This document shows positions 1-64,000 of a DNA stretch of 64,000 bases, one piece after another. The stretch is from a virus. Taxonomy: Duplodnaviria; Caudoviricetes. A program made the translations under genes and the position numbers. Each line of letters begins with the position of its first letter. Position 1 is the stretch's first letter. The notes under the pieces were generated by a model. That model saw only the letters and a program-made list of their open reading frames with translations. It searched no databases and was not told the DNA's origin. The stretch covers positions 25,816 to 89,815 of IMG/VR virus record IMGVR_UViG_3300048606_000075, one strand, 5' to 3'.

Positions 1-505
1 CCGCTATGCCATGCATCTTCGCGGTGTTCGCGGGCGTGGTGGCCGGGCGCGAGATGCGAGTCCACGTGTTGGCGGCGAGCGGGATGGGATCAGAAACCGA
101 CAGACCAGAAACCGAATTGTCAGTTCGTAATGACTCAACCTGACAAATCACATTCTGTGCTCTGTTCACACGAACATACATAGAAACCATGTATGTCTGA
201 GCAACTACCGGTACAATCTCAGCTACAGAAATCCAGGAACGGAATCCCCACACCTGGGTGGACGTCGCACGATAGAAGGCGCTGTTGTTGATCGGTCCGC
301 CGGTGACCTGACGAGTCCCGGCAAACTGGGACTGATTCTTACCGCCGTTGAATCGATATGTGTACCAGTTCCCTGAAGTGTCAACTGACAGAGCAGGGTT
401 GACTGACTTGTTGTAGCGATGCAGAGTCTCGTCAAACGGAGTATCCGATAAACGCCAATATGCAATCGGACTATCTCGTACAATCTCAGCATTAAGCATG
501 CTCAT
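1..505 (-). CDS. minor tail protein, N-terminal part (runs off window start)
   Basis: Manual translation MSMLNAEIVRDSPIAYWRLSD..., open to position 1; ATGA overlap with the tape measure stop; DxPxxYWRL motif typical of minor tail/LamG-like proteins. Not in the supplied ORF track. Confidence 0.75.
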   Translation of the reverse strand, partial: MSMLNAEIVRDSPIAYWRLSDTPFDETLHRYNKSVNPALSVDTSGNWYTYRFNGGKNQSQFAGTRQVTGGPINNSAFYRATSTQVWGFRSWISVAEIVPVVAQTYMVSMYVRVNRAQNVICQVESLRTDNSVSGLSVSDPIPLAANTWTRISRPATTPANTAKMHGIA

Positions 506-3500
506 GAGAACGTCCCTGCCCAAGACAACTTAGTCATGACATTTTCAAAAGAATCTGTGGATCGAGAAGGAACGGGATTAGTAATCTGGACAGATCCTTC
601 TTCGAATACCACAGACTTAGCTTGAGATGTAGTTGTGCTAGTAGAAGTACCAGCCTTCAATGCTTCAGACATAGTCTTATTGAGACTAGTATTTGCACCA
701 AGACGAATTTGACTACTCTTGCCAAGAGAAGAGAACAAGGTAGAGATGTCTGGAACTGGACCACCAGCCGCAAAGCCCACAGAATCCGCATGGTTCAAAC
801 TATCAAGAGTCTGCGGTCCTATCTTGGCTGCAGCATCCTTACGAATGACGTACTCACCCGGGGTGAGGCGAGCGGGAACGGTGTCTCCACGGCCTGAGCC
901 GGGGACAAAACCACCCCGCGCGAACGCTTCACCCTTGGCATACGCATCCAAGTTAGACAGGAACTTAGACTTGTTTGCTATAGGCATCAGCTCGATCTGA
1001 GCACGAGCCTTAGGTTTCTGCATAACCTTAAAGATGTCAGTAGTTGCCAACTCTGTAGCCGTGGAGACTTCACGGATACCTAGACCAGCTGTCTTCTGCA
1101 GAGCACTAATAATCTTCAGAACAGTCCCAAGATCCTCGTGCAAGGAATCCTTAGACCGCTCCAGCTCCTGCTCCATCCGCTCCGCCAGCGCACGGTTCCC
1201 CACCGCGTCTCGGGAGAGCAACAGACCGCTCTTCTTCTGCTCCCCCACATCACGAAGAGTGTAGTTAATGTCAGGTTCATCCTGAGCAGTAGCATCCTCG
1301 GTGCCTGTGGATGCCTTCTGACCTGGAATAGTAATAGATGTTGATTCATGAATGTCACCAACACCCATGTCCGCCAACGCCTGTGCCAGATCATCCAGGC
1401 CCCACCCGGCAATAGTCAAAACGTTGGACTCGAACTCTTCCTGCTCATCGTTGGTTCGGTCAGTCTCAGAAAGCCACTGGTACAGGTCGGCATAGGTCTG
1501 AGGCTCAAACGGATCATCCGGAGCCACAAGACTGGTGACCTGAGTACCATCATCGTTCATCCAGTCAAGAGAACCGTAATATGTACCCTTAGAGATGTCA
1601 TCGGCGGTAGGAACACCGGCGGCTGTCTGAGTTCCGGGCTTGTAACGAATGTCATTAATTGACTTTGGCTTAGCTGTCGCAACAGCAGCCGCCGACGCAG
1701 CCTTCTTCTTAGGAACATTGATCTCTTGGCCAGCCTTCAGACCAGCCTCATCAACTTGCTCATTAGGATTAACTGCAATGATATTAGCAGTAGAAGTCTT
1801 ATTCTTCTTAGCGATAGACGCCATCGTATCGCCAGGACGAACTCTGTACTTCCTTACATTCTTCCTGGAGAACTTACCAACGCCGCCACCCTTGAAGCCC
1901 AACACCAAACCACCAGCGGCAGCCTCTGCCGGCTTACGCTTCCCGCCTGCCGCCGCGTCCATCAGCCGACCCAGGCCCGCGACCGGAGGACCGTCCACAC
2001 GCGGGCCCTGCCCGGCTGCGGATGCTCGGTTGGATGCGGACGTCGACCCGGAGCGGTTAGACGCCATCTTGTTTGCACGGATGATGTTGCTAGCGCCAAT
2101 GCGCTGCACCAGCTCCGGAACCAGGACACCCTCACCCGGAGACAGCACGGCGGGGATGGTGTCTCGGCCAGGCGAGTGACCCTTGAGCACACCGCCGGGG
2201 GCGAAGTGCGCTACGTCCTTGTCATCGGGGAGTCCACCACCCGCGAACACACCGCCGCCAGCGGCCGGGACAGTCGCGCCGGTGACCACCACGTTAATGG
2301 TGTGGGTAGAACTGGTCGGCTGCTTCAGTTGCTCGATAACAGGAGTCGCATTGTCTACAACATTGATCGTGTGAGTAGACTCAGTGGGTTCTTTGATCTT
2401 CGTAATGATAGGTGTAGCATTATCAACAACATTAATGGTATGCGTAGAAGTAGTTGCAGTCTTAACTAGATCAAGAACACCAGCAGGAGCAATGACAGCA
2501 GTAATAGTATGAGTAGAAGTAGTAGCAAGCTTATTAGCAGTAATTGCAGCTAATGCATTATTTGTAACATTGATCGTGTGAGTAGAAGTAGATGGCGCTA
2601 TTATAGTATTCTTAGCAGGAGTTACGTTATCTGTACCAACGGTAAAGTTAACCGGAGCATTAACAGCGGGTGGTGCTGCTGGAGCAGCGAGCGGTCCAGG
2701 GACAACCGGGATAACGATCGGAGCGCCAGTGTATGCGGGCGCCGGCATCGCGTCTGGCTTGGTTTCAACGGGGGTTGGCTTAGCCGGAGTTTCCGGTGTG
2801 GGAAGTGGATTAGGTGCAACGTTAGTCGGTGTTGGGGTGGCTGGAGTTTCAGGTGCGGGGAGTGGATTAGGCGCAACGTTAGTCGGTGTTGGGGTGGCTG
2901 GAGTTTCCGGTGTAGGAAGTGGATTAGGTGTGACGTTAGTCGGTGTCGGGGTGCCCGGAGTTTCCGGGGCGGGGAGTGGATTAGGCTTAACGTCGACCGG
3001 AACTTCAGTCTTAGTTGTCTTGTACTTATCAAGCAATCCCTGCAGTTGCTTGTCATCACCATCCAGCTGAATGGTTGTAGTCTTACCATCAGCACCAGTG
3101 ATAACTGCCTGAATCTTACCGTCAACCAATTGAGTATTGGCATCGATTGCCATGTTGACAATCTTGCCATTACCTAGATCAACAGCAGCCTGAATCTTGC
3201 CATTAACAAGCTCAGGGTTTGCATCAATCTTAAGTTCAGCAGTCTTGCCGTTAGCCAACTGAATTGTTGCATTAATCTTACCGTCTGCACCAGCAGTGTT
3301 AGCGTCAAGCTTAACAATTGCCGCTTTACCAGTGATCAGCGACATCATGTTATTGAATGCCGCTAAAGCAGCCTTATCCTCAAGGTTAATAGTAACAGTG
3401 CCGTCAGGCATTGTTGTAACTTGAAGACCAATAGCTTGCAACTGAGAAATAACTGTCGGATCCGACAGCTTAATGTTAATTGACTTCTGAGTAGCAGGAA

Positions 3501-6500
3501 CCTTACTAATTGCAGTTTGAACTGCCTGCAACTGTGGCAAGATAGTCGCAGCGTTAGTAACGAATGTAAGTGATGGGAGATCCTTAGGGATAAGTCCCAT
3601 CTGCTTAATCAACTGATCAATAACCGGGCCAGGAACGCCAGCATCGGTCGCCATCTGACGGAACGCGTTAGCTGAATTCACCAACTCATTGTTAAACGCC
3701 ATAGTCTGCTGGACAGCATCACCGCCAGCAGCCTTCATCTGACTCGACATAATGTCAGCTGCTTGCTTTGCTGCCTGACCCAACTGCGTCATATTCGCTA
3801 GCAACTGCTGGGTCGGCTGAGCACCAGCGGCAAGCCCCGTCAAAGCCAACTTGACACTGTCTAGCTTAGTCTTAAAGTCTAGCGCAGCCGCCGCAGCTAG
3901 CTTCTGTTGGTCAACAGCCTCCTTCAACTTGCCATTAGAGATACCAAGCTCGTTACCAAGATCGCCCGCATTCTTAGCAGACAGCAACAGACCATCAACA
4001 AGCATCTGCATGCCTGGTCGAGCTTCACCAAACTTATCCAACTCTAAACTAATTGCTGCTAATGCAGCTGGGTTGCCCTGCGCGGCAGCTGTCAGCTGTT
4101 CAAGTGTAATTCCAGCATTCTGAAGCTGGACTCCAGAGTCTTTCCAAGCATTATTGCTAGCAATAGTCGTCGAAATATTTGCATCAAGCGCTGCTTGAAC
4201 CCGGGCAAGGGCATCAGCATTACCCAGCGAAGCTTGGGTGTAGTCAGCAGTACTAATACCCAAGTCTGAAACAGCCTGCAAATATGTCTTAGAGCCATCA
4301 GCAAGCATCTTCGTAGAAAGCTCATTGGCCTTCTGTGTAACCGTTTGCTGAGTAATAGCACCCGTAGCTTGATCTAGAGTCGTACGAAGATCCTCAACAG
4401 CCTGCTTGTGCTCTTCAGCCTTCTTCTTTGCGTCTTCCTGCGCGGCACCCAGAGCACCCAGCGCGACGACAGCGCCAGCGATGGCGATGCCCCACGGTCC
4501 TCCCAGCGCAGCCGTGATGCCGCCCAGGGCGCCCTTGATGCCCTGCCCGGCTCCGGCGATGACACCAGATACACCCTTGAATGAGTTAGCGCCGTCCGCT
4601 GCTGTCTTGAACGCAGCCTTCATCTGATCTAGAACAGGAACGTTCCCGCCCAGCGTTCGAACAGCATCCGAAACTTGCTTCATTGCCGTGCCGGCTGAAC
4701 CGAAGGCACCGCCCAACCCGGAAAGGGTCGTCCCCAGGCCCTTAAATGCTGTGACTGCACCGCTCAGTGGTGCAGTCATGGTGGTAAACATACTACCAAT
4801 AGGTGTAATTATAGAAGGAATCTTTGAGATTCCAGCTTGCAGTCCAGAAGAAATACTAGTGCCGAGAGTCTTAATAGTACTACCGACAGCACTAACCGCA
4901 GTTGAAACCTTAGAAGGAATAGTCGCCATAGCGGCGCCGACACTTGTAGCAGCGCTTTTAATCGTATTAGGCAAGTTAAGTATTTGCTTACCTAAAGCAT
5001 CAACACCCTTGCCGGCAGTTTGACCTGCCTTAATAAACCCATCACCCAGCTTATCAATACCAGAACTTGCCTTACCTACACCACTAAGTATCTTGCCGCC
5101 GAGGCCATCAACGCTAGAGGCAGCCTTGCCTATACCACTAATAACCTTATCAGAAAAACTATCGAAACCAGATCCAGCCTTAGACAAACCTCCAGTAATG
5201 CCAGATCCAAGTTTATCAATACCCTTGAGAATGCCAGAACCAAGCTTGGAACCTACATTGTCAAAACCTTGTCCTAGTTTAGACGCAACATTGAGAGCCT
5301 TAGAGCTGAATGAATCAAACCCGGAACCGGCCTTCGATAGACCGCCGACCATCTTGTCCGCAAGACCATCAGCGAGCTTGCCAATACTCGACAAAGGTGC
5401 GGCAGCAAAGTTTGCAACAGCGGTGCCAGTCTTGGTGAGACCGGACTCAACCTTTGCACCCATCCTGTCAAAGGCAGCGGGGACAGCATCAAGCTTCGTA
5501 GTTGTGTTAGCAATAGACGTAACAAGCTTGCCGGCAAATCCATCCGCAGCCTGCTGTGCCGATGCAGTAGCTCTCTGACCAAATGCAGCAGCAGACGTAG
5601 TACCAGCAGCAAAATCTGTCTTGACCTTAGACAGTGTCTTAGATAAAGTCGATACAGACTTAGTAGCCTTGTCCGCATCCGATGCCTTAAAGAAACTAGA
5701 ACCAGCGGCACCGACCTGGCGGGCCTTCTCTCCCACCGCCTGACCAGCACGACCCGTACCCGTCGCGGCGGGTGTCTTGGTCTGACCCGCCGCACCCTTG
5801 GCAACACCACCGAGCAGAGTCTTAGCACCCTTGCCGCCTGCACCCGTCGCCTGATTCAGCGCTCGACCAAGCTTGGTAATTCCGGTGATGGCACCGACTG
5901 CCTTGATGGCCTTCATGGCACCCGCGAACGCGAGCATCAGCGCGATGAACTCACCGACACCCGGGATGCTGACCAAGAACTCCAGAGCGGAAGCAAACGC
6001 ACCTAGGACAGTCACGAACGCAGACAGGAAGCTGCCATCCCCGACGTTGATCAGCCGGGTCAAGATATCCAAGAACTGGCCCGCCATGGTGATGATCTGT
6101 GGGCCGACCGCCTTGGTGGCATCTGACAACGCCTTGGAGAATTTCTCTACAGCAGGGACTAACTTCGTCTCGATGGTCGTGAGCATATCGGTCAGCTGAG
6201 GAGATGCGCCAGCCTTAATGATAGCAAGTGAAAGCTTGCCAAAAAGCCTGAGAATAGCCTCAACATTAGGCTGTAGCTTGGCAAAGTAGTCAGCGAGAGC
6301 GTTCTTACCCTCAGTGGACTTCATCCACTCTTCTGTCTTCTCTGCTAATGCAGTGAACTTATCGAGAAGACTCTGACCCATAGGTGTAGCAGCACTGAAT
6401 ACCGAACCGAGAATTCCTCCTATGGCAGCAAGTGCATGTCCAAAGGTAGTGAGCGTAGCTTGAGTCTTGGTAAAGAACGCCTGCATCCGAGCAGCGCCGG

Positions 6501-8139
6501 CTTCACCAGACGTGATGCTGACCAAAAACTCAGAGAACCGAAGTCCAATATCAGCAAGCCACTGGGTAAACGGAGCAGCAGCCGTTGCTACGTTGACAAA
6601 CGCAACACCAAGATTAATAAGAGCTTGACCAAATGTCGATACAAGCTTAGGTCCAGTATTAGTAAAGAGCGAAGTTAACTGTGGTCCTAGACCACTAATT
6701 GCTTTTGCAGCCTGTGTAGCAAGACCGCCTAACGCCGCACCGAACGCTGTCACAGCGGGGATGGCCACCGACTTGATCATCGGCGCAAGAATATTTACCG
6801 CTTGTGTTAACCCAGGGAACAACGCTCCCTGGGCAGCTGTCCGCAGCTGGGTAATTGCTGGCTTGAGTGCGATCAAAGATCGCATGAAGTTCTGGGCAGG
6901 AGCTGGCAGCTTTGCTATTTCCTTGTTGAAAGCTGCCATTTCCTTGGGGCCGCCGGTCATGGCTTTACCCAAGGAACTGAAAGCCTTGTCCATGCCCATG
7001 GTGGCGATCTTGACGGTGGCTAACGCACCACCCATGGACAGCAACGCGGTGGGGATAGCCCCCAGCACACCCACCAGCGGGCCCGCCGCCCCCACGATGC
7101 CCACCAGGCCGCCCGCAAGGGAGACCAGGCTGCCTACCACCAACGTGATAGCCGGAGCCAGCCCAGCAGGGATCAGCCCCATCAGGAGCGTCTTCAAGCC
7201 ACGTCCAGCGGTCATCGCGCGGCCCGACCCGGACGAGAAGATGTTCAGCCCGGAGACGAAGCTGGAGAACGCGTTGCCGCCCCTGCCGGACTCAGCATTA
7301 GTGTCCGCAATCGACTGGCGCAGGTTGCGCATCGCGGCGGACGAACCATCCGCTTGCGGCTTGAGCTGTGCCAACGCACGCGCGAGAGCATCCTGTCCGG
7401 CGGCGGCCTCCTGAGCGGACTGACTCGACGATGCGATGGTTGTATTATGCTTGTCAATAGATGTGCGAGCCGACTCCACAGCGGGGGCCAGGCGCTGCAT
7501 CGCGCGAGTGAGCGCGTCATGCTCGGCGACCTCAGACTTGGACGCCTTCGACGACTGCTCGATGGCCTTGGCTAGGTCACGCTTATCCTTGGACGCGGCA
7601 CGAGCCGACGCGGACTCCTTGTCCAGCGCGGTCGAGTGTGAACGTGCCCCGGACGCGGCGGCCTTCTCCGCAGTCGCTGTCTTAGAAATGCTGTCGGAGA
7701 GTCTATTCAGGACCGTCGACTTACTCGACGCGGTCTTACGTTCATTGTCTAAAGCTTTAGCGTGATTCGCGGCGGCAGTAGTAGCCGCCTTCTCCGCCTT
7801 GACCAGGTTTGCCAGACTCTTAGAAGTCTGATCAACTTCAGCTCGAACCTTCTTGTGCGCTGTCGAAGATTGATTACCGTACTTATCCGCAGCAGTGCCG
7901 GCATCCTTTAATGCCTTGTTCAGGTTTGTCTGAGCAGCAGCCAAGTCTTTAGATGACTTGGCAGACGCAGCTTGGCTCTTTGATAACCTGTCAAAAGACT
8001 TATCGAGGTTCTCAGAATTCTTGTTGACCGCAGCAAGATCGGACTTAAGGCCCGCGATCTCTCGACGGGTACCTTTGATCGCCCGGTTGAGCGAGGCAAA
8101 ATCGGCGACCGCTCTGAAAATAGCGGTTGAGCTAGCCAC
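502..8139 (-). CDS. tape measure protein with C-terminal LysM domain and Pro/Thr repeats
   Basis: 2545 aa, Ala/Gly/Ser-rich helical repeats, directly downstream of the tail chaperones; LysM motif YRVRPGDTMASIAKK...LKAGQEINVP; two FxxGGxxxG...DTxPAxLxPGExV motifs. Confidence 0.93.
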   Translation of the reverse strand: MASSTAIFRAVADFASLNRAIKGTRREIAGLKSDLAAVNKNSENLDKSFDRLSKSQAASAKSSKDLAAAQTNLNKALKDAGTAADKYGNQSSTAHKKVRAEVDQTSKSLANLVKAEKAATTAAANHAKALDNERKTASSKSTVLNRLSDSISKTATAEKAAASGARSHSTALDKESASARAASKDKRDLAKAIEQSSKASKSEVAEHDALTRAMQRLAPAVESARTSIDKHNTTIASSSQSAQEAAAGQDALARALAQLKPQADGSSAAMRNLRQSIADTNAESGRGGNAFSSFVSGLNIFSSGSGRAMTAGRGLKTLLMGLIPAGLAPAITLVVGSLVSLAGGLVGIVGAAGPLVGVLGAIPTALLSMGGALATVKIATMGMDKAFSSLGKAMTGGPKEMAAFNKEIAKLPAPAQNFMRSLIALKPAITQLRTAAQGALFPGLTQAVNILAPMIKSVAIPAVTAFGAALGGLATQAAKAISGLGPQLTSLFTNTGPKLVSTFGQALINLGVAFVNVATAAAPFTQWLADIGLRFSEFLVSITSGEAGAARMQAFFTKTQATLTTFGHALAAIGGILGSVFSAATPMGQSLLDKFTALAEKTEEWMKSTEGKNALADYFAKLQPNVEAILRLFGKLSLAIIKAGASPQLTDMLTTIETKLVPAVEKFSKALSDATKAVGPQIITMAGQFLDILTRLINVGDGSFLSAFVTVLGAFASALEFLVSIPGVGEFIALMLAFAGAMKAIKAVGAITGITKLGRALNQATGAGGKGAKTLLGGVAKGAAGQTKTPAATGTGRAGQAVGEKARQVGAAGSSFFKASDADKATKSVSTLSKTLSKVKTDFAAGTTSAAAFGQRATASAQQAADGFAGKLVTSIANTTTKLDAVPAAFDRMGAKVESGLTKTGTAVANFAAAPLSSIGKLADGLADKMVGGLSKAGSGFDSFSSKALNVASKLGQGFDNVGSKLGSGILKGIDKLGSGITGGLSKAGSGFDSFSDKVISGIGKAASSVDGLGGKILSGVGKASSGIDKLGDGFIKAGQTAGKGVDALGKQILNLPNTIKSAATSVGAAMATIPSKVSTAVSAVGSTIKTLGTSISSGLQAGISKIPSIITPIGSMFTTMTAPLSGAVTAFKGLGTTLSGLGGAFGSAGTAMKQVSDAVRTLGGNVPVLDQMKAAFKTAADGANSFKGVSGVIAGAGQGIKGALGGITAALGGPWGIAIAGAVVALGALGAAQEDAKKKAEEHKQAVEDLRTTLDQATGAITQQTVTQKANELSTKMLADGSKTYLQAVSDLGISTADYTQASLGNADALARVQAALDANISTTIASNNAWKDSGVQLQNAGITLEQLTAAAQGNPAALAAISLELDKFGEARPGMQMLVDGLLLSAKNAGDLGNELGISNGKLKEAVDQQKLAAAAALDFKTKLDSVKLALTGLAAGAQPTQQLLANMTQLGQAAKQAADIMSSQMKAAGGDAVQQTMAFNNELVNSANAFRQMATDAGVPGPVIDQLIKQMGLIPKDLPSLTFVTNAATILPQLQAVQTAISKVPATQKSINIKLSDPTVISQLQAIGLQVTTMPDGTVTINLEDKAALAAFNNMMSLITGKAAIVKLDANTAGADGKINATIQLANGKTAELKIDANPELVNGKIQAAVDLGNGKIVNMAIDANTQLVDGKIQAVITGADGKTTTIQLDGDDKQLQGLLDKYKTTKTEVPVDVKPNPLPAPETPGTPTPTNVTPNPLPTPETPATPTPTNVAPNPLPAPETPATPTPTNVAPNPLPTPETPAKPTPVETKPDAMPAPAYTGAPIVIPVVPGPLAAPAAPPAVNAPVNFTVGTDNVTPAKNTIIAPSTSTHTINVTNNALAAITANKLATTSTHTITAVIAPAGVLDLVKTATTSTHTINVVDNATPIITKIKEPTESTHTINVVDNATPVIEQLKQPTSSTHTINVVVTGATVPAAGGGVFAGGGLPDDKDVAHFAPGGVLKGHSPGRDTIPAVLSPGEGVLVPELVQRIGASNIIRANKMASNRSGSTSASNRASAAGQGPRVDGPPVAGLGRLMDAAAGGKRKPAEAAAGGLVLGFKGGGVGKFSRKNVRKYRVRPGDTMASIAKKNKTSTANIIAVNPNEQVDEAGLKAGQEINVPKKKAASAAAVATAKPKSINDIRYKPGTQTAAGVPTADDISKGTYYGSLDWMNDDGTQVTSLVAPDDPFEPQTYADLYQWLSETDRTNDEQEEFESNVLTIAGWGLDDLAQALADMGVGDIHESTSITIPGQKASTGTEDATAQDEPDINYTLRDVGEQKKSGLLLSRDAVGNRALAERMEQELERSKDSLHEDLGTVLKIISALQKTAGLGIREVSTATELATTDIFKVMQKPKARAQIELMPIANKSKFLSNLDAYAKGEAFARGGFVPGSGRGDTVPARLTPGEYVIRKDAAAKIGPQTLDSLNHADSVGFAAGGPVPDISTLFSSLGKSSQIRLGANTSLNKTMSEALKAGTSTSTTTSQAKSVVFEEGSVQITNPVPSRSTDSFENVMTKLSWAGTFS
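2765..2990 (-). repeat. 57-nt coding tandem repeat (about 4 copies, PNPLP(A/T)PETPATPTPTNVA)
   Basis: Near-identical 57-nt units visible in the DNA, inside the tape measure gene. Confidence 0.9.
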
Positions 8140-8162
8140 CGATATTCACCCCCATCTCCGCG

Positions 8163-8585
8163 CTACTTGGGTTGAGCGCCTCGGCGACCAAACAACATCG
8201 CTAACTTCTCAGCGGAGCCGGCTCGTGGCTCCGGAGCGGAACCTCCAGTAGTGAGAGATTTCTTATCCGACTTATCACCAAAGATAGAAATCTTCTGAAC
8301 TGCATCATTCATGGCCTTCATAGCTTCAGTACTCTGAGCTGTCAAAGCCAAGAAAGTAGCGATAGTCTTAGTCTGCCATTCCACCGTTTCAAGATGTCGG
8401 ACAATAGTGTAGGAACTACGTTCCTTAATTAACTCCACCATTTGTCGTATCCGACAAATAGGAATATCCAGAATTAATTCGTCTGACCATCCGTACTCGG
8501 AGGAGATGATGTCGAAGACTCTTGCGAAAGAACCGGCGATTGAATCGTCTGCACGGTGGATCCGGTCGGTGCGTTCGCCTTTTCC
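8163..8585 (-). CDS. tail assembly chaperone, -1 frameshift extension (gpGT-like C-terminus)
   Basis: The -1 frame is open from GGAAAAG to the stop at 8163 and encodes FARVFDIISSEYGWSDELILDIPICRIRQM, a typical second-chaperone motif lying upstream of the track ATG at 8441. Confidence 0.8.
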   Translation of the reverse strand, partial: GKGERTDRIHRADDSIAGSFARVFDIISSEYGWSDELILDIPICRIRQMVELIKERSSYTIVRHLETVEWQTKTIATFLALTAQSTEAMKAMNDAVQKISIFGDKSDKKSLTTGGSAPEPRAGSAEKLAMLFGRRGAQPK

Positions 8586-9100
8586 TCCAGATCCTTCAGC
8601 TGACCCGTCTTGGTCATCATCGAGATCGCCGTCCCTACTCGTTTTCCCAGGGCAGCCAGGTCGGACTTCTCCCTATCCACAACGGCCTCGATGATGGCGA
8701 TGGCGTCCTCTGGCTCCGGATTGGCTAGCTCCTTGTCCAGAGCGTCATACGCCTGTTCCCGAGCAGCCTTCGTAGCCTTGTCCGAGCCAACAGGCATACC
8801 GCTGGGCTCGATCACCGAGCGCAGGAAATCGATAGCCTCGTTCTCCGCCTCCGGCAACGCGATGATGGCGATCGCCATCAACTGGATGCCCACCGCTTCC
8901 GACCGCTCTTCATCGTCGGCGGCCATGAAAGCTTCGCGGAGCATGGGCATGTACTGCGCACCGCCACGGGTGATGATGCGCAGCAGACGGAACAACTGAC
9001 GAAGCTTCAACCGCTGGATGTCGACCTTCATACCCGACACCAAAGTGATGGAGGTCGGAACTGGGTCAAGACGGTCGATCTCAGATGTTGGAGAAGACAT
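8474..9100 (-). CDS. tail assembly chaperone (gpG-like)
   Basis: 208 aa helical protein between major tail and tape measure genes; SD AAGGAG. Confidence 0.85.
   Translation of the reverse strand: MSSPTSEIDRLDPVPTSITLVSGMKVDIQRLKLRQLFRLLRIITRGGAQYMPMLREAFMAADDEERSEAVGIQLMAIAIIALPEAENEAIDFLRSVIEPSGMPVGSDKATKAAREQAYDALDKELANPEPEDAIAIIEAVVDREKSDLAALGKRVGTAISMMTKTGQLKDLEEKANAPTGSTVQTIQSPVLSQESSTSSPPSTDGQTN
8579..8585 (-). promoter_or_regulatory. putative -1 ribosomal slippery site G GAA AAG
   Basis: GGAAAAG near the chaperone 3' end joins the two overlapping frames. Confidence 0.6.
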
Positions 9101-9150
9101 TAGCGCTCCTTGGCGTCCAGATATTTACAATGAATTGAGAAATCAGCCGA

Positions 9151-9696
9151 CTACGATACTGGCCTGTTCAACAGCCGGCCGATAGCACGCGGGTCGAGGG
9201 TGTCACCGGTCTCATCCACGGATGAAATAACCGCACGACCAGAATAGTTCAGAACCAGACCGTCCTTGTACGTAGGACCATCGAACGAGATCGGCATGAA
9301 CTGCACGCGGAACAGCACGATGTCCATCGTTCGAATGGCGCCCAGGGAGTCCTTCGAAGGCACCCGGATCAGCACCGGACGGGGCGGCTGGTTCAGCGAC
9401 GGCTCCGTCCAGAGGTCCATCGTCCAGTTGTCGCCGGTGGAGGTGACCGGAGCACCGGTCAGCAGGCTGATGACGTTGAACGGCACGTACCCCGAAGAGA
9501 TCGTGACCTCCGCGTAGTTGAACCAGAACCAGTTCGACAGCACGGCGTCATCACCGGTGTTGTCGTAAGAGTCCGAGTCCACCGATACCGAGCCTTCACG
9601 CACACCGTAGATGTCCGCTGCTTCTGCTCCAGATGAACCATCAAGAATTGCTGCATGCGAGACCGAGAAGGCCTCGAAGATCCCAGTACTTGGCAT
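9151..9696 (-). CDS. major tail (tube) protein
   Basis: 181 aa from MPSTGIFEAF with SD GGAAGGGG; beta-rich; position before the chaperones; no sheath gene in the window. Confidence 0.8.
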   Translation of the reverse strand: MPSTGIFEAFSVSHAAILDGSSGAEAADIYGVREGSVSVDSDSYDNTGDDAVLSNWFWFNYAEVTISSGYVPFNVISLLTGAPVTSTGDNWTMDLWTEPSLNQPPRPVLIRVPSKDSLGAIRTMDIVLFRVQFMPISFDGPTYKDGLVLNYSGRAVISSVDETGDTLDPRAIGRLLNRPVS

Positions 9697-9814
9697 TTGT
9701 TTGCATCCCCTTCCGTATATCACGCACAGGTGGGGTTACTGGCATGCAGTGCTCGGAACGCCCTTCACGGAAGGTATTCGACCCGGCGCGCCTCAAAGAC
9801 TGTGTGGAGATGCA

Positions 9815-10276
9815 TCAAAGACACCGGCGACATTCAGCACACAGACCGCTGGGCAACAAGGCTCCTTCTAGAGTCAAAATATGGTTCTGCTCGCAGATAA
9901 TATCTTGCAAGCCTAACTTGGAACAGATTTCTGCTCTATGAATAAAGAACCGTGAGTTGTATAGAGAGCGCTTTAAACGTCTACGGTTTCCTATATCAGC
10001 AGGAGATACAACTTCAAGATGATCTGTACTCACACATCTACGGATTTCACAGACACCTATTTTACGGTCAAGAATCTCTTCAGGTCCGAGTGGTCGTACT
10101 GAGTACTCAAAAATCCAAAGATGAGCTGCTACAGTCTTGTACTTTCCATCTACTTTAATAGAAAAACGGCCATATCCCTGACGGGTTATATGGCCGATCC
10201 AATACGAATGTCCATCTCTAACTTCAACTCTACGCATGAACTTATCTACTAAAGGCTCATTGCGTGGTCCATACAC
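9815..10276 (-). CDS. HNH homing endonuclease-like protein, possibly degenerate
   Basis: HSYWIG...GYGRF...AHLWIFE...LDRK..C..RRCVSTDHLE resembles HNH_3 enzymes, but the usual DH is DR. Confidence 0.7.
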   Translation of the reverse strand: MYGPRNEPLVDKFMRRVEVRDGHSYWIGHITRQGYGRFSIKVDGKYKTVAAHLWIFEYSVRPLGPEEILDRKIGVCEIRRCVSTDHLEVVSPADIGNRRRLKRSLYNSRFFIHRAEICSKLGLQDIICEQNHILTLEGALLPSGLCAECRRCL

Positions 10277-10278
10277 AA

Positions 10279-10608
10279 CTAACCCTCACGGTCAACTACA
10301 ATAGTCTCGATCAAATCGCCTACAATATTGAATCTGTGCAACACCAGCTGTACATCGCGGCCTTCAGTTTTAAATCGTCTCCTGCAATCTTGGCACGCGA
10401 GCTCAATTAAGTTGTCTGTAGTGACAGATGGCTGGATGCCAGCTAGGCGCAACTTGGCGAACAGCTTCCGGGGCCCGGTGGGGCAGCGCAGCTCGACCTC
10501 TTGAAGTGACTGCTCTTGAACCGGCACGCCTACGGCTTCGACGTCACTTCGAGATAGCAAATAGCTACCTGTAGAGAAACGAGCTACCACTTGCTCCTCC
10601 TCTGTCAC
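10279..10608 (-). CDS. small Cys-containing protein, Com-like zinc-ribbon resemblance
   Basis: GTGA overlap with the glycosyltransferase stop; ELRCP..RKLFAKL...IELACQDCRR. Confidence 0.55.
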   Translation of the reverse strand: MTEEEQVVARFSTGSYLLSRSDVEAVGVPVQEQSLQEVELRCPTGPRKLFAKLRLAGIQPSVTTDNLIELACQDCRRRFKTEGRDVQLVLHRFNIVGDLIETIVVDREG

Positions 10609-11804
10609 GTAGGTGTTCCGTGTAGAGATCCTCGCTTCAGCAATGCGTCCACCGACAACGTCCCCATGTCGTCCTCTTGACGACGACACGCCCGCATCAA
10701 CGCGGACACCTCCGCACCGCGCCCGCCAGCCAGGCTCTCCAGCCGAAGCTGCAGCCGCTCCAACACCCGATCCCACGACACCATGCCCGGCAGCGAGCGA
10801 GCGGCTACGCCGGCTCTACGCGCCGTCTCAGCGCGATTGGTGTACAGCTCCAGCATTGTCTCCGCGAGGTGGTCTTCCGATACCACCGCGCCGCGCGCAC
10901 CGGAGGAGATCTCTTTCAGCTCGTACTTCAGCGGCCAGGAGAACTCCGGGCTCATCCACTGCGCATGTCCCCCGACGTTCGTAGCGGCCACCGCCCCGCC
11001 CGAGGTGGCGAACTCGATGGCCGGTCGGTTCTTGCCCTCTCCCCAGGACGGAGCGAGCAGCACATGGGAGCTGCGGTACAGCTGGTAGATCTTCTCGATC
11101 GGCCACACCTCGCCGAAGATGCGCAACCCGGGGCACCACTGCTCCATCGCTGGATGCAGTCCTGGATAGGTTGTCTTCAGAACAAGCTCAGCGTCCTGCA
11201 GCTCGCCCGCATCGCGGAGTGACTTGAATGCGTTGATGGCCGCGAACGGATTCTTCCGATGTGAGAGCGCGCCCACCATGACGAACCGGAACGGGGAGGC
11301 ATTCCAGTCACGCTGCATCGGAGCCAGCGGGTCTACCCCGCCCTGCAAGATGTCTACGCGTTTGTGGTAAGGATCAAGTGCCTGTTTCGACACTTCGTCA
11401 TACGCGAGTACCGCATCAAACCGCGACAGCGCCTTCTCCAGATGCTCTGTCACACGGAAAGAATGCTCGCAGTTCTTAGCATTGAGTGTGTCAACGTTGT
11501 CTAGAGAATCCCATTCCCACATCGACCAGGCCAGTGCCACCGTGGCCACCGAGTACAGCCCAGCGGACTCCGGAGAAGCCGCGAGTTCCTGCGGGCACCG
11601 ATGCGAGATCAACAGATCCACGTGCTCCGGGATCTCTTTGGTCAGCAACGCCGCTACCAGCGGGGGGAGCGGTGGATGAACGCTGGATGGATGCAGGTAC
11701 AGATCCACACCCCAGCGCGCCAAAGCTCGTGCCAACTCAACAATATCATTACCATAACCGGTTATTACATTCGCCGGCCCTGATAAGAGCACTTTCATTG
11801 TCAT
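10605..11804 (-). CDS. GT-B glycosyltransferase (GT4-like)
   Basis: N-terminal TGYGNDIVELARAL; FVMVGALSHRKNP; LAPSWGEGKNRPAIEFATSGGAVAATNVGG (EX7E-type motif); ATGA overlap with upstream gene. Confidence 0.88.
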   Translation of the reverse strand: MTMKVLLSGPANVITGYGNDIVELARALARWGVDLYLHPSSVHPPLPPLVAALLTKEIPEHVDLLISHRCPQELAASPESAGLYSVATVALAWSMWEWDSLDNVDTLNAKNCEHSFRVTEHLEKALSRFDAVLAYDEVSKQALDPYHKRVDILQGGVDPLAPMQRDWNASPFRFVMVGALSHRKNPFAAINAFKSLRDAGELQDAELVLKTTYPGLHPAMEQWCPGLRIFGEVWPIEKIYQLYRSSHVLLAPSWGEGKNRPAIEFATSGGAVAATNVGGHAQWMSPEFSWPLKYELKEISSGARGAVVSEDHLAETMLELYTNRAETARRAGVAARSLPGMVSWDRVLERLQLRLESLAGGRGAEVSALMRACRRQEDDMGTLSVDALLKRGSLHGTPT

Positions 11805-12322
11805 CCTATCGAAAGGCCATAGCGAGCAGAAAGATGAACTCCGCCCTCCCAGTCTCCAACTGGATAAATATCTGGCAAGGCTTGTAACTGAGAACCCCAC
11901 ACTCGCATGCCCGGGTCGGAAGACGTCGACCCCCAGATCTCTGAGAACGCATCTGTCCGATGCAGGACAGCCTGGAAGTACTCCCAGACGGCACGGGCTC
12001 GGGGCTCCGCATCCTTCTTGATTATCGTCTGACTAGAATTCCTAGTACAGTCAGCATAGATGTCGACATAGAGACGGGGAAATCTAGCGGTGTTGTGGGA
12101 ATTAGGCCGAGTCCACGAACCCTCCTCCCGCAGCACCGCCGCTGCCGCACCTGAGCCTTCCACCACGGTCTGAAGCTCGCGCACAAACAACCACACCCCA
12201 GCAGGCGTGAACCCGACAGGCGAGCCCAACGCCGCCGCGATGCCGCTCACGGCGGAGAGTCTGCGGTGAGCGGCGGTCGCCAAATCTGTCGCCGCTAACA
12301 ACTGTAGAAATGGACCGCTCAT
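11801..12322 (-). CDS. probable tail terminator protein
   Basis: 173 aa, last of four neck genes; PRLYVDIYA beta-strand pattern; position-based. Confidence 0.55.
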   Translation of the reverse strand: MSGPFLQLLAATDLATAAHRRLSAVSGIAAALGSPVGFTPAGVWLFVRELQTVVEGSGAAAAVLREEGSWTRPNSHNTARFPRLYVDIYADCTRNSSQTIIKKDAEPRARAVWEYFQAVLHRTDAFSEIWGSTSSDPGMRVWGSQLQALPDIYPVGDWEGGVHLSARYGLSIG

Positions 12323-12348
12323 CGCATCCTCTGACAGGAATTTCTGGA

Positions 12349-12696
12349 TTAACCCTTCACAGAAGCGAACATCGCTTCTTCAAACTGAGAATCCAACACC
12401 TCCATAGGTGCTAAGAAATCGTGGTCGCCACCACGTCGCTGCTCGTATCCGGCATATCCACTACCGTGGTGCACCGCGTCATACGTGACTTCGCCGTGCC
12501 ACTCATCACCATGCACCGAAGACCTAGACGACCCGGAGGCTTTCAACCGTCCGGAGATCACGTGGGTGACCGCCTGGGTCTGGGCAAAGCCCTCCGCGAG
12601 CACGGCGTTCAACGCCTCGCGTACCAGCGGGTGCACCTGCTCGTGTCTGTTGAGCGTCAGCGTCCACTGATGATCATCCAACCAGATACGGAACAT
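12349..12696 (-). CDS. probable neck/tail completion protein
   Basis: TGATG coupling to the head-closure gene; GRLKAS and YAGYE motifs typical of HK97 gp10-like proteins. Confidence 0.55.
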   Translation of the reverse strand: MFRIWLDDHQWTLTLNRHEQVHPLVREALNAVLAEGFAQTQAVTHVISGRLKASGSSRSSVHGDEWHGEVTYDAVHHGSGYAGYEQRRGGDHDFLAPMEVLDSQFEEAMFASVKG

Positions 12697-13097
12697 CACG
12701 ACTCCCCAGCCGAGAGCGCACCCGAAGCAATGCTGGGCGCGACCTCTATGCATTGACCTTCAAGATGATGAAGATGACGCATGTTTTGCGCACGATCAGG
12801 GGCCGTCCGTACCTGCCAGGTGCCGATGATGGGCCCAGAGACGCACTCCAAGTGATCCCCCGGCTGCAGTCGCGTGCCGGGGGCAACCCAATAGACCGCG
12901 ACCCGATCCGGAGCGCGGCCAGCTTGGATCGGCATGGGCATGTCTTTGCCAGGACGATAGAAGTTGACCTCGATGCGGCAGTTGAGCCGGGTCAGCCCCG
13001 CCACCTCTACCCAGGTCGACTCCAAGACGCCGTCCACCATCACCGCGCGTGGCCGCAGCACACGCACGAGACTCGGAAGTAGCCAGGTGGAAATCAT
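12696..13097 (-). CDS. head closure / stopper protein
   Basis: 133 aa; LQPGDHLE..GTWQVRTAPD...HHLE pattern of SPP1 gp16-like proteins. Confidence 0.7.
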   Translation of the reverse strand: MISTWLLPSLVRVLRPRAVMVDGVLESTWVEVAGLTRLNCRIEVNFYRPGKDMPMPIQAGRAPDRVAVYWVAPGTRLQPGDHLECVSGPIIGTWQVRTAPDRAQNMRHLHHLEGQCIEVAPSIASGALSAGES

Positions 13098-13624
13098 TAG
13101 TCAGGCTGCTCGCTCACACCCAGGTAGCGCTTCGGGCCTTGCGTGAAGTGCTCGGTGTCCGCCGGCCCGATCAGGATGTAGTCTTGACCGATCTTGCGCA
13201 CATCGCCGGAACGATCGAAGGCAGCAATCGAGGTGCTCGAAATGCTCTGGCTGGCATCGCTGGAATTCCACGCCAGCCGCTCCACGGCCAGGTCAAACCA
13301 CGAGATCCCGGTGGGGATGCCCTGCAACACGCTGCCCTCAACGAGGGTGTACGTATACGAACCGATTGTCTCAGACTTGAATGGAGACGTTCGAAGATCC
13401 CGATAATTGTTACCCTCGAACAGCGCTTCCGCCATAGACAAAATGCCACGGACAGCGAGTCTGCCGTCTAAAGTATTGCGGTCAGGCAGGGTGGGAATCC
13501 GGGTTGCGATCTCAAACAAGTCACCAGCTTGAGCGAGAGCCTCCATGACATAGTTATTGTCATAGTGCTCGATGTCCTTACCAGTAAACTGACTTAGATC
13601 AACTTCTGTCAACCCGGAGTCCAC
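13097..13624 (-). CDS. head-to-tail adaptor
   Basis: FKSETIGSYTYTL motif typical of gp15-like adaptors; first neck gene. Confidence 0.7.
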   Translation of the reverse strand: MDSGLTEVDLSQFTGKDIEHYDNNYVMEALAQAGDLFEIATRIPTLPDRNTLDGRLAVRGILSMAEALFEGNNYRDLRTSPFKSETIGSYTYTLVEGSVLQGIPTGISWFDLAVERLAWNSSDASQSISSTSIAAFDRSGDVRKIGQDYILIGPADTEHFTQGPKRYLGVSEQPD

Positions 13625-13637
13625 CGCAGCCTCCCGA

Positions 13638-14354
13638 CTACCTATTTTCTAACGAAGTGGATGTCAGCCTGGTAATAGTCGGGGCAGCACGGCCACGACT
13701 GCGCTCAGCGGCTGCAGCGGAGTCGTTGTCCCATTCCGATCCAGGCCACGGCCCGAGCCCGAACATGATCCGCTTGTAGCGTCGGAGCTGCTCCGACTCC
13801 GTGAGCAGCACCCAGGAGTTACCCTTGATATCCTTGGTGTCTTCCCAGGCGGGGTCACCTACGACGAACTCCAACTCCTGGCCGCGATACCACACCCGAC
13901 CGTTGGCGGTGAAGCCGTCTTCACGGATGTGGATGAGCACGATCTGCCCATCTTTCAAATCCTGGGACACCGGGGCAGCAGCCCAGGTCGACGGATCCAA
14001 CTGCTTGCCGGTCACCCGCGAGCGCGCCTCGGCCAGCTCCTGCTCCAGCCGACGCACCAGCTCGGTGTCAGCGGTTGTCACAGCTCTAGACGTAGGAGGT
14101 TCAGGAGCGCTAGGAGCGTTAGTAATCACGTTCTCGGGTGATGCGGGGGGAGCGGGCTTCGAAGCCGCCACAGGAGCGGCTGGGGGGCCATCCGGCACCG
14201 GCTCAGGGTCTGGCGGCACGATGTAATCCGCCAGATCATCGTCGGGCTCGGTGGACGCGATCACGTCCGGCGCATCCTCTGGAGTCACCTGCCCCTTGGC
14301 ACGGGCAGTGGTGCCGCGCCCGGGTGGTGGTCCGAACTTTGGTTCGTTGGGCAT
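13638..14354 (-). CDS. hypothetical protein with Pro-rich N-terminus
   Basis: 238 aa, SD AGGAG, GC3-rich codon usage. Confidence 0.7.
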   Translation of the reverse strand: MPNEPKFGPPPGRGTTARAKGQVTPEDAPDVIASTEPDDDLADYIVPPDPEPVPDGPPAAPVAASKPAPPASPENVITNAPSAPEPPTSRAVTTADTELVRRLEQELAEARSRVTGKQLDPSTWAAAPVSQDLKDGQIVLIHIREDGFTANGRVWYRGQELEFVVGDPAWEDTKDIKGNSWVLLTESEQLRRYKRIMFGLGPWPGSEWDNDSAAAAERSRGRAAPTITRLTSTSLENR

Positions 14355-14374
14355 TTATATGCTCCTGGTCGATG

Positions 14375-14731
14375 CTAGTAGTTGCCGACTGCGGTGTCGT
14401 CATGCGACACCGTCTGACCGATGTTGGGCACGGCCCACACACCCAGCGCGCCGGCCGCCGCGATCAGCATCTGGATCACTTCGACCGTCTGGATGCCGCC
14501 GGTGATGGCTGACGCCAGCACGGTCAAGATTGCCGCCAGAGCGGACAGCACCAGCTTGGTGACCGGGGCACCCGGGATGTTGGGGCCGTAGAACACGGCA
14601 GCCGCACCCACGCCGACGATCGCCACGTTGACCCACTCAATGGAGTCAACGATGTTGTCACCGGCCAGTGCCGCTACGACAGCAACAGCGATGGTGACCA
14701 ACACCTGCATGAGGAGCTTGGCGTACTTCAT
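14375..14731 (-). CDS. putative holin (four TM segments, internal duplication)
   Basis: MKYAKLLMQVLVTIAVAVV...; two similar halves ending VFYGPN and VWAVPN; SD GAAGGAGG. Confidence 0.7.
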   Translation of the reverse strand: MKYAKLLMQVLVTIAVAVVAALAGDNIVDSIEWVNVAIVGVGAAAVFYGPNIPGAPVTKLVLSALAAILTVLASAITGGIQTVEVIQMLIAAAGALGVWAVPNIGQTVSHDDTAVGNY

Positions 14732-14817
14732 GACTTGTCCTCCTTCGAGCACGGAGAATCCGAGCCTCATGGAGGACTTCGACCTAGTGATCCGCGAGTC
14801 GAAGTCTCGTCATAACG

Positions 14818-14994
14818 CTAAACTCCACCCCTGACCAGATGCACCACACACAAGATCAAGAGGACGGCGGCGGCGATCCAACAGATGATCGCCACAATCG
14901 AGCTGATCGGATATGGGAATAGTGGTGCGAGCAGGAAGGCGATCAGCAGACACACCACACCGCCGATGAGGCAACCAACCCAGTTCGTTCTCAT
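14818..14994 (-). CDS. 58-aa two-TM membrane protein (not in ORF track)
   Basis: MRTNWVGCLIGGVVCLLIAFLLAPLFPYPISSIVAIICWIAAAVLLILCVVHLVRGGV*. Confidence 0.65.
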   Translation of the reverse strand: MRTNWVGCLIGGVVCLLIAFLLAPLFPYPISSIVAIICWIAAAVLLILCVVHLVRGGV

Positions 14995-15021
14995 GCATTA
15001 GTCTTCGGCTTTTCAGACAAA

Positions 15022-15046
15022 AGGACCGGACATGGTGTCCGGTCCT
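15022..15046 (-). terminator. intrinsic terminator
   Basis: Perfect 11-bp stem AGGACCGGACA/TGTCCGGTCCT followed by TTT on the minus strand. Confidence 0.85.
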
Positions 15047-15049
15047 CTG

Positions 15050-15271
15050 TCATTCAGGAAGTTCCCCAGTTGACTTCCAATGTTCTAATTCTCTCTTCGT
15101 CCACCCCAGATACCAGTGTAATGGCTCACGGGAAAACTGAGATTGTCCACTCCACGCAAGGATTAAATTATGTACTTCTTCTAGATTGAGAATCCTACGA
15201 GGTTCTCCGCCTGCATGAAGATGAAACTCGTTCCAACGTGCCGCCGCTGCCTCTGGGTCTTCCGTACTCAA
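15050..15271 (-). CDS. hypothetical protein
   Basis: Likely TTG start overlapping the stop of the upstream micro-ORF (MSTEDPEAAAARW...). Confidence 0.6.
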   Translation of the reverse strand: MSTEDPEAAAARWNEFHLHAGGEPRRILNLEEVHNLILAWSGQSQFSREPLHWYLGWTKRELEHWKSTGELPE

Positions 15272-15345
15272 CAAATGCAGTAGTTGTATGGCCGTCCGCA
15301 ATGCGTGCAGCTATCACGGCCTAGCCACTTGAGAAACTTTCGCAC
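15268..15345 (-). CDS. 25-aa Cys-rich micro-ORF
   Basis: VRKFLKWLGRDSCTHCGRPYNYCIC*; SD GAGGGG; stop overlaps next start. Confidence 0.45.
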   Translation of the reverse strand: MRKFLKWLGRDSCTHCGRPYNYCIC

Positions 15346-15419
15346 TTCATCTCCCCTCAGCATCAGGGCTGAAGTTCTACCCCTTACACCACAGGAAACG
15401 TACGAACTTGTATAACAAA

Positions 15420-15782
15420 TCAGCCTGGAGGACCCGGCGGACCAGCGGGGCCCCGGTTAGCGATCAACAGCAGGTGCACACAGTCGATCAACTGAACCGC
15501 GTCATCATCCAGCAGTACAGGAGATTCTTCGTCGTCATCGTCGTAGTAACCCAGTCGCCGCTCGGCCATCTCCCGGTGCAGGTCCCACAGCAGCCCGCAG
15601 ACACTACACACCACGGACGCGACGGGGCACGGCTCGTCTTCTTCGATCACTGGTGTTACCTCAATGATTTCCGTGACAGTATCTACGGGGCCATCCGCAT
15701 CGGGGACATATGACGGCGGATCTTCCGAGTCCGATCGCACACAGCCCAACCTTCGCACCCAGCCGCACGGCGAGAAACGCAT
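15420..15782 (-). CDS. hypothetical acidic protein ending in GPAGPPGPPG
   Basis: ORF track; CxxC motif; start uncertain. Confidence 0.55.
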   Translation of the reverse strand: MRFSPCGWVRRLGCVRSDSEDPPSYVPDADGPVDTVTEIIEVTPVIEEDEPCPVASVVCSVCGLLWDLHREMAERRLGYYDDDDEESPVLLDDDAVQLIDCVHLLLIANRGPAGPPGPPG

Positions 15783-15788
15783 GCATAG

Positions 15789-16076
15789 CTACTCGACACC
15801 TTCAGTGATCAAAACCTGCGCCACCGCTTGTAGCGCGGCTGACTGGCACCGAGCGAACACCTCATCGGAAAGAAACCGATTCCCCACGGCCAGCACCATC
15901 GCTCGGTCCCCCTCATTGTGGTGGTGCTCGGCCAGCGCCTTCTCCACGGTGCGCGCGACCGGCTCGGCCCAGCGTGGATGGGAGTCCAGGTCAGTGGCGT
16001 ACAGCCGCGTGCTCTCCGGGCCGGTGTCCGGGTTGGACCAGCCCAACACGGCGGGGATCAGCGTCAAGATACTCAC
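15789..16076 (-). CDS. hypothetical protein
   Basis: 95 aa in a tightly packed operon. Confidence 0.6.
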   Translation of the reverse strand: MSILTLIPAVLGWSNPDTGPESTRLYATDLDSHPRWAEPVARTVEKALAEHHHNEGDRAMVLAVGNRFLSDEVFARCQSAALQAVAQVLITEGVE

Positions 16077-16078
16077 TG

Positions 16079-16291
16079 TTAACCATTTTCTGGATTGGTA
16101 TGAATACTATTCACTTTGGAGAAATTAATGTTAACAAACTCTCCAGAAGGAATATCTGTCACTTCAAAGTAAGCGGAGAAGCTGTCTCCATCCAAGAATT
16201 CCTTGAATGCAATACTAACTAAGATAGCTGTATCGTCCTCAACAACTACCTTAAGCTCATACATGTCAAAACGAAATGCAACACGCTTCAC
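16079..16291 (-). CDS. hypothetical protein
   Basis: 70 aa, AT-rich, GTGA overlap with upstream gene. Confidence 0.6.
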   Translation of the reverse strand: MKRVAFRFDMYELKVVVEDDTAILVSIAFKEFLDGDSFSAYFEVTDIPSGEFVNINFSKVNSIHTNPENG

Positions 16292-16515
16292 TTAGAGAAC
16301 CTCTCCAGATAGTCCACGAACAGCTGAGGGTCCCCCGCCAGCTCGATAGCGATCACCGCGCACAGACACGGCAGGCACAGCAGGGCTCGCTTCTGATCCG
16401 GGACCAGCGCGGACACCCTCCGGTCGCCTCGCTCGAAGTACTCCGGCTCTCCACAAGCCGCACAGACCCCGCCCTGCTTCTCGAACAGCTTGCGATAACG
16501 CTTGGTAGAGATCAC
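16288..16515 (-). CDS. truncated/degenerate endonuclease VII-like protein
   Basis: YRKLFEKQGGVCAACGEPE...LLCLPC; lacks the catalytic VDH motif. Confidence 0.65.
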   Translation of the reverse strand: MISTKRYRKLFEKQGGVCAACGEPEYFERGDRRVSALVPDQKRALLCLPCLCAVIAIELAGDPQLFVDYLERFSK

Positions 16516-16516
16516 C

Positions 16517-16538
16517 GGCTAAACCTCCTGGTTTAGCC
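16517..16538 (-). promoter_or_regulatory. perfect 9-bp hairpin enclosing the Shine-Dalgarno of the EndoVII-like gene
   Basis: GGCTAAACC-AGGA-GGTTTAGCC, 1 nt before the GTG start. Confidence 0.7.
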
Positions 16539-16548
16539 TTCGCTCCGG

Positions 16549-16770
16549 TCACATCAAAGACACAGGAGACTTAGGCGACCCGACCACCACATAGACCCAA
16601 CCACCAGCTATGTCGAACGGGTAGTGCTCGATCGTCCGGACCGTCGCCCGCTCCCCACCCGGGAGAACAATTAGCTCGCCCTCACGCGGCAAACAGTCCA
16701 AGAGCACGACCAGACTGGAATCTCGGTACTTCACCGCGTGCTCGCCCACAACGGAGAACTGAACCCTCAT
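16549..16770 (-). CDS. hypothetical protein
   Basis: MRVQFSVVGEH...LPREGELIVL...VRTIEHYP; ATGA overlap with upstream micro-ORF. Confidence 0.65.
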   Translation of the reverse strand: MRVQFSVVGEHAVKYRDSSLVVLLDCLPREGELIVLPGGERATVRTIEHYPFDIAGGWVYVVVGSPKSPVSLM

Positions 16771-16841
16771 GACCCGGACAACCCTAACCAGAGAACGACG
16801 ACAGCACCGAGAATCACCAAGAACCAGCCAATTCCGTTCAT
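16767..16841 (-). CDS. 24-aa single-TM micropeptide
   Basis: MNGIGWFLVILGAVVVLWLGLSGS*; fills the gap between genes; stop overlaps next ATG. Confidence 0.55.
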   Translation of the reverse strand: MNGIGWFLVILGAVVVLWLGLSGS

Positions 16842-16844
16842 GAC

Positions 16845-17039
16845 TCAGCCTCCCCACTTCGCGGGCAGAAACCCGCCTCGACCGACCCACTCGTTCAGCG
16901 CATCGGCATGCTCGGTGAGCACCCGACCAGCGTTGGCCAGCGCTTCCAGGGTGTCCGGGTTCGCCAACGAATCTCGACGAAGCTCGTCTATTTCTGCCAA
17001 GCTACGTTCGATCTGGAGCAACGCCTCATCCGGGTCCAT
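16845..17039 (-). CDS. hypothetical protein (MDP...GGFLP type), paralog of the adjacent gene
   Basis: Aligns with 17055..17264. Confidence 0.75.
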   Translation of the reverse strand: MDPDEALLQIERSLAEIDELRRDSLANPDTLEALANAGRVLTEHADALNEWVGRGGFLPAKWGG

Positions 17040-17054
17040 ACAGTCGTTCTACCC

Positions 17055-17264
17055 TCAGTAGCGGCTTGCCCCGCTGTCCAACTGCGCGGGACGCACCCCG
17101 CCGGCCGCGAGCCACTCGCTCAGGTCGCTGCCCAGCTCATAGACCCGCTGCCCAGCGAGGGCCACGGCGGCAATCGCCTCCGAGTTGGCCCACATGTTCG
17201 CGCGCAGCTCGTCCAGCTCCACTAACGCAGCCATCAACAAGCGGTACGTCTCTTCAGGATCCAT
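17055..17264 (-). CDS. hypothetical protein, paralog of the adjacent gene
   Basis: MDPEETYRLL...LSEWLAAGGVRP. Confidence 0.75.
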   Translation of the reverse strand: MDPEETYRLLMAALVELDELRANMWANSEAIAAVALAGQRVYELGSDLSEWLAAGGVRPAQLDSGASRY

Positions 17265-17273
17265 GTGCCTGTC

Positions 17274-17486
17274 CTACCGTTGCTCTTCTTCATACGCGCG
17301 GGCTTCCGCTTCGTAGGCCGCCTCGACGGTTTCGGGCGTACAGCCCTGCTCACACGGCCACGGATCGGCCGGGACCACACCCGGGTAGGGGCTGAAATCA
17401 TCGGTGTCTATCACATAGATGTGATGGCCGTGTGGGCACCAAACTCCGTAGATGAACGCCGGTACGCCCTTGATCAGCTCTTCCAT
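17274..17486 (-). CDS. hypothetical protein
   Basis: MEELIKGVPAFIYGVWCPHGHH...; start uncertain. Confidence 0.6.
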   Translation of the reverse strand: MEELIKGVPAFIYGVWCPHGHHIYVIDTDDFSPYPGVVPADPWPCEQGCTPETVEAAYEAEARAYEEEQR

Positions 17487-17487
17487 G

Positions 17488-17667
17488 TCACGATTCATTC
17501 CCCGCGTTGGATAGCACAACAAGCCCCAACTCATGCGCCCGCGCCAAGATATACCAGTGAACAGTTGCACAGTGAAGACAGATGAACGGATATCTCGGAG
17601 TGGCAGTCAGCTGACGCAACCAACCTTTGTCTTCGACAAGGGGACGGAAGAGATGCTCACAATTCAT
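17488..17667 (-). CDS. 59-aa Cys/His protein (not in ORF track)
   Basis: MNCEHLFRP...FICLHCATVHW...*; ATGA overlap upstream and abuts the next gene. Confidence 0.55.
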   Translation of the reverse strand: MNCEHLFRPLVEDKGWLRQLTATPRYPFICLHCATVHWYILARAHELGLVVLSNAGNES

Positions 17668-17867
17668 CGTAAGTAATACTCCAAGATTTTCTTACTTGCC
17701 AAGTCTATACGCTGAGCAGCACACCGAAGCTCCGTGATTCGCTGGGCCACTGTGTAATGCCGAGACCCCTCAGCACGAGGGATGTCTTGCATGCTCTCTG
17801 TAATCTCATCAAAAGCACGATCAACGTCATAAATGAATCGTTGATACGCTTCTTCAAAAGTCGCCAC
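17664..17867 (-). CDS. hypothetical protein
   Basis: 67 aa helical; preceded by the GGTAGTAC motif. Confidence 0.65.
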   Translation of the reverse strand: MATFEEAYQRFIYDVDRAFDEITESMQDIPRAEGSRHYTVAQRITELRCAAQRIDLASKKILEYYLR

Positions 17868-17876
17868 AATCGAGTA

Positions 17877-17981
17877 CTACCGCCAATGATAGAGCGCCAA
17901 CCCGAGCAGCAACGCGACCATGAGGACGAACCAGAACTGCCCCGCGCTGGTGATGCACTGCCCCAACACCACACATGTCAC
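17877..17981 (-). CDS. 34-aa membrane micropeptide (not in ORF track)
   Basis: MTCVVLGQCITSAGQFWFVLMVALLLGLALYHWR*; GGTAGAAC motif 6 nt upstream. Confidence 0.55.
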   Translation of the reverse strand: MTCVVLGQCITSAGQFWFVLMVALLLGLALYHWR

Positions 17982-18011
17982 GGACACGTTCTACCCGGAT
18001 AGCTCAGCCCC

Positions 18012-18104
18012 GGACCGGGGTGGGACTCGAACCCACATCCTATGCCGCGCGGTCCGGGACCTAGGCGCGGTGGCTTGGCCTTCGCTTCTACGCCCTGGCC
18101 GGTC
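18012..18104 (-). pseudogene. tRNA-like element / degenerate tRNA
   Basis: Perfect T arm GTGGG-TTCGAGT-CCCAC, 6-bp stem CCGCGC/GCGCGG with an enlarged loop, imperfect acceptor stem. Confidence 0.4.
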
Positions 18105-18234
18105 GGTGCACTACGACCAGCTGTGCCGGCAAGCTTACAGACAACCGCCCTCCGCTGGATCTATCAACGAAGGGCGGCGTAGCGCAAGATGAAACGGTAT
18201 TCGGCACAGCTTGTAATGTCTAAATACTACCCGC

Positions 18235-18582
18235 TCAGTACTCAAACGTGTCCGGGGAGAAGCGCTGCGGGGGAGCATCTTCCACCTTCAGCTCGGGATC
18301 CACAAACTCCCGGACCCGCGCCCGGCGATTCCGGCACCGCTCGGCGGTGTGCTCGTCGGGTGGATAGCAGCCGAACGAACACGGTCGCATCTCCAACGGC
18401 AACCCAGAGATGCCCTCGGTGCGCAGCTTCGCCCCGCAGTTCTCGCACTTGTCATCTTCATCCCGACACCCGGTGCAGAGCCTCCAGCGCGACGGAGACT
18501 TCTCCGCTTCACGGACTGCTCTGTCATAAGAAAACTCTGGATGACCGGGGTTGTAGAACATATCAAAATCGGTAGTAGGCAT
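18235..18582 (-). CDS. Cys-rich hypothetical protein
   Basis: Several CxxC motifs; start placed after the GGTAGAAC motif. Confidence 0.65.
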   Translation of the reverse strand: MPTTDFDMFYNPGHPEFSYDRAVREAEKSPSRWRLCTGCRDEDDKCENCGAKLRTEGISGLPLEMRPCSFGCYPPDEHTAERCRNRRARVREFVDPELKVEDAPPQRFSPDTFEY

Positions 18583-18590
18583 ATACGGTT

Positions 18591-18815
18591 CTACCCTTTG
18601 TCGGGCTCGAATGCCGCGTCGATTGCGTCGTAGAGCTTGCGCTTCAACTCCCAACGCAGCTGATCCCGGGCCACCGCATCGGTGTAGTCGGCCACCCTCG
18701 GGGTCACCGAGACCACCCCGGACACCATGCGCAGCGCGGTCGTGATGGCGTCGATGTCATCGATACGGCGGTCCTTGTCCAGGACAACCAGGAAAGAGTT
18801 CACACGTTCAGTCAT
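18591..18815 (-). CDS. hypothetical protein
   Basis: 74 aa; motif-preceded start. Confidence 0.7.
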   Translation of the reverse strand: MTERVNSFLVVLDKDRRIDDIDAITTALRMVSGVVSVTPRVADYTDAVARDQLRWELKRKLYDAIDAAFEPDKG

Positions 18816-19081
18816 AGCCGTGTCCTACCGTCACGGCGGGGGCGACCAAACCGATTCTCGAAGTCCTGGACCATGTCCTCCACGACCATGCGCTGCTCAG
18901 GTGTGATGTGAGTGAGAACCACACCCTCACGGTGATACACGGCGTGCGCAGCCTTCCGCTCGGACAGACCCCACGACTCACAATGATTGAAGTTAAACGT
19001 CAGCGTGATCTCGCCGCGCGCTTCAGCCTGCTCCTTGGTGTCCCAGGTGAAGGTTCCGTGCGATGTAACTAAGCTAGGCAT
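18812..19081 (-). CDS. hypothetical protein
   Basis: 89 aa; SD GGAGG. Confidence 0.65.
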   Translation of the reverse strand: MPSLVTSHGTFTWDTKEQAEARGEITLTFNFNHCESWGLSERKAAHAVYHREGVVLTHITPEQRMVVEDMVQDFENRFGRPRRDGRTRL

Positions 19082-19082
19082 G

Positions 19083-19274
19083 TCACCCTCCGTCGCGTGG
19101 CATCAGCACGCCATCCAGCCGGGTCGCCCAATCCAGCTCCACCGGCACATCGGTAGGCATATGAAACTGGATATACTGATCGAAGTCACCGGAATCCTGC
19201 CACACCTGCACACCATCGTGCAGCACGGCGCAGCCATCGGTCTCATCGTCCCAGGTCACAAAGGTAATCTTCAT
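19083..19274 (-). CDS. hypothetical protein
   Basis: 63 aa; coupled by overlap. Confidence 0.6.
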   Translation of the reverse strand: MKITFVTWDDETDGCAVLHDGVQVWQDSGDFDQYIQFHMPTDVPVELDWATRLDGVLMPRDGG

Positions 19275-19597
19275 GCCCGTGTCCTATGCGATCGGAAAAT
19301 CCTGCGCCCACCTGAACCAAGACCTGGCCACTCCTGCGCAGCCTTAGCTGCTTTACGGTGCGGCGTGTTACGTACAGAGTCCGGAGCCAACCAAAAACAG
19401 GCGCCGCCATATTTCCGTATATCACATTTAATATGAAGACTGCGACCAGTGAGTGCCCAGTACAAGGCACGCTCAAAGGTCGAAAAAGCTAGCCCTATTT
19501 CAGTATCTGAATGATAAACTAACCAAGGACGATCGTCAGCCGCAGGAGTATCAAAGCCAGGATCGCCATGACGAATCTTCCGTATGATGCATCTCAT
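19271..19597 (-). CDS. hypothetical protein
   Basis: 108 aa; motif-preceded start. Confidence 0.6.
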   Translation of the reverse strand: MRCIIRKIRHGDPGFDTPAADDRPWLVYHSDTEIGLAFSTFERALYWALTGRSLHIKCDIRKYGGACFWLAPDSVRNTPHRKAAKAAQEWPGLGSGGRRIFRSHRTRA

Positions 19598-19606
19598 GTC
19601 ATTGTC

Positions 19607-19834
19607 CTACCCAAACAGCTTCTTGAACAGCACCTCGGTGTGGTTCTTCGCCGCTGCCAGCGTCTCCCGGCGGGCCTGGGCGCCACCACCCCATCCATCG
19701 GTGACCACCGCCAGGAACGGGTACGGACCACCATCAGGATCCTGGCGCACCGACAAGGTGGCCGGGAACATTCCACCGTGGTCACGCTCCTCTGACCACA
19801 CCGGCTCGATGCGCCGTAGATTCTCGTTGTTCAT
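19607..19834 (-). CDS. hypothetical protein
   Basis: 75 aa; motif-preceded start. Confidence 0.65.
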   Translation of the reverse strand: MNNENLRRIEPVWSEERDHGGMFPATLSVRQDPDGGPYPFLAVVTDGWGGGAQARRETLAAAKNHTEVLFKKLFG

Positions 19835-19843
19835 GTCAATGTC

Positions 19844-20269
19844 CTACCGTTGATACCCAGCCCAGTCACGAACCTGGTCCGGATCGAGCGCCATCAGCAG
19901 AGAAAGCTCTTCCGGCTCTGCAGAGATGAAGTCCAACGCGCACGCCTGGCACAGCTTCGTTGCGTAAGCCCTGCTCAGAAAATCAGCGGGCCGTCCACAC
20001 TCAAAACACTCACCGTGATGGTACGAACCTATTTTCTCCGCAGAGTTAGGCACAGATCGAAACATTGCATAGAGAATATTGTTTCGGATGACAACGTTAA
20101 ACGCGCCAAGCGGAGCCCAACGGCCCCGGGCTTCCCAGATCTCCCGGGCGGTCTCCAGCACCTCACGCGCGGGGATGTGCGGGAATTCCGGGTACGGAGG
20201 TGGGTCATCGTTGAGCTGTGCCCACACATTGGGCTTCTTACGAAGCTGGTCAGCAAGATGATTACGCAT
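19844..20269 (-). CDS. hypothetical protein with C4 zinc finger
   Basis: CFECGRP...LCQAC; motif-preceded start. Confidence 0.65.
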   Translation of the reverse strand: MRNHLADQLRKKPNVWAQLNDDPPPYPEFPHIPAREVLETAREIWEARGRWAPLGAFNVVIRNNILYAMFRSVPNSAEKIGSYHHGECFECGRPADFLSRAYATKLCQACALDFISAEPEELSLLMALDPDQVRDWAGYQR

Positions 20270-20278
20270 GTTCCGATC

Positions 20279-20512
20279 CTACCCGGGGCCGTAGAGACCA
20301 TCACGGAAGTCGAGGTGCCGCTCCTTCCACGCCTTCTTCAGCAGCTCCCAGGACACCGCCGAACGATCCCGGAACGGCGCCGACTCCCACGCCTCCATGA
20401 TCTCTGGATAGAGCCGGTGATATTCCGTCCAGTCTTCACACTGCGCGGCCCGATCAGCCTGATCGTTGAGGTCCGACCACTCCTGCAACCCAGGCGGAAC
20501 TACATATCCCAT
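20279..20512 (-). CDS. hypothetical protein
   Basis: 77 aa; motif-preceded start. Confidence 0.65.
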   Translation of the reverse strand: MGYVVPPGLQEWSDLNDQADRAAQCEDWTEYHRLYPEIMEAWESAPFRDRSAVSWELLKKAWKERHLDFRDGLYGPG

Positions 20513-20529
20513 AAGGACGTACTACCGCC

Positions 20530-20742
20530 TCACGCGGCTCGTTCGTCTCTACGCTCACGCACGTCTCCTACCCGGGAGACCGCCTGCCAGACGTTCGAGC
20601 GGTCCCGGAAGATGATGAAATCCCCCAGCTGCAGGCAGCGATCGGTCACCCGCTCCGCGTCGGCGGGAACCAGCTGCCACCAGTCTCGGCCAGCCTTGTT
20701 GAATACGCGCACGTAGTAAGCGGCGCGATGGATGTCTGCCAT
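20530..20742 (-). CDS. hypothetical protein
   Basis: 70 aa; motif-preceded start. Confidence 0.6.
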   Translation of the reverse strand: MADIHRAAYYVRVFNKAGRDWWQLVPADAERVTDRCLQLGDFIIFRDRSNVWQAVSRVGDVRERRDERAA

Positions 20743-20743
20743 G

Positions 20744-21361
20744 TTAAGGTTCTACCCCTACGTCAGTCTCTGGCTTGTGCGTCTCACACACCACCAGCGG
20801 ACACCCTGAAGAAAACCAATGCTTCCCCTCAGGATGTCCATGGTAAGAAACGCAATGTGCAGTATGGCCATCAAATGGAACAGCATAACAACGTGGACCA
20901 GGTTTATTCTGTGCATAGAACTCAGACTGCCAAACTGCAACTCTCTCTCTAGCTGCTATCATCTTCGGGCAACCATAACGATGCTTAAATCTTATAGCGT
21001 TGCCACAGCAATCAAATTTTGGCTCAGAATAGGCAACAACATCACGTGCTGGCAAAATGAGTTCTTCTTTATCAGAAATTAGAAAAAGAAGAGAAACCAA
21101 TTCGCCATCGTAATCTGAACCAATACTAGTTACTTCACAAGTTCTACTACTAGTATTACCCTGAGCACGATCAACCCAACTAAGCGGGACAACAACCCGA
21201 TCACCGACACGAAGCTGCCCGGGTCCGGGCCAAGTATAAGCATACCTACCTACACAAACAATTTGATGTCCTTTATCAGTAACTAAACGGAACTTAGGGT
21301 TCTTCTGCTGCAAAGCGGCTTCAAGAGCAGCCACGCGAGCTTCAAGGTCTGAAACATTCAT
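20744..21361 (-). CDS. hypothetical protein
   Basis: 205 aa; SH3-like LRVGDRVVVP segment and Cys/His-rich C-terminus. Confidence 0.65.
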   Translation of the reverse strand: MNVSDLEARVAALEAALQQKNPKFRLVTDKGHQIVCVGRYAYTWPGPGQLRVGDRVVVPLSWVDRAQGNTSSRTCEVTSIGSDYDGELVSLLFLISDKEELILPARDVVAYSEPKFDCCGNAIRFKHRYGCPKMIAARERVAVWQSEFYAQNKPGPRCYAVPFDGHTAHCVSYHGHPEGKHWFSSGCPLVVCETHKPETDVGVEP

Positions 21362-21367
21362 GTCATG

Positions 21368-22339
21368 TCATACCCTACGAGCTTCGCGCTTGCAGTCCTT
21401 GCACGCCGTCTGGTAGCCGGACGCCACAGTCTTGTCGGTGTAGTACTCGGACACCGGCTTGTTTTCCTCACAGGTCAGGCACACCCGATGCCCGTCCACC
21501 ACCGGGTGGATGTGGTCCTTAGGTACGCGAGGCACGTAGTCCGGACCACGCTGCTTGGCCCGAATCGCAGCAACCTTGTCACGTTCCCTCTGCTGAGCGC
21601 ACGGAACACACCATCCAGTCCGACGCCGCTTCTCACCCTTGCCAGACCTGTGTGCTTCCGCCATGGGAAGCACTTCACGGCAGATCGTGCAGGTGAACTC
21701 CGGGTCATCGTCAGTGAGCCCGCGATTGGGCTGCGCAGCAGTGGGAGATGAAAACGCTCCGGGACGCGAGACGCCAGGGAGCCCGGAGCCAACACGGCGG
21801 ACGATCTCTTCCTGCTCGGGCCACACGAACGTGGTCTCCAGGTACTCCCGGAAGGGCTCCACGGATCCGACACGCTCGATGACACCTATAGCGTGGTTAC
21901 AGAGACCACAGAGGAGACGACGAATACAACCTGTCTTGCCACACGAGCGTGGGCCGGGGCAACACGCGTGGTTGTGGTCAACTGACAAGGCAGCGACCTT
22001 GTCACCGAACTTCACGGTAGTCTCAGGCTGCTTGCAAATAGCGCAGACGCCGCCTTGTTCCTCAAGAACAGATTGATACTGCTTGTATGTGATATTGAAT
22101 TTATGCTTAAGAAATCGGTCAAGCTTAATTTCAATAGGCAAAGCCTGATGACGAGCTGACTCACGATCGTTAAAACACTTCTTGCATGCAGAGTGATAAC
22201 CACTCTTACGGCCAGTGTTCTTGTAAAACTCTTCTACTGGCTTGACCTCAAGGCAAACGTTGCACTCAAGCTTGCCGTCCACAACCTGGACGACAGAACG
22301 AACAGAACGTACTAGTTCCACTGAACTCTCCTCAGACAC
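21368..22339 (-). CDS. endonuclease VII-family (homing) endonuclease with three extra Zn-finger repeats
   Basis: YQSVLEEQGGVCAICKQ...LSVDHNH...IRRLLCGLCNHAIG; three CxxC...CKxC-type modules. Confidence 0.88.
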   Translation of the reverse strand: MSEESSVELVRSVRSVVQVVDGKLECNVCLEVKPVEEFYKNTGRKSGYHSACKKCFNDRESARHQALPIEIKLDRFLKHKFNITYKQYQSVLEEQGGVCAICKQPETTVKFGDKVAALSVDHNHACCPGPRSCGKTGCIRRLLCGLCNHAIGVIERVGSVEPFREYLETTFVWPEQEEIVRRVGSGLPGVSRPGAFSSPTAAQPNRGLTDDDPEFTCTICREVLPMAEAHRSGKGEKRRRTGWCVPCAQQRERDKVAAIRAKQRGPDYVPRVPKDHIHPVVDGHRVCLTCEENKPVSEYYTDKTVASGYQTACKDCKREARRV

Positions 22340-22343
22340 GAAA

Positions 22344-22382
22344 CCGGGGTAGCACCCCTTGACTGCAGAGGTACTACCCCGG
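22344..22382 (-). promoter_or_regulatory. 13-bp hairpin between capsid gene and EndoVII start (terminator and/or translational block)
   Basis: CCGGGGTAGTACC...GGTGCTACCCCGG (one G:U), then TTTC and the GTG start. Confidence 0.7.
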
Positions 22383-22419
22383 AATGCGCCAGAAGAGTTT
22401 CTGGCTAGGTACCTACGGA

Positions 22420-23409
22420 CTAGGTCACGTCACTGATCACAAATTGTTCCGGTCGGTACACTACCGGAAGGAACGATTGCTCCAAGAGGTACTGCCGAGA
22501 CGAGGGGTCTTTTTCTTTCCAAGTCTTCGCAAATCTCCCTGTGAAATCAGTAGGAGCTTCGTCGTCAGCGGACGGGCCGAGCATGAACTCCATCGGCCGG
22601 TTGTCCGACAGGTTGGCAAAGATGATCTTGCCATCCGCCAAGAACAGCGTCTCGTTGCCGCCCGCGTCCTCGTAGACGGACTCCGTGGAGGTCCAGTTCA
22701 GACCCATGAAGCCCGGCATGGTGCCCGAGGAGTAGTACTCGTCACGCATGCGGTCCGACATCAGGCCAGCGGCGTTACCGTCGCGGGCGAAGGCGTCGAA
22801 GACCAACGAGAGGGTCTTCTCCGTGCAGAACGCCTCCTTGGTGGGCACCTGTCCGTCGCGGGCGATCAGGCGCTTCCACGTCCGGATGTCGGCCACGATC
22901 TGGGAGGCCGAAGCCGATGCCCACGGCACGGCGGCCGTTGGCTTGTGGCTGGACGAGAACTTGTAGTCGATCGACGCCTGGACGTCGTCGTAGTCGAACA
23001 CGAGCGAGCCCTGCATGGCCTGCCACGCGCAGAACTCCATGAAGTTGTCGAACCGGATGTTGAGGTCATTGACCTCCCGGAGTACGGCGGCCTCGGCGTT
23101 GCGCGCGGCGAGCTGACCCGGGGTACGCAGCCAGTGGATCGTGGTCGGCTCGAATACCTTCTTCTCCCGAAGGTAGACGAACGCGGCACTTTCCTGGCTC
23201 CGACCGAGCCGGGGCACGATGTGCGCCTCGGAGTTCGGCACGTTCGGCTTGGCGACCGCTCGTGATCCCTTGATCACGTCCCACTTCGCCACCGGGTATG
23301 GCCATGGCTGGGTGGAAAGCCGGTTCTTGAGGATGAGATTCTCAGGAGCCTTGAGCTTCTCCACGACCCCCATAAGGACCGTTGGCTCCAACAGACTGAT
23401 GTCCGGCAC
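22420..23409 (-). CDS. major capsid protein (lambda gpE-like)
   Basis: 329 aa after the decoration gene; DYKF...H, WA....IVADIRTWK and FAKTW..KDPS...LEQSFLPV patterns. Confidence 0.88.
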   Translation of the reverse strand: MPDISLLEPTVLMGVVEKLKAPENLILKNRLSTQPWPYPVAKWDVIKGSRAVAKPNVPNSEAHIVPRLGRSQESAAFVYLREKKVFEPTTIHWLRTPGQLAARNAEAAVLREVNDLNIRFDNFMEFCAWQAMQGSLVFDYDDVQASIDYKFSSSHKPTAAVPWASASASQIVADIRTWKRLIARDGQVPTKEAFCTEKTLSLVFDAFARDGNAAGLMSDRMRDEYYSSGTMPGFMGLNWTSTESVYEDAGGNETLFLADGKIIFANLSDNRPMEFMLGPSADDEAPTDFTGRFAKTWKEKDPSSRQYLLEQSFLPVVYRPEQFVISDVT

Positions 23410-23421
23410 TCTGTCACCTTT

Positions 23422-23510
23422 CCCGCTGACGCAGTCACCGGATACCAGGACTGCTTATCCCAAATCTTTTGTCAGCGGGTCCGTCCCATATGCCGAATTG
23501 GGACGGACCC
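23422..23510 (-). promoter_or_regulatory. structured 5' leader of the capsid gene
   Basis: 12-bp perfect stem (23477-23510) plus nested 9-bp and 6-bp stems (23422-23479) ending at the SD GAAAGGTGA. Confidence 0.6.
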
Positions 23511-23568
23511 CGGCCTGCGCCACACTTACGTGTCAACCGGCTGGCCTGAGTATTAAGTTGTATGACTA

Positions 23569-23973
23569 CTAGAACGTGAAGGTATCGAAGCTGTCGTCCA
23601 CCCGTGCGTTGAGATCCGCGATGGCGGCGGAGTCCGCACCCACGATGAGCTGATTCTTCAGGATGCCGGAGATCACGATGTTGCCCTGGAACTCCGGGCC
23701 AGCCGCGTCGGCTCCGGTGTCCACGCCACGGCGCAGCACGCCACGGGCCACACCAGCGCCATCGGAGCCACCGTTGTCGTAGGCGACCCACTTCTTGGTG
23801 GTCGACAGCTGAGCGAGCACGGTGCCCAGCTTGAGGATGCCCTGACCCGCCTTGAGCGTGACGCCCTTCTGGGTAAACCGGGCAGTGCTGTAGAGCAACT
23901 CCGGGTCATCAAGGACGTTGCCCTTGTAGAACCCGGGAGACGGGATCAGATTGCCAACGTACTCATTAGCCAT
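23569..23973 (-). CDS. head decoration protein (gpD-like)
   Basis: VTLKAGQGILKLGTVLAQ...WVAYD...GSDGAGVARGVL. Confidence 0.85.
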   Translation of the reverse strand: MANEYVGNLIPSPGFYKGNVLDDPELLYSTARFTQKGVTLKAGQGILKLGTVLAQLSTTKKWVAYDNGGSDGAGVARGVLRRGVDTGADAAGPEFQGNIVISGILKNQLIVGADSAAIADLNARVDDSFDTFTF

Positions 23974-24021
23974 GACCTATAAGCTCCTTGAGAAATAGTC
24001 GCTGCCGCGATCTGTAGTGGA

Positions 24022-25221
24022 CTACTTGACGTACTGCGCGGCAGGACCATCGGTGCCGAGCAGGCGAGCAAGCTCCGCCTCGACATCCGTCTCCTGCTTT
24101 TGCTGCTGCTCGGCGGTGGGGGCGGTGCCCTTCTCCACGGAGAGCTTCACGACCGGCTCATCGGGGATGAGCGCGTCGAACGCCTCCCGGTTGGACAGCG
24201 CCAGCCCGAGGTAGACGTCCTTCTTGGCCGGGACGATGTAGCCGGTCTGGATCAGACCGTCCACCTCGGTCTCGATGTTGCGCTTCTCCAGCGCGGCGAT
24301 CCGCTCGATAGCCTGCTCGCCGGCGTTGGTCAGGCGAACATTCTGCTGAGCCAGCTCACCCACCGCAGCCACGATGGTGTCGGTGTCTACCGAACCATCG
24401 GAGTTGGTCAGCTTGGTCTCGGCCTCGGTACCGACCAGCGCGGCCCGAACCTTCTCGGCCAGCTCGTCGACATCGGGCTTGGCGGCCAGCTCGTCCTGCG
24501 CAGCAGTGAGCTTGGCTTCCGTGTCGGTGACCGAAGTCTGGGCCGTCGACAGCTGCTCCTGTAGAACAGCGACGTCGATCTTGTGATCGGCCTTCAATTC
24601 GGCCAGAATCTCTTCTAGCGTGCGGGGCACCGCAGCCTCCTCCTGATCGCTTGCTGCGCTCAACTGCAGGAGCGCGGGCTCCTCTGTGTATTCGGCCGAC
24701 GCTGCCACGATCTCCTCATAGGGATCGAGGCCAGTCACATATGGACGATTCGTGACCGCAACGTGCAAAAGCGTCGGTCCTGACTTTTTGCCAGTCTTTG
24801 TATTCGTATAGTTCAAATGCATAAAAGCGGAAGCACCAAGATAGGTCTTACCGAACTTGTCCGCATCCTGGCGAGCATCAACCTGGGCGTAGATCTTGCC
24901 TGCCTTGTCGTCCACCCGGAGGCCGAGCACCTCGCCGAGGTTGGCGGCGGGGCTCTCTACGTGGTCATTCTGGTCATTAGCCAACGGGACCTGAACGATG
25001 TCACAGACGCTGGCGTCGAAGTTCGCCTTGAGAACCTTAGCGAACTCGCTATCAATCTTGATCTTCGTTCCCGTTACCGGGTGAAGCAATTCTCCATACG
25101 AAAGGATGTGCTTCTCAAAGATGCGTCCCTGCTTGGTGCGAGCGAGCTGAACCTCGCCCTCCAGCTCCGTCCAGTCCGCAGACGGACTCGGCGCGATAAC
25201 CGTGCTCAGCAACTCGCCCAT
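24022..25221 (-). CDS. Mu gpI-like capsid maturation protease/scaffold
   Basis: PTLLHVAVTNRPYVTGLDP motif; coiled-coil C-terminal scaffold. Confidence 0.85.
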   Translation of the reverse strand: MGELLSTVIAPSPSADWTELEGEVQLARTKQGRIFEKHILSYGELLHPVTGTKIKIDSEFAKVLKANFDASVCDIVQVPLANDQNDHVESPAANLGEVLGLRVDDKAGKIYAQVDARQDADKFGKTYLGASAFMHLNYTNTKTGKKSGPTLLHVAVTNRPYVTGLDPYEEIVAASAEYTEEPALLQLSAASDQEEAAVPRTLEEILAELKADHKIDVAVLQEQLSTAQTSVTDTEAKLTAAQDELAAKPDVDELAEKVRAALVGTEAETKLTNSDGSVDTDTIVAAVGELAQQNVRLTNAGEQAIERIAALEKRNIETEVDGLIQTGYIVPAKKDVYLGLALSNREAFDALIPDEPVVKLSVEKGTAPTAEQQQKQETDVEAELARLLGTDGPAAQYVK

Positions 25222-25260
25222 GCACCGGGTATTCGGCCAGAGAGTGTCTGATCAATGCAC

Positions 25261-25296
25261 AAAAGAGCCGCCCCCACCACATGAGTGAGGACGGCT
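25261..25296 (-). terminator. intrinsic terminator after the MuF three-gene unit
   Basis: 12-bp stem AGCCGTCCTCAC/GTGGGGGCGGCT followed by CTTTT. Confidence 0.7.
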
Positions 25297-25307
25297 TTGG
25301 TGTCAGA

Positions 25308-25607
25308 CTACGATTGCTCTCGGTTCGACACGGCTTCCATGGCCACCGCGCGGGCGAGCACGTGTCGGGGCTCTTCCCCATCTCGACGGTCGATCGCCTG
25401 CCAGGCCGCCACGGTGGGTGTCTTGCTCGCCAGGTGCTGGCACCACTCATCCCACGTCGGTGCGGGGCCGCGTGCATCCATGATGGACTGAGCGATTGTC
25501 TTGGATTCAGGTGAGGTGGTGCGCAGATATGCACTGCGGTCCGGGGAGAGCCAGACGCCCTGCACCTGAAGGGTGTCCGGATCGATGTGCACCAGCGCTA
25601 GAACCAC
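25308..25607 (-). CDS. hypothetical protein coupled to the MuF unit (candidate immunity/partner)
   Basis: 99 aa; TAGTG overlap. Confidence 0.65.
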   Translation of the reverse strand: MVLALVHIDPDTLQVQGVWLSPDRSAYLRTTSPESKTIAQSIMDARGPAPTWDEWCQHLASKTPTVAAWQAIDRRDGEEPRHVLARAVAMEAVSNREQS

Positions 25608-26008
25608 TAGACGCCCCCATCGTCAACAACGGAAGCGTCGGCCAGCTGCATTAGATAATCCCGCTGAGAGTCCCGCAGCGGCGCCATCAACGCCACCTGC
25701 TCAGGAGTCAACCAGGACGACAACTCGTATGGCCCATCTACTGTGTCAATCTTGCAAGCATAGTGGCCGTCTCGATCAATCTCAGTCCACGAAGTGGGGC
25801 GGAGCTGCACGTCCCGGCCATCGTTGACGCCCAGACTCACCAGGTGCGGCCAGCCGTCTTCCATCGACATCACCACCAGAACCGGCGCGGACGACTGTCC
25901 CTCCGCCGCCAACGTCCCATCCGCGAGCAACGGAGCGACCTGCACGCCTTCCGGGAAATGCTCGTCTAACAACTGCTGCCATTCAACAGCAGTGGTAGGT
26001 AATGTCAC
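25607..26008 (-). CDS. hypothetical protein coupled to the MuF unit (candidate immunity/partner)
   Basis: 133 aa, acidic; GTGA overlap with the MuF stop. Confidence 0.7.
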   Translation of the reverse strand: MTLPTTAVEWQQLLDEHFPEGVQVAPLLADGTLAAEGQSSAPVLVVMSMEDGWPHLVSLGVNDGRDVQLRPTSWTEIDRDGHYACKIDTVDGPYELSSWLTPEQVALMAPLRDSQRDYLMQLADASVVDDGGV

Positions 26009-29000
26009 AGTTCATCCTCTGGATTCCAAGTCAATTGGTGTTCCTTAATCTTATGCAAAGCCGAAGCTCTATTAGCAGGCAATACTAGCCTATCTTCAAT
26101 CGGAAGTCCACGGATCTCCGTTACACCATGGCTGTGAAGATAAGCGATAGCTTCTTGTCTATCGGCTTGGTTAGCAAACGTAATCATTTCGATGTCATCA
26201 AGCAACGACACAGTGTTCTTAATCAATGTCTCGTTAGAACTGCCAGTGTGTGATAACTGCTTCTTCATGTTGAAGTGAGCCGAAGACTTCTTATTGTCAA
26301 TCTCTCCGAAATTGTCTCCACCATAACTATAATTAGAAGTACGCGCCAACACCTCGGTAGACAACAAGATCTGTGCGTGTGGAGACACCCCGTTGAGCCG
26401 GGTGAACACGAAGTTCGAACTACCGTGGGACTGATCCGCTTCCGAGGACGCGCCGCCGATGAACCGGCCGAGCAGCTGCATCCGGTTCTCCGTCGAGAGC
26501 AGCCCGCCTGCCTTGACCAGCAACGGCGCGATCGACGGATTACTCAGCGAGTGTGTCGGCATAGATTGCTGGCGCAGCCAGTCATCATCGATGTCGAAGC
26601 GCCGCCAATACGGCTGGCCACCGAACAGCTGCGGGGCCGCCGGGTTCACTCGACCAAAGCGAGGCATGTAACGCTGCTCATGCAAGAACGTATTGAACTT
26701 AGTCTTGTCCAAACGAGACCAGGCTTCGTGCCACTTCGCCAACTCCTCTTGAGCTGACATCGCGGGAGTTCCCGCTGCGCCACCCGGGATTTCCTCGGCG
26801 ACGAACTTGTCGATCTCACCGTAGATGCCCTGCTTGCCATCCGAGCGCTGACCCATCGAGCCATACAGCGAGCGCCAATACTGCAACTGTAGATCGTCTT
26901 TGGTGGCATCTTGGAGATCTAAATTCATGCCGGCCAGCGCGGCGCGGGCTTCGTTCGCGGCGGTAGGAGTGCCGTCGTAATCCCGAACCTTGATGCTCAA
27001 CTGACCATGCTGAGCCTTAGCCACATTACTATGTGGATGCCAAGACTTGTAATTAATTACTGTTCCATCAGGAAGGGTAATCTCATACGCAGTACCAGTT
27101 TGACCTTGAGAACCAGTCTTACCATTCAAAGTCAACTTGCCATCAGGGCCGATATCAGAATTCTCCAAAACAGGCTTCTTCTTAACAACCTTGATAGGCT
27201 TGTTCTTATTCAGATCAATCGGATTATCAAGAACCTTCGCAGGTGGAACAGTCGGCTTGTACTCTGAAAAGTCTCCCATCTTAGACTGGCCATTAGTCGC
27301 TTTGAGATCATCAACTTTCTTCATCTGGCTCTCATAGAAATCAAGAGCATTAGCATACTCTAGCTGAGCTTCTGGCCAATCCTTGAAGGCATCAGGAACC
27401 TTGCCTCCATTCAAATCATTCTGCTTCTTCTCAAGTTTAAACTTTAAATCTTCAAATTTCTCCATATGCATAGTGTTGTAATTTTTATCCCCCATCTTGT
27501 TATGATGGGAAACAGTCTTACCGGCCAGTAAGATCGCAGAAGGGAAAACCGTCAACCCGGCATCGGTGAGAAACTTCTGCTCCGGGGAAGCCGTCGAGGT
27601 ATCGAACGTAGCGCCGGAAAGATCATTACTGACGTGGGCCTCCAACCAGGCCCGGAAGTTTCCGTCCGCCTGCTGCAGCAGCTGCCCGGAGATATGAAGC
27701 TCCTTGCCGGAGCCATCCTTCTTACCGATGACCTGGGAGAGCAGGTGCCCATCCTCCAGCACCGCGCCGGCAAAGAACGTGGCCGCGCCGTGGTTGCCCA
27801 TCTCCTCGGCGTGATCCAGGTACTCAGAGGTGAATCCGCTGTGCACCCACTTGGACATGTTGGAGCCGGGGGCTGGCTTCTCTCGGCCCAGCTTGGAGTA
27901 GATGTCATCCCAGAATTTCTGGAACTCACCCTCCAGGCCGTTCTTGCGGGCCAGCGCCTGCTTGATCAGGTCATCCTTGTTCTTGGCCGATGTCATGCCA
28001 AAGTTGGTGCGGTTTTTCAGGCCGACATCCATGGCGTCCGACCAGGACTTATCCGGAACAGCAGCCGTCTTGCGAGCCTGGTTCATCGACGCTCGGTACA
28101 ACTCATCGACGCTGGCGTCGGGCAGCTTCTTCGCCAGGACCGCGTCGTAAACCTTCTGGTAGTAGGGCTGCTCCCAGTTCGACAGCTGACCTTGCTTCAG
28201 AGTCACCGCGCCGGGCTGTCCGAACCGCACGAACGCACGCGCGATGTCAATCGGAATGACGTGCTTACCATCTGGCGAGAGCAGGAAGTTGTCATCGTGC
28301 GCATCATCATTCGATGTCACGTAGTCCTGCACGTGTGCCTGCATGAGGTTTTTCAGTGCGGACACCGGCAGAGACGTGGGCGAGACACCCTTCAACGTCG
28401 ACTGGCTCGGGACCTTGGCCTGGAACTGACCGAACTGCCCCTCGAACTTGCCCAGCTGCGAGGTCGCCACCTGGATGCCAGCCAGCTGCGCGAGCTGGTG
28501 CGCGGCGTGCTCGATCTCCGCCCGGAACGGCTCGGGGGCGACCTTGAACAGGAACGGGTTACCATTCTCGTCTGAGACGTGGTAAATAGTTGAGTGGCCA
28601 GCAAGAGGAGGCTGCTTAGCGTCCTTGGTGAAAGTCTTGTTAGCACCTTCAGAGAGAACGCTATACATCAACTCCTTGGTTGAATTTTCATCCCAGTGGC
28701 TAGAAGACTTGATGGAAGTCAGCAAGTCCCCAAGCTGCTTCTTAGCCACCGCTGGCTCTTTGAATGTGTTGTCATTAGAAGTAGCGGCGGACACCGCATG
28801 TAGAGAAATCAACTCTTGCTTAGTCTGCAAAGATTGCTTTTTCAGGAAGCTAGCAACCTTCGGAGTACCCATCTTGTCCAAATATGTATTGGCTTGAGAG
28901 TCATCCAGATTGACAGCCGCTTTCTTAGAAAGATCAATCGACGGGAAATCATGTGGCAACGGCACGACCTGACCAGGACCGTACGTCGGAACAGGAGCTG

Positions 29001-32000
29001 TCAAAGGCTTTGAAATCACACTTCCATTTTTAATATTCTTCTGGCCGAGCAAAGAGATAGAATTTGTATTATATTGATCGCCATTCTTATGGTACTTAGC
29101 CCACAACAACTTATGATGACTAGTTAAACCAGTGGGGTTCTGCATGTTAGCGTGATACAAATACGCATTAACAGTATCTTCGTCCCAACCGGTGTACTGG
29201 GACACACCACCCTCGGGCCACGAACCAGGCGGCTCTTTACCTGCGGGAAGCTCACCCGGAATGGCCGGAGCTACGGTCTTCTTGGTGAACCCGTTCTTGT
29301 TGTCTGGATGCAGTGGCGAGCCGGGGTGTCCCATCTTCCCCTTGTGACTCTTAACATTGGACGCCTCGATCTCGTACGCCTTGTCCCACTCACCTTTAGT
29401 CCAATGATCCAACCAAGCAACAACATTGGCTTTGGACTGAGTAGACATGTGCAAGCCAACGGCATGTGGATTAGGCGCCTTCTCAGCAAGCTGACCTATC
29501 TTGTACAATAAGGTAGGCTTATCAAAACTAGCAAAATTAGTATTGCCAGGAACACTGACATTAGGGATGTCAACAGTATTGCTAGACAAGTTCGGAGTAG
29601 AAGGCTCTGGATCCTGGGGCAACGGGATCGGCTCCGAAACCGGCAGGCCGTCGAACGCACTGTCGAACTGCTTAACAATGCTTGCTGGTGAGAAATCCTT
29701 TAGTAGCTTTCCATCGCCACTTATCGACTGCATATGTCCATCAGGCGTGAACTTGTAATGCTGAACAGCAGGCGGACTAAAATACCCATTCTTACCAGCT
29801 ATGTATATATTCTGATTAAACTTTATAGCCTTCTGAAAACCCTTAGAAAGCGGAGTAGTATTAATGTCCCAAGTATCCTGATATCCAGCTTTCTTAGCCT
29901 TGACGACTAAATCATCCAACTTCTGCTGATCAGGATCCGGAACATTCACGTCCGGCGCCTTCACCTCTGGCTTGTCAGCAGCGTATTCCACGGTGTGTGG
30001 CTTGAACCCGGCTGAGCCGCCCACCAGATAGGCCGCGAGCGCTTCCGACGACATCGAGTCGGGTCCATCCGGACCCACATGCACAGTGGATCCATCCCCC
30101 AGGGAGTACTCACCGATCAGATGCCCGTGTGAATCTTTGTTGGCACCCTTCATCCAGGAAGGGAGATCTACCTTCTCGGAAGTCGGAGACTTCCCCATCG
30201 ACTGGACATGTGGCTTAGCCACATTCACATGGGTCAGCGAGTCACCGAACTCAGCGTCCTGCACCAACACCGAACCATCCGGGAACACCGTGACACCGCC
30301 AGATTCATCTGGATAGTGTCCGACCTCTACACCATTAACATGAGGCTTACCGTTATCCTCAGATGAATCTGAAATCTTATTCCAGTTACCACTATCAATA
30401 GCTTGCTTTATAACATCAGCAGTAAGATTGGTCTTCTCTTTAGAATGGTGATTTGTCATATAACCAGTGCCGTCTGGATTGACGGTCAGCGACGAGACGG
30501 GAGCACCGGGAGATGTGTACACACCCGGACCAGGCTGATCTGGATCTGCATGCTTCGCGGTATCCGCCTCGATGCCCTTCTCAGGCTTGGCATCTTCAGG
30601 CGCGAAGTGGTCACCAATCTTCGAGATGATTTCCTGCTCAGATAGCGGACCGAAAGAATTGCCTTGATGCTTCGTAACACTGCCGTCTGGATGAATGTCA
30701 TAATCTATATCAGCGGCGTTATCCGCATCATCAGAGAAACTAACACCGTGCTCGCTCTTCAATGCACTCTGGAAAGACGCGGCGAAGCCTTCTGTCTTCT
30801 TCAGGGTTGGAGCGGCCTTGGCGGCTTCGATGATTCCGGCGAGCTTCTTGGAAGACGTTCCCGAGACTTCCGTGATCGCCGGCTTGGCGCTCGAAGCCTC
30901 GGGCACAGCTGGCTCGGCATGAGCCGAATCCATCTCATCGGCCTTAGCCTGAAGTATGGTCGCAACAGCATCCTTAAGCTTGCCGTAGTGAACTTTTCCG
31001 TTGCCTCCCTTGTACGGAGCAGACAACGGATCGCTTTCGATATACGCCTTGATATCCACCTTGGACAACGGTGAATTGATGTCCTTCAACGGACCCTTCA
31101 CGCCGGTCGACGGAGAGTTCTTCACCGCGTTGGCCGCGTCGATCAGATCTTGCTTAGTAACCTTCTGCCCACCGATGACCAGGTGACCCGGAGCGGCCGG
31201 AGCCTTGGGTGGGTTCTCCTTCTGGAACGTGATGTCATCGATCTTCTTCTGCACCGCATCGGACAGCGCGGCCTTCATGCCCTGCGGGTCATCCGGAGCG
31301 GGAATGCCCAGCGCCTTGAGCATGGTTCCCGGGCCAGCCTTGGAGAACTCGTTGCCCTTGACCTGAACGGTGTGGCCCTCAGACTGCGCGCTCTCCGCGT
31401 CGACCAGGTTCTTGTACTGCTTGAGCTGATTCAGCGTGCCTGCCGGAACGCCTGGGAGATTCACCTGTGGGGAGGTGTCCTCCACCTTCGGGGCGGGGCC
31501 CGCCGAGGTGATCGGGGAAGGCTCTGGGCTATCTAAATGCTTGTTCAGTTCCTTATGGATATTGGCGTTCTTCTCGTGCGCTGGTGCGGGAGAGCCGAAC
31601 TTATCCCCGGTCATGAAGTCCCAAGACAAGCCCAGGGCCAGCGGGTTGTGTGACATCTCCTTGAGCTTCTGCTTCCAACTGGAATCAGTGCTCATGTCAA
31701 TGCCATCAAAGAACTTCTGCATCTCCAGGATCTGCGCCTGGGTCGCGTTCACACCCCACACATTCTTGGTGGGCTCCGGGGTGGGGATAGACGGCAGCGG
31801 CGTCGCGGGATGCGAAGTCTGGTGCTTGTCCAACGCATCCTGCAGCAACGCAATGACAGCTGGCTTCAACTTGCCGTAGTGAACTACTCCGGTGCCGCCC
31901 TTAAATGCATCGGTGACGCTAGAGCTATTGGCCAAACCTTGCAGGTCCGCCTTGGCTAACGGGGAGCCGGCCGCCTTGAGCGGCTTCTTCACCCCGGTCT

Positions 32001-34485
32001 CGTTCTTAGGTGAGGCGTTCAGCGCATCCAACGCGGACGAGATCGCCGCAGGCGGATACGGAACGCCGTCCACACTGATGAACCCGGGGCCGTTGTTCTT
32101 GTGGCTATGGCCGTTGGCCTCCGGATCAACGGCATGCAGAGCACTGTGGATCGCTTCATGATCGGCGTGGCCCAGCGAGCCCTGGTGGTCCTTGAGACCG
32201 TGATTCTCCTCCAGGTGGGCAACGGCGGGCGCCTCCGACTTAGGCGTGGATCCGGTGGACGCGAGCGCGTCCTTCAGCACGTGGATCAGCGCTGGCTTTG
32301 TCTTGTTATTGTAGTACGCCTTGAACGGCGCGGCGACCGCGTGGAAATTGCCGGCCGCGAGCGGAGAACCGACCTTCTTCAGGTCTCCCGCCACGTTGCC
32401 AGACGGGTTGTCCTCCAGCGCGTGGATCGCGTTCTGCAGCTGGCCCGAGGTCATCTCGAAGCCGCCGACCAGCGCCTTACCGGTACCCGGAGCGGGCATT
32501 GAGTCCTTGATCGAGTCGCCATCACCCGAGACGTTGTTGAGCTTGGCGATCTGCGATGCGCGAGCGGACGGGTTGTCCGGCCCACCGATCTTGGTGGCCT
32601 GCACGCCCGCGCCCTGCGGGTTGTACTTGATCAGGTCTCCGTCAGGGTTCAGGACATAGAGCGTGTCCTTGGACTTGCCTGACTTGTAGACCTGGGCACC
32701 CTCCTTGACCTGCACCGAGTGCTCACCAACGGAGAACAGCGACGGTCCACCCGAGACCGCGTCTCCGTGCCCGCCATCGGGTGCCTCAGCCTTGGTCGAA
32801 GCGGAAGCGCTTGCGCTGCTCTCGCCGGCCCCAGCGCCTGCTCCCGCGTCGCCTTCCGAGACATGGCCAGAGTCGGCCGAGACAGATCCGGAATCGCTTG
32901 AAGCTGACCCGGAGTCGCCAGAAGACTTGTCTTTCTCAGCCTTCTTCTGCGCGTCCATTTCATCAAGCTTCTTGTGCCAGTCACTCTTAAAGCCCTCTGG
33001 CTCAGTCTCAACAGTCTTGCCTAAATACCCCTTAGCAATTTGCTTAATAGCTGTCTCTTTGAGTGGAATAGACTTCTCAAAGTTCTTAGAATGCAGTCTT
33101 CCGGTACCGTTATCGTGAACTTCAACGCCGCCATGAGAAGGGTGATTAGGGGTCAGATAGTGCCCAGGCGGGAGGGTGCCCTGCTTCTTCTGATCCTCGG
33201 TCGGCTCCAGCACGGGACCCGGACCGTCCGGATCAGGGACATCGGGATCGTCCGAAATCTTCTTCACGTTGCCGTGAGAATCGTGCAAAGTTAAGAACTG
33301 CGCAGTGCTCGCAGCATCAGCATCTTCGGTCTTGCCCTTATGAATGGACGTAGAAGTACCATCCTGATGCACAACAGTATGTGTGTCATCATCACTACCA
33401 GGAAGATCCACACTATAAGTGCCGGGCTTCCACGTCAAATCAGGCTTACCACCCTTGGGGGTGGCGGCCTTCGCTCCCTGTGCCTTAGCCGACAACGCCT
33501 TGGCTTGCTGTGGAGTCACAGACTTGACCTTCATAGCCGGAGCTGCGCTCTCCGGAATCTTCAGACCAGTCTGCGTGTCATAATAGTAACCAGAAACCTG
33601 CTGAACCTTGCCATCAACCACGCGCGTATAAGCACCAACATGCACGATAGTGGCAGCTATGTACTGCGAGCGATCCTTCTCGGATGCGCTCACGAACCAC
33701 TCGGCGTACGCGCGCATGCTCGCGGGCGAGGCACCGGAGCCGGACAGCGAGATCTGATCGGGGAAAATCATCACCAGACTGCACCGACAGTTCGGATGTC
33801 TCGGCGGACCTTCCAGCTTGCCCAGATAGGCAGCCGGCTCAGAAGCCGGTACAGGGAATGCATCACCCAACGGCACATGCACCCCGTGCAAGCGCAGACA
33901 CAGCCCACACGGCGGCGTCAGCAGGTCGAATCGAGCCACCCAGAGCTTGTGCATCTCCGCGCCCAAGGACTCCACCACCGAGGCGAACACCAGCTCGGTA
34001 GCCACCCCACGGCCAGACTGCACCGCTGACACCACGGCGAGCACCGCACGGCGGCGCAGCTCTACCGAGATCTCATCCCTGGTACCGCCGGCCTTCACCA
34101 CAGCAACTTGCCCAACGAGAAAATCTTTAATTATCTTGTCTATGATATCCGAATTAGGAATATCAATCTGAGAAGGTGCATCGATCGAAAGCACGCTAAG
34201 CTGTTGTTGCGCGAACCTGGTGCCCTCCTCCAACCCGGAGGACCACGCACGCCGGATCAGCGCGACCGCCGCCGCGAGCAACACGGCCGTGAGAATCGGA
34301 GAAGGATCGTCCTCCTCATCCTCCGAACCACCCGCTACAGCCACCTCCACCACCGGATAGAGCTGCTGCACCTGAGCAACAAGCTGATCCTCAGCCGTCA
34401 TCGACTGAGCGCGAGACTGATCCACAAGCTGTAGCTGTTGGATCAAGTCTTGCTCGGTTTGAATGACCTGAACCGGAGCGGTCAC
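26005..34485 (-). CDS. giant MuF (gp7/gpF-like) minor head protein with HipA/PI3K-like kinase and putative C-terminal ADP-ribosyltransferase domain
   Basis: KLW...CGLCLRLHG...PPRHPNCRCSL (MuF); FLFKV, AEIEHAAHQLA, DYVTSNDDAHDDNFLL, IPIDIARAF (kinase); THSL..GGLLS..VFTRL..NETL (ART-like). Overlaps the portal stop. Confidence 0.82.
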   Translation of the reverse strand: MTAPVQVIQTEQDLIQQLQLVDQSRAQSMTAEDQLVAQVQQLYPVVEVAVAGGSEDEEDDPSPILTAVLLAAAVALIRRAWSSGLEEGTRFAQQQLSVLSIDAPSQIDIPNSDIIDKIIKDFLVGQVAVVKAGGTRDEISVELRRRAVLAVVSAVQSGRGVATELVFASVVESLGAEMHKLWVARFDLLTPPCGLCLRLHGVHVPLGDAFPVPASEPAAYLGKLEGPPRHPNCRCSLVMIFPDQISLSGSGASPASMRAYAEWFVSASEKDRSQYIAATIVHVGAYTRVVDGKVQQVSGYYYDTQTGLKIPESAAPAMKVKSVTPQQAKALSAKAQGAKAATPKGGKPDLTWKPGTYSVDLPGSDDDTHTVVHQDGTSTSIHKGKTEDADAASTAQFLTLHDSHGNVKKISDDPDVPDPDGPGPVLEPTEDQKKQGTLPPGHYLTPNHPSHGGVEVHDNGTGRLHSKNFEKSIPLKETAIKQIAKGYLGKTVETEPEGFKSDWHKKLDEMDAQKKAEKDKSSGDSGSASSDSGSVSADSGHVSEGDAGAGAGAGESSASASASTKAEAPDGGHGDAVSGGPSLFSVGEHSVQVKEGAQVYKSGKSKDTLYVLNPDGDLIKYNPQGAGVQATKIGGPDNPSARASQIAKLNNVSGDGDSIKDSMPAPGTGKALVGGFEMTSGQLQNAIHALEDNPSGNVAGDLKKVGSPLAAGNFHAVAAPFKAYYNNKTKPALIHVLKDALASTGSTPKSEAPAVAHLEENHGLKDHQGSLGHADHEAIHSALHAVDPEANGHSHKNNGPGFISVDGVPYPPAAISSALDALNASPKNETGVKKPLKAAGSPLAKADLQGLANSSSVTDAFKGGTGVVHYGKLKPAVIALLQDALDKHQTSHPATPLPSIPTPEPTKNVWGVNATQAQILEMQKFFDGIDMSTDSSWKQKLKEMSHNPLALGLSWDFMTGDKFGSPAPAHEKNANIHKELNKHLDSPEPSPITSAGPAPKVEDTSPQVNLPGVPAGTLNQLKQYKNLVDAESAQSEGHTVQVKGNEFSKAGPGTMLKALGIPAPDDPQGMKAALSDAVQKKIDDITFQKENPPKAPAAPGHLVIGGQKVTKQDLIDAANAVKNSPSTGVKGPLKDINSPLSKVDIKAYIESDPLSAPYKGGNGKVHYGKLKDAVATILQAKADEMDSAHAEPAVPEASSAKPAITEVSGTSSKKLAGIIEAAKAAPTLKKTEGFAASFQSALKSEHGVSFSDDADNAADIDYDIHPDGSVTKHQGNSFGPLSEQEIISKIGDHFAPEDAKPEKGIEADTAKHADPDQPGPGVYTSPGAPVSSLTVNPDGTGYMTNHHSKEKTNLTADVIKQAIDSGNWNKISDSSEDNGKPHVNGVEVGHYPDESGGVTVFPDGSVLVQDAEFGDSLTHVNVAKPHVQSMGKSPTSEKVDLPSWMKGANKDSHGHLIGEYSLGDGSTVHVGPDGPDSMSSEALAAYLVGGSAGFKPHTVEYAADKPEVKAPDVNVPDPDQQKLDDLVVKAKKAGYQDTWDINTTPLSKGFQKAIKFNQNIYIAGKNGYFSPPAVQHYKFTPDGHMQSISGDGKLLKDFSPASIVKQFDSAFDGLPVSEPIPLPQDPEPSTPNLSSNTVDIPNVSVPGNTNFASFDKPTLLYKIGQLAEKAPNPHAVGLHMSTQSKANVVAWLDHWTKGEWDKAYEIEASNVKSHKGKMGHPGSPLHPDNKNGFTKKTVAPAIPGELPAGKEPPGSWPEGGVSQYTGWDEDTVNAYLYHANMQNPTGLTSHHKLLWAKYHKNGDQYNTNSISLLGQKNIKNGSVISKPLTAPVPTYGPGQVVPLPHDFPSIDLSKKAAVNLDDSQANTYLDKMGTPKVASFLKKQSLQTKQELISLHAVSAATSNDNTFKEPAVAKKQLGDLLTSIKSSSHWDENSTKELMYSVLSEGANKTFTKDAKQPPLAGHSTIYHVSDENGNPFLFKVAPEPFRAEIEHAAHQLAQLAGIQVATSQLGKFEGQFGQFQAKVPSQSTLKGVSPTSLPVSALKNLMQAHVQDYVTSNDDAHDDNFLLSPDGKHVIPIDIARAFVRFGQPGAVTLKQGQLSNWEQPYYQKVYDAVLAKKLPDASVDELYRASMNQARKTAAVPDKSWSDAMDVGLKNRTNFGMTSAKNKDDLIKQALARKNGLEGEFQKFWDDIYSKLGREKPAPGSNMSKWVHSGFTSEYLDHAEEMGNHGAATFFAGAVLEDGHLLSQVIGKKDGSGKELHISGQLLQQADGNFRAWLEAHVSNDLSGATFDTSTASPEQKFLTDAGLTVFPSAILLAGKTVSHHNKMGDKNYNTMHMEKFEDLKFKLEKKQNDLNGGKVPDAFKDWPEAQLEYANALDFYESQMKKVDDLKATNGQSKMGDFSEYKPTVPPAKVLDNPIDLNKNKPIKVVKKKPVLENSDIGPDGKLTLNGKTGSQGQTGTAYEITLPDGTVINYKSWHPHSNVAKAQHGQLSIKVRDYDGTPTAANEARAALAGMNLDLQDATKDDLQLQYWRSLYGSMGQRSDGKQGIYGEIDKFVAEEIPGGAAGTPAMSAQEELAKWHEAWSRLDKTKFNTFLHEQRYMPRFGRVNPAAPQLFGGQPYWRRFDIDDDWLRQQSMPTHSLSNPSIAPLLVKAGGLLSTENRMQLLGRFIGGASSEADQSHGSSNFVFTRLNGVSPHAQILLSTEVLARTSNYSYGGDNFGEIDNKKSSAHFNMKKQLSHTGSSNETLIKNTVSLLDDIEMITFANQADRQEAIAYLHSHGVTEIRGLPIEDRLVLPANRASALHKIKEHQLTWNPEDEL

Positions 34486-36122
34486 TAGACACTCAACTCA
34501 CTTAGAGCAGCAGTCACCGCATCCTGATCTGCGGATGTCAACGCCAAAACCTCAGGGTCCAGCCACGCCCGAGCGCTGGGCAATCCGTCCGCGCTCAACT
34601 GCGACGGCAGAGCCGGCAAGTTCGTCGGGGCCGATCCTCCAGCGGGCAGCGCGGGGGCTCCACCCGGAGCGCCTCCAGGCATGCCAGGCGGCTGCTTGCC
34701 GGGGATGAACTGCATGTTCGCCGGGACACCGGGCTGCTGATCGGCCGGGACGGTGGGCAGCGGCTGGAACGGCGGCTCCGCCAGCGGCGGGCCCTGCCCC
34801 TCCATGAAGAACTTGAGAGTCTCCTCGGTCTGCTTGTCGAGAGCCTTCTCCAGCTCCTCGTACTCGATATCCAGACCCATCTCCCCGGCCATGTACTTCT
34901 CCAGCTCCAACAGGAACTTTCGAGTCACGTTCGCGCCGGTACCGATAGACGAAAGCTTATCAAACGTTGTCTTGATAGCTTCCTTCTGCTCTTCGGAGAA
35001 GGGTCCGAACTTCAGCGTTGGATACTTATCATTGCCGAAATTCCAGTCCACAAAACGTGGGGTGAGCCAGTCGTTAAAGACGGCTTCCAGCTCGGCGATG
35101 ATGACATTGACCAGCACCAGGTACATGGAGTCGTTGGGGCCGCCGAAGCTAACCAACGGCGAGCCGCCACCCTGTTGGTCATCCAAGAACGGCGCCAGCA
35201 CCGACTTAGACATCTGGCTGTTGTGGTGGTTGATGAAGTCCATGAACGGGAAGTCACCGAGCGACTTGCCCAGATCCTCCACCGACCACCCGACATCCGG
35301 CACGGTCATCGACTGGGCGAGACCGAAGTCCGCCAGTCCGCGCCGGAACTCTAGAAGCTCGTTCGGGTGCGCATTCTTGGGGTACTTACCCAGCCGAGAG
35401 CCCACGGCCCGGTGCTGCGCGGCGAGGTGCGCCAGGTAGTACAGCTTGATCTTTTTGTCATAGTGATAGAACGCGGCATTGAAGTAGGAGACACCGTAGA
35501 ACGGATTCTCCTCTTCCGAGCAGGAATAATAGATCGAAGTCTTAGCGTCGATGTGTTCGTCAATTACTTTGCCGTTAGGCGTGACAGTACGCTGTCTAAA
35601 CCCGTCATAGTCACCTTGCTCTGTCACCACGAAAGATACAGTGTCAGATGGGCGGTACGCAATTTTGTCTAGTGTGTACTTGCCCTTGAGTGGGCCCTTC
35701 TTGGGCCGCGTATAGACCAGCTCGAACGGGGAGAACCCGTCCACCGTGGCCAGCAGCATCTGCGAGACCACCCGAGTGAACGGGGTCTTCATGCCGCCGT
35801 TCACCGCCGGCAGGGTGAACAGCTGGGTGACGAATTCCGCCTCTTTGTCCCCACCATCAGCGGGGATCCACGTGGCGCGCTTCGCGGCTGCCCGGGCAGG
35901 CATGGTGAGCAGCCGAAACAGCGCGCGGGCCTGCCCATCCTGGCGGCGCATCTCGGTGAGCTGCTTGACCGAGGGAACATCGGTCCGGCCCAGCGTGAAC
36001 GACTTGCCGTATTGATCAAAAGCCTCAGCGAAAGGCATGCCGGCAAGCCGGACACCCATCTCCTGATTTAGATCCTTGGCTGTCGGCTTGGCCATTTCCA
36101 AGACGCCGTCATTCTTGGCCAC
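34485..36122 (-). CDS. portal protein (Mu gp29/DUF935-like)
   Basis: Follows terminase; GFSPFELVY and ENPFYGVSYF...A patterns; SD GGAGG 6 nt before GTG 36122. Confidence 0.85.
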   Translation of the reverse strand: MAKNDGVLEMAKPTAKDLNQEMGVRLAGMPFAEAFDQYGKSFTLGRTDVPSVKQLTEMRRQDGQARALFRLLTMPARAAAKRATWIPADGGDKEAEFVTQLFTLPAVNGGMKTPFTRVVSQMLLATVDGFSPFELVYTRPKKGPLKGKYTLDKIAYRPSDTVSFVVTEQGDYDGFRQRTVTPNGKVIDEHIDAKTSIYYSCSEEENPFYGVSYFNAAFYHYDKKIKLYYLAHLAAQHRAVGSRLGKYPKNAHPNELLEFRRGLADFGLAQSMTVPDVGWSVEDLGKSLGDFPFMDFINHHNSQMSKSVLAPFLDDQQGGGSPLVSFGGPNDSMYLVLVNVIIAELEAVFNDWLTPRFVDWNFGNDKYPTLKFGPFSEEQKEAIKTTFDKLSSIGTGANVTRKFLLELEKYMAGEMGLDIEYEELEKALDKQTEETLKFFMEGQGPPLAEPPFQPLPTVPADQQPGVPANMQFIPGKQPPGMPGGAPGGAPALPAGGSAPTNLPALPSQLSADGLPSARAWLDPEVLALTSADQDAVTAALSELSV

Positions 36123-36138
36123 CAACAACCTCCACTAA

Positions 36139-38046
36139 CTATAAACCTGGTAACTTCATAGCACCAGGTCGAAGCATGCTGCCCCACACACCCTCAGCGC
36201 CTACAGGTGCTTCACCGACTAAACCTGAAGTCCAGAACAGCGAACTAGAAGAGTCTTCGTCCCGGTTCGTCGTCGACTCCGAGCCGCCCGTCGTCACGGC
36301 GGTGATGGCCGCACCGCACACCGCATCGGCGAGATCCTTGGACCCGCCGGGCGGGTGGTCAATCTTGCGCTTCTTAGGATCCTGCTGAAGGTGTAGCAGC
36401 TCGTTACGAAGTAACTTAGAGAATGGAATTTCAATTCTTCCGGATTCTATCAGTTGTCGGAGCTGTCGATAAGGCTCTTCCGTCCGGTCCATAGACAGCA
36501 ACGGAGCTTCGATGCCGCCGACCTCCAAGATCTGGCGGCTATCCACCGACTGCCACCCATCCATGGAAGCGGCCATGATCGAAAAACCACGCTGCTGCAG
36601 CTCGAACACCAGCTGGCGATAGAACCGAAGCTGGATCTCCCGAGGTGGGTCCGCGTCCAGGTCCGCGTCCAGCGCCAGAGCGGCGTCCACCTTGACGACA
36701 GGCTCCTCATCCCATTCGATGATCCTGCCTGTATCGATGTCTCGCTTAGCGTACTTATCCCACACCACCACGTGCGCCAACGCGAACCCGGCGCGGTCTC
36801 CGTTCAGCGCGAGGTCGCAGTGTGTCGCATAAACAGCACCATCAGCCGGCTGCAGGGACTGCGGGATGACGAACCGGGGGTGCCAGGCGCCTCGGGCGTA
36901 CTCCCAATGCACCTCGATATCCGGCGTGTCTACCATCGCCGAGTCCACCGCGTTCTCCGAGCGGAAGTACGGCGGCAACATGGTGCGCTCGGGCATGCAC
37001 AGATAGGCGGCACGGGCCCACGCCGGCTCTCGCTCGAAGTCCGCCACCAACTCCTCGGGCACTGGCACCGGAGAGATGGTGGGATCTAACGTCTTGAATG
37101 TAGTACGCGCCAACAGTGGATTAAAATTCCACGATGGCATAGGACCAATGATGAAATGCTTAGACTCGTCTCCCTTTGCCTCGATATCATCCTTAGACTC
37201 CTCGTGCAACTGCAAGATAGGAGATCCGTGATACCGAGGATACGAAATACGGACATTCTTAAATGTCCGTGGGAAACGAGTCACAGAGGATGACCGGAGC
37301 ATCTTGATGATGCCCTCCGCCGAGCGCATCGGAGTGCGCGTACTGCCACCACCGGTGCGGGCGATGTCCTCCGCTGTGCGGAAGGCATCGATCTCATCCG
37401 CCACACCGAGGATCAGGTTCAGGCCCTCCTGGGTCTCCGCATCGCTAGACCCAGAGACGGACGCGAGCCCGCCCTGCCATTCGATCGTGTTCTTAAGTGG
37501 ATTGCACTTATCTCTGAACCAGCCTCTGCGCACGATACGTGTCATAGGCTCGAAGTACGCTCGACGTGCCTGGTCCTTGGTCGAGGCCACGTTGAGCATG
37601 TGGATGGACTCGCTGTCCGGCATACCAAAGTAGCCACGCGGGTCTTTCAGGCATAACAGCAGGTACGCGATACGCAACGCCATGAGCCGGGCGATCAAGT
37701 CCTTGCCACCGCCCTTACCTACCAGCAAGGTCAGGAAGTTCTTCATCGGGATCGGCGCCCAGTAGTCGCCGAACTCTTCCTGCATGAGTGGGTACAGCTC
37801 GGGATAGAACACCCGCTCCGCGACCCGGAGAGCGGTCGCCTGTGGGGCCGACAGCGGGGACATGCCGATGAACTTCTTGTCTTGGATGAAGACATCCAGG
37901 GTCACCGGCTCTTCCGCGAACAGGTCATCCACCGCCGCACGGGCGGTGGACATGCCGGTGGTGTCACCCTCGTTGGCCAGCGACATCAGCCAGGCACTGG
38001 GTGAAACCGAGTCAGGCTGCTCTAGGGCACGTCGACGTGGAGGCAT
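36139..38046 (-). CDS. terL: terminase large subunit
   Basis: Walker A LVGKGGGKD, Walker B LGVADEID, nuclease HCDLA...D, SMDGWQS and KDLADA; no intein seen. Confidence 0.92.
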   Translation of the reverse strand: MPPRRRALEQPDSVSPSAWLMSLANEGDTTGMSTARAAVDDLFAEEPVTLDVFIQDKKFIGMSPLSAPQATALRVAERVFYPELYPLMQEEFGDYWAPIPMKNFLTLLVGKGGGKDLIARLMALRIAYLLLCLKDPRGYFGMPDSESIHMLNVASTKDQARRAYFEPMTRIVRRGWFRDKCNPLKNTIEWQGGLASVSGSSDAETQEGLNLILGVADEIDAFRTAEDIARTGGGSTRTPMRSAEGIIKMLRSSSVTRFPRTFKNVRISYPRYHGSPILQLHEESKDDIEAKGDESKHFIIGPMPSWNFNPLLARTTFKTLDPTISPVPVPEELVADFEREPAWARAAYLCMPERTMLPPYFRSENAVDSAMVDTPDIEVHWEYARGAWHPRFVIPQSLQPADGAVYATHCDLALNGDRAGFALAHVVVWDKYAKRDIDTGRIIEWDEEPVVKVDAALALDADLDADPPREIQLRFYRQLVFELQQRGFSIMAASMDGWQSVDSRQILEVGGIEAPLLSMDRTEEPYRQLRQLIESGRIEIPFSKLLRNELLHLQQDPKKRKIDHPPGGSKDLADAVCGAAITAVTTGGSESTTNRDEDSSSSLFWTSGLVGEAPVGAEGVWGSMLRPGAMKLPGL

Positions 38047-38066
38047 GCTCCAGTCTTCGCGCAGGG

Positions 38067-38726
38067 TCAGATGGCCCAGCCCGGGAGCCAGCCTGGAGGA
38101 GGCGACCACATGTTCTGGAAGGCTTCTAGCACCGTGGCGGGGAACGGATCCTTCGAACCAGCACGAGCCGCGACAAACGCCTCCGCGACCAGCTCGTGTG
38201 AGTCTATATGAGCCATCCCAGACAGAGCATCAGCCGCGTCATCACGGCGCACGCCGGACTCGCGCTCCAGGAAACACACGAAGTCCTCGACGCCCTGCTC
38301 AAAATCATGTAGATACCGACGAGCTAGGTCCATCTTCATGAGTAGGTGTCCCCACTCATGAACAAGAACTTCCTCAAAAGTGCTGCCCACAGAGCGATTG
38401 ACAATATTCAGACCTAGTAGTTCAGCATCAGATAAATCGCTTCGCAAAGCATGCTTAGACACATCAAGATGCCCAGAAACAGTGTGAAAAGTAGATATGC
38501 GAGACACCGCATAGGAGGGGGGCTTGAGAGACCGACTAGCTGAGACTTCGAGGACGGCTCCGGCGAGCCGGGGCCACTCTGCGGACAACTCCTCGATGAC
38601 ACGGGTCAGCCTGACACCGTAGACGCTACGTGCAATGTGCTTGTCAATTCTCACACGCTCCAAAACACCGCCAGGCCCATAGAAGCCACTGAGCGGCTTG
38701 GTGTGGGGTAGCAGGTCTATCGCCAT
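38067..38726 (-). CDS. zincin metallopeptidase-like protein
   Basis: VLVHEWGHLL and ELVAEAF; own putative promoter TTGTCA-N17-TAGTAC 6 nt before the ATG. Confidence 0.75.
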   Translation of the reverse strand: MAIDLLPHTKPLSGFYGPGGVLERVRIDKHIARSVYGVRLTRVIEELSAEWPRLAGAVLEVSASRSLKPPSYAVSRISTFHTVSGHLDVSKHALRSDLSDAELLGLNIVNRSVGSTFEEVLVHEWGHLLMKMDLARRYLHDFEQGVEDFVCFLERESGVRRDDAADALSGMAHIDSHELVAEAFVAARAGSKDPFPATVLEAFQNMWSPPPGWLPGWAI

Positions 38727-38746
38727 GCTGCTGTACTACCCTCATG

Positions 38747-39313
38747 TCAGGTCTGTGACAAGCGAGCAAACGCGATGATGTTATCGAGGTAGCGCCGGTT
38801 GTCTGGGTCATAATCCCCGCCACACGAGATCAGCCGCAGCTCAGGCACATCGGTGTCAGTGAAGATCTCATCGGTCGGGAACGAGGTCTTCACGATTTTC
38901 CTGGTCTTGTAGACCTTGAATGTAACGAAAGATCCGTCCTCACGATATACCTTGACTCGATCGTTTATCTTGACTGTATCAAGATACTTGAAGAGTCCAG
39001 CATGACCGTTGCCATTGATGTGCCCAAGGATGACAGCGGGGCCAGGCTCACCCGGACGGGGGCCCTCGCTGTACCAACTGCCAAGCTGCGGCTTGGCTAC
39101 CGGGGGATTGTCCCAGCCGCCCGCCTTGGTCAGCCCACGGCCCTCCACGGCCACCGGACCATCGATGCCGCGCCCCGACACGACTACCCGGACCGGACGC
39201 GGAGCGGGCTGCTCAGGAGCCGCTGTGGAGGGCGCTGACGGCTGCGGGGACTCCGCTGAACCACAACCGACCAGACCCACCAACAGCAGCACCAGGATGA
39301 GAGCCCGGATCAC
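38747..39313 (-). CDS. class F sortase
   Basis: Signal anchor; GSWYSEGPRPGEPGPAVILGH; LRLISCGG; YLDNIIAFA; GTGA overlap with the substrate gene. Confidence 0.92.
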   Translation of the reverse strand: MIRALILVLLLVGLVGCGSAESPQPSAPSTAAPEQPAPRPVRVVVSGRGIDGPVAVEGRGLTKAGGWDNPPVAKPQLGSWYSEGPRPGEPGPAVILGHINGNGHAGLFKYLDTVKINDRVKVYREDGSFVTFKVYKTRKIVKTSFPTDEIFTDTDVPELRLISCGGDYDPDNRRYLDNIIAFARLSQT

Positions 39314-39921
39314 GCCTGACCGCTCAACACCTTGCGGCCAGCGAAGCCCGCTGCCGCGATGAGCCCGAAGCCACCGAGCAACCACACCGGCTGATCATTG
39401 GCCGGTCCCTCACCGGTCTCCGGTGCACCCTTCGGGCGGTGCTTCACCCGGTCATCGTCACCATTGGTCTCGCAGCCGATGCCGTCGCCATCCAGGTCCA
39501 GGCTCTTCTGGAAGCGCGGGTTGGATGAGGAGACCGGGTCCACCCCGAGTCGACGCACGACCGCGCAGTTGGCGAACGGTGGCACGTTGTCATCGCTGGG
39601 ATCAGGAGTCTCCGAAGCGGACGGCTCGGTCGACGTGGTGCAGTTCAGCTTCTTCCTGATATCGGACAGCTGAACACTGTCGTCGATCTCGATGCTCTTA
39701 GCATCCTCGGGAACATCGATGCCCACGATGCCGTCGAGACTCCTGATCAGATTGCTATCCGCCAGCTGATTCAGAATCTGATCAACCTCAGCAATGCTTG
39801 TCGCCGCACAAACCTGCACGATGGGGGTCTCGGTCGTGGCAGCGGAGGCGGTAACGGGGAAGGCTGCGCTCATCACCGCGAGCGCGCCGGCAGAAAACGC
39901 GGTAACCAATAGCTTTTTCAT
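39310..39921 (-). CDS. secreted excalibur-domain protein with sortase sorting signal
   Basis: Signal peptide ...VTASA; FANCAVVRR...LDLDGDGIGCE; PKGAPETGEG followed by a TM segment and an RK tail. Confidence 0.88.
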   Translation of the reverse strand: MKKLLVTAFSAGALAVMSAAFPVTASAATTETPIVQVCAATSIAEVDQILNQLADSNLIRSLDGIVGIDVPEDAKSIEIDDSVQLSDIRKKLNCTTSTEPSASETPDPSDDNVPPFANCAVVRRLGVDPVSSSNPRFQKSLDLDGDGIGCETNGDDDRVKHRPKGAPETGEGPANDQPVWLLGGFGLIAAAGFAGRKVLSGQA

Positions 39922-39951
39922 CAAGACTCCAATGTGGGGCTGGGAAGTTAG

Positions 39952-40731
39952 TTAATTCAGCAGCCCCTGGCTAGAACAGACCTGGGGAGATACAGCAGGT
40001 CGATCCACCCTGCCGTCAGTGTAAGTAACGACGGCAACGCATCCTCCGTTACCGTCCGAGGCAAAAGTCAGTGACTGAATACCAGGACCAGCTGGACCTA
40101 TGCTGCCCTGATCCCCCTGCGCGCCCTGGGTTCCTTGATCACCTTTAGCACCCTGGTCACCCTTATCCCCTTGCTCCCCCTGATCGCCTTTTAAACCCGG
40201 GATCCCCTGATCCCCCTTGGATCCTTGATCGCCTCTGGATCCCTGGTTGCCTAAAGCACCCGGAGTGCCTGGGTCCCCCGCGCTCCCAGGCACTCCGGGC
40301 ACACCTTCCGGTCCCTGCTGGCCTCGGGGGCCGGGAGAGCCAGGGACGGCAGGAATGGGATTGTTGCTGACCGCATCAGCTTTGATGCACGCGGCCTGCG
40401 GCACCTGATCGCGGGCATCCGGATCGTTGCACGCCTCTTTGATCTGATCGGCAAGCGACTTGGCTTGCACCGCCGTGGCATCGCGCTCGGCTACCGCCAC
40501 ACCCGTCTGGACCTGAGCGGTGTCGGTCTTCTGCTTCTCCGCACGCAGGCCATAGACCAGGGACAGGGCAGCCAGGATCAACGCCAGCCCGACCAGGATG
40601 GGCCAGTACTTGCGGTACTTATTCCAGTCAAATGGTTCCTTCTCGATGGTCCGAAGATGTCTGCTCTTCGGGGAGGGTGGAAGGACTTTCGTCTCTTGCT
40701 TCTCGCGTTCTTTAAACGCGCCGATCTTCAT
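39952..40731 (-). CDS. membrane-anchored collagen-like protein
   Basis: N-terminal TM, about 30 Gly-X-Y triplets, Cys-flanked C-terminal module. Confidence 0.85.
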   Translation of the reverse strand: MKIGAFKEREKQETKVLPPSPKSRHLRTIEKEPFDWNKYRKYWPILVGLALILAALSLVYGLRAEKQKTDTAQVQTGVAVAERDATAVQAKSLADQIKEACNDPDARDQVPQAACIKADAVSNNPIPAVPGSPGPRGQQGPEGVPGVPGSAGDPGTPGALGNQGSRGDQGSKGDQGIPGLKGDQGEQGDKGDQGAKGDQGTQGAQGDQGSIGPAGPGIQSLTFASDGNGGCVAVVTYTDGRVDRPAVSPQVCSSQGLLN

Positions 40732-41180
40732 TAGAACGCCCCACAATTTGGATTGTCTGGCAGTGGGTTCTCAGAACGAACCTGCTCAAGCTTCCTGATA
40801 GCATCCACATACTCAGTAATCGCAATACGACCCAGCACCGGATCGCCATGAGTATTAGCTGTCAAAAGCTTAATCTGAGCATCGGCTTCATCGCGCTGCG
40901 CATCAGAACGCTGCTTCAAGGAGTCGTGAACAGCAATATTGTATCTAGTCTGACAAGAAGTTGCCTGGTAGTAACGAATACTAGACAAGACAAGCAGTGC
41001 CAAGATACAAATACCCAGAATAGACTTAAAAATATCTACTCTGTATCCTCGAATGTCCACAACTTTTTGCTCCTCCATAGCAGCCCGGAGAGCAGACTCG
41101 GTTAGAAACCAACAAAGGACATACCCAACTATCAAGCCACCTATAGACCATATAAGGCCGTCAATAATTCGCTCGGCCAT
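40731..41180 (-). CDS. membrane protein
   Basis: Two TM segments; TAATG coupling. Confidence 0.7.
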   Translation of the reverse strand: MAERIIDGLIWSIGGLIVGYVLCWFLTESALRAAMEEQKVVDIRGYRVDIFKSILGICILALLVLSSIRYYQATSCQTRYNIAVHDSLKQRSDAQRDEADAQIKLLTANTHGDPVLGRIAITEYVDAIRKLEQVRSENPLPDNPNCGAF

Positions 41181-41182
41181 AA

Positions 41183-41419
41183 CTACTTAACCCCCGACTC
41201 GATACGTCCGGGCTCGGGGTCTTCCTCACCTTTGCCCTTGTCATCGGATTTCTTACCTCCGCGTGACAAAGCTAAGGCGCCGCCTACAACAGCCATAAAA
41301 ATGCCATTGATAGCAACATCTGGCTGATACTGATCCACCACAAACTGAGCCGCAAAGTTAACCGCCCACACGACAGTGACCAGCACAATGATCACTGTTG
41401 CTAAAGGCTTGGGGATCAC
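41183..41419 (-). CDS. small two-TM membrane protein
   Basis: Hydrophobic N-terminus, charged tail. Confidence 0.7.
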   Translation of the reverse strand: MIPKPLATVIIVLVTVVWAVNFAAQFVVDQYQPDVAINGIFMAVVGGALALSRGGKKSDDKGKGEEDPEPGRIESGVK

Positions 41420-41517
41420 GGACCTATCCGATGTCTAGGGAGCTTGCTGCAGCTACGACCTTGAACAGAACAAGAGGTCACTAGGGCTAACGAGCCACTA
41501 GGAGAGAGGACACGCTT

Positions 41518-41880
41518 TTACTCAGGCTGACGAAATTCCGACCGAGTCTTTGGTGGAATTTCCTTGCTCAGGCGTGTCAACCCGAACAACATCAGCGCGA
41601 CTGCAATGAAAGATACATACAGCCTATAATGGGCGTAATCACCCATATGATCTATCTCAGTACCTATTACTATCAAAGCGAACATTGCTTGACTAGCTAA
41701 CCTACATTGCTGTCCTAGAGCAGGAGATTCAAGTACTAACCTGGGAGTCCACACGATAACCGCCATACCTATAAGCATGGTCAAGATTCGTAGACAATCG
41801 ACCAGGATCAGAACAAACGACCCAAACGGGGTACCCGGACCGGAGGGGGCGCAGAGCATGAAACAGTTCTGCACATACAC
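41518..41880 (-). CDS. three-TM membrane protein
   Basis: Hydrophobic segments; start uncertain. Confidence 0.6.
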   Translation of the reverse strand: MYVQNCFMLCAPSGPGTPFGSFVLILVDCLRILTMLIGMAVIVWTPRLVLESPALGQQCRLASQAMFALIVIGTEIDHMGDYAHYRLYVSFIAVALMLFGLTRLSKEIPPKTRSEFRQPE

Positions 41881-41904
41881 AGGACACCCCCGGCTTTCAG
41901 ACGC

Positions 41905-42183
41905 TCAAGACTTGGACGGAGCGTCCTTCTTCATCCTCTTCGTCATGCCAAGCTGCTTCAGCGCGGCCTGCGGAGAGTCGAACTTCTGCTTGTAGTTATC
42001 CCAGGAACCGACCCACTTGTCCCCGAGCTTCTTCACCACGCCCGCACGCTTGCCTGCTGGGTCAACAATTGCTTTCTGCCCAGCAGGCAAGGTGGGGTCG
42101 GCCTTGAAGCGCAAACCGCCAGGAACCTGGGTGTCCGATGAACTGTCGGTCTTCTTGTTCACCCACGGCGGTGCGCCTGCCAT
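41905..42183 (-). CDS. small basic hypothetical protein
   Basis: 92 aa, packed with 42187..43281. Confidence 0.7.
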   Translation of the reverse strand: MAGAPPWVNKKTDSSSDTQVPGGLRFKADPTLPAGQKAIVDPAGKRAGVVKKLGDKWVGSWDNYKQKFDSPQAALKQLGMTKRMKKDAPSKS

Positions 42184-42186
42184 CTT

Positions 42187-43281
42187 CTACGCGCCCTTCT
42201 TAGCGGTTACAGCTGGAGCCTTCGACGGGCTCTTGATAGTGCTCTGCGCGATGAACTCGCGATACAAACGCTTCACATTCGCCGGGACCATCGCGGTCAA
42301 CCCCAGCTGCTGCGCGGCCTTCACAACCTCAGCGGCGGCCTTGCCCGCGTTCGCGCCTTGCATGCTGCCGACAGAAACAATAGCACTCTTGAGTGACTTC
42401 TCGTCCTTCAAGTCACCGAAGACGCTCTTACCCTGTGGCTTCTTGTCATCCGGCTTGGCCTTGGTCACGCCCTTGGCCGGATTCGGCGGAGGTGCATAAC
42501 CGCCACCAGCACCGAGCTGCGAACCGATGGGCTTCTTGTAGCGCGCGGTGCCCGCCATGGTGCGCACCTGCGCGAGCGCGATAGAACTAGCCAGGGCCAG
42601 GACACCCTCGGGTACGGCAGTAGTCTTCACCTTGTCTGAGCTACTACCGAGTGCCTTGATTCGGTCCAGAATCGCCTGGCTAGCGCCGAGCCGCTTCGCC
42701 TCACTCATCAGGTGAGACTTCAGCTTCGCGCGATCCTCAGGCTTGGAGCGACCATACGCCTGGATGGCATTGCTCAGATCGCCTAGAGATTTGATCGGGT
42801 ATGACGTCGTCCCCGGGAGCGTGTGACCCTTGGCCTTAAGGCTTTCCCGCTCCGCCGGCTTGACGTTACGAAGCTCCAGAATCTCGCCGAGCGCACCCTG
42901 GCCACGTGCCGCTGACGCAGCCACATACGCCTGCTGAACTTCTTCAGGCTTGCCAAACTTGACGTTCTCCGTAGTAGTGCCCGGAGCAGAGACCGTGTAC
43001 GGGATACGCAGATACTGAGACGCATCCTCCAGACGGACGATGACGTGATCAGTCCACAGCTGCTCGATCCACGCATAGCACAGCGGATCCTCAGCCAGAG
43101 GAGAGCCGTACTCACCCAGGTCACCGTTCGTCTTAAGCACAGCACGGCGGGCTTCACGACGCTGTCTCTGAATCGCATTAAAGGCAGTCCTCACCAGGTC
43201 GGTGTTAAACCGAGTAGCTGGTGAGGACTGCTCTGACGCGATCTTCTGTAGAGCTGTTAAGCTCTCTGATGCGTCAGCCAT
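42187..43281 (-). CDS. probable capsid-assembly-associated multidomain protein
   Basis: YLRIPYTV...KFGKPEEVQQAY; SYPIKSLGDLSNAIQAYGR...KSHLMSEAKRLG (DUF6582-like); VRTMAGTARYKKPIG. Confidence 0.6.
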   Translation of the reverse strand: MADASESLTALQKIASEQSSPATRFNTDLVRTAFNAIQRQRREARRAVLKTNGDLGEYGSPLAEDPLCYAWIEQLWTDHVIVRLEDASQYLRIPYTVSAPGTTTENVKFGKPEEVQQAYVAASAARGQGALGEILELRNVKPAERESLKAKGHTLPGTTSYPIKSLGDLSNAIQAYGRSKPEDRAKLKSHLMSEAKRLGASQAILDRIKALGSSSDKVKTTAVPEGVLALASSIALAQVRTMAGTARYKKPIGSQLGAGGGYAPPPNPAKGVTKAKPDDKKPQGKSVFGDLKDEKSLKSAIVSVGSMQGANAGKAAAEVVKAAQQLGLTAMVPANVKRLYREFIAQSTIKSPSKAPAVTAKKGA

Positions 43282-43284
43282 GAG

Positions 43285-43605
43285 CTAGCGCCGAGGCGGG
43301 GTCGCGTGACCCTCATCGGACTTGCGGCTCGAAATCTCGCGCTCACCAGTCTCGACATTGAGTTCCTTCGCCGGGACGCGGTCACCCGGACGGGGCTTGT
43401 CCGTCAGCACGGATACCCACTCACCGTCGACATCACGCTCGACCAGGACGGTGCCCTCGTAGCGGACGTCGCCAGCGTACTCGCCATCCTCAGTGATGTT
43501 TTCGGCATCACCGGGAGAAGCGAAGTCTCCTGAGATTGGGGTGTCCTGTCGGGCCGCCTTCTGCGCGCTACCAGCCTTCTGCGCAGGAGTCTTCTCTTCA
43601 GGCAT
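43285..43605 (-). CDS. hypothetical acidic protein
   Basis: SD GAAGGAG before MPEEKTP. Confidence 0.65.
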   Translation of the reverse strand: MPEEKTPAQKAGSAQKAARQDTPISGDFASPGDAENITEDGEYAGDVRYEGTVLVERDVDGEWVSVLTDKPRPGDRVPAKELNVETGEREISSRKSDEGHATPPRR

Positions 43606-43718
43606 CGGGTCACTCCTTCGTCGATCCAACCGGACACCCACAGGGATGCCGTGACCCTAGAGTCTTCGACCACCTGAATCAGAGTATGGGGATTTAGCTA
43701 CATTATTAAATATGCTAA

Positions 43719-44048
43719 TCACCCATGTGTGTCAGAATTTGGTTTCCACTCAACTACACCTCGTAATGTAAATACAGGAAAAGGATATGGAATTTCTCGA
43801 ACTGTGTTATTAAAAGGATCTACTAAAATCCAAAGACTATTGTTGCCAACCTGAACTGGAGAATCGTTGCCAATTGTCACATCTAACCCTTGAATATGAT
43901 CAAGCTCATCATGGTAGACAACATTAACATCAGTTTCAAACAACATAGCATGTAACATTCCAGAAACAGTAACTTCTACATTTAAATCATCAGGGTCATA
44001 CATAATAATTCCATACATTGGAATAGCTTGATAACCTGTAGTAGGCAT
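43719..44048 (-). CDS. hypothetical protein
   Basis: SD AAAGGAG before MPTTGYQ; AT-rich. Confidence 0.6.
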   Translation of the reverse strand: MPTTGYQAIPMYGIIMYDPDDLNVEVTVSGMLHAMLFETDVNVVYHDELDHIQGLDVTIGNDSPVQVGNNSLWILVDPFNNTVREIPYPFPVFTLRGVVEWKPNSDTHG

Positions 44049-44061
44049 AACTTCTCCTTTG

Positions 44062-44889
44062 TCAAGAACAAACAAGTACTCGGTCTCGGCCACCATCTGG
44101 ACGAACACCTGCAATTCGGCGACGCTGCACATAGAGACCACTCGAACGCTGCACCAAGTCATCCTCGTGATGTCCTGGGCCGAAGAAAGGCAGGAACTGC
44201 GACGGACTGCCCGGGTTGACGGCAGTGAACAGCGTGGACATCGTGGTCGACTTGGCGGCGGGTGTGCACGCCGAAGTAGGCGACTGCACACCCGAGACTG
44301 AGGTGTTGTAGATGAAACCACTGTTCAACGGGTCAATCAGTGCGGTGTAGCCTGCGGTCTGGCCAGAAGTGGTCGCGGCGCCAGCGTTGATCCAGGCCCA
44401 GCCGAAATACCCGCTTCCGGAATTTCCTGGGGTGAGTGATGGCCAGGTAACAGTGGTCGAAGCGGTATTGTTAATCTGAGATGCACCAGCGCCATCTACC
44501 GACCAAGCGGTCAGTGCGCCGACACTCGCACACGTGAGTTGCTGAGCGGTGATGTCAACCCAAGTGCTGGTGTTAGCCGTGGTGGTGACGGTTGCATTGA
44601 TGGCTCCAGTGGCAGTGGCTACTCCGGCCCACATCGACAGCTGGAGGTTACCGCCGGAGCCGGGACCACGGATGCTGGTGATCAACGTCCAGGTGCCTGA
44701 GCCAGGTAGCCCGACACAGTGTCCTCCGGAGACAGCCGTGGGCATGGTCGTGGTCGTGATGCTCTCCACCGCGATACCCAGCCACACCAAGTTGCCGATA
44801 GCGGTGGGGTTAACAGAGATCGTCCGGACTGTTTGCGACTCGGCGTGGGTGAGGGCGCCAACGACGGAGATCGCCTGTCCAAATGCCAT
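44062..44889 (-). CDS. Thr/Ser/Gly-rich virion protein (minor tail-like)
   Basis: Beta-rich; similar to the N-half of the adjacent lyase gene (TWPSLTPG vs TMPTLVPG). Confidence 0.65.
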   Translation of the reverse strand: MAFGQAISVVGALTHAESQTVRTISVNPTAIGNLVWLGIAVESITTTTMPTAVSGGHCVGLPGSGTWTLITSIRGPGSGGNLQLSMWAGVATATGAINATVTTTANTSTWVDITAQQLTCASVGALTAWSVDGAGASQINNTASTTVTWPSLTPGNSGSGYFGWAWINAGAATTSGQTAGYTALIDPLNSGFIYNTSVSGVQSPTSACTPAAKSTTMSTLFTAVNPGSPSQFLPFFGPGHHEDDLVQRSSGLYVQRRRIAGVRPDGGRDRVLVCS

Positions 44890-44890
44890 A

Positions 44891-46384
44891 TCAGAGGCCC
44901 GACGCTTGAAAGAACAGCATAAATTCATCTGTGGATGGAAGAGTAAGCGCATCAGCAGTGGTCCAGCCAGTATGCCAATGTCGCAGGTACTTAAGCTCTA
45001 CAGTTGTATAAATAGTACCAGTATCAAATGTTTCATTAGTTTGGCAATATGATCCGGCCTTGAAGTAATACTCGGCGCTGCCACTAAAGACACCAACACC
45101 GCCACCAGCGGCATAACCCACTGAATCCCAGAAAGGGACACTCAAGTCTTGATAATAGAAAGCCCAATATCCTGCATTGATATAAAGCATCCAGTCGAAC
45201 TCATCGCCATAAGTATAATTAGTGCTAAGTTTAGGCTGACCCGTGCCAGTATCAAAAACTCGAGTTCTTAACTCAGTAAGTCCTGACCCAGTATTTTCTT
45301 GCGTATATATAGTAAGTACTTCACCAACATTGCTCGGACCATCATGCAGCTGACAAACTGTGACACGTGGACGTACAGTACCTAAAGATGTAATTTTAGT
45401 TCTACCGCGAATCCAATGAATGCCTGAATTAGCATTAAACGCAAACTCAGTAACACCATCAGGATCCATCTCCCGAAGCTCACACCTCGGGAACGTAGTG
45501 CCGCTAGTCAGAGAACCGTCAGCCCGGACGGACAACTGCGCAGAACTGTTAGCGGGGACTCGCACAAAATGTGGATCAGTATTGTATCCACTAATCAAAG
45601 CTGACTGTGGAATCTCACTAGACTCTGTGTATCCAGTTAAGCCCAACTGCAACTTAAAATGATTCTTACCCCCAGCACTACCAATATTCAATACAGTAGG
45701 AAGTGATGTATCAGCTTCAGTAGCATAAATTAAAAGACCAATACAGTCTGATGTAGTAGAAGTAGTCTGTTTACCAATTGGAGACTGAGAAGTACTAACA
45801 GATAGATTTGTAATCCACTGGTTACCCATAGAATCAATAGATGACGCATAACCAGCAGTGATTCCCGTAGCAGTAGCAGTACCTGCAGGATCTCCATAAC
45901 TAATATATGCGCGACTAGAACCACCAGGCACTAACGTAGGCATAGTTAAGTTTGTAGAACTAGTGGTGTTTCTAAGGAGCCCGGACGCTTCGACAACCCA
46001 CGAAGTGCCGGCAGACACAGCACTAGTAGTAATCTCTCGCCATGCATATCCGACAGCAATGGACGCAACTGATGCGGATGCCGTAGCTGTAAGTGTTTGA
46101 CTTGATACTACTGACGTAACTTTGCCCGCAAAAACACTAAATGTCTGAGCAGGTAAAGTTCCATTAGCCGCAAACGAAAAAACACCAATCTGTTCCCAGT
46201 CAGCTACACCATTACCAGAAATACCTGTAATACTAACAGTAGCAGATCTAGTGATGGCAATAAGTATCATACATTTGCCAACACCAGTAGTAGTAAAACC
46301 GTTAACACTCAGGTTATTACTAACTAAGTTATTAGTAGAGTCAACAGTAGAAGACCCTATTGCACTAATCGTAGCGTTAGCCAT
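44891..46384 (-). CDS. virion protein with C-terminal polysaccharide lyase family 7 domain
   Basis: PL7 signature trio PRCELRE, CQLHD, YFKAGSYCQ. Confidence 0.82.
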   Translation of the reverse strand: MANATISAIGSSTVDSTNNLVSNNLSVNGFTTTGVGKCMILIAITRSATVSITGISGNGVADWEQIGVFSFAANGTLPAQTFSVFAGKVTSVVSSQTLTATASASVASIAVGYAWREITTSAVSAGTSWVVEASGLLRNTTSSTNLTMPTLVPGGSSRAYISYGDPAGTATATGITAGYASSIDSMGNQWITNLSVSTSQSPIGKQTTSTTSDCIGLLIYATEADTSLPTVLNIGSAGGKNHFKLQLGLTGYTESSEIPQSALISGYNTDPHFVRVPANSSAQLSVRADGSLTSGTTFPRCELREMDPDGVTEFAFNANSGIHWIRGRTKITSLGTVRPRVTVCQLHDGPSNVGEVLTIYTQENTGSGLTELRTRVFDTGTGQPKLSTNYTYGDEFDWMLYINAGYWAFYYQDLSVPFWDSVGYAAGGGVGVFSGSAEYYFKAGSYCQTNETFDTGTIYTTVELKYLRHWHTGWTTADALTLPSTDEFMLFFQASGL

Positions 46385-46387
46385 TGA

Positions 46388-46681
46388 TTAATCTTCAATT
46401 GGAGTGTAACCATAGCCAACGGTACCGTGCATATCACTATCAGGATTAGATGTCCAAGTCCCGAAATTAAACCCTACCCACCAACCAGGTTGAACAGTCA
46501 TCATCAACTGAGTGTTATGTACAATAAAAACACGAGTCTCATCATGTTGATCCGCAAACACCTGAAGATCACCAGGGACAACATCATCCAATTCCTGAGC
46601 AAATTCTTCAATCGTCCCAGAATACTGCACCATCGTATAAACTGGAACTTCCGGAGTCTGAGTAAACTGACCCTTTGTCAT
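46388..46681 (-). CDS. hypothetical protein
   Basis: SD AGGAG before MTKGQF. Confidence 0.6.
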   Translation of the reverse strand: MTKGQFTQTPEVPVYTMVQYSGTIEEFAQELDDVVPGDLQVFADQHDETRVFIVHNTQLMMTVQPGWWVGFNFGTWTSNPDSDMHGTVGYGYTPIED

Positions 46682-46695
46682 ATTATTTCTCCTGG

Positions 46696-48021
46696 TCAGA
46701 CCGAAGCGGTGTAGGCCAGCAACACCCATGCAGAAAGCTGGCTAGAGTATCTAAAGCCAAAGAACCCAACCTTGCTGGCTGCAATGGCGTTAGCCGCGCT
46801 CAACCCTGTAGTCAAAATTGGACCAGACACCGTAACGGTGCGTCCAGTACCACCCGGAGCCACCGAGACCATCAACATCTGTCCGTCCACAGCACCAGTA
46901 GTCGAAGGCGTCAATGCGGTGATGTTGGCGCTCGCTGTGACCATGACGTTGTTGCCCAACGTCGGATCAATAGTCACTGTGCCAGAAGTAGTTCCATGCG
47001 TGTATGGAGCACTAGTGACTAAGTCAAGGCTTGGGTTAGGGTAAGTTCCATTCAGACAACCGCCGGCCGTGCCATTCGGTGCGCGCGAATCAGTGAACCG
47101 CGAGTCATTGCCGAACGGCACGGTGGACCCCGTCGTGCCAGTCGGAATCCGAGCGATGTCAAGCGTGCCGGAACCGATATCAGAAGCCGCGAGCGCCAAC
47201 GCGGTCTTCAACGTAGCCAGGCTCTGCGCGGCCCACGCACCAGACACCCGGCGGATGACATCACCGTCAGAGGGGGTTAGCGCGGCGAGAGCGGTCAGGT
47301 CGCTGTCAAGCGGCTGCGCACCGAAGTCAACTGCCTGGTAATCCAGATCTGTCTTCAGCTGAGCAATCGTACGATTAATCCACGCGCCAGCCTTACGCTG
47401 CAAAATGTCATTATCAGCGGGCGTAAGACCAGCAATGGATGTCAAGTCAGAGTCTAACGGTTGATAGACCGACCCAAGACTAAAATCAGACAACAACTGA
47501 GCCAGTGTCCGATTGGTCCAATGACCGCTCTTACGCTGAAGAATGTCATTATCAGTTGGCGTCAGTGCCGCAACATCAGTGAGATCCCCATCCAACACCT
47601 GCTTACCATCAAGCGCCGTCTGCTGTGCACTAGAAACAGGCTTAGCTGTATCAGCTGTGTTATCAACATTTCCTAAACCAACATCAGCCTTAACTAAAGA
47701 CAATGCAGTCTTAAACTGAGAATAAGTCTTCTTAACCCATCCAGAACCATCAGAAGCTATAGCACCGGATACAGACGAATCAAATCCTGCAATAGCCGTC
47801 AGATCAGTATCTAAAGACTGCTTACCGTCGAGAGCTGTCTGAATGACAGAATTAATGCCGCCAGTAGATGTAGCGCTTCCTACCTTAATATTAAATGTAC
47901 CGTCATCAATATACAATTCTTTAGAATCAGTCGCATAACGCAACTCACCAGCCTCTGTCCCGCCAGAGGGAAGAGAGGCCACGACGCCACGACGAATCTT
48001 GATTTTATTGTCTTGCGCCAT
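46696..48021 (-). CDS. tail fibre-like protein with repeats
   Basis: KIKIRRGVVASLP...GELRYATDSKELYIDDG head; repeats LDxDLTxIAxLxP shared with 48960..50954. Confidence 0.75.
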   Translation of the reverse strand: MAQDNKIKIRRGVVASLPSGGTEAGELRYATDSKELYIDDGTFNIKVGSATSTGGINSVIQTALDGKQSLDTDLTAIAGFDSSVSGAIASDGSGWVKKTYSQFKTALSLVKADVGLGNVDNTADTAKPVSSAQQTALDGKQVLDGDLTDVAALTPTDNDILQRKSGHWTNRTLAQLLSDFSLGSVYQPLDSDLTSIAGLTPADNDILQRKAGAWINRTIAQLKTDLDYQAVDFGAQPLDSDLTALAALTPSDGDVIRRVSGAWAAQSLATLKTALALAASDIGSGTLDIARIPTGTTGSTVPFGNDSRFTDSRAPNGTAGGCLNGTYPNPSLDLVTSAPYTHGTTSGTVTIDPTLGNNVMVTASANITALTPSTTGAVDGQMLMVSVAPGGTGRTVTVSGPILTTGLSAANAIAASKVGFFGFRYSSQLSAWVLLAYTASV

Positions 48022-48066
48022 ACCCTACATCCTCACGCCAGTAAATCGCTTCACTATCTGAATGTA

Positions 48067-48960
48067 TTAAACTGACGGTTCAGTAAAATAAATCCGAACG
48101 ACAACGTCATCAATATAGTTAGCATCCAAATAAAGTTGAAAATAATCGTAATAGTTAATATGAATTCTTTTATCCCTATCAAAACGAACTTTATAGGTAG
48201 AAAAACTTGCCGGATCAAGTGATACTCCATACCACCAACCAATAATACCTCCACCAGCATCGGAACCAAAAAGACGTGCACGACTAGATGACGGAAGTAC
48301 ACCTCCATCATTTAACGCAACAGTACCAATATTAGAGCCGCTCTCACTGTCATTCCAATTAGCAAACCGAGATGCTCGAATTCGAGGTTTACCAGTATTT
48401 GAAGTATAAGGAGCAATAATATCAAATCCTGTAATCGTTACTCCTGCAGCTCCGCCCACTAATTTCAAAATTTTATCGGAACTTGTAAATTCAGTTTCTG
48501 CATAATAAATATTTTCTGAATTTTCAATCCAATAAATAGTAGCAACGACATCCTGACTTCCGTAAGTGTCATCAACAAATAATTGAAAAAAGTTTTCCGG
48601 ATCAAGAGTTACAGGAATACCATCTCGACATCTATAAGAAAATGTCATAGGACGATCTGAATCTGTTATCAAATCAAATAAACTTGTAAAATCACCTGAA
48701 CCAGGAAAATAACTGTCCCCAGATCCACCAAGTTTGGCAATTGAAGTAGGTGCCCGCTCCGCATCAAGAAACATAGGAGGTGCCCCTACAAAATCGCCGC
48801 CAGTGTAATCTGTCAATCTCTTCACAGTGAACGACGGCTCCCAACCGCTACTATTGTCCGGAGCATAAATATCAAACCCAACAACCTTAGCTCCGTAATC
48901 ACCAGCAATAAGATTGAGAGTCCTTTTGGTACTAGTGAAAATTCCAGATGTAGAAAACAT
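48067..48960 (-). CDS. AT-rich protein of two duplicated beta domains
   Basis: GAKVVGFDIYAP...FFQLFVD vs GVTITGFDIIAP...YFQLYLD. Confidence 0.65.
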   Translation of the reverse strand: MFSTSGIFTSTKRTLNLIAGDYGAKVVGFDIYAPDNSSGWEPSFTVKRLTDYTGGDFVGAPPMFLDAERAPTSIAKLGGSGDSYFPGSGDFTSLFDLITDSDRPMTFSYRCRDGIPVTLDPENFFQLFVDDTYGSQDVVATIYWIENSENIYYAETEFTSSDKILKLVGGAAGVTITGFDIIAPYTSNTGKPRIRASRFANWNDSESGSNIGTVALNDGGVLPSSSRARLFGSDAGGGIIGWWYGVSLDPASFSTYKVRFDRDKRIHINYYDYFQLYLDANYIDDVVVRIYFTEPSV

Positions 48961-50954
48961 TAAAATGTCCCTCCATCAATAGTCTTACTGTTAAGAGTTA
49001 CTGTGGCAGAATTCTTTGAAGAATCAGATGTATTATCAACGTTACCTAAACCGACATCTGACTTAGTCAAAGTCGCAGCAGTCCAAGCTGAACTTGCTCT
49101 CTTTATAAAGGTCCCATCAGCAGGAGCCAAGGCAGCAATTGCTGTTAAATCAGAATCTAACGGTTGATACGTAGCAGCTAAGCCAAGGTCACTAGATAAC
49201 TGAGCCAAGGTTCTATTGACCCAAGAACCAGATTTACGCTGAATAATATCATTATTAGTTGGAATAAGAGAAGCTATATCTGTCAGATCAATATCCGACG
49301 CTTGTTTTGAATCCAAGGCAGTCTGAGTAGCTGTACTAATAGGCTTCGCTGTGTCAGATGTATTATCAACGTTACCTAAACTCAAATCTGTCTTAAGCTG
49401 AATCATAGTGCGGTTAATCCACACACCAGCTTTACGCTGAATTATATCATCATTAGAGGGAGACAGACCAGAAATAGAAGTCAATGCTGCATTCAAAGCC
49501 TGCTTACCATCAAGGGCAGTCTGTTGTGCGGTAGAAACAGGCTTAGCAGTGTCAGCAGTATTGTCAACACTGCCTAATCCGACATCTGCTTTAACTAAAC
49601 TCAATGCAGTCTTAAACTGCGAATAAGTCTTCTTGACCCAACCAGATCCATCCGAAGCAATTGCACCGGCAATAGCCGAATTAAATCCCGCAATAGCCGT
49701 CAGATCAGAGTCAAGAGTCTGCTTACCATCAAGGGCAGTCTGTTGTGCGGTAGAAACAGGCTTAGCAGTGTCAGCAGTATTGTCAACACTGCCTAATCCA
49801 ACATCTGCTTTAACCAACGTCCCAGCTGCCCAGGCACCAGAAACACGCTTAATAAATGTGCCATCAGACGGCGCGAGACCAGCCAGAGTCGTCAAGTCAG
49901 AATCAAGAGCTTGCTTACCATCAAGAGCAGTCTGAGTAGCAGTGCTAACGGGCTTAGCAACATCAGAAGTGTTATCAACATTGCCTAATCCAACATCTGC
50001 TTTAACAAGTACAAGATCAGTCTTCAACTGAGCCATAGTGCGATTAACCCACGCACTAGACTTACGCTGAATGATATCATTATCAGCTGGAGTAAGAATA
50101 CCAGAAATAGAAGTCAATGCTGCATTCAAAGCCTGCTTGCCATCAAGTGCGGTCTGCTGTGCAGTTGACACAGGCTTAGCAGTATCAGCCGTATTGTCAA
50201 CATTGCCTAAGCCGACGTCACCCTTGACTAACGTCGAGGCTGCCCAGGCGCCCGAGACGCGTTTCACGAACGTGCCGTCAGACGGTGCAAGCGCGGCCAG
50301 CGTCATCAGATCCGAGTCCAGCGGCTGATACCCGGAGAGGGCCGACGCCTCCGCCAGGCCGGTCACCGCGCCGGTGCGTCCGTTGACACTGGACACCGGG
50401 GCCGATGGATAGGTCAGCTCACGCCAGTTACCCAACGTGGACGACGGCTCCGCGATCAGCTGCCAGTTGGTGCCCAGATCGCTACGAGTGGTCCAGTCAC
50501 CGCGTTGCCCGGAGAGGGCGAGCATCTCTGTCTGGTCCGCGACCGCGCCCAGGAACTCGGTGATGGCGATGGCCGGCAGATACGCCTGTGGGACCTTGTT
50601 ACCGCCGTCCAACTTGAGCCAACCGTTGGCGACGTTGGCTAGCGATGCGAGCGGAGTGCGCTCATTGCTCAGCCTGGAATCGTCATGGCGGACCGGGTTG
50701 CCGGACGCGCCAGGGGCGGGAACAAGGGGGGCTGAGCTGAATGTCTTGACGCCAGCTATGGTCTCGGCACCGGTGTTGTGCACCACGGCGGAGTCAGCGG
50801 CGGCGCCGATACTCGATGGCGATACCGGGTCATCACCGCCTACCGCGTGCCGAGCGGCGTGGGGAGTGGTGCCGCCGTCCGCACCAGGGTCTCCCTGCTC
50901 ACCCTGCTCACCTTGCGGACCCAGTAAGCTTCCACGCTCTGTCCAGGTAGCCAC
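48960..50954 (-). CDS. tail fibre protein with KADVGLGNVDNTxD repeats
   Basis: Five full plus one partial repeat; collagen-like N-terminus. Confidence 0.82.
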   Translation of the reverse strand: MATWTERGSLLGPQGEQGEQGDPGADGGTTPHAARHAVGGDDPVSPSSIGAAADSAVVHNTGAETIAGVKTFSSAPLVPAPGASGNPVRHDDSRLSNERTPLASLANVANGWLKLDGGNKVPQAYLPAIAITEFLGAVADQTEMLALSGQRGDWTTRSDLGTNWQLIAEPSSTLGNWRELTYPSAPVSSVNGRTGAVTGLAEASALSGYQPLDSDLMTLAALAPSDGTFVKRVSGAWAASTLVKGDVGLGNVDNTADTAKPVSTAQQTALDGKQALNAALTSISGILTPADNDIIQRKSSAWVNRTMAQLKTDLVLVKADVGLGNVDNTSDVAKPVSTATQTALDGKQALDSDLTTLAGLAPSDGTFIKRVSGAWAAGTLVKADVGLGSVDNTADTAKPVSTAQQTALDGKQTLDSDLTAIAGFNSAIAGAIASDGSGWVKKTYSQFKTALSLVKADVGLGSVDNTADTAKPVSTAQQTALDGKQALNAALTSISGLSPSNDDIIQRKAGVWINRTMIQLKTDLSLGNVDNTSDTAKPISTATQTALDSKQASDIDLTDIASLIPTNNDIIQRKSGSWVNRTLAQLSSDLGLAATYQPLDSDLTAIAALAPADGTFIKRASSAWTAATLTKSDVGLGNVDNTSDSSKNSATVTLNSKTIDGGTF
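49501..49799. repeat. 80-nt identical direct repeat (49501-49580 and 49720-49799)
   Basis: Seen directly; lies within the tail fibre repeat array. Confidence 0.85.
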
Positions 50955-50960
50955 CGGCGG

Positions 50961-51476
50961 TTATGCCGTCTGCTCGTAGTAAGTACCGGTGGCCGAATCA
51001 AGATACATGTCGCCCACCGCTGAACCGGTAACCGTGCCCGGGACGCCGGAAGCGGTGAACCACTTCGATCCGCGAGCACCGGTGGAACCGGTCGATCCTG
51101 TCGCTCCGGTTGTGCCCTGGATGCCCTGGGTACCTTGTGAACCGGTCGCTCCAGTGGCGCCAGTCGCACCGGTCAAACCAATCGGACCACGGAAATCCGC
51201 TCCGGCACCATCAGCGGGGAATGCATCGCCGTCCCAAATATAAAGCTTGCCATCAGCGTTATTCAGATAACCATTACCTGCATCATCATGCGTAAGATCA
51301 CTAGGAAGGGCCGCATAGTTGGCCACCGACCCAGCGATGGCAACGCCAGCCCCGTCCTCACCAGGGGGGCCCTGCTCACCCTGAACGCCCTGGATGCCTT
51401 GAGGACCCTCGGGACCATCCGGCCCCACATCACCCTGTGGACCTTTGATATTTCCACGTTGAGTCCACGTAGCCAC
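50961..51476 (-). CDS. collagen-like tail-associated protein
   Basis: MATWTQRGNIKGPQG; G-X-Y repeats; GDMYLDSATGTYY; same N-terminus as the adjacent fibre gene. Confidence 0.75.
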   Translation of the reverse strand: MATWTQRGNIKGPQGDVGPDGPEGPQGIQGVQGEQGPPGEDGAGVAIAGSVANYAALPSDLTHDDAGNGYLNNADGKLYIWDGDAFPADGAGADFRGPIGLTGATGATGATGSQGTQGIQGTTGATGSTGSTGARGSKWFTASGVPGTVTGSAVGDMYLDSATGTYYEQTA

Positions 51477-51533
51477 GCGACACTCCCTCAGCTCGCCCTA
51501 GAGGAGTCTTCGAGCGAGGGATGCGGCCAGTAA

Positions 51534-51749
51534 CTACGGACCAGGTGTCAGTTCATATACATCGCCGGTGAGTGAGTCCCAGTATAGGTCGCCTGTACTA
51601 GCTCCAGGAACCAACTCTGGTGGTGGACCTTCACCAACCCACCACTTCTCACCTTTCAAAAACGGAGAACCAGAGTACACAGTGACAACGTCCTGAATGA
51701 CAGTTGTCTCAATTTCATTGCCAACTCGGATGACAGTGATATCAGACAT
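51534..51749 (-). CDS. small tail-associated protein
   Basis: GDLYWDSLTGDVYE motif shared with 50961..51476. Confidence 0.6.
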   Translation of the reverse strand: MSDITVIRVGNEIETTVIQDVVTVYSGSPFLKGEKWWVGEGPPPELVPGASTGDLYWDSLTGDVYELTPGP

Positions 51750-51760
51750 AACTATTCATC

Positions 51761-52204
51761 CTAAAGATGCGGAGGGGCAGGAATAGCTGAAGTCGCGCTC
51801 TCTGCTACATCTTGTCTGGCAATCATTCTCCCACTGACAAGGGTATACCGCTCAAGAACTTCATTAACATATCGCTCAAGTTCTATCTCAAAATTAGCAG
51901 CGAAAGGTGTCCAGAGTTGAGATTCATCAGCAGTATGAAATAGCTGAACAGTATTGGTAGTCGCCCAAAGACCGTCAGAAGTATACTGAACCTGAGCCTC
52001 GCCAATAATTACTCTGCCGTTTTCAGTAGTCCATTCCTGGATAACAGCAGAAGACGAAATTCTACGTGCCTGACACTTCACAGACCAATGTCCGAACTCA
52101 GGCGTCATGTCAACAGGCAAGTCATCAATCAACACCGCATACTTGGGAGAAACCCAGGTGTCCCCCAGACGGAACCTCAACACTTCATTCTCTAGGGTTC
52201 CCAC
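51761..52204 (-). CDS. BppU N-terminal-like baseplate/adaptor protein
   Basis: GDTW...DMT...VKCQAR...LFHTADES...EIELE...YTLVSG pattern. Confidence 0.5.
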   Translation of the reverse strand: MGTLENEVLRFRLGDTWVSPKYAVLIDDLPVDMTPEFGHWSVKCQARRISSSAVIQEWTTENGRVIIGEAQVQYTSDGLWATTNTVQLFHTADESQLWTPFAANFEIELERYVNEVLERYTLVSGRMIARQDVAESATSAIPAPPHL

Positions 52205-52223
52205 CGCACACCGCCATCAAGTG

Positions 52224-52445
52224 TCAAGACGCCCGGACCTCTGGAGGCTTCGACTGTTTGGCTAACTCCGATCGCTCGCTAGCCATCCAAGTACGGGGAT
52301 TAAATCCCCAATAATCAGCATCCCAATCGGAAGCCAAATGCTTGCACTCATATAATTTGTCCAACAACTCATCAATTAACGCTGGATCTTTGGCTATGGA
52401 TAATCTCTTCAGCAAAGCTGTAATGACTTCCGGACTAGCACCCAT
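52224..52445 (-). CDS. hypothetical protein
   Basis: 73 aa after the endolysin. Confidence 0.5.
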   Translation of the reverse strand: MGASPEVITALLKRLSIAKDPALIDELLDKLYECKHLASDWDADYWGFNPRTWMASERSELAKQSKPPEVRAS

Positions 52446-52470
52446 CGGAACCTCCGGCGCTGAAGCGGGG

Positions 52471-53325
52471 CTACAGGCCCAGAACCTTCCTGGTAGCGGT
52501 ACCGACTACCCCGTCCACGGCCAGACCAGCCTTAGCCTGCAGATACCGCACGGCCGTATCCGTCGAAGGAGCAAACGTTCCATCCTCCACCAGCGGCCAC
52601 CAGATCGGCTTGGCTGTCTTATACCAAGCATTCAGAACACGCTGCAGTGACTTCACATCGTCCCCCGTCATAAGGGACTTGCCCTTAGTGTAAGACAAGG
52701 CGCGGGTAGACGACACAGGCGCCGTAGGCGTCACCGACCCGGAGCCCTTGAGCTTGGTCAGGATGCGGGTGCACACCGACTCGGCCGAGATGATCTCGAA
52801 GTGCATCTCATCCTTGCGGCCGGTGTAATCACCGCCCCAGCGGACCGCGCCCTCGCACTCCACGTTCACAATTGTATGAATGGTTGAGACCTGACCAGAG
52901 TTCCACGTGCCCACACTGGCGAGCGGGTGCCGGGGAGCGTGCCAGTCCATCGCCGTACCCGATGAATGATTGGACAGACTACTTGCGGCGAACAGCGTGT
53001 CTTCATTATCGAAGCAACACGGTCGGTTGGCCTCGTCCAACTCCAGCAGCGAGTCCAACGCTTCGATGCGCGACGCCTTCAGAAGCTTTCGATCCTTCTT
53101 GCTTAACTTCATGGCACGGATGTCTCTGTAGGCATACCCCCACATGCCATAGGCGTCCGCACCGTTCTCTACGCGCGTATGCAGCTGCGCAGCCACGTAC
53201 AACAGAAGATCCCCAGCGGGGCCCTTGCGCAACCCACCCGGGAACAAGATGGACGTGCCCGGAACGGCCGGGTTGTAGATGACCGAGCGATCCCCAGCGG
53301 AGTACCCGTTCTGAGAGACAACCAT
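52471..53325 (-). CDS. endolysin: M15 peptidase plus peptidoglycan-binding domain
   Basis: SQNGY, WGYAYRDIR, SNHSSGTAMD, DEMHFEI; C-terminal GDDVKSLQ...DGTF...AVRYLQ..GLAVDGVVG; SD GAAAGGA. Confidence 0.9.
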   Translation of the reverse strand: MVVSQNGYSAGDRSVIYNPAVPGTSILFPGGLRKGPAGDLLLYVAAQLHTRVENGADAYGMWGYAYRDIRAMKLSKKDRKLLKASRIEALDSLLELDEANRPCCFDNEDTLFAASSLSNHSSGTAMDWHAPRHPLASVGTWNSGQVSTIHTIVNVECEGAVRWGGDYTGRKDEMHFEIISAESVCTRILTKLKGSGSVTPTAPVSSTRALSYTKGKSLMTGDDVKSLQRVLNAWYKTAKPIWWPLVEDGTFAPSTDTAVRYLQAKAGLAVDGVVGTATRKVLGL

Positions 53326-53335
53326 AGTGTCCTTT

Positions 53336-53839
53336 CTAAGCCGGATCGCCTTCTTCAATAGCGGAGGCAAAACGCTGATAGAGAGGCTTGGATTCTTCGC
53401 GCGGAAGCGTCTGTAGCACATTTGCTACAATGCGCGCGGTATGAGATGACACAATCTGGTGCAGAGCATCCGGGGAGATCTTCGAGCTGTGTGCACCAGC
53501 CGCTAAATCGTTAGCGGTGTCTCGCCAAAGCTTGTACAGGTGCTCTCGATATCGAGGATTCGGCCAGCTATTGGTAGACTCGTGATATCGAATCCTGATG
53601 TAGTAAGTGGCCACCCGCTCCAGCTGCATCGCGGCGATGGTGCCGGTTGGAAGATGCTGTGCGTCCCGGCGAAGCTCCTCTACCAGCGAGGCGTGCAGCT
53701 GCTGCAGCTCAGCGGTGGAATCCGTGGGAGCCCGCCACATTGCGGACGGGAGTTGGTCAAAGGCTAAGTCATTCTGTACTAACTGACATTCTTGGCCAGA
53801 CCCCTCAGGTACAGGCTGAAGATACGCTCGATCTGACAT
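53336..53839 (-). CDS. hypothetical helical protein (possible terminase small subunit)
   Basis: SD GGAG; function is only a guess from size and helical content. Confidence 0.45.
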   Translation of the reverse strand: MSDRAYLQPVPEGSGQECQLVQNDLAFDQLPSAMWRAPTDSTAELQQLHASLVEELRRDAQHLPTGTIAAMQLERVATYYIRIRYHESTNSWPNPRYREHLYKLWRDTANDLAAGAHSSKISPDALHQIVSSHTARIVANVLQTLPREESKPLYQRFASAIEEGDPA

Positions 53840-53888
53840 ATGAGTCTCCAGGACTAAATTAAGAATGTCTCTCACTCAAGCATTCGGC

Positions 53889-53933
53889 AAAAACCGACGA
53901 CCCCCAGAAATGTCAATCTCTGGGGGTCGTCGG
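53889..53933 (-). terminator. intrinsic terminator ending the replication operon
   Basis: 15-bp perfect stem CCGACGACCCCCAGA followed by TTTTT. Confidence 0.88.
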
Positions 53934-53946
53934 GTAACGCGGGAGA

Positions 53947-54525
53947 CTAGCGGCGGCGGGAGAAGTCCGGGCTGGCAGGAGGCTCATCCTCGCCCGGGAT
54001 CGGGCCGGGCTGCGAGGTGCCCCCCTGCTCACCCGCACCCGTTGCCGGCAGGCTGTCATCCGGCGACGTCTGGGTGGGGTCCGGCTCGTCGGCCACGGGC
54101 TGATCCACGACGCCACCGCCGTCACCCGTGCCCAGGCCCCCGTCATCCGGGTTCTCCACCGGAGGCACGTCGGGACCCGGGTCCACCGGAACCTGACCAT
54201 CACCCGGGTCCGGAACCGGCTGCTGCGCGTCCGCGCCCAGGGTCTCCAGCTGCTCGATCAGCGGGCGCAGCTCAACGCTGGCCTGCTGTGCGTCTTCCAG
54301 CTTCTGCTGGGCGCGCACGTCGTCGTCATTGCCAGTACCAAGCTCATCGATCTTGTCCAGCAGTGCCGCGACCTTGGCCGCGATACGCGAGGTAGCAGCG
54401 TTCAGCCGCTCAAGATCCTCAGCAGAAACAGTCACTCGACCCTCCAGGTCACGGAGCTGACGCTGGATCGCGGCGATTCCTAACCAACGACGAAGCTTTC
54501 TACGGATATCCTCCGCAATCTCCAC
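53947..54525 (-). CDS. hypothetical coiled-coil/acidic protein
   Basis: SD GAGGAGG; low-complexity C-terminus. Confidence 0.6.
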   Translation of the reverse strand: MEIAEDIRRKLRRWLGIAAIQRQLRDLEGRVTVSAEDLERLNAATSRIAAKVAALLDKIDELGTGNDDDVRAQQKLEDAQQASVELRPLIEQLETLGADAQQPVPDPGDGQVPVDPGPDVPPVENPDDGGLGTGDGGGVVDQPVADEPDPTQTSPDDSLPATGAGEQGGTSQPGPIPGEDEPPASPDFSRRR

Positions 54526-54544
54526 TTCGCCTCCTCGCGCAGTT

Positions 54545-55777
54545 CTATTGCATAGAAGCTGCTCTAGCTAGGATGTCGTCCACGGTCTCAGCGGGGGCAG
54601 ACGACCCCGATGAGGTGTTCGACAGCGCTGCTGTAGGAGAAGGTGTCCTAGAGGAGGATGAACCCGAAACTCTGGCCGAAGGCTGCGCGCCTGCGAGTGC
54701 TTGACTGAGCATAACGACTAGAAGATTCATGGCCGCGAACGCGTCCACGGTCGGCGCGATCGAGCGGTGGTACTCCCAGATGACCCGCATGCCCGCGACC
54801 GCGCGCACGGGCGCCAGGTTGGCCGCCAGCGCCCGTTCCGCCTCAGTGGCAGGTGGAGACAGCGGAGACGACTCCACGCCGCTAGGAAGCGATGAGAGCA
54901 CCAAGAGCCGCTGCAACGAGGACACGATGCGAGAGACCAGCTCCGAGGGGCTGGGCAGCGTCTCCAGACCCTCCCTGACATGCCCAAACGCGGCGGGGAG
55001 GTCATTTTTCAGCATCGCGGCGATGAGGTTAAGAACCACCTGTGAATCGCCCATTAGCAAGGTCAACTGCTCCACGGTCTGAATGTTGACCATAGAGCAC
55101 TGATCCAACAGCATCACCGCGTCGCGCATCGCGCCCTGGCTCCGGTCCGCAATGGCCATCGCAAGATCAGGAGAAAGCTCTATACCCTCATGCTTGGCAA
55201 TGAAACCTAATCTTGCTGCGATGTCTTTCACAGTGATTCGTTGGAACTGAACTATGAAGCATCGAGAAACTACTGTGTCCAACATTCTATCTGGATTGGT
55301 GGTGCACAGGATAAATATGACACGCGGTGGTGGCTCTTCCAACACCTTCAACAGGGTCTGCTGGCCACGCGGAGTCAACTCGTGGCTCTCATCCAGGATC
55401 ACCACGCGATACCGACCCAGCGGCTGGAAGCGCACCTGCTGCCGCAGCTCGCGCATGTCCTCGGCCAACCCGGAGGACGCGGCGTCGATCTCGATGACAT
55501 CGGTGGACCGACAATCCACGATCGCCTGGCAGGTGGTGCAGCCTCCGCAGGGACGGTGCTCGGGGTTCTCCGCCTCGCAGTTCAGCGCGGCGGCCACGAT
55601 GCGCGCCGACGTTGTCTTGCCCGATCCCCAGGCACCACACAGCAGCAAGCCAGCCGGCACGTGGTTGGTCCGGATCATCTGCCGCAGCAGGGTTCGGGCC
55701 GCGCGCTGGCCCACCATGTCCTCGAAGCGGCGCGGCCGATATTTGAGCGTGAGAGGCTGTCTGATCTCGCTGTCCAC
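54545..55777 (-). CDS. dnaX: DNA polymerase III gamma/tau-like clamp loader
   Basis: KYRPRRFEDMVGQ, GAWGSGKTT, PCGGCTTC, ILDESHEL, LLKVLEEPP, SRC, GAMRDAV. Confidence 0.93.
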   Translation of the reverse strand: MDSEIRQPLTLKYRPRRFEDMVGQRAARTLLRQMIRTNHVPAGLLLCGAWGSGKTTSARIVAAALNCEAENPEHRPCGGCTTCQAIVDCRSTDVIEIDAASSGLAEDMRELRQQVRFQPLGRYRVVILDESHELTPRGQQTLLKVLEEPPPRVIFILCTTNPDRMLDTVVSRCFIVQFQRITVKDIAARLGFIAKHEGIELSPDLAMAIADRSQGAMRDAVMLLDQCSMVNIQTVEQLTLLMGDSQVVLNLIAAMLKNDLPAAFGHVREGLETLPSPSELVSRIVSSLQRLLVLSSLPSGVESSPLSPPATEAERALAANLAPVRAVAGMRVIWEYHRSIAPTVDAFAAMNLLVVMLSQALAGAQPSARVSGSSSSRTPSPTAALSNTSSGSSAPAETVDDILARAASMQ

Positions 55778-55811
55778 ACGGACTCCTACCCAGCGAACGG
55801 GCGGCGCCGGG

Positions 55812-56363
55812 TTAATGGTTGTTTAAATGAATACGAGATGTTGTCGGTCCACGCTGATGTTGGTAGTGAGAGCCTATCTTAGCACTACCGTATGGTATAT
55901 CAGCTTTAGACGAAAGTTTGAAAAAGCAAAGTTGTCCGATTTTCATGCCGGGATATAACACCATGGGAAGATGGGCTACGTTATGAAGCTCTAAGGTTAT
56001 ATACCCGTTGAACCCAGCATCGATGAACCCGGCGGTCACATGGGTCAGCAGGCCGAGGCGACCGATCGAAGACTTGCCCTCAAACCGAGCGGCGATGTCA
56101 TCTGGCAGGCTGATGTGTTCAACGGTGGACCCGAGCGCGAAGCCGAACTTCGGGATGGTGATCGAGTCTCGACTTCGTGTCTTATACATGATATTGGCTT
56201 GATCGGTCTTAGGATCAATCGTGCCCACATCTTTATACAAGAAAAAGTCAGTGCCTAAATGAACATCAATACTAGAAGGCTGAAGATCTCCTAGATCGCA
56301 AGGATTCAATCCTATCCGACCAGACATTATCTCTCTTCTAATATCCTGATCGGATAACAGCAT
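55812..56363 (-). CDS. dcd: dCTP deaminase
   Basis: LQPSSIDVHLG, RFEGKSSIGRLGL, AGFIDAGFNGYITLEL, KIGQLCFF. Confidence 0.95.
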   Translation of the reverse strand: MLLSDQDIRREIMSGRIGLNPCDLGDLQPSSIDVHLGTDFFLYKDVGTIDPKTDQANIMYKTRSRDSITIPKFGFALGSTVEHISLPDDIAARFEGKSSIGRLGLLTHVTAGFIDAGFNGYITLELHNVAHLPMVLYPGMKIGQLCFFKLSSKADIPYGSAKIGSHYQHQRGPTTSRIHLNNH

Positions 56364-56364
56364 A

Positions 56365-56580
56365 CTACTCTTTTCGCATGGGAGGCTGCGCTTCGACTAC
56401 GTAGGCACATGCGGGGCAACGCACAGCTTCAGACAGGGGCATTCCCTCAGGAAGCTTACTCCATGGCTTATCGTCACATGCATTGACGTAAGCCATGTTG
56501 CCTCGTATCTGACGAGTGTCCTTAGAGAGCTTCTGCAGAGTCTCCGGGATCTTCGCCGCGTGCACGACAAACCTAGCCAT
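56365..56580 (-). CDS. small hypothetical protein
   Basis: 71 aa, packed operon, Cys motif. Confidence 0.55.
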   Translation of the reverse strand: MARFVVHAAKIPETLQKLSKDTRQIRGNMAYVNACDDKPWSKLPEGMPLSEAVRCPACAYVVEAQPPMRKE

Positions 56581-56971
56581 TGCTAGACCTTACCGTCATC
56601 TTGATACGCAACTTCAGTGCGATCTGCACGGCAGCGCGATAGTCCTCCACGAAGACGTCGAACATCTCCTCGTCATCCGCAACCATCAACGTGCGCAGAT
56701 ACACCAGCAAGTCCACGACTTCATCAAACGCATCCTTGACATGGTCACGTCCATTGTCAGGATGTAGCACGACTCCATATTTACGGAGTCCGTACTCTTT
56801 GCGCTTCTTGAAGTCATCCGCGAGCATGACGCACTCGGGATTCATCGGAGCAGCTTCGAGAAGATCTTGAATCACCAAGTCATGCGAGGAGATAGCACCC
56901 TCTACATCGATTGGCTTCGGTTGGACCGTGTAATCCGCTACATCACCCACGGTGAACCCTTCGGCTATCAA
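56573..56971 (-). CDS. MazG-like all-alpha NTP pyrophosphatase-like protein
   Basis: RKEYGLRKYG...DAFDEVVDLLVYL. Confidence 0.55.
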   Translation of the reverse strand: MIAEGFTVGDVADYTVQPKPIDVEGAISSHDLVIQDLLEAAPMNPECVMLADDFKKRKEYGLRKYGVVLHPDNGRDHVKDAFDEVVDLLVYLRTLMVADDEEMFDVFVEDYRAAVQIALKLRIKMTVRSSNG

Positions 56972-57666
56972 CCAAGAATCTTTGTCACCTGGGATACACC
57001 GTCTGGCCGCAAGCTGACTCGATAAACAACGTCTGCACTTTCAGTGAGTGGATCTTGGTGAGTAACCATGATGACCTGTAGGCCAGCCGAGTCTACTAGC
57101 GTCCGCAGGAACGCCGACGCAGCCTCCAGACGGTCTGCCGAGAGCATGGCCAGCGTCTCATCCAGCACCAGCGTGCTCGACACCTTCTGCCCGGTCTGCC
57201 GGGTCAACAAGATGAGCACAACCCGGAGCAGCATGCCGATGACAGCGGCCACGCCACCGCCCCGCGCGCTCATCACGTCCGTGACGATCTCGGTGCCGTC
57301 CGGCTTGGTGGTGTGCACCTCGAAGTCGATGTTCGCGGCATTGCGCAGCGTCGACTCCACCAGGTGGAACGTCAACACCTCACCGCCGTCACCGAAGATG
57401 GCCTGCAGACCAGCGGTCACCAGGGATTCCACCTGCGCGCGTGCTGCCTGATCCCGATCTGATGCCAGCTTAGAGAGGACCCCGGAGACGCGCTCAGCGG
57501 TCTCCCGGTCCAGCCCGAACTTCTCCACCTCGGCGGTGAGAAGACGACCGCGATCGGCCAGCGAACGAGCCTGCCCCACCTCGGTGTGCAGATCCTGCAT
57601 GGTCGTCGTGACCTGGCGACGCAGGTCCGCCAGCTCAGCCGCGCGGGTGGGATCAGTGACCGTCAT
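56968..57666 (-). CDS. SbcC/Rad50-type ATPase, C-terminal half only
   Basis: Signature SARGGG, Walker B LVLDE, H-loop IMVTH; no Walker A. Confidence 0.85.
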   Translation of the reverse strand: MTVTDPTRAAELADLRRQVTTTMQDLHTEVGQARSLADRGRLLTAEVEKFGLDRETAERVSGVLSKLASDRDQAARAQVESLVTAGLQAIFGDGGEVLTFHLVESTLRNAANIDFEVHTTKPDGTEIVTDVMSARGGGVAAVIGMLLRVVLILLTRQTGQKVSSTLVLDETLAMLSADRLEAASAFLRTLVDSAGLQVIMVTHQDPLTESADVVYRVSLRPDGVSQVTKILG

Positions 57667-57675
57667 ACTCCACTC

Positions 57676-58023
57676 CTACCCAGCCGCTTGTCTCGCTTCA
57701 CGCTTAGCAGTACGGGCCTCCGCCTTGCGGCGCCGCGCGATCTCCTGAAAAAACTCCGCCTGGGTGTAGCGGACGCCCAGCTTGTAGCCCGGAGCGGACT
57801 GGTACTGCCGCTGCCCGATGCGTGCGTACGTCACCGGATCCCGGTACTCCGTTGCACCGCCACGGCATCGGTCGCACTCCAGCTTCCAGTGCTCGACTTT
57901 CATCGTTCCCCAGATCATGGGGAGCATGCTCTTGTCCAACCATGCATGCCGTAGTGCATAACAAAGTAGGAAGTTGAAAGGCAGACTCTGTAGGGTGGAC
58001 TTTTTAGAAGGTCGTCTCGCCAT
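57676..58023 (-). CDS. hypothetical protein
   Basis: LCYALRHAW...LECDRC...YQSAPGYK. Confidence 0.65.
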   Translation of the reverse strand: MARRPSKKSTLQSLPFNFLLCYALRHAWLDKSMLPMIWGTMKVEHWKLECDRCRGGATEYRDPVTYARIGQRQYQSAPGYKLGVRYTQAEFFQEIARRRKAEARTAKREARQAAG

Positions 58024-58098
58024 GCCAGTCCTCGCGATCCCGTCGCTGATAAACACGGCCGTTCTACCCCAGAACGACACCGCGAGCATAACGCCGGA

Positions 58099-58326
58099 TC
58101 AGGACGGGAAAGAACTATCTCGCAACAGGCCCAGGGAGTACAACTTCCCCATTGTCTTGTCACGCGCTAAACGACAACGCTCCGGGGTGTGCGGCTCAAA
58201 GACACCCGTGGAAATCAATCCATTTGATCGATGTCCCAAGAAATGATAGCGATACTTCTGCCCATTTCTCATCTCACCATTTCGGGTCCACGTTCCGCAT
58301 GCCTGACACAGCACAGCGTCTTTCAT
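58099..58326 (-). CDS. small Cys/His protein
   Basis: ATGA overlap with the phosphoesterase stop. Confidence 0.55.
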   Translation of the reverse strand: MKDAVLCQACGTWTRNGEMRNGQKYRYHFLGHRSNGLISTGVFEPHTPERCRLARDKTMGKLYSLGLLRDSSFPS

Positions 58327-59102
58327 GCACTCGCACACGACGCCTCCTCCCGTGCCGAACTCAGCCGCAGCACCGAGCACCACCCGGACGCCTGGTTGTC
58401 TCGGCCTAGCGAACGGACCTCGCAGAACCCATCGTCATGGCGGAAGCTGTAGGAAGCGGACTCGTGATAGTGCCCGTGGAACCACAGCTTCGGGCGGAGC
58501 GCGAGCCCGACCGAGTTGATCATCTGCCGGTATACGTGCGAGTCAAAATCCTCCTTGAGCTTGAACGGATTCAGCACCGGAGCGTCGTGGGTGAACAACA
58601 CATCCGCCCAGCCAATGTCCTGGGCCTGGCCGATCTCCTCGGGTGAGAGCACCTCCTGCGGCCACCAGATGTCCGTACCGGTCTCCCGCTTGTAGCGCAG
58701 CCGATTCTCCTTGTCGATCGACACCGCTCCACCCACCGCCGCCATGCGCCGACCGCCCCACACCCACGTCGAGACTCGACCGGTGTAGAACAGCCGGGGC
58801 CGGAACTGCGCGTGACCTTCGGGGGAGAACAGCTTCGCGCGCCGGGTCAGCAGCTCCAGCTTGGTGTGATCCTCGTGATTTCCGGGGAGAAAATGCAGGT
58901 CAATGCCGAGTCGGTCCAACACACGACTCATCTTGTCCAGGCCGTACAGGTAGTTCGGAGTCGGGAAGATGAAGCCGAAGTCACCGACTTGCATGATCTT
59001 CGTTGCGCCCACGCTCACGGCCTGCGGGATGACCTTCTCGTACAACCAGCGCGCATTGCCATGGGTATCACCCACGACCAGAACCGTCTCCACATCTACC
59101 AT
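58323..59102 (-). CDS. calcineurin-like metallophosphoesterase
   Basis: GDTHG, VGDFG, GNHE, THDAP, HGHYH motifs; the track ORF extends too far upstream. Confidence 0.9.
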   Translation of the reverse strand: MVDVETVLVVGDTHGNARWLYEKVIPQAVSVGATKIMQVGDFGFIFPTPNYLYGLDKMSRVLDRLGIDLHFLPGNHEDHTKLELLTRRAKLFSPEGHAQFRPRLFYTGRVSTWVWGGRRMAAVGGAVSIDKENRLRYKRETGTDIWWPQEVLSPEEIGQAQDIGWADVLFTHDAPVLNPFKLKEDFDSHVYRQMINSVGLALRPKLWFHGHYHESASYSFRHDDGFCEVRSLGRDNQASGWCSVLRLSSAREEASCASA

Positions 59103-59109
59103 GTCTTCA

Positions 59110-59838
59110 TCATACCCAGTGACGATCAGAGTGGGCGGGGACGTAGGTCGGGGACTGCGAGGCAGCGAAGTCCTGCTCCAGCATGTGCACGCCCTTACGG
59201 CCGATGTGCAGCGAGCGCGCCACACCCGGAGCGGCCACCCTGAAGCCTTCGCTCTTGATGATCCGGTTGATATTCCAATCCCAGCCGGCGTGCGAGCCGT
59301 CCGCGTTGCCGGTCGAGTAGTCCAGATCCCAGGTATCCCGCAGGGTGTTCTCCCAGCGGTCCTGCCACGTGCCCCAGACCAGCGGACAGAACCGGGGGTC
59401 CAGGAACACCGCGTCGTGGGCGTTGCCAGGCGCACACCAGTTCTCCGCGCACACCGCGAGCACCTTCTGTGCATCACGATACTTGACACTCATGCTCGAA
59501 AAGAACTCCAGGATATCGTTGCTTACTTCTACGTCTTCCTCAGATAGAACCACAAACTCAAACTGCTGAAAAGCATTGTTAAACGACGCAAAAGGATTAC
59601 GCAGCACGCCATATCGTTTGGGATTCACTATCACATAAGACTTATGATTCTCGGTAAACCGATCGATGAGGTCCGCGCACGCGCGCAGGTGCGGGCCCGG
59701 CTCCACCGAGAAGCCGAACACCCAGTCCTCGGTGGAACGGACGTGTCTCCAGCTATCGAGTGTCTGACTCAAATACTCAGGACGATCTGCTGAAACCGTC
59801 ATCACTACTGCGCGCTCCACACAACAGACTACGGACAC
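59110..59838 (-). CDS. GT-A fold glycosyltransferase-like protein
   Basis: DRPEYLSQTLDSW, VVLSEEDVEV, GWDW, SLHIG. Confidence 0.7.
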   Translation of the reverse strand: MSVVCCVERAVVMTVSADRPEYLSQTLDSWRHVRSTEDWVFGFSVEPGPHLRACADLIDRFTENHKSYVIVNPKRYGVLRNPFASFNNAFQQFEFVVLSEEDVEVSNDILEFFSSMSVKYRDAQKVLAVCAENWCAPGNAHDAVFLDPRFCPLVWGTWQDRWENTLRDTWDLDYSTGNADGSHAGWDWNINRIIKSEGFRVAAPGVARSLHIGRKGVHMLEQDFAASQSPTYVPAHSDRHWV

Positions 59839-59841
59839 AAC

Positions 59842-59875
59842 AAAGCCCTCTGATCGTGGGGGATCAGAGGGCTTT
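59842..59875. terminator. intrinsic terminator after the tRNA array
   Basis: 14-bp perfect stem AAAGCCCTCTGATC/GATCAGAGGGCTTT. Confidence 0.85.
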
Positions 59876-59877
59876 TG

Positions 59878-59951
59878 TGGGAAGGGTAGGAATCGAACCT
59901 ACGACCTCTCGCTCTTCAGGCGAGCGCTGCTACCAGCTGAGCTACCGACCC
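59878..59951 (-). tRNA. tRNA-Phe(GAA)
   Basis: Anticodon arm CTCGC-CTGAAGA-GCGAG; two acceptor-stem mismatches. Confidence 0.85.
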
Positions 59952-60451
59952 GTGGGCCATTCAAGATGGCCATTGTCAAACTCCCAATGATGATTGGGGC
60001 AAAACGTTGTTAGATTGTCAACTGCATTTACTTCCGCAAGCGTAGCAGACATCGGGAAGTCCGCAACAGGTCTTATGTGGCACACATCTACATGCAAGTT
60101 GTATCCACAAGCAACACACTCTAGCTTACCTTTAAAGATTGATCTAGCAAGCCCTCTAATCTTACCATGATACTGACTAATACTATAAGCATCTCTTAAT
60201 TCTTGTAACATTAGATTATCTATGAAACTAGCTTTATTTTGCTTACGACAATCACGACAAATATCAACATTACCTGGTTTGCGTTCAGATCCACACTGAG
60301 AACAAAAACGTTCTTTTTTACGAGAATTAGCTATAAATCTGTTAGAACAAACTACATTACAAAAACGAAACTTATCCTTAGGACCATTACTGACACGACT
60401 AAACTCAACATCACAGTACTCACAAACACCAGACAAAATCTTTACTCGCAC
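59942..60451 (-). CDS. HNH endonuclease with Zn-finger N-terminus
   Basis: CVACGY...VDVCHIRP...NAVDNLTTFCPNHHWEFD. Confidence 0.88.
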   Translation of the reverse strand: MRVKILSGVCEYCDVEFSRVSNGPKDKFRFCNVVCSNRFIANSRKKERFCSQCGSERKPGNVDICRDCRKQNKASFIDNLMLQELRDAYSISQYHGKIRGLARSIFKGKLECVACGYNLHVDVCHIRPVADFPMSATLAEVNAVDNLTTFCPNHHWEFDNGHLEWPTGR

Positions 60452-60474
60452 ACAAGCGTACTACCCACAAGTTG

Positions 60475-60546
60475 TGGGGGCGGAGCCTGAGTCGAACAGG
60501 AACTCTGGATTATGAGCCCAGTGTGATGCCATTTCACCACTCCGCA
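60475..60546 (-). tRNA. tRNA-Met(CAT), initiator-like
   Basis: CTGGG-CTCATAA-TCCAG; 1:72 mismatch; encoded CCA. Confidence 0.8.
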
Positions 60547-60549
60547 AGC

Positions 60550-60623
60550 GATTCCGACCGGACTCGAACCGGCATATTCCACCGTGACAAGGTGGTCCAT
60601 TGTCCTAATTATGGTACGGAACC
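60550..60623 (-). tRNA. tRNA-Asp(GTC)
   Basis: CCACC-TTGTCAC-GGTGG. Confidence 0.88.
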
Positions 60624-60640
60624 ATGATTTAATTGTGACG

Positions 60641-60718
60641 TAGCCTAGACCGGAATCGAACCGGCGTCGCACCCTGCTTGAAAGGCAGGTCGCCCCTATC
60701 CAGCAGAGCAACTAGGCC
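60641..60718 (-). tRNA. tRNA-Glu(TTC)
   Basis: CCTGC-CTTTCAA-GCAGG. Confidence 0.88.
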
Positions 60719-60736
60719 ATGTACTTGTATGACTAC

Positions 60737-60765
60737 ATACTACCGTGCTAGTGCCTAACTTGCAA
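60737..60765 (-). promoter_or_regulatory. sigma70/HrdB-type promoter for tRNA-Glu
   Basis: TTGCAA-N17-TAGTAT, 18 nt upstream of the tRNA. Confidence 0.65.
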
Positions 60766-60775
60766 GCACTTTACG

Positions 60776-60856
60776 AACCGCCCGGGAGATTCGAACTCCA
60801 GCCTCTCGGCTGTGCGCTTTGCAGGCGCACCCTACCTGCCCGGTAAAACGGACGGC
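60776..60856 (-). tRNA. atypical tRNA-Cys(GCA) with 8/4 acceptor/T fold
   Basis: 8-bp acceptor, 4-bp T stem, 6-bp anticodon stem, variable hairpin, U73. Confidence 0.7.
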
Positions 60857-60857
60857 T

Positions 60858-60950
60858 TGGCGGAGAGACCGGGTCTCGAACCCGGACGGGCTCACGCCCC
60901 AAGCGGCTTCCAACCGCTGGTCAGTAGGCCAAAACTTGACTTACCTCTCC
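60858..60950 (-). tRNA. tRNA-Ser(GGA)
   Basis: AGCGG-TTGGAAG-CCGCT; long variable arm; CCA. Confidence 0.85.
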
Positions 60951-60954
60951 AGAG

Positions 60955-61037
60955 CGGAAAGCAGAGGTTCCGACCCCCACGGCTCTTACACCGCTCCGGA
61001 TTTCAAATCCGGATGCATCACCCGATGCTTGCCTTCC
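60955..61037 (-). tRNA. tRNA-Ser(TGA), divergent T loop
   Basis: CCGGA-TTTGAAA-TCCGG; T loop GTCGGAA. Confidence 0.72.
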
Positions 61038-61038
61038 T

Positions 61039-61125
61039 TGGCGGAGAGCCGAGGTATCGATCCCCCAGGCTTTCACCTGTATGCCGCGCTTCGAACGCAA
61101 CTGCGTCACCATCAGCAGACTCTCC
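61039..61125 (-). tRNA. tRNA-Ser(CGA)
   Basis: TTCGAAG loop; G73; CCA; T loop ATCGATA. Confidence 0.78.
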
Positions 61126-61142
61126 AAGACTATTTAGTTGTT

Positions 61143-61235
61143 TGGCGGAGAGACTGGATCTCGAATCCAGACGGGATTGCTCCCCAACGATTTAGCAAAT
61201 CGTGGTCAGTAGGCCGGAACTTGACTTACCTCTCC
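61143..61235 (-). tRNA. tRNA-Ser(GCT)
   Basis: ACGAT-TTGCTAA-ATCGT; CCA. Confidence 0.87.
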
Positions 61236-61236
61236 T

Positions 61237-61317
61237 TGGTACCAGTACTAGGAATCGAACCTAGCTAGCCGATGGCGAGGGATTTACAGTCCCCCTCGTT
61301 TCCCAGAACATACTGGC
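61237..61317 (-). tRNA. tRNA-Tyr(GTA)
   Basis: GGGGA-CTGTAAA-TCCCT; CCA. Confidence 0.85.
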
Positions 61318-61341
61318 ATGTCTAGATGTTACCGCGTCCTA

Positions 61342-61603
61342 CCCCACCCGGGCCAAAGGGTGGGGCAGCCACGCTACCTTGGTCCTGGGCTGTGGTGCGC
61401 GACATCAGAACGCGACCTTAGCCAACTCGACCCACTGTTTATCGCCTGCTCGCGTCGGCGACTAACCGACGTGTCTGAAGTTAGCGTGGGAGAACAGCTT
61501 GGTCAAGTTAGAACAGGGAGTACAAAGGCGTCTGCTGTACTGAACGTGCCAACGCACCACACGAGTGTTACAGAGCTTACCTGTGCCGTCGACCTTTGTA
61601 CTC
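61342..61603 (-). ncRNA. candidate structured non-coding RNA(s) in the tRNA array
   Basis: No credible ORF; stems of 11 bp (61518-61603), 8 bp (61342-61365) and several shorter ones. Confidence 0.45.
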
Positions 61604-61604
61604 G

Positions 61605-61676
61605 TACCGGAACCAGGAATCGAACCTAGATAAACGGCTTATGAGACCGTTGCCTTAGCCGTTAGGCTATTCCGGC
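61605..61676 (-). tRNA. tRNA-Met/Ile2(CAT)
   Basis: ACGGT-CTCATAA-GCCGT. Confidence 0.85.
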
Positions 61677-61677
61677 T

Positions 61678-61839
61678 TGGGGGCACGCCCAGGAGTTAAA
61701 CCTGGATCAACCTCTCAGTAACTCCCGAATGCAGATTCTTTGAACGTCTCCAAGTCCTCTACGGGAGGGGCATGCTCTCGCAGATGTACAGTCTGCTACT
61801 ACATGCACATCGGCACTTTAACGTTAAGCTAACGCGCCC
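61678..61839 (-). ncRNA. 162-nt tRNA-like RNA with large central insert
   Basis: 8-bp acceptor plus CCA, D arm, T arm CCAGG/CCTGG; about 100 nt in place of anticodon and variable arms. Confidence 0.55.
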
Positions 61840-61840
61840 G

Positions 61841-61914
61841 TGAACCTGGTGGGGGTCGAACCCACACTTGGAGGATTTTAAGTCCTCTTCCTCTGCCTAT
61901 TGGGATACAGGTCC
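61841..61914 (-). tRNA. tRNA-Leu(TAA), short variable loop
   Basis: GAGGA-CTTAAAA-TCCTC; A73. Confidence 0.87.
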
Positions 61915-61924
61915 ATACTAAGTT

Positions 61925-61999
61925 TGGGGCGAATGACGAGATTTGAACTCGCGTGACCCTGGACCACAACCAGGTGCATTCCTGTCTGCCACATCCGCC
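61925..61999 (-). tRNA. tRNA-His(GTG)
   Basis: CCTGG-TTGTGGT-CCAGG; G-1:C73; CCA. Confidence 0.9.
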
Positions 62000-62004
62000 A
62001 TGAG

Positions 62005-62250
62005 TAACGACGAGAACCATCTCACCCGCCGTTGTGACCAGCCCTCTCTCGTTTGTCTTCCGATCGCTGGCCTTCCGAGTATTCACGCAGGAAGGTCGGG
62101 ATGGGGTAGCGAACCTGCTCCCAACCCCCTGCGGGTGGTTCCGCTAGGTACGGGGGCTTACCACCAAGCCGCCGGGCTTTGCTCCGCTGCACCGGCTAGC
62201 GCCTTGGGGAGGATGTTCGACGAAGGTGCACCCCCTCCCCAGAGGTGACC
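62005..62250 (-). ncRNA. candidate structured non-coding RNA (about 250 nt)
   Basis: Multiple stems (GGGGAGG/CCTCCCC, CGCTAG/CTAGCG, GGCTT/AAGCC, CCTTCC/GGAAGG, CACCCGC/GCGGGTG); no credible ORF. Confidence 0.4.
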
Positions 62251-62253
62251 CAG

Positions 62254-62326
62254 CTGGCCTAGTTGGATTCGAACCAACACCTAAGCGGGTAACAACCGCT
62301 TGCTCTGCCAATTAAGCTACAGACCA
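62254..62326 (-). tRNA. tRNA-Asn(GTT)
   Basis: AGCGG-TTGTTAC-CCGCT. Confidence 0.9.
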
Positions 62327-62350
62327 TTGATACTGCTGTACTATCCTACG

Positions 62351-62422
62351 TTCCTCCCTCAGGACTCGAACCTGAACCCCAAGAACCAAAATCTTGTCGG
62401 CTGCCGATTACCACACGGAGGA
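62351..62422 (-). tRNA. tRNA-Gln(TTG)
   Basis: CAAGA-TTTTGGT-TCTTG. Confidence 0.88.
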
Positions 62423-62568
62423 TTGGCCCCCCAACACCACCAGGGGGTAGTTTACCGATCAGGTCACTACGCTGATCAGATGGTCGACTAAACATATCGC
62501 TCATAACGAGCGATAGAGGTCCAGCCCGGGGCCGGTTCCCCGTAAGCCCGTCAGTGTCACAGGCTTTG

Positions 62569-62641
62569 CTGCTCTGCCAGGGCTCGAACCTAGACTAAGT
62601 GGGCCAGAACCACTCGTGCTGCCGAATTACACCACAGAGCA
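62569..62641 (-). tRNA. tRNA-Gln(CTG)
   Basis: AGTGG-TTCTGGC-CCACT. Confidence 0.88.
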
Positions 62642-62724
62642 ATGAGTGCTGGGCGCCACTCCAGCGATTGTATGTCAAGCATACGGCAAGGTGCTGAGTA
62701 AGTCGTGCCCAAACTCAGTACCAG

Positions 62725-62796
62725 CATGAGAGTAGGGAGTCGAACCCCATTTCGCTCGGTTTTGGAGACCAAGTGCCTATCCGTTGGCTCTCTCAT
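62725..62796 (-). tRNA. tRNA-Trp(CCA)
   Basis: TTGGT-CTCCAAA-ACCGA. Confidence 0.82.
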
Positions 62797-62888
62797 ATGA
62801 AGTGGCAATCTGGGTACGTCCGGTACCGGACACCTTTCGCTTGGGGCGATCAACCCCCGCACCGCCACGCTCTCGGGCGTTGCCACAG

Positions 62889-62960
62889 AGCCACAGCTGG
62901 GAATCGGACCCAGAAGACGTCCTTACCAAGGACGCGGTTTACCATTCAGCCTACTGTGAC
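62889..62960 (-). tRNA. tRNA-Thr(GGT)
   Basis: CGTCC-TTGGTAA-GGACG. Confidence 0.85.
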
Positions 62961-63436
62961 ATGATTTTAATGTAATTCTGGATTGTCACATGCGACACAC
63001 CAAACTTAGCTCCGGCACGTCGCATAGACGGACGATCCATTAAGCGATAATACTCAACAGCTTGCACTGCACGAAAAGCATTGGCGTCTTTACGTTCTTG
63101 AATTTTACGTTGTCTCTCACCCCACGCTGCAAGTGCAACATCAATTTGAGACTGACGACGCCTACCCATTAATGGTCGAAGAATTTCCATGATTTTAGCT
63201 GCTCGACTAGAAACTACACTCCACGACCAAGTGTCTTTAAAATGTTCTTGTCGTTTAGCATGAGAGATATAGTTTCCACCAAAAATACCGGCCAGCCTAG
63301 CTACGACATCCTCATCAGACATCTCACACCAAATGAAGGGAACCGAACCAAGCTTGGCTTGAAAAGATCCCTCACCCTCAAGCAACCCAGCAGCCCAGGC
63401 CAAATCCATTTCGGTAACTTCCATGGTCAGAAGCAT
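62951..63436 (-). CDS. single-motif LAGLIDADG endonuclease with C-terminal HTH
   Basis: LAWAAGLLEGEGSF; SMRRAGAKFGVSHVTIQNY. Confidence 0.85.
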   Translation of the reverse strand: MLLTMEVTEMDLAWAAGLLEGEGSFQAKLGSVPFIWCEMSDEDVVARLAGIFGGNYISHAKRQEHFKDTWSWSVVSSRAAKIMEILRPLMGRRRQSQIDVALAAWGERQRKIQERKDANAFRAVQAVEYYRLMDRPSMRRAGAKFGVSHVTIQNYIKIMSQ

Positions 63437-63463
63437 AGCACCTCAGCTTTACCAAAACTTGCG

Positions 63464-63534
63464 AGCCCTAGACCAGAATCGAACTGGCGTCGTCAGCTTG
63501 GCAAGCTGACGTGTTCCCACTACACCACTAGGAC
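63464..63534 (-). tRNA. tRNA-Gly(GCC)
   Basis: TCAGC-TTGCCAA-GCTGA; U73. Confidence 0.9.
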
Positions 63535-63587
63535 AAAGCCTGGGCAGTCCCGTAGGACGCCCAGGAGTTAGACGTGCTGCACGTGCG

Positions 63588-63661
63588 AACCCCGAAAGAG
63601 AATCGAACTCTCACCAACACGTTGGAAGCGTGTCATGCACAATCCAGTACACCACCGAGGC
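63588..63661 (-). tRNA. tRNA-Gly(TCC)
   Basis: ACACG-CTTCCAA-CGTGT; U73. Confidence 0.88.
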
Positions 63662-63734
63662 TTGGACCTGGCTTAACGGACCAGGTAAAGCGGCCTAGCA
63701 TCGAGGCCCCGCAGCACGGGCCAGTGCCATCCAG

Positions 63735-63808
63735 AGCTGCTGACAGGAATTGAACCCGCGTCCTCTTGCTTACAAGGCAAGTGCTCGACCAGCGTGAGCT
63801 ACAACAGC
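63735..63808 (-). tRNA. tRNA-Thr(TGT)
   Basis: CTTGC-CTTGTAA-GCAAG. Confidence 0.88.
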
Positions 63809-63820
63809 ATACTACTTGCG

Positions 63821-63893
63821 TACCTCGTAAGGGATTCGAACCCCCTCCGTCAGTTCCGAAGACTGAAGTGCTTGTCCATTACACCAACGAGGC
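63821..63893 (-). tRNA. tRNA-Arg(TCG)
   Basis: TCAGT-CTTCGGA-ACTGA. Confidence 0.88.
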
Positions 63894-63949
63894 TTAGACA
63901 GCATACTTTCTGGGCACCGTAGTGTTACCAGCTGCTATGCCAGACATCG

Positions 63950-64000
63950 TGGAACCGACAGGCATCGAACCTGCGACCTCCTGTGTGCAAAACAGGCGCT
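63950..64000 (-). tRNA. tRNA-Ala(TGC), 5' end outside the window
   Basis: CCTGT-TTTGCAC-ACAGG; T arm; U70 and A73. Confidence 0.8.

Follow-up and report, generated by a model that had tools for sequence, protein, structure and literature searches.

What kind of gene is the 162-nt element that sits between two tRNA genes in the tRNA array of this virus: a tRNA, the remains of one, or a tRNA-shaped RNA with another role? The window, i.e., the whole 64-kb stretch of DNA analyzed here, is the 3' end of an 89.8-kb IMG/VR virus contig with a completeness rating of 66%, and the majority of the contig's genes are on the minus strand. A minus-strand tRNA array runs from 59877 to the contig end and contains at least 19 tRNAs called by ARAGORN as well as two homing-type endonuclease ORFs. 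The phosphoesterase gene adjoining the array has its nearest named relatives in large Streptomyces and Mycobacterium phages (approximately 40% identity), and an endolysin and a clamp loader are also encoded near the array. The source is an uncultured actinobacterial phage. For comparison we use at least 100 loci, numbered with an L, which are the contigs around homologues of this phosphoesterase in IMG/VR, Logan, JGI, and NCBI.

The element (61839-61678, minus strand, 162 nt) shares its strand with all 19 or more tRNAs of the array and is packed flush against both neighbors. The 3' end of tRNA-Leu(UAA) is at 61840, one base ahead of the G-1 of the element, and the next tRNA begins at 61676, with one spacer base (61677) beyond the CCA of the element. 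The two neighbors are as follows:

61840-61914, minus strand: tRNA-Leu(UAA), upstream neighbor (ARAGORN and Rfam); CCA not encoded, ends in A73-C74, 82% identical to the tRNA-Leu of L009
61604-61676, minus strand: tRNA(CAU), downstream neighbor (ARAGORN; Rfam, 64.6 bits); part of a lineage-specific block of 329 nt

We found no promoter-like or terminator-like sites flanking the element, so it is most likely part of a polycistronic tRNA precursor. The array already carries normal genes for tRNA-Tyr, tRNA-His, and tRNA-Cys. Among these, the ordinary tRNA-His that the first-pass annotation had placed nearby is at 61925-61998 and has both G-1:C73 and CCA. The downstream tRNA(CAU) is not homologous to the tRNA-Met of the same slot in L009; its best phage matches are weak, some of them annotated as tRNA-Ile, and judging by these matches it may be a lysidine-type tRNA-Ile2 rather than a tRNA-Met. 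Elsewhere in the array, the 254-nt GC-rich spacer between tRNA-Asn and tRNA-His (61999-62252, minus strand) folds at -107 kcal/mol, lacks tRNA-like ends, and has no Rfam match and no homologue among the related loci. Three class II tRNA-Ser genes (approximately 61040-61127, approximately 61141-61235, and 60954-61037, all minus strand) are missed by default ARAGORN. Ser(CGA) and Ser(GCU) were identified by eye and are homologous to called genes of L009, and Ser(UGA) is seen only at a lowered ARAGORN threshold and as a tRNA-Sec-like Rfam match (41.5 bits).

The element had been described from its letters as a tRNA-like RNA with a His-type end, and every part of that description can be located: a 7-bp acceptor, G-1:C73, CCA, a 4-bp D arm, and a 5-bp T arm. 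The parts of this tRNA-like shell are as follows:

61839, minus strand: G at position -1, which can pair with C73 to give a tRNA-His-type end (direct reading)
61832-61838, minus strand: 5' strand of the acceptor, GGCGCGU, pairing with 61682-61688 in 7 bp that include one G.U and one U.G
61815-61829, minus strand: D-arm-like hairpin GCUU/AACGUUA/AAGU, 4 bp and weak (direct reading; pair probability approximately 0.013)
61689-61705, minus strand: T arm CCAGG/UUUAACU/CCUGG (direct reading; shuffle probability 0.0092)
61678-61688, minus strand: 3' strand of the acceptor, GCGUGCC, followed by discriminator C73 (61681) and the encoded CCA (61680-61678) (direct reading)

The T stem lies directly 5' of the acceptor 3' strand. 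The acceptor stem, T arm, and 3' CCA of a canonical tRNA are thus all present here. The T arm retains the equivalents of U54, U55, and A58 and has U in place of C56. The D arm follows U8-A9 and retains the equivalents of U8, A14, and A21, G18-G19 are absent, and the elbow pair G19:C56 between the D and T loops is lost. The acceptor begins with G1:C72, G2:C71, C3:G70, and G4:U69; since the pair at position 3 is C3:G70, the earlier remark that G3:U70 is absent and that the RNA is not tmRNA-like is borne out. Only on the minus strand can the G.U pairs of the acceptor and D stems form; read on the plus strand, the G.U and U.G of the acceptor would be mismatches.

A loose descriptor of a cloverleaf shell gave 129 matches in approximately 1.07 Mb (both strands). 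Since this descriptor alone is unspecific, we based the chance estimate on fixed-register shuffles. In 400,000 composition-matched shuffles, the chance was 0.0014 for the acceptor, 0.0092 for the T arm, and 0.0125 for the CCA. The product of these shuffle probabilities gives a joint chance of approximately 1.7e-7 for acceptor, T arm, and CCA, and of 4e-9 including the D arm. The tRNA shell is far beyond chance. Furthermore, a covariance model built from the element alone aligns end to end with genuine tRNAs (T4 tRNA-Thr, 18 bits, E 2e-4, and also tRNAs of related loci), and these single-sequence matches are an independent sign of a tRNA-like shell. The junction of T loop, T stem, and acceptor (UAACUCCUGGGCGU) recurs as a 14-nt exact repeat at 63557-63570 (minus strand) in the spacer between two tRNA-Gly genes; the repeat may have arisen through recombination inside the array, or by chance.

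From D arm to T arm the element contains an insert of 108 nt, which forms two hairpins when acceptor and T arm are enforced. The features of this center are as follows:

61770-61806, minus strand: hairpin A, with a lower stem GCAUGU/GCAUGC, an internal loop, and a Tyr-type stem-loop at its tip (constrained folds and the center folded alone)
61780-61796, minus strand: tRNA-Tyr-type anticodon stem-loop GCAGA-CUGUACA-UCUGC, with C where A37 is expected (comparison with 325 tRNAs)
61722-61767, minus strand: hairpin B, with a closing stem CUCCC/GGGAG and two weaker inner helices (minimum free energy fold and both constrained folds)

The three central stems named in the first-pass annotation (GAUGUGCA/UGUACAUC, GCAGA-CUGUACA-UCUGC, and CUCCCG/CGGGAG) can each be read directly. 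The Tyr-type stem-loop is identical at 16 of 17 positions to the tRNA-Tyr anticodon arm of L020, where the sole mismatch is C for A37, and at 14 of 17 to that of L013. When all 325 tRNAs called across the fetched loci are compared, an identity of at least 13 of 17 is seen with tRNA-Tyr alone. Beyond these 17 nt we found no similarity between the element and tRNA-Tyr, and descent from the phage's own tRNA-Tyr is rejected on that ground.

Could this hairpin serve in decoding? A tRNA places a 5-bp/7-nt anticodon arm with U33 and a purine at position 37 one base after the D stem, and no such arm is present at that point; the sole candidate has C37 and an extended stem. Between the D arm and hairpin A lie 8 nt, where a tRNA has 1 nt, and the Tyr-type 5-bp/7-nt stem-loop starts 18 nt past the D stem. 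Given that this stem-loop also sits on approximately 6 extra bp, it cannot serve as an anticodon arm on the ribosome. The separation of 8 nt, the extra base pairs, the pyrimidine at position 37, and the lost G19:C56 together indicate that the center, with its displaced and over-long Tyr-like hairpin, cannot read codons.

The tRNA-like fold has a close competitor. The unconstrained minimum free energy is -56.7 kcal/mol (z = -2.3 versus shuffles, i.e., more stable), and the fold with acceptor and T arm constrained reaches -56.3 kcal/mol, 0.4 above the minimum. As modeled, the tRNA-like fold ties with the rival fold and is not a unique optimum. Pair probabilities are approximately 0.34 for the acceptor, 0.12-0.13 for the T arm, and approximately 0.013 for the D arm. 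The minimum free energy fold does without acceptor pairing: the 5' strand of the acceptor folds back onto 61817-61813, its 3' strand has 61775-61768 as partner, and 61725-61719 takes up half of the T arm. When the shell is constrained, the D region finds its partner in the segment ahead of the T arm, a topology like that of tmRNA P2. Forming the D arm proper costs a further 3.6 kcal/mol, and the D arm competes with a 5' hairpin and a long central helix.

This ambiguity raises the question of whether the element might be an RNA that uses both its tRNA-like and its rod-like fold, or whose molecules pair with each other through self-complementary loops. The near-equal energies of the two folds agree with this, as does the availability of a second partner for each shell strand, one such pairing being the perfect 7-bp GGAGUUA/UAACUCC helix. 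A 6-nt palindrome occurs in two of the three 7-nt loops, as AACGUU in the D loop and as UGUACA in the Tyr-type loop, and by direct reading it is the change of A37 to C that creates the second; the chance of two palindromic loops in three is approximately 0.003 by a rough post-hoc estimate. The idea itself was formed post hoc on a single sequence, and the total count of 6-nt palindromes in the element is approximately at chance level. We regard it as distinctly improbable.

Default ARAGORN run on the array does not call the element, and Rfam 15 returned no match for the element, whether scanned within the array or as the 162 nt alone at E<=10, with no tRNA, tmRNA, intron, ribozyme, or Y RNA family found. 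A canonical decoding tRNA is rejected, since neither an RF00005 match (gathering score 29 bits) at E<=10 nor a default ARAGORN call was obtained. A tmRNA is likewise rejected: G3:U70 is lacking, none of the three frames is tag-like, and the ARAGORN tmRNA search and Rfam were negative. Nor did we find in the 89.8-kb contig a repeated stretch of 9-13 nt complementary to the element, such as an antisense regulator of phage genes might have as its target.

The first-pass annotation had also proposed a tRNA containing an intron, and splicing of an interrupted gene to a decoding Tyr, His, or Cys tRNA would be consistent with the presence of the GUA loop. This proposal did not hold up. ARAGORN with introns allowed yields no acceptable cloverleaf: the normal threshold gives no call, and lowering it brings up only a poor model of tRNA-Cys(GCA) with a 65-nt intron, which we reject because the intron splits the anticodon, the anticodon stem is mismatched, and the variable region of 23 nt is unpaired. 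No single excision produces a standard cloverleaf, and using the Tyr-type hairpin as the anticodon arm needs two separate excisions. The insert is shorter than a group I intron would need, and neither a self-splicing core (no intron or ribozyme family match in Rfam) nor splicing enzymes were found; genes for RtcB, the CCA enzyme, and Ro60 (TROVE) were all missing from the 89.8-kb contig, which is 66% complete. Given also that normal tRNA-Tyr, tRNA-His, and tRNA-Cys genes are already in the array, an interrupted tRNA is very unlikely.

We found that the order of the array (Thr, Trp, Gln, Gln, Asn, His, Leu, the slot of the element, Met, a structured RNA, Tyr, Ser ... Phe, phosphoesterase) is kept in relatives, in contigs whose phosphoesterases are 54-72% identical. 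The occupant of the slot varies. In the nearest relative, L009, the flanks are approximately 85% identical at the DNA level, the element is absent, and tRNA-Leu abuts tRNA-Met. Homology to L009 stops at 61843 and restarts at 61514, so that a 329-nt block stands here against an 84-nt tRNA-Met there. Three parts make up this block (61515-61843, minus strand), namely the element, the tRNA(CAU), and a module of 86 nt with an 11-bp closing stem, and for none of them did the fetched loci yield a homologue. In L015 the slot contains two Met genes and a spacer of 90 nt. In L013 the same slot holds an RNA of 135-137 nt (L013:7695-7831, plus strand) with canonical D and T arms, an ACCA end, and no standard anticodon arm; ARAGORN reports this RNA, as a questionable tRNA with an intron, only once the threshold is lowered.

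Searches for the element itself were negative throughout. Neither blastn against phages and plasmids nor blastn and nhmmer against the at least 100 phosphoesterase-homologue loci, including 79 metagenome loci, gave a homologue, and covariance-model scans gave none either. Exact and gapped patterns of the element found no homologue in IMG/VR, where five matches were judged to be due to chance because their regions have no tRNA call or other likeness to the element. The GTDB genomes gave two matches, judged to be due to chance because they have no T arm or other likeness. Four additional contigs had no tRNA array in the fetched stretch. By sequence comparison the element is an orphan, with no relative in the phages, plasmids, IMG/VR, GTDB, and metagenome loci searched.

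The same comparison uncovered other RNAs in these arrays. Directly upstream of tRNA-Tyr lies a conserved structured RNA of approximately 150-190 nt (61318-61516, minus strand, in the window; L009:925-1112; L013:7907-8102; L015:6500-6673). It has invariant blocks in the four related phages, e.g., CACGCUAACUU and GUUCUGA, and RNAalifold assigns it 41 pairs, 11 of them with compensatory changes; it has no Rfam match. A 145-nt structured spacer between the two tRNA-Gln genes (62423-62567, minus strand) is conserved at L009:236-380 (nhmmer E 1e-28, within a 558-nt stretch that is 85% identical). The T arm of the L009 tRNA-His (L009:557-640) is disrupted relative to L015 and L013, through either pseudogene formation or a fault in the assembly. 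Canonical T arms (UUCRANY loops and 5-bp stems) are also numerous outside ARAGORN calls in the arrays of L013, L015, L018, L019, L020, and L005, which suggests that related phage arrays may hold further non-canonical tRNA-like genes.

Several of these observations bear on the idea that the element is a relic, i.e., a former tRNA gene, perhaps class II and Tyr-like, that has taken up insertions and point changes, is still excised via its surviving minihelix, and has no function of its own beyond spacing. A relic would account for an element that is lineage-specific, absent from L009, and contained in a 329-nt block in place of an 84-nt tRNA-Met; for degenerate elbow nucleotides (no G18-G19, and U at 56); for an ambiguous fold; and for the lack of any homologue found. 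The arrays also appear to be in flux, given the damaged T arm of the L009 tRNA-His and the many orphan T arms in related arrays. Uniform decay, however, would not be expected to leave all 12 of the 12 shell base pairs, G-1:C73, and CCA intact amid a remodeled interior. The 17-nt Tyr-type hairpin is likewise intact save for one base, and both boundaries of the element fit the neighboring genes to within one base. We consider a relic a serious rival, although somewhat unlikely.

Alternatively, the element could be a DNA-level scar of recombination or homing-endonuclease activity and not an RNA gene at all. The array does contain two homing-type endonuclease ORFs, the edges of the block coincide with the breaks in homology to L009, and the 14-nt repeat of the T-arm/acceptor junction is found in the Gly-Gly spacer. 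A scar leaves unexplained why the element should carry a complete shell of acceptor, T arm, and CCA with strand-specific G.U pairs, and we consider it extremely doubtful.

Our preferred reading is that the element is a non-decoding, tRNA-shaped small RNA gene that would be cut out by tRNA-processing enzymes and is an analogue, in layout, of T4 RNA C. We give this reading a probability of roughly 0.5. A new tRNA-mimic non-coding RNA was one of three readings offered in the first-pass annotation, and it is the best of the three: the shell is far beyond chance and the center cannot decode, but the homologues that would strengthen it were not found. The lack of a homologue in any collection searched counts against our reading, since it leaves no signal of covariation or selection. 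Also counted against it are the nearest relative L009, which is without the element; the rival fold, which ties, with an alternative partner for every shell strand; and D and T loops without G19:C56. Counted in its favor, besides the shell, the spacing to the neighbors, the strand-specific G.U pairs, the lack of promoter-like or terminator-like sites beside it, the lack of a cloverleaf, the Tyr-type hairpin, a fold more stable than shuffles, and the precedent of T4 rnaC, is the second tRNA-bodied RNA without a standard anticodon arm in the same slot of a related phage (L013:7695-7831).

Bacterial RNase P recognizes the acceptor/T-arm minihelix and the 3' CCA, and in tRNA-His precursors the G-1:C73 pair moves its cleavage to -1. 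From the sequence we infer the transcription of the element, its processing sites, its stability, and any role as a mimic or decoy, along the following lines. The array is probably transcribed as one precursor, in which the acceptor/T-arm minihelix and 3' CCA of the element would be the part recognized by host RNase P and 3'-trimming enzymes. Cleavage on the 5' side of G-1, together with cleavage where the next tRNA begins, would free an RNA of 162 nt that keeps a one-base 3' trailer. The first of these cuts would also give tRNA-Leu an A73-C74 end from which its CCA could be completed. Defined ends and stability would come to the RNA from its tRNA shell, and the 108-nt center, with its two hairpins, one of which carries a tRNA-Tyr-type loop on an over-long stem, would be the functional cargo.

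What might such cargo do? Since the His-type end and the Tyr-type loop both belong to tRNAs with GUN anticodons, they invite the idea of a chimeric decoy, in which a His-type acceptor end and a Tyr-type GUA anticodon hairpin would absorb a tRNA-directed host defense or tie up a host enzyme. The His-type end (G-1:C73-CCA) would be bound or charged by HisRS or by other readers of the acceptor end. The GUA hairpin would bait readers of a G34-U35 loop, e.g., anticodon nucleases of the colicin E5 kind or queuine-inserting enzymes, and the two palindromic loops might permit self-pairing. A decoy for tRNA-targeting defenses, the third reading of the first-pass annotation, may gain a little from the match of 16 of 17 positions to a tRNA-Tyr anticodon stem-loop, as a post hoc comparison of sequences. 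Bacterial tRNA-Tyr identity uses A73, which the C73 of the element does not fit. Overall, we hold the chimeric decoy to be improbable.

Tracing the layout of the element through known RNAs places it among several families without joining any. Compared with canonical tRNAs (RF00005), it has the 7-bp acceptor, the 5-bp T stem and 7-nt loop, the equivalents of U8, A14, A21, U54, U55, and A58, and CCA. It is like tRNA-His, including the phage's own, in G-1:C73, and like tRNA-Tyr in a 17-nt hairpin that matches an anticodon arm at all but one position. Unlike a canonical tRNA, it is 162 nt long, its hairpin is not beside position 26, and it has C37 and no G19:C56. The tmRNAs (RF00023) similarly place acceptor, T arm, and CCA around a large insert, and the pairing of the D region with the segment before the T arm resembles helix P2, but the element is without G3:U70, a tag frame, or evidence of a pseudoknot and has less than half the usual tmRNA length.

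The mascRNA is a tRNA-shaped, non-decoding unit that is processed by RNase P and 3'-end enzymes. The plant mitochondrial t-elements are tRNA-shaped, non-decoding units processed in the same way (PMC1920247). The element is like both in being tRNA-shaped and non-decoding; unlike it, they are eukaryotic or organellar, usually approximately of tRNA size, and mark the ends of mRNAs or lncRNAs, and neither is homologous to it. YrlA-type Y RNAs are non-coding partial tRNA mimics found in actinobacteria and their phages, in which the tRNA-like module is internal and the ends form a Ro60-binding stem (PMC4201824). The ends of the element instead form an acceptor. The terminal Ro60-binding stem, internal tRNA-like module, and linked Ro60 gene of a Y RNA were not found: there is no Rfam Y-RNA match and no TROVE/Ro60 gene in the contig. 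On these grounds a Y RNA is rejected.

That phage tRNA clusters contain small stable RNAs other than tRNAs, such as T4 RNA C and RNA D, was recognized fifty years ago, and what these RNAs do is still unknown. We read the T4 gene from the T4 record: rnaC is 139 nt long, lies in the tRNA cluster, and combines a hairpin core with a canonical T arm and an imperfect closure of the acceptor type. Like RNA C and RNA D, the element is a small RNA gene on the tRNA strand of a phage tRNA cluster in which a homing endonuclease gene is also present. It is like RNA C in size (162 versus 139 nt), in a T arm followed by an acceptor-like closure, in a hairpin core that is not that of a tRNA, and in having no anticodon function. 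Thus each part of an RNA C-like layout (cluster, tRNA strand, T arm with acceptor closure, and non-tRNA core) is found in the element. The two differ in that rnaC has a canonical UUCGAAU T loop, two U.U mismatches in its acceptor, and no encoded CCA, whereas in the element the acceptor is perfect and extended by G-1:C73, the CCA is encoded, the T loop is degenerate, and a Tyr-type hairpin is present. We found no homology between them, the covariance model of the element scoring 6 bits on the T arm of rnaC only, and by this analogy the element resembles RNA C in layout only. The role of RNA C (species 1 RNA, rnaC) is still unknown (PMC3014915, PMC9697503). As a single case without relatives found, the element carries limited weight and adds one further data point for a recurring, unnamed class of phage RNAs. 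Our data suggest that it is an RNA C-like design in a distant actinobacterial phage, in which a tRNA handle is set around a non-decoding core. Its handle has an unusually explicit His-type end and its core a Tyr-type hairpin, and this combination leads to direct hypotheses about HisRS, RNase P, and readers of the anticodon loop.
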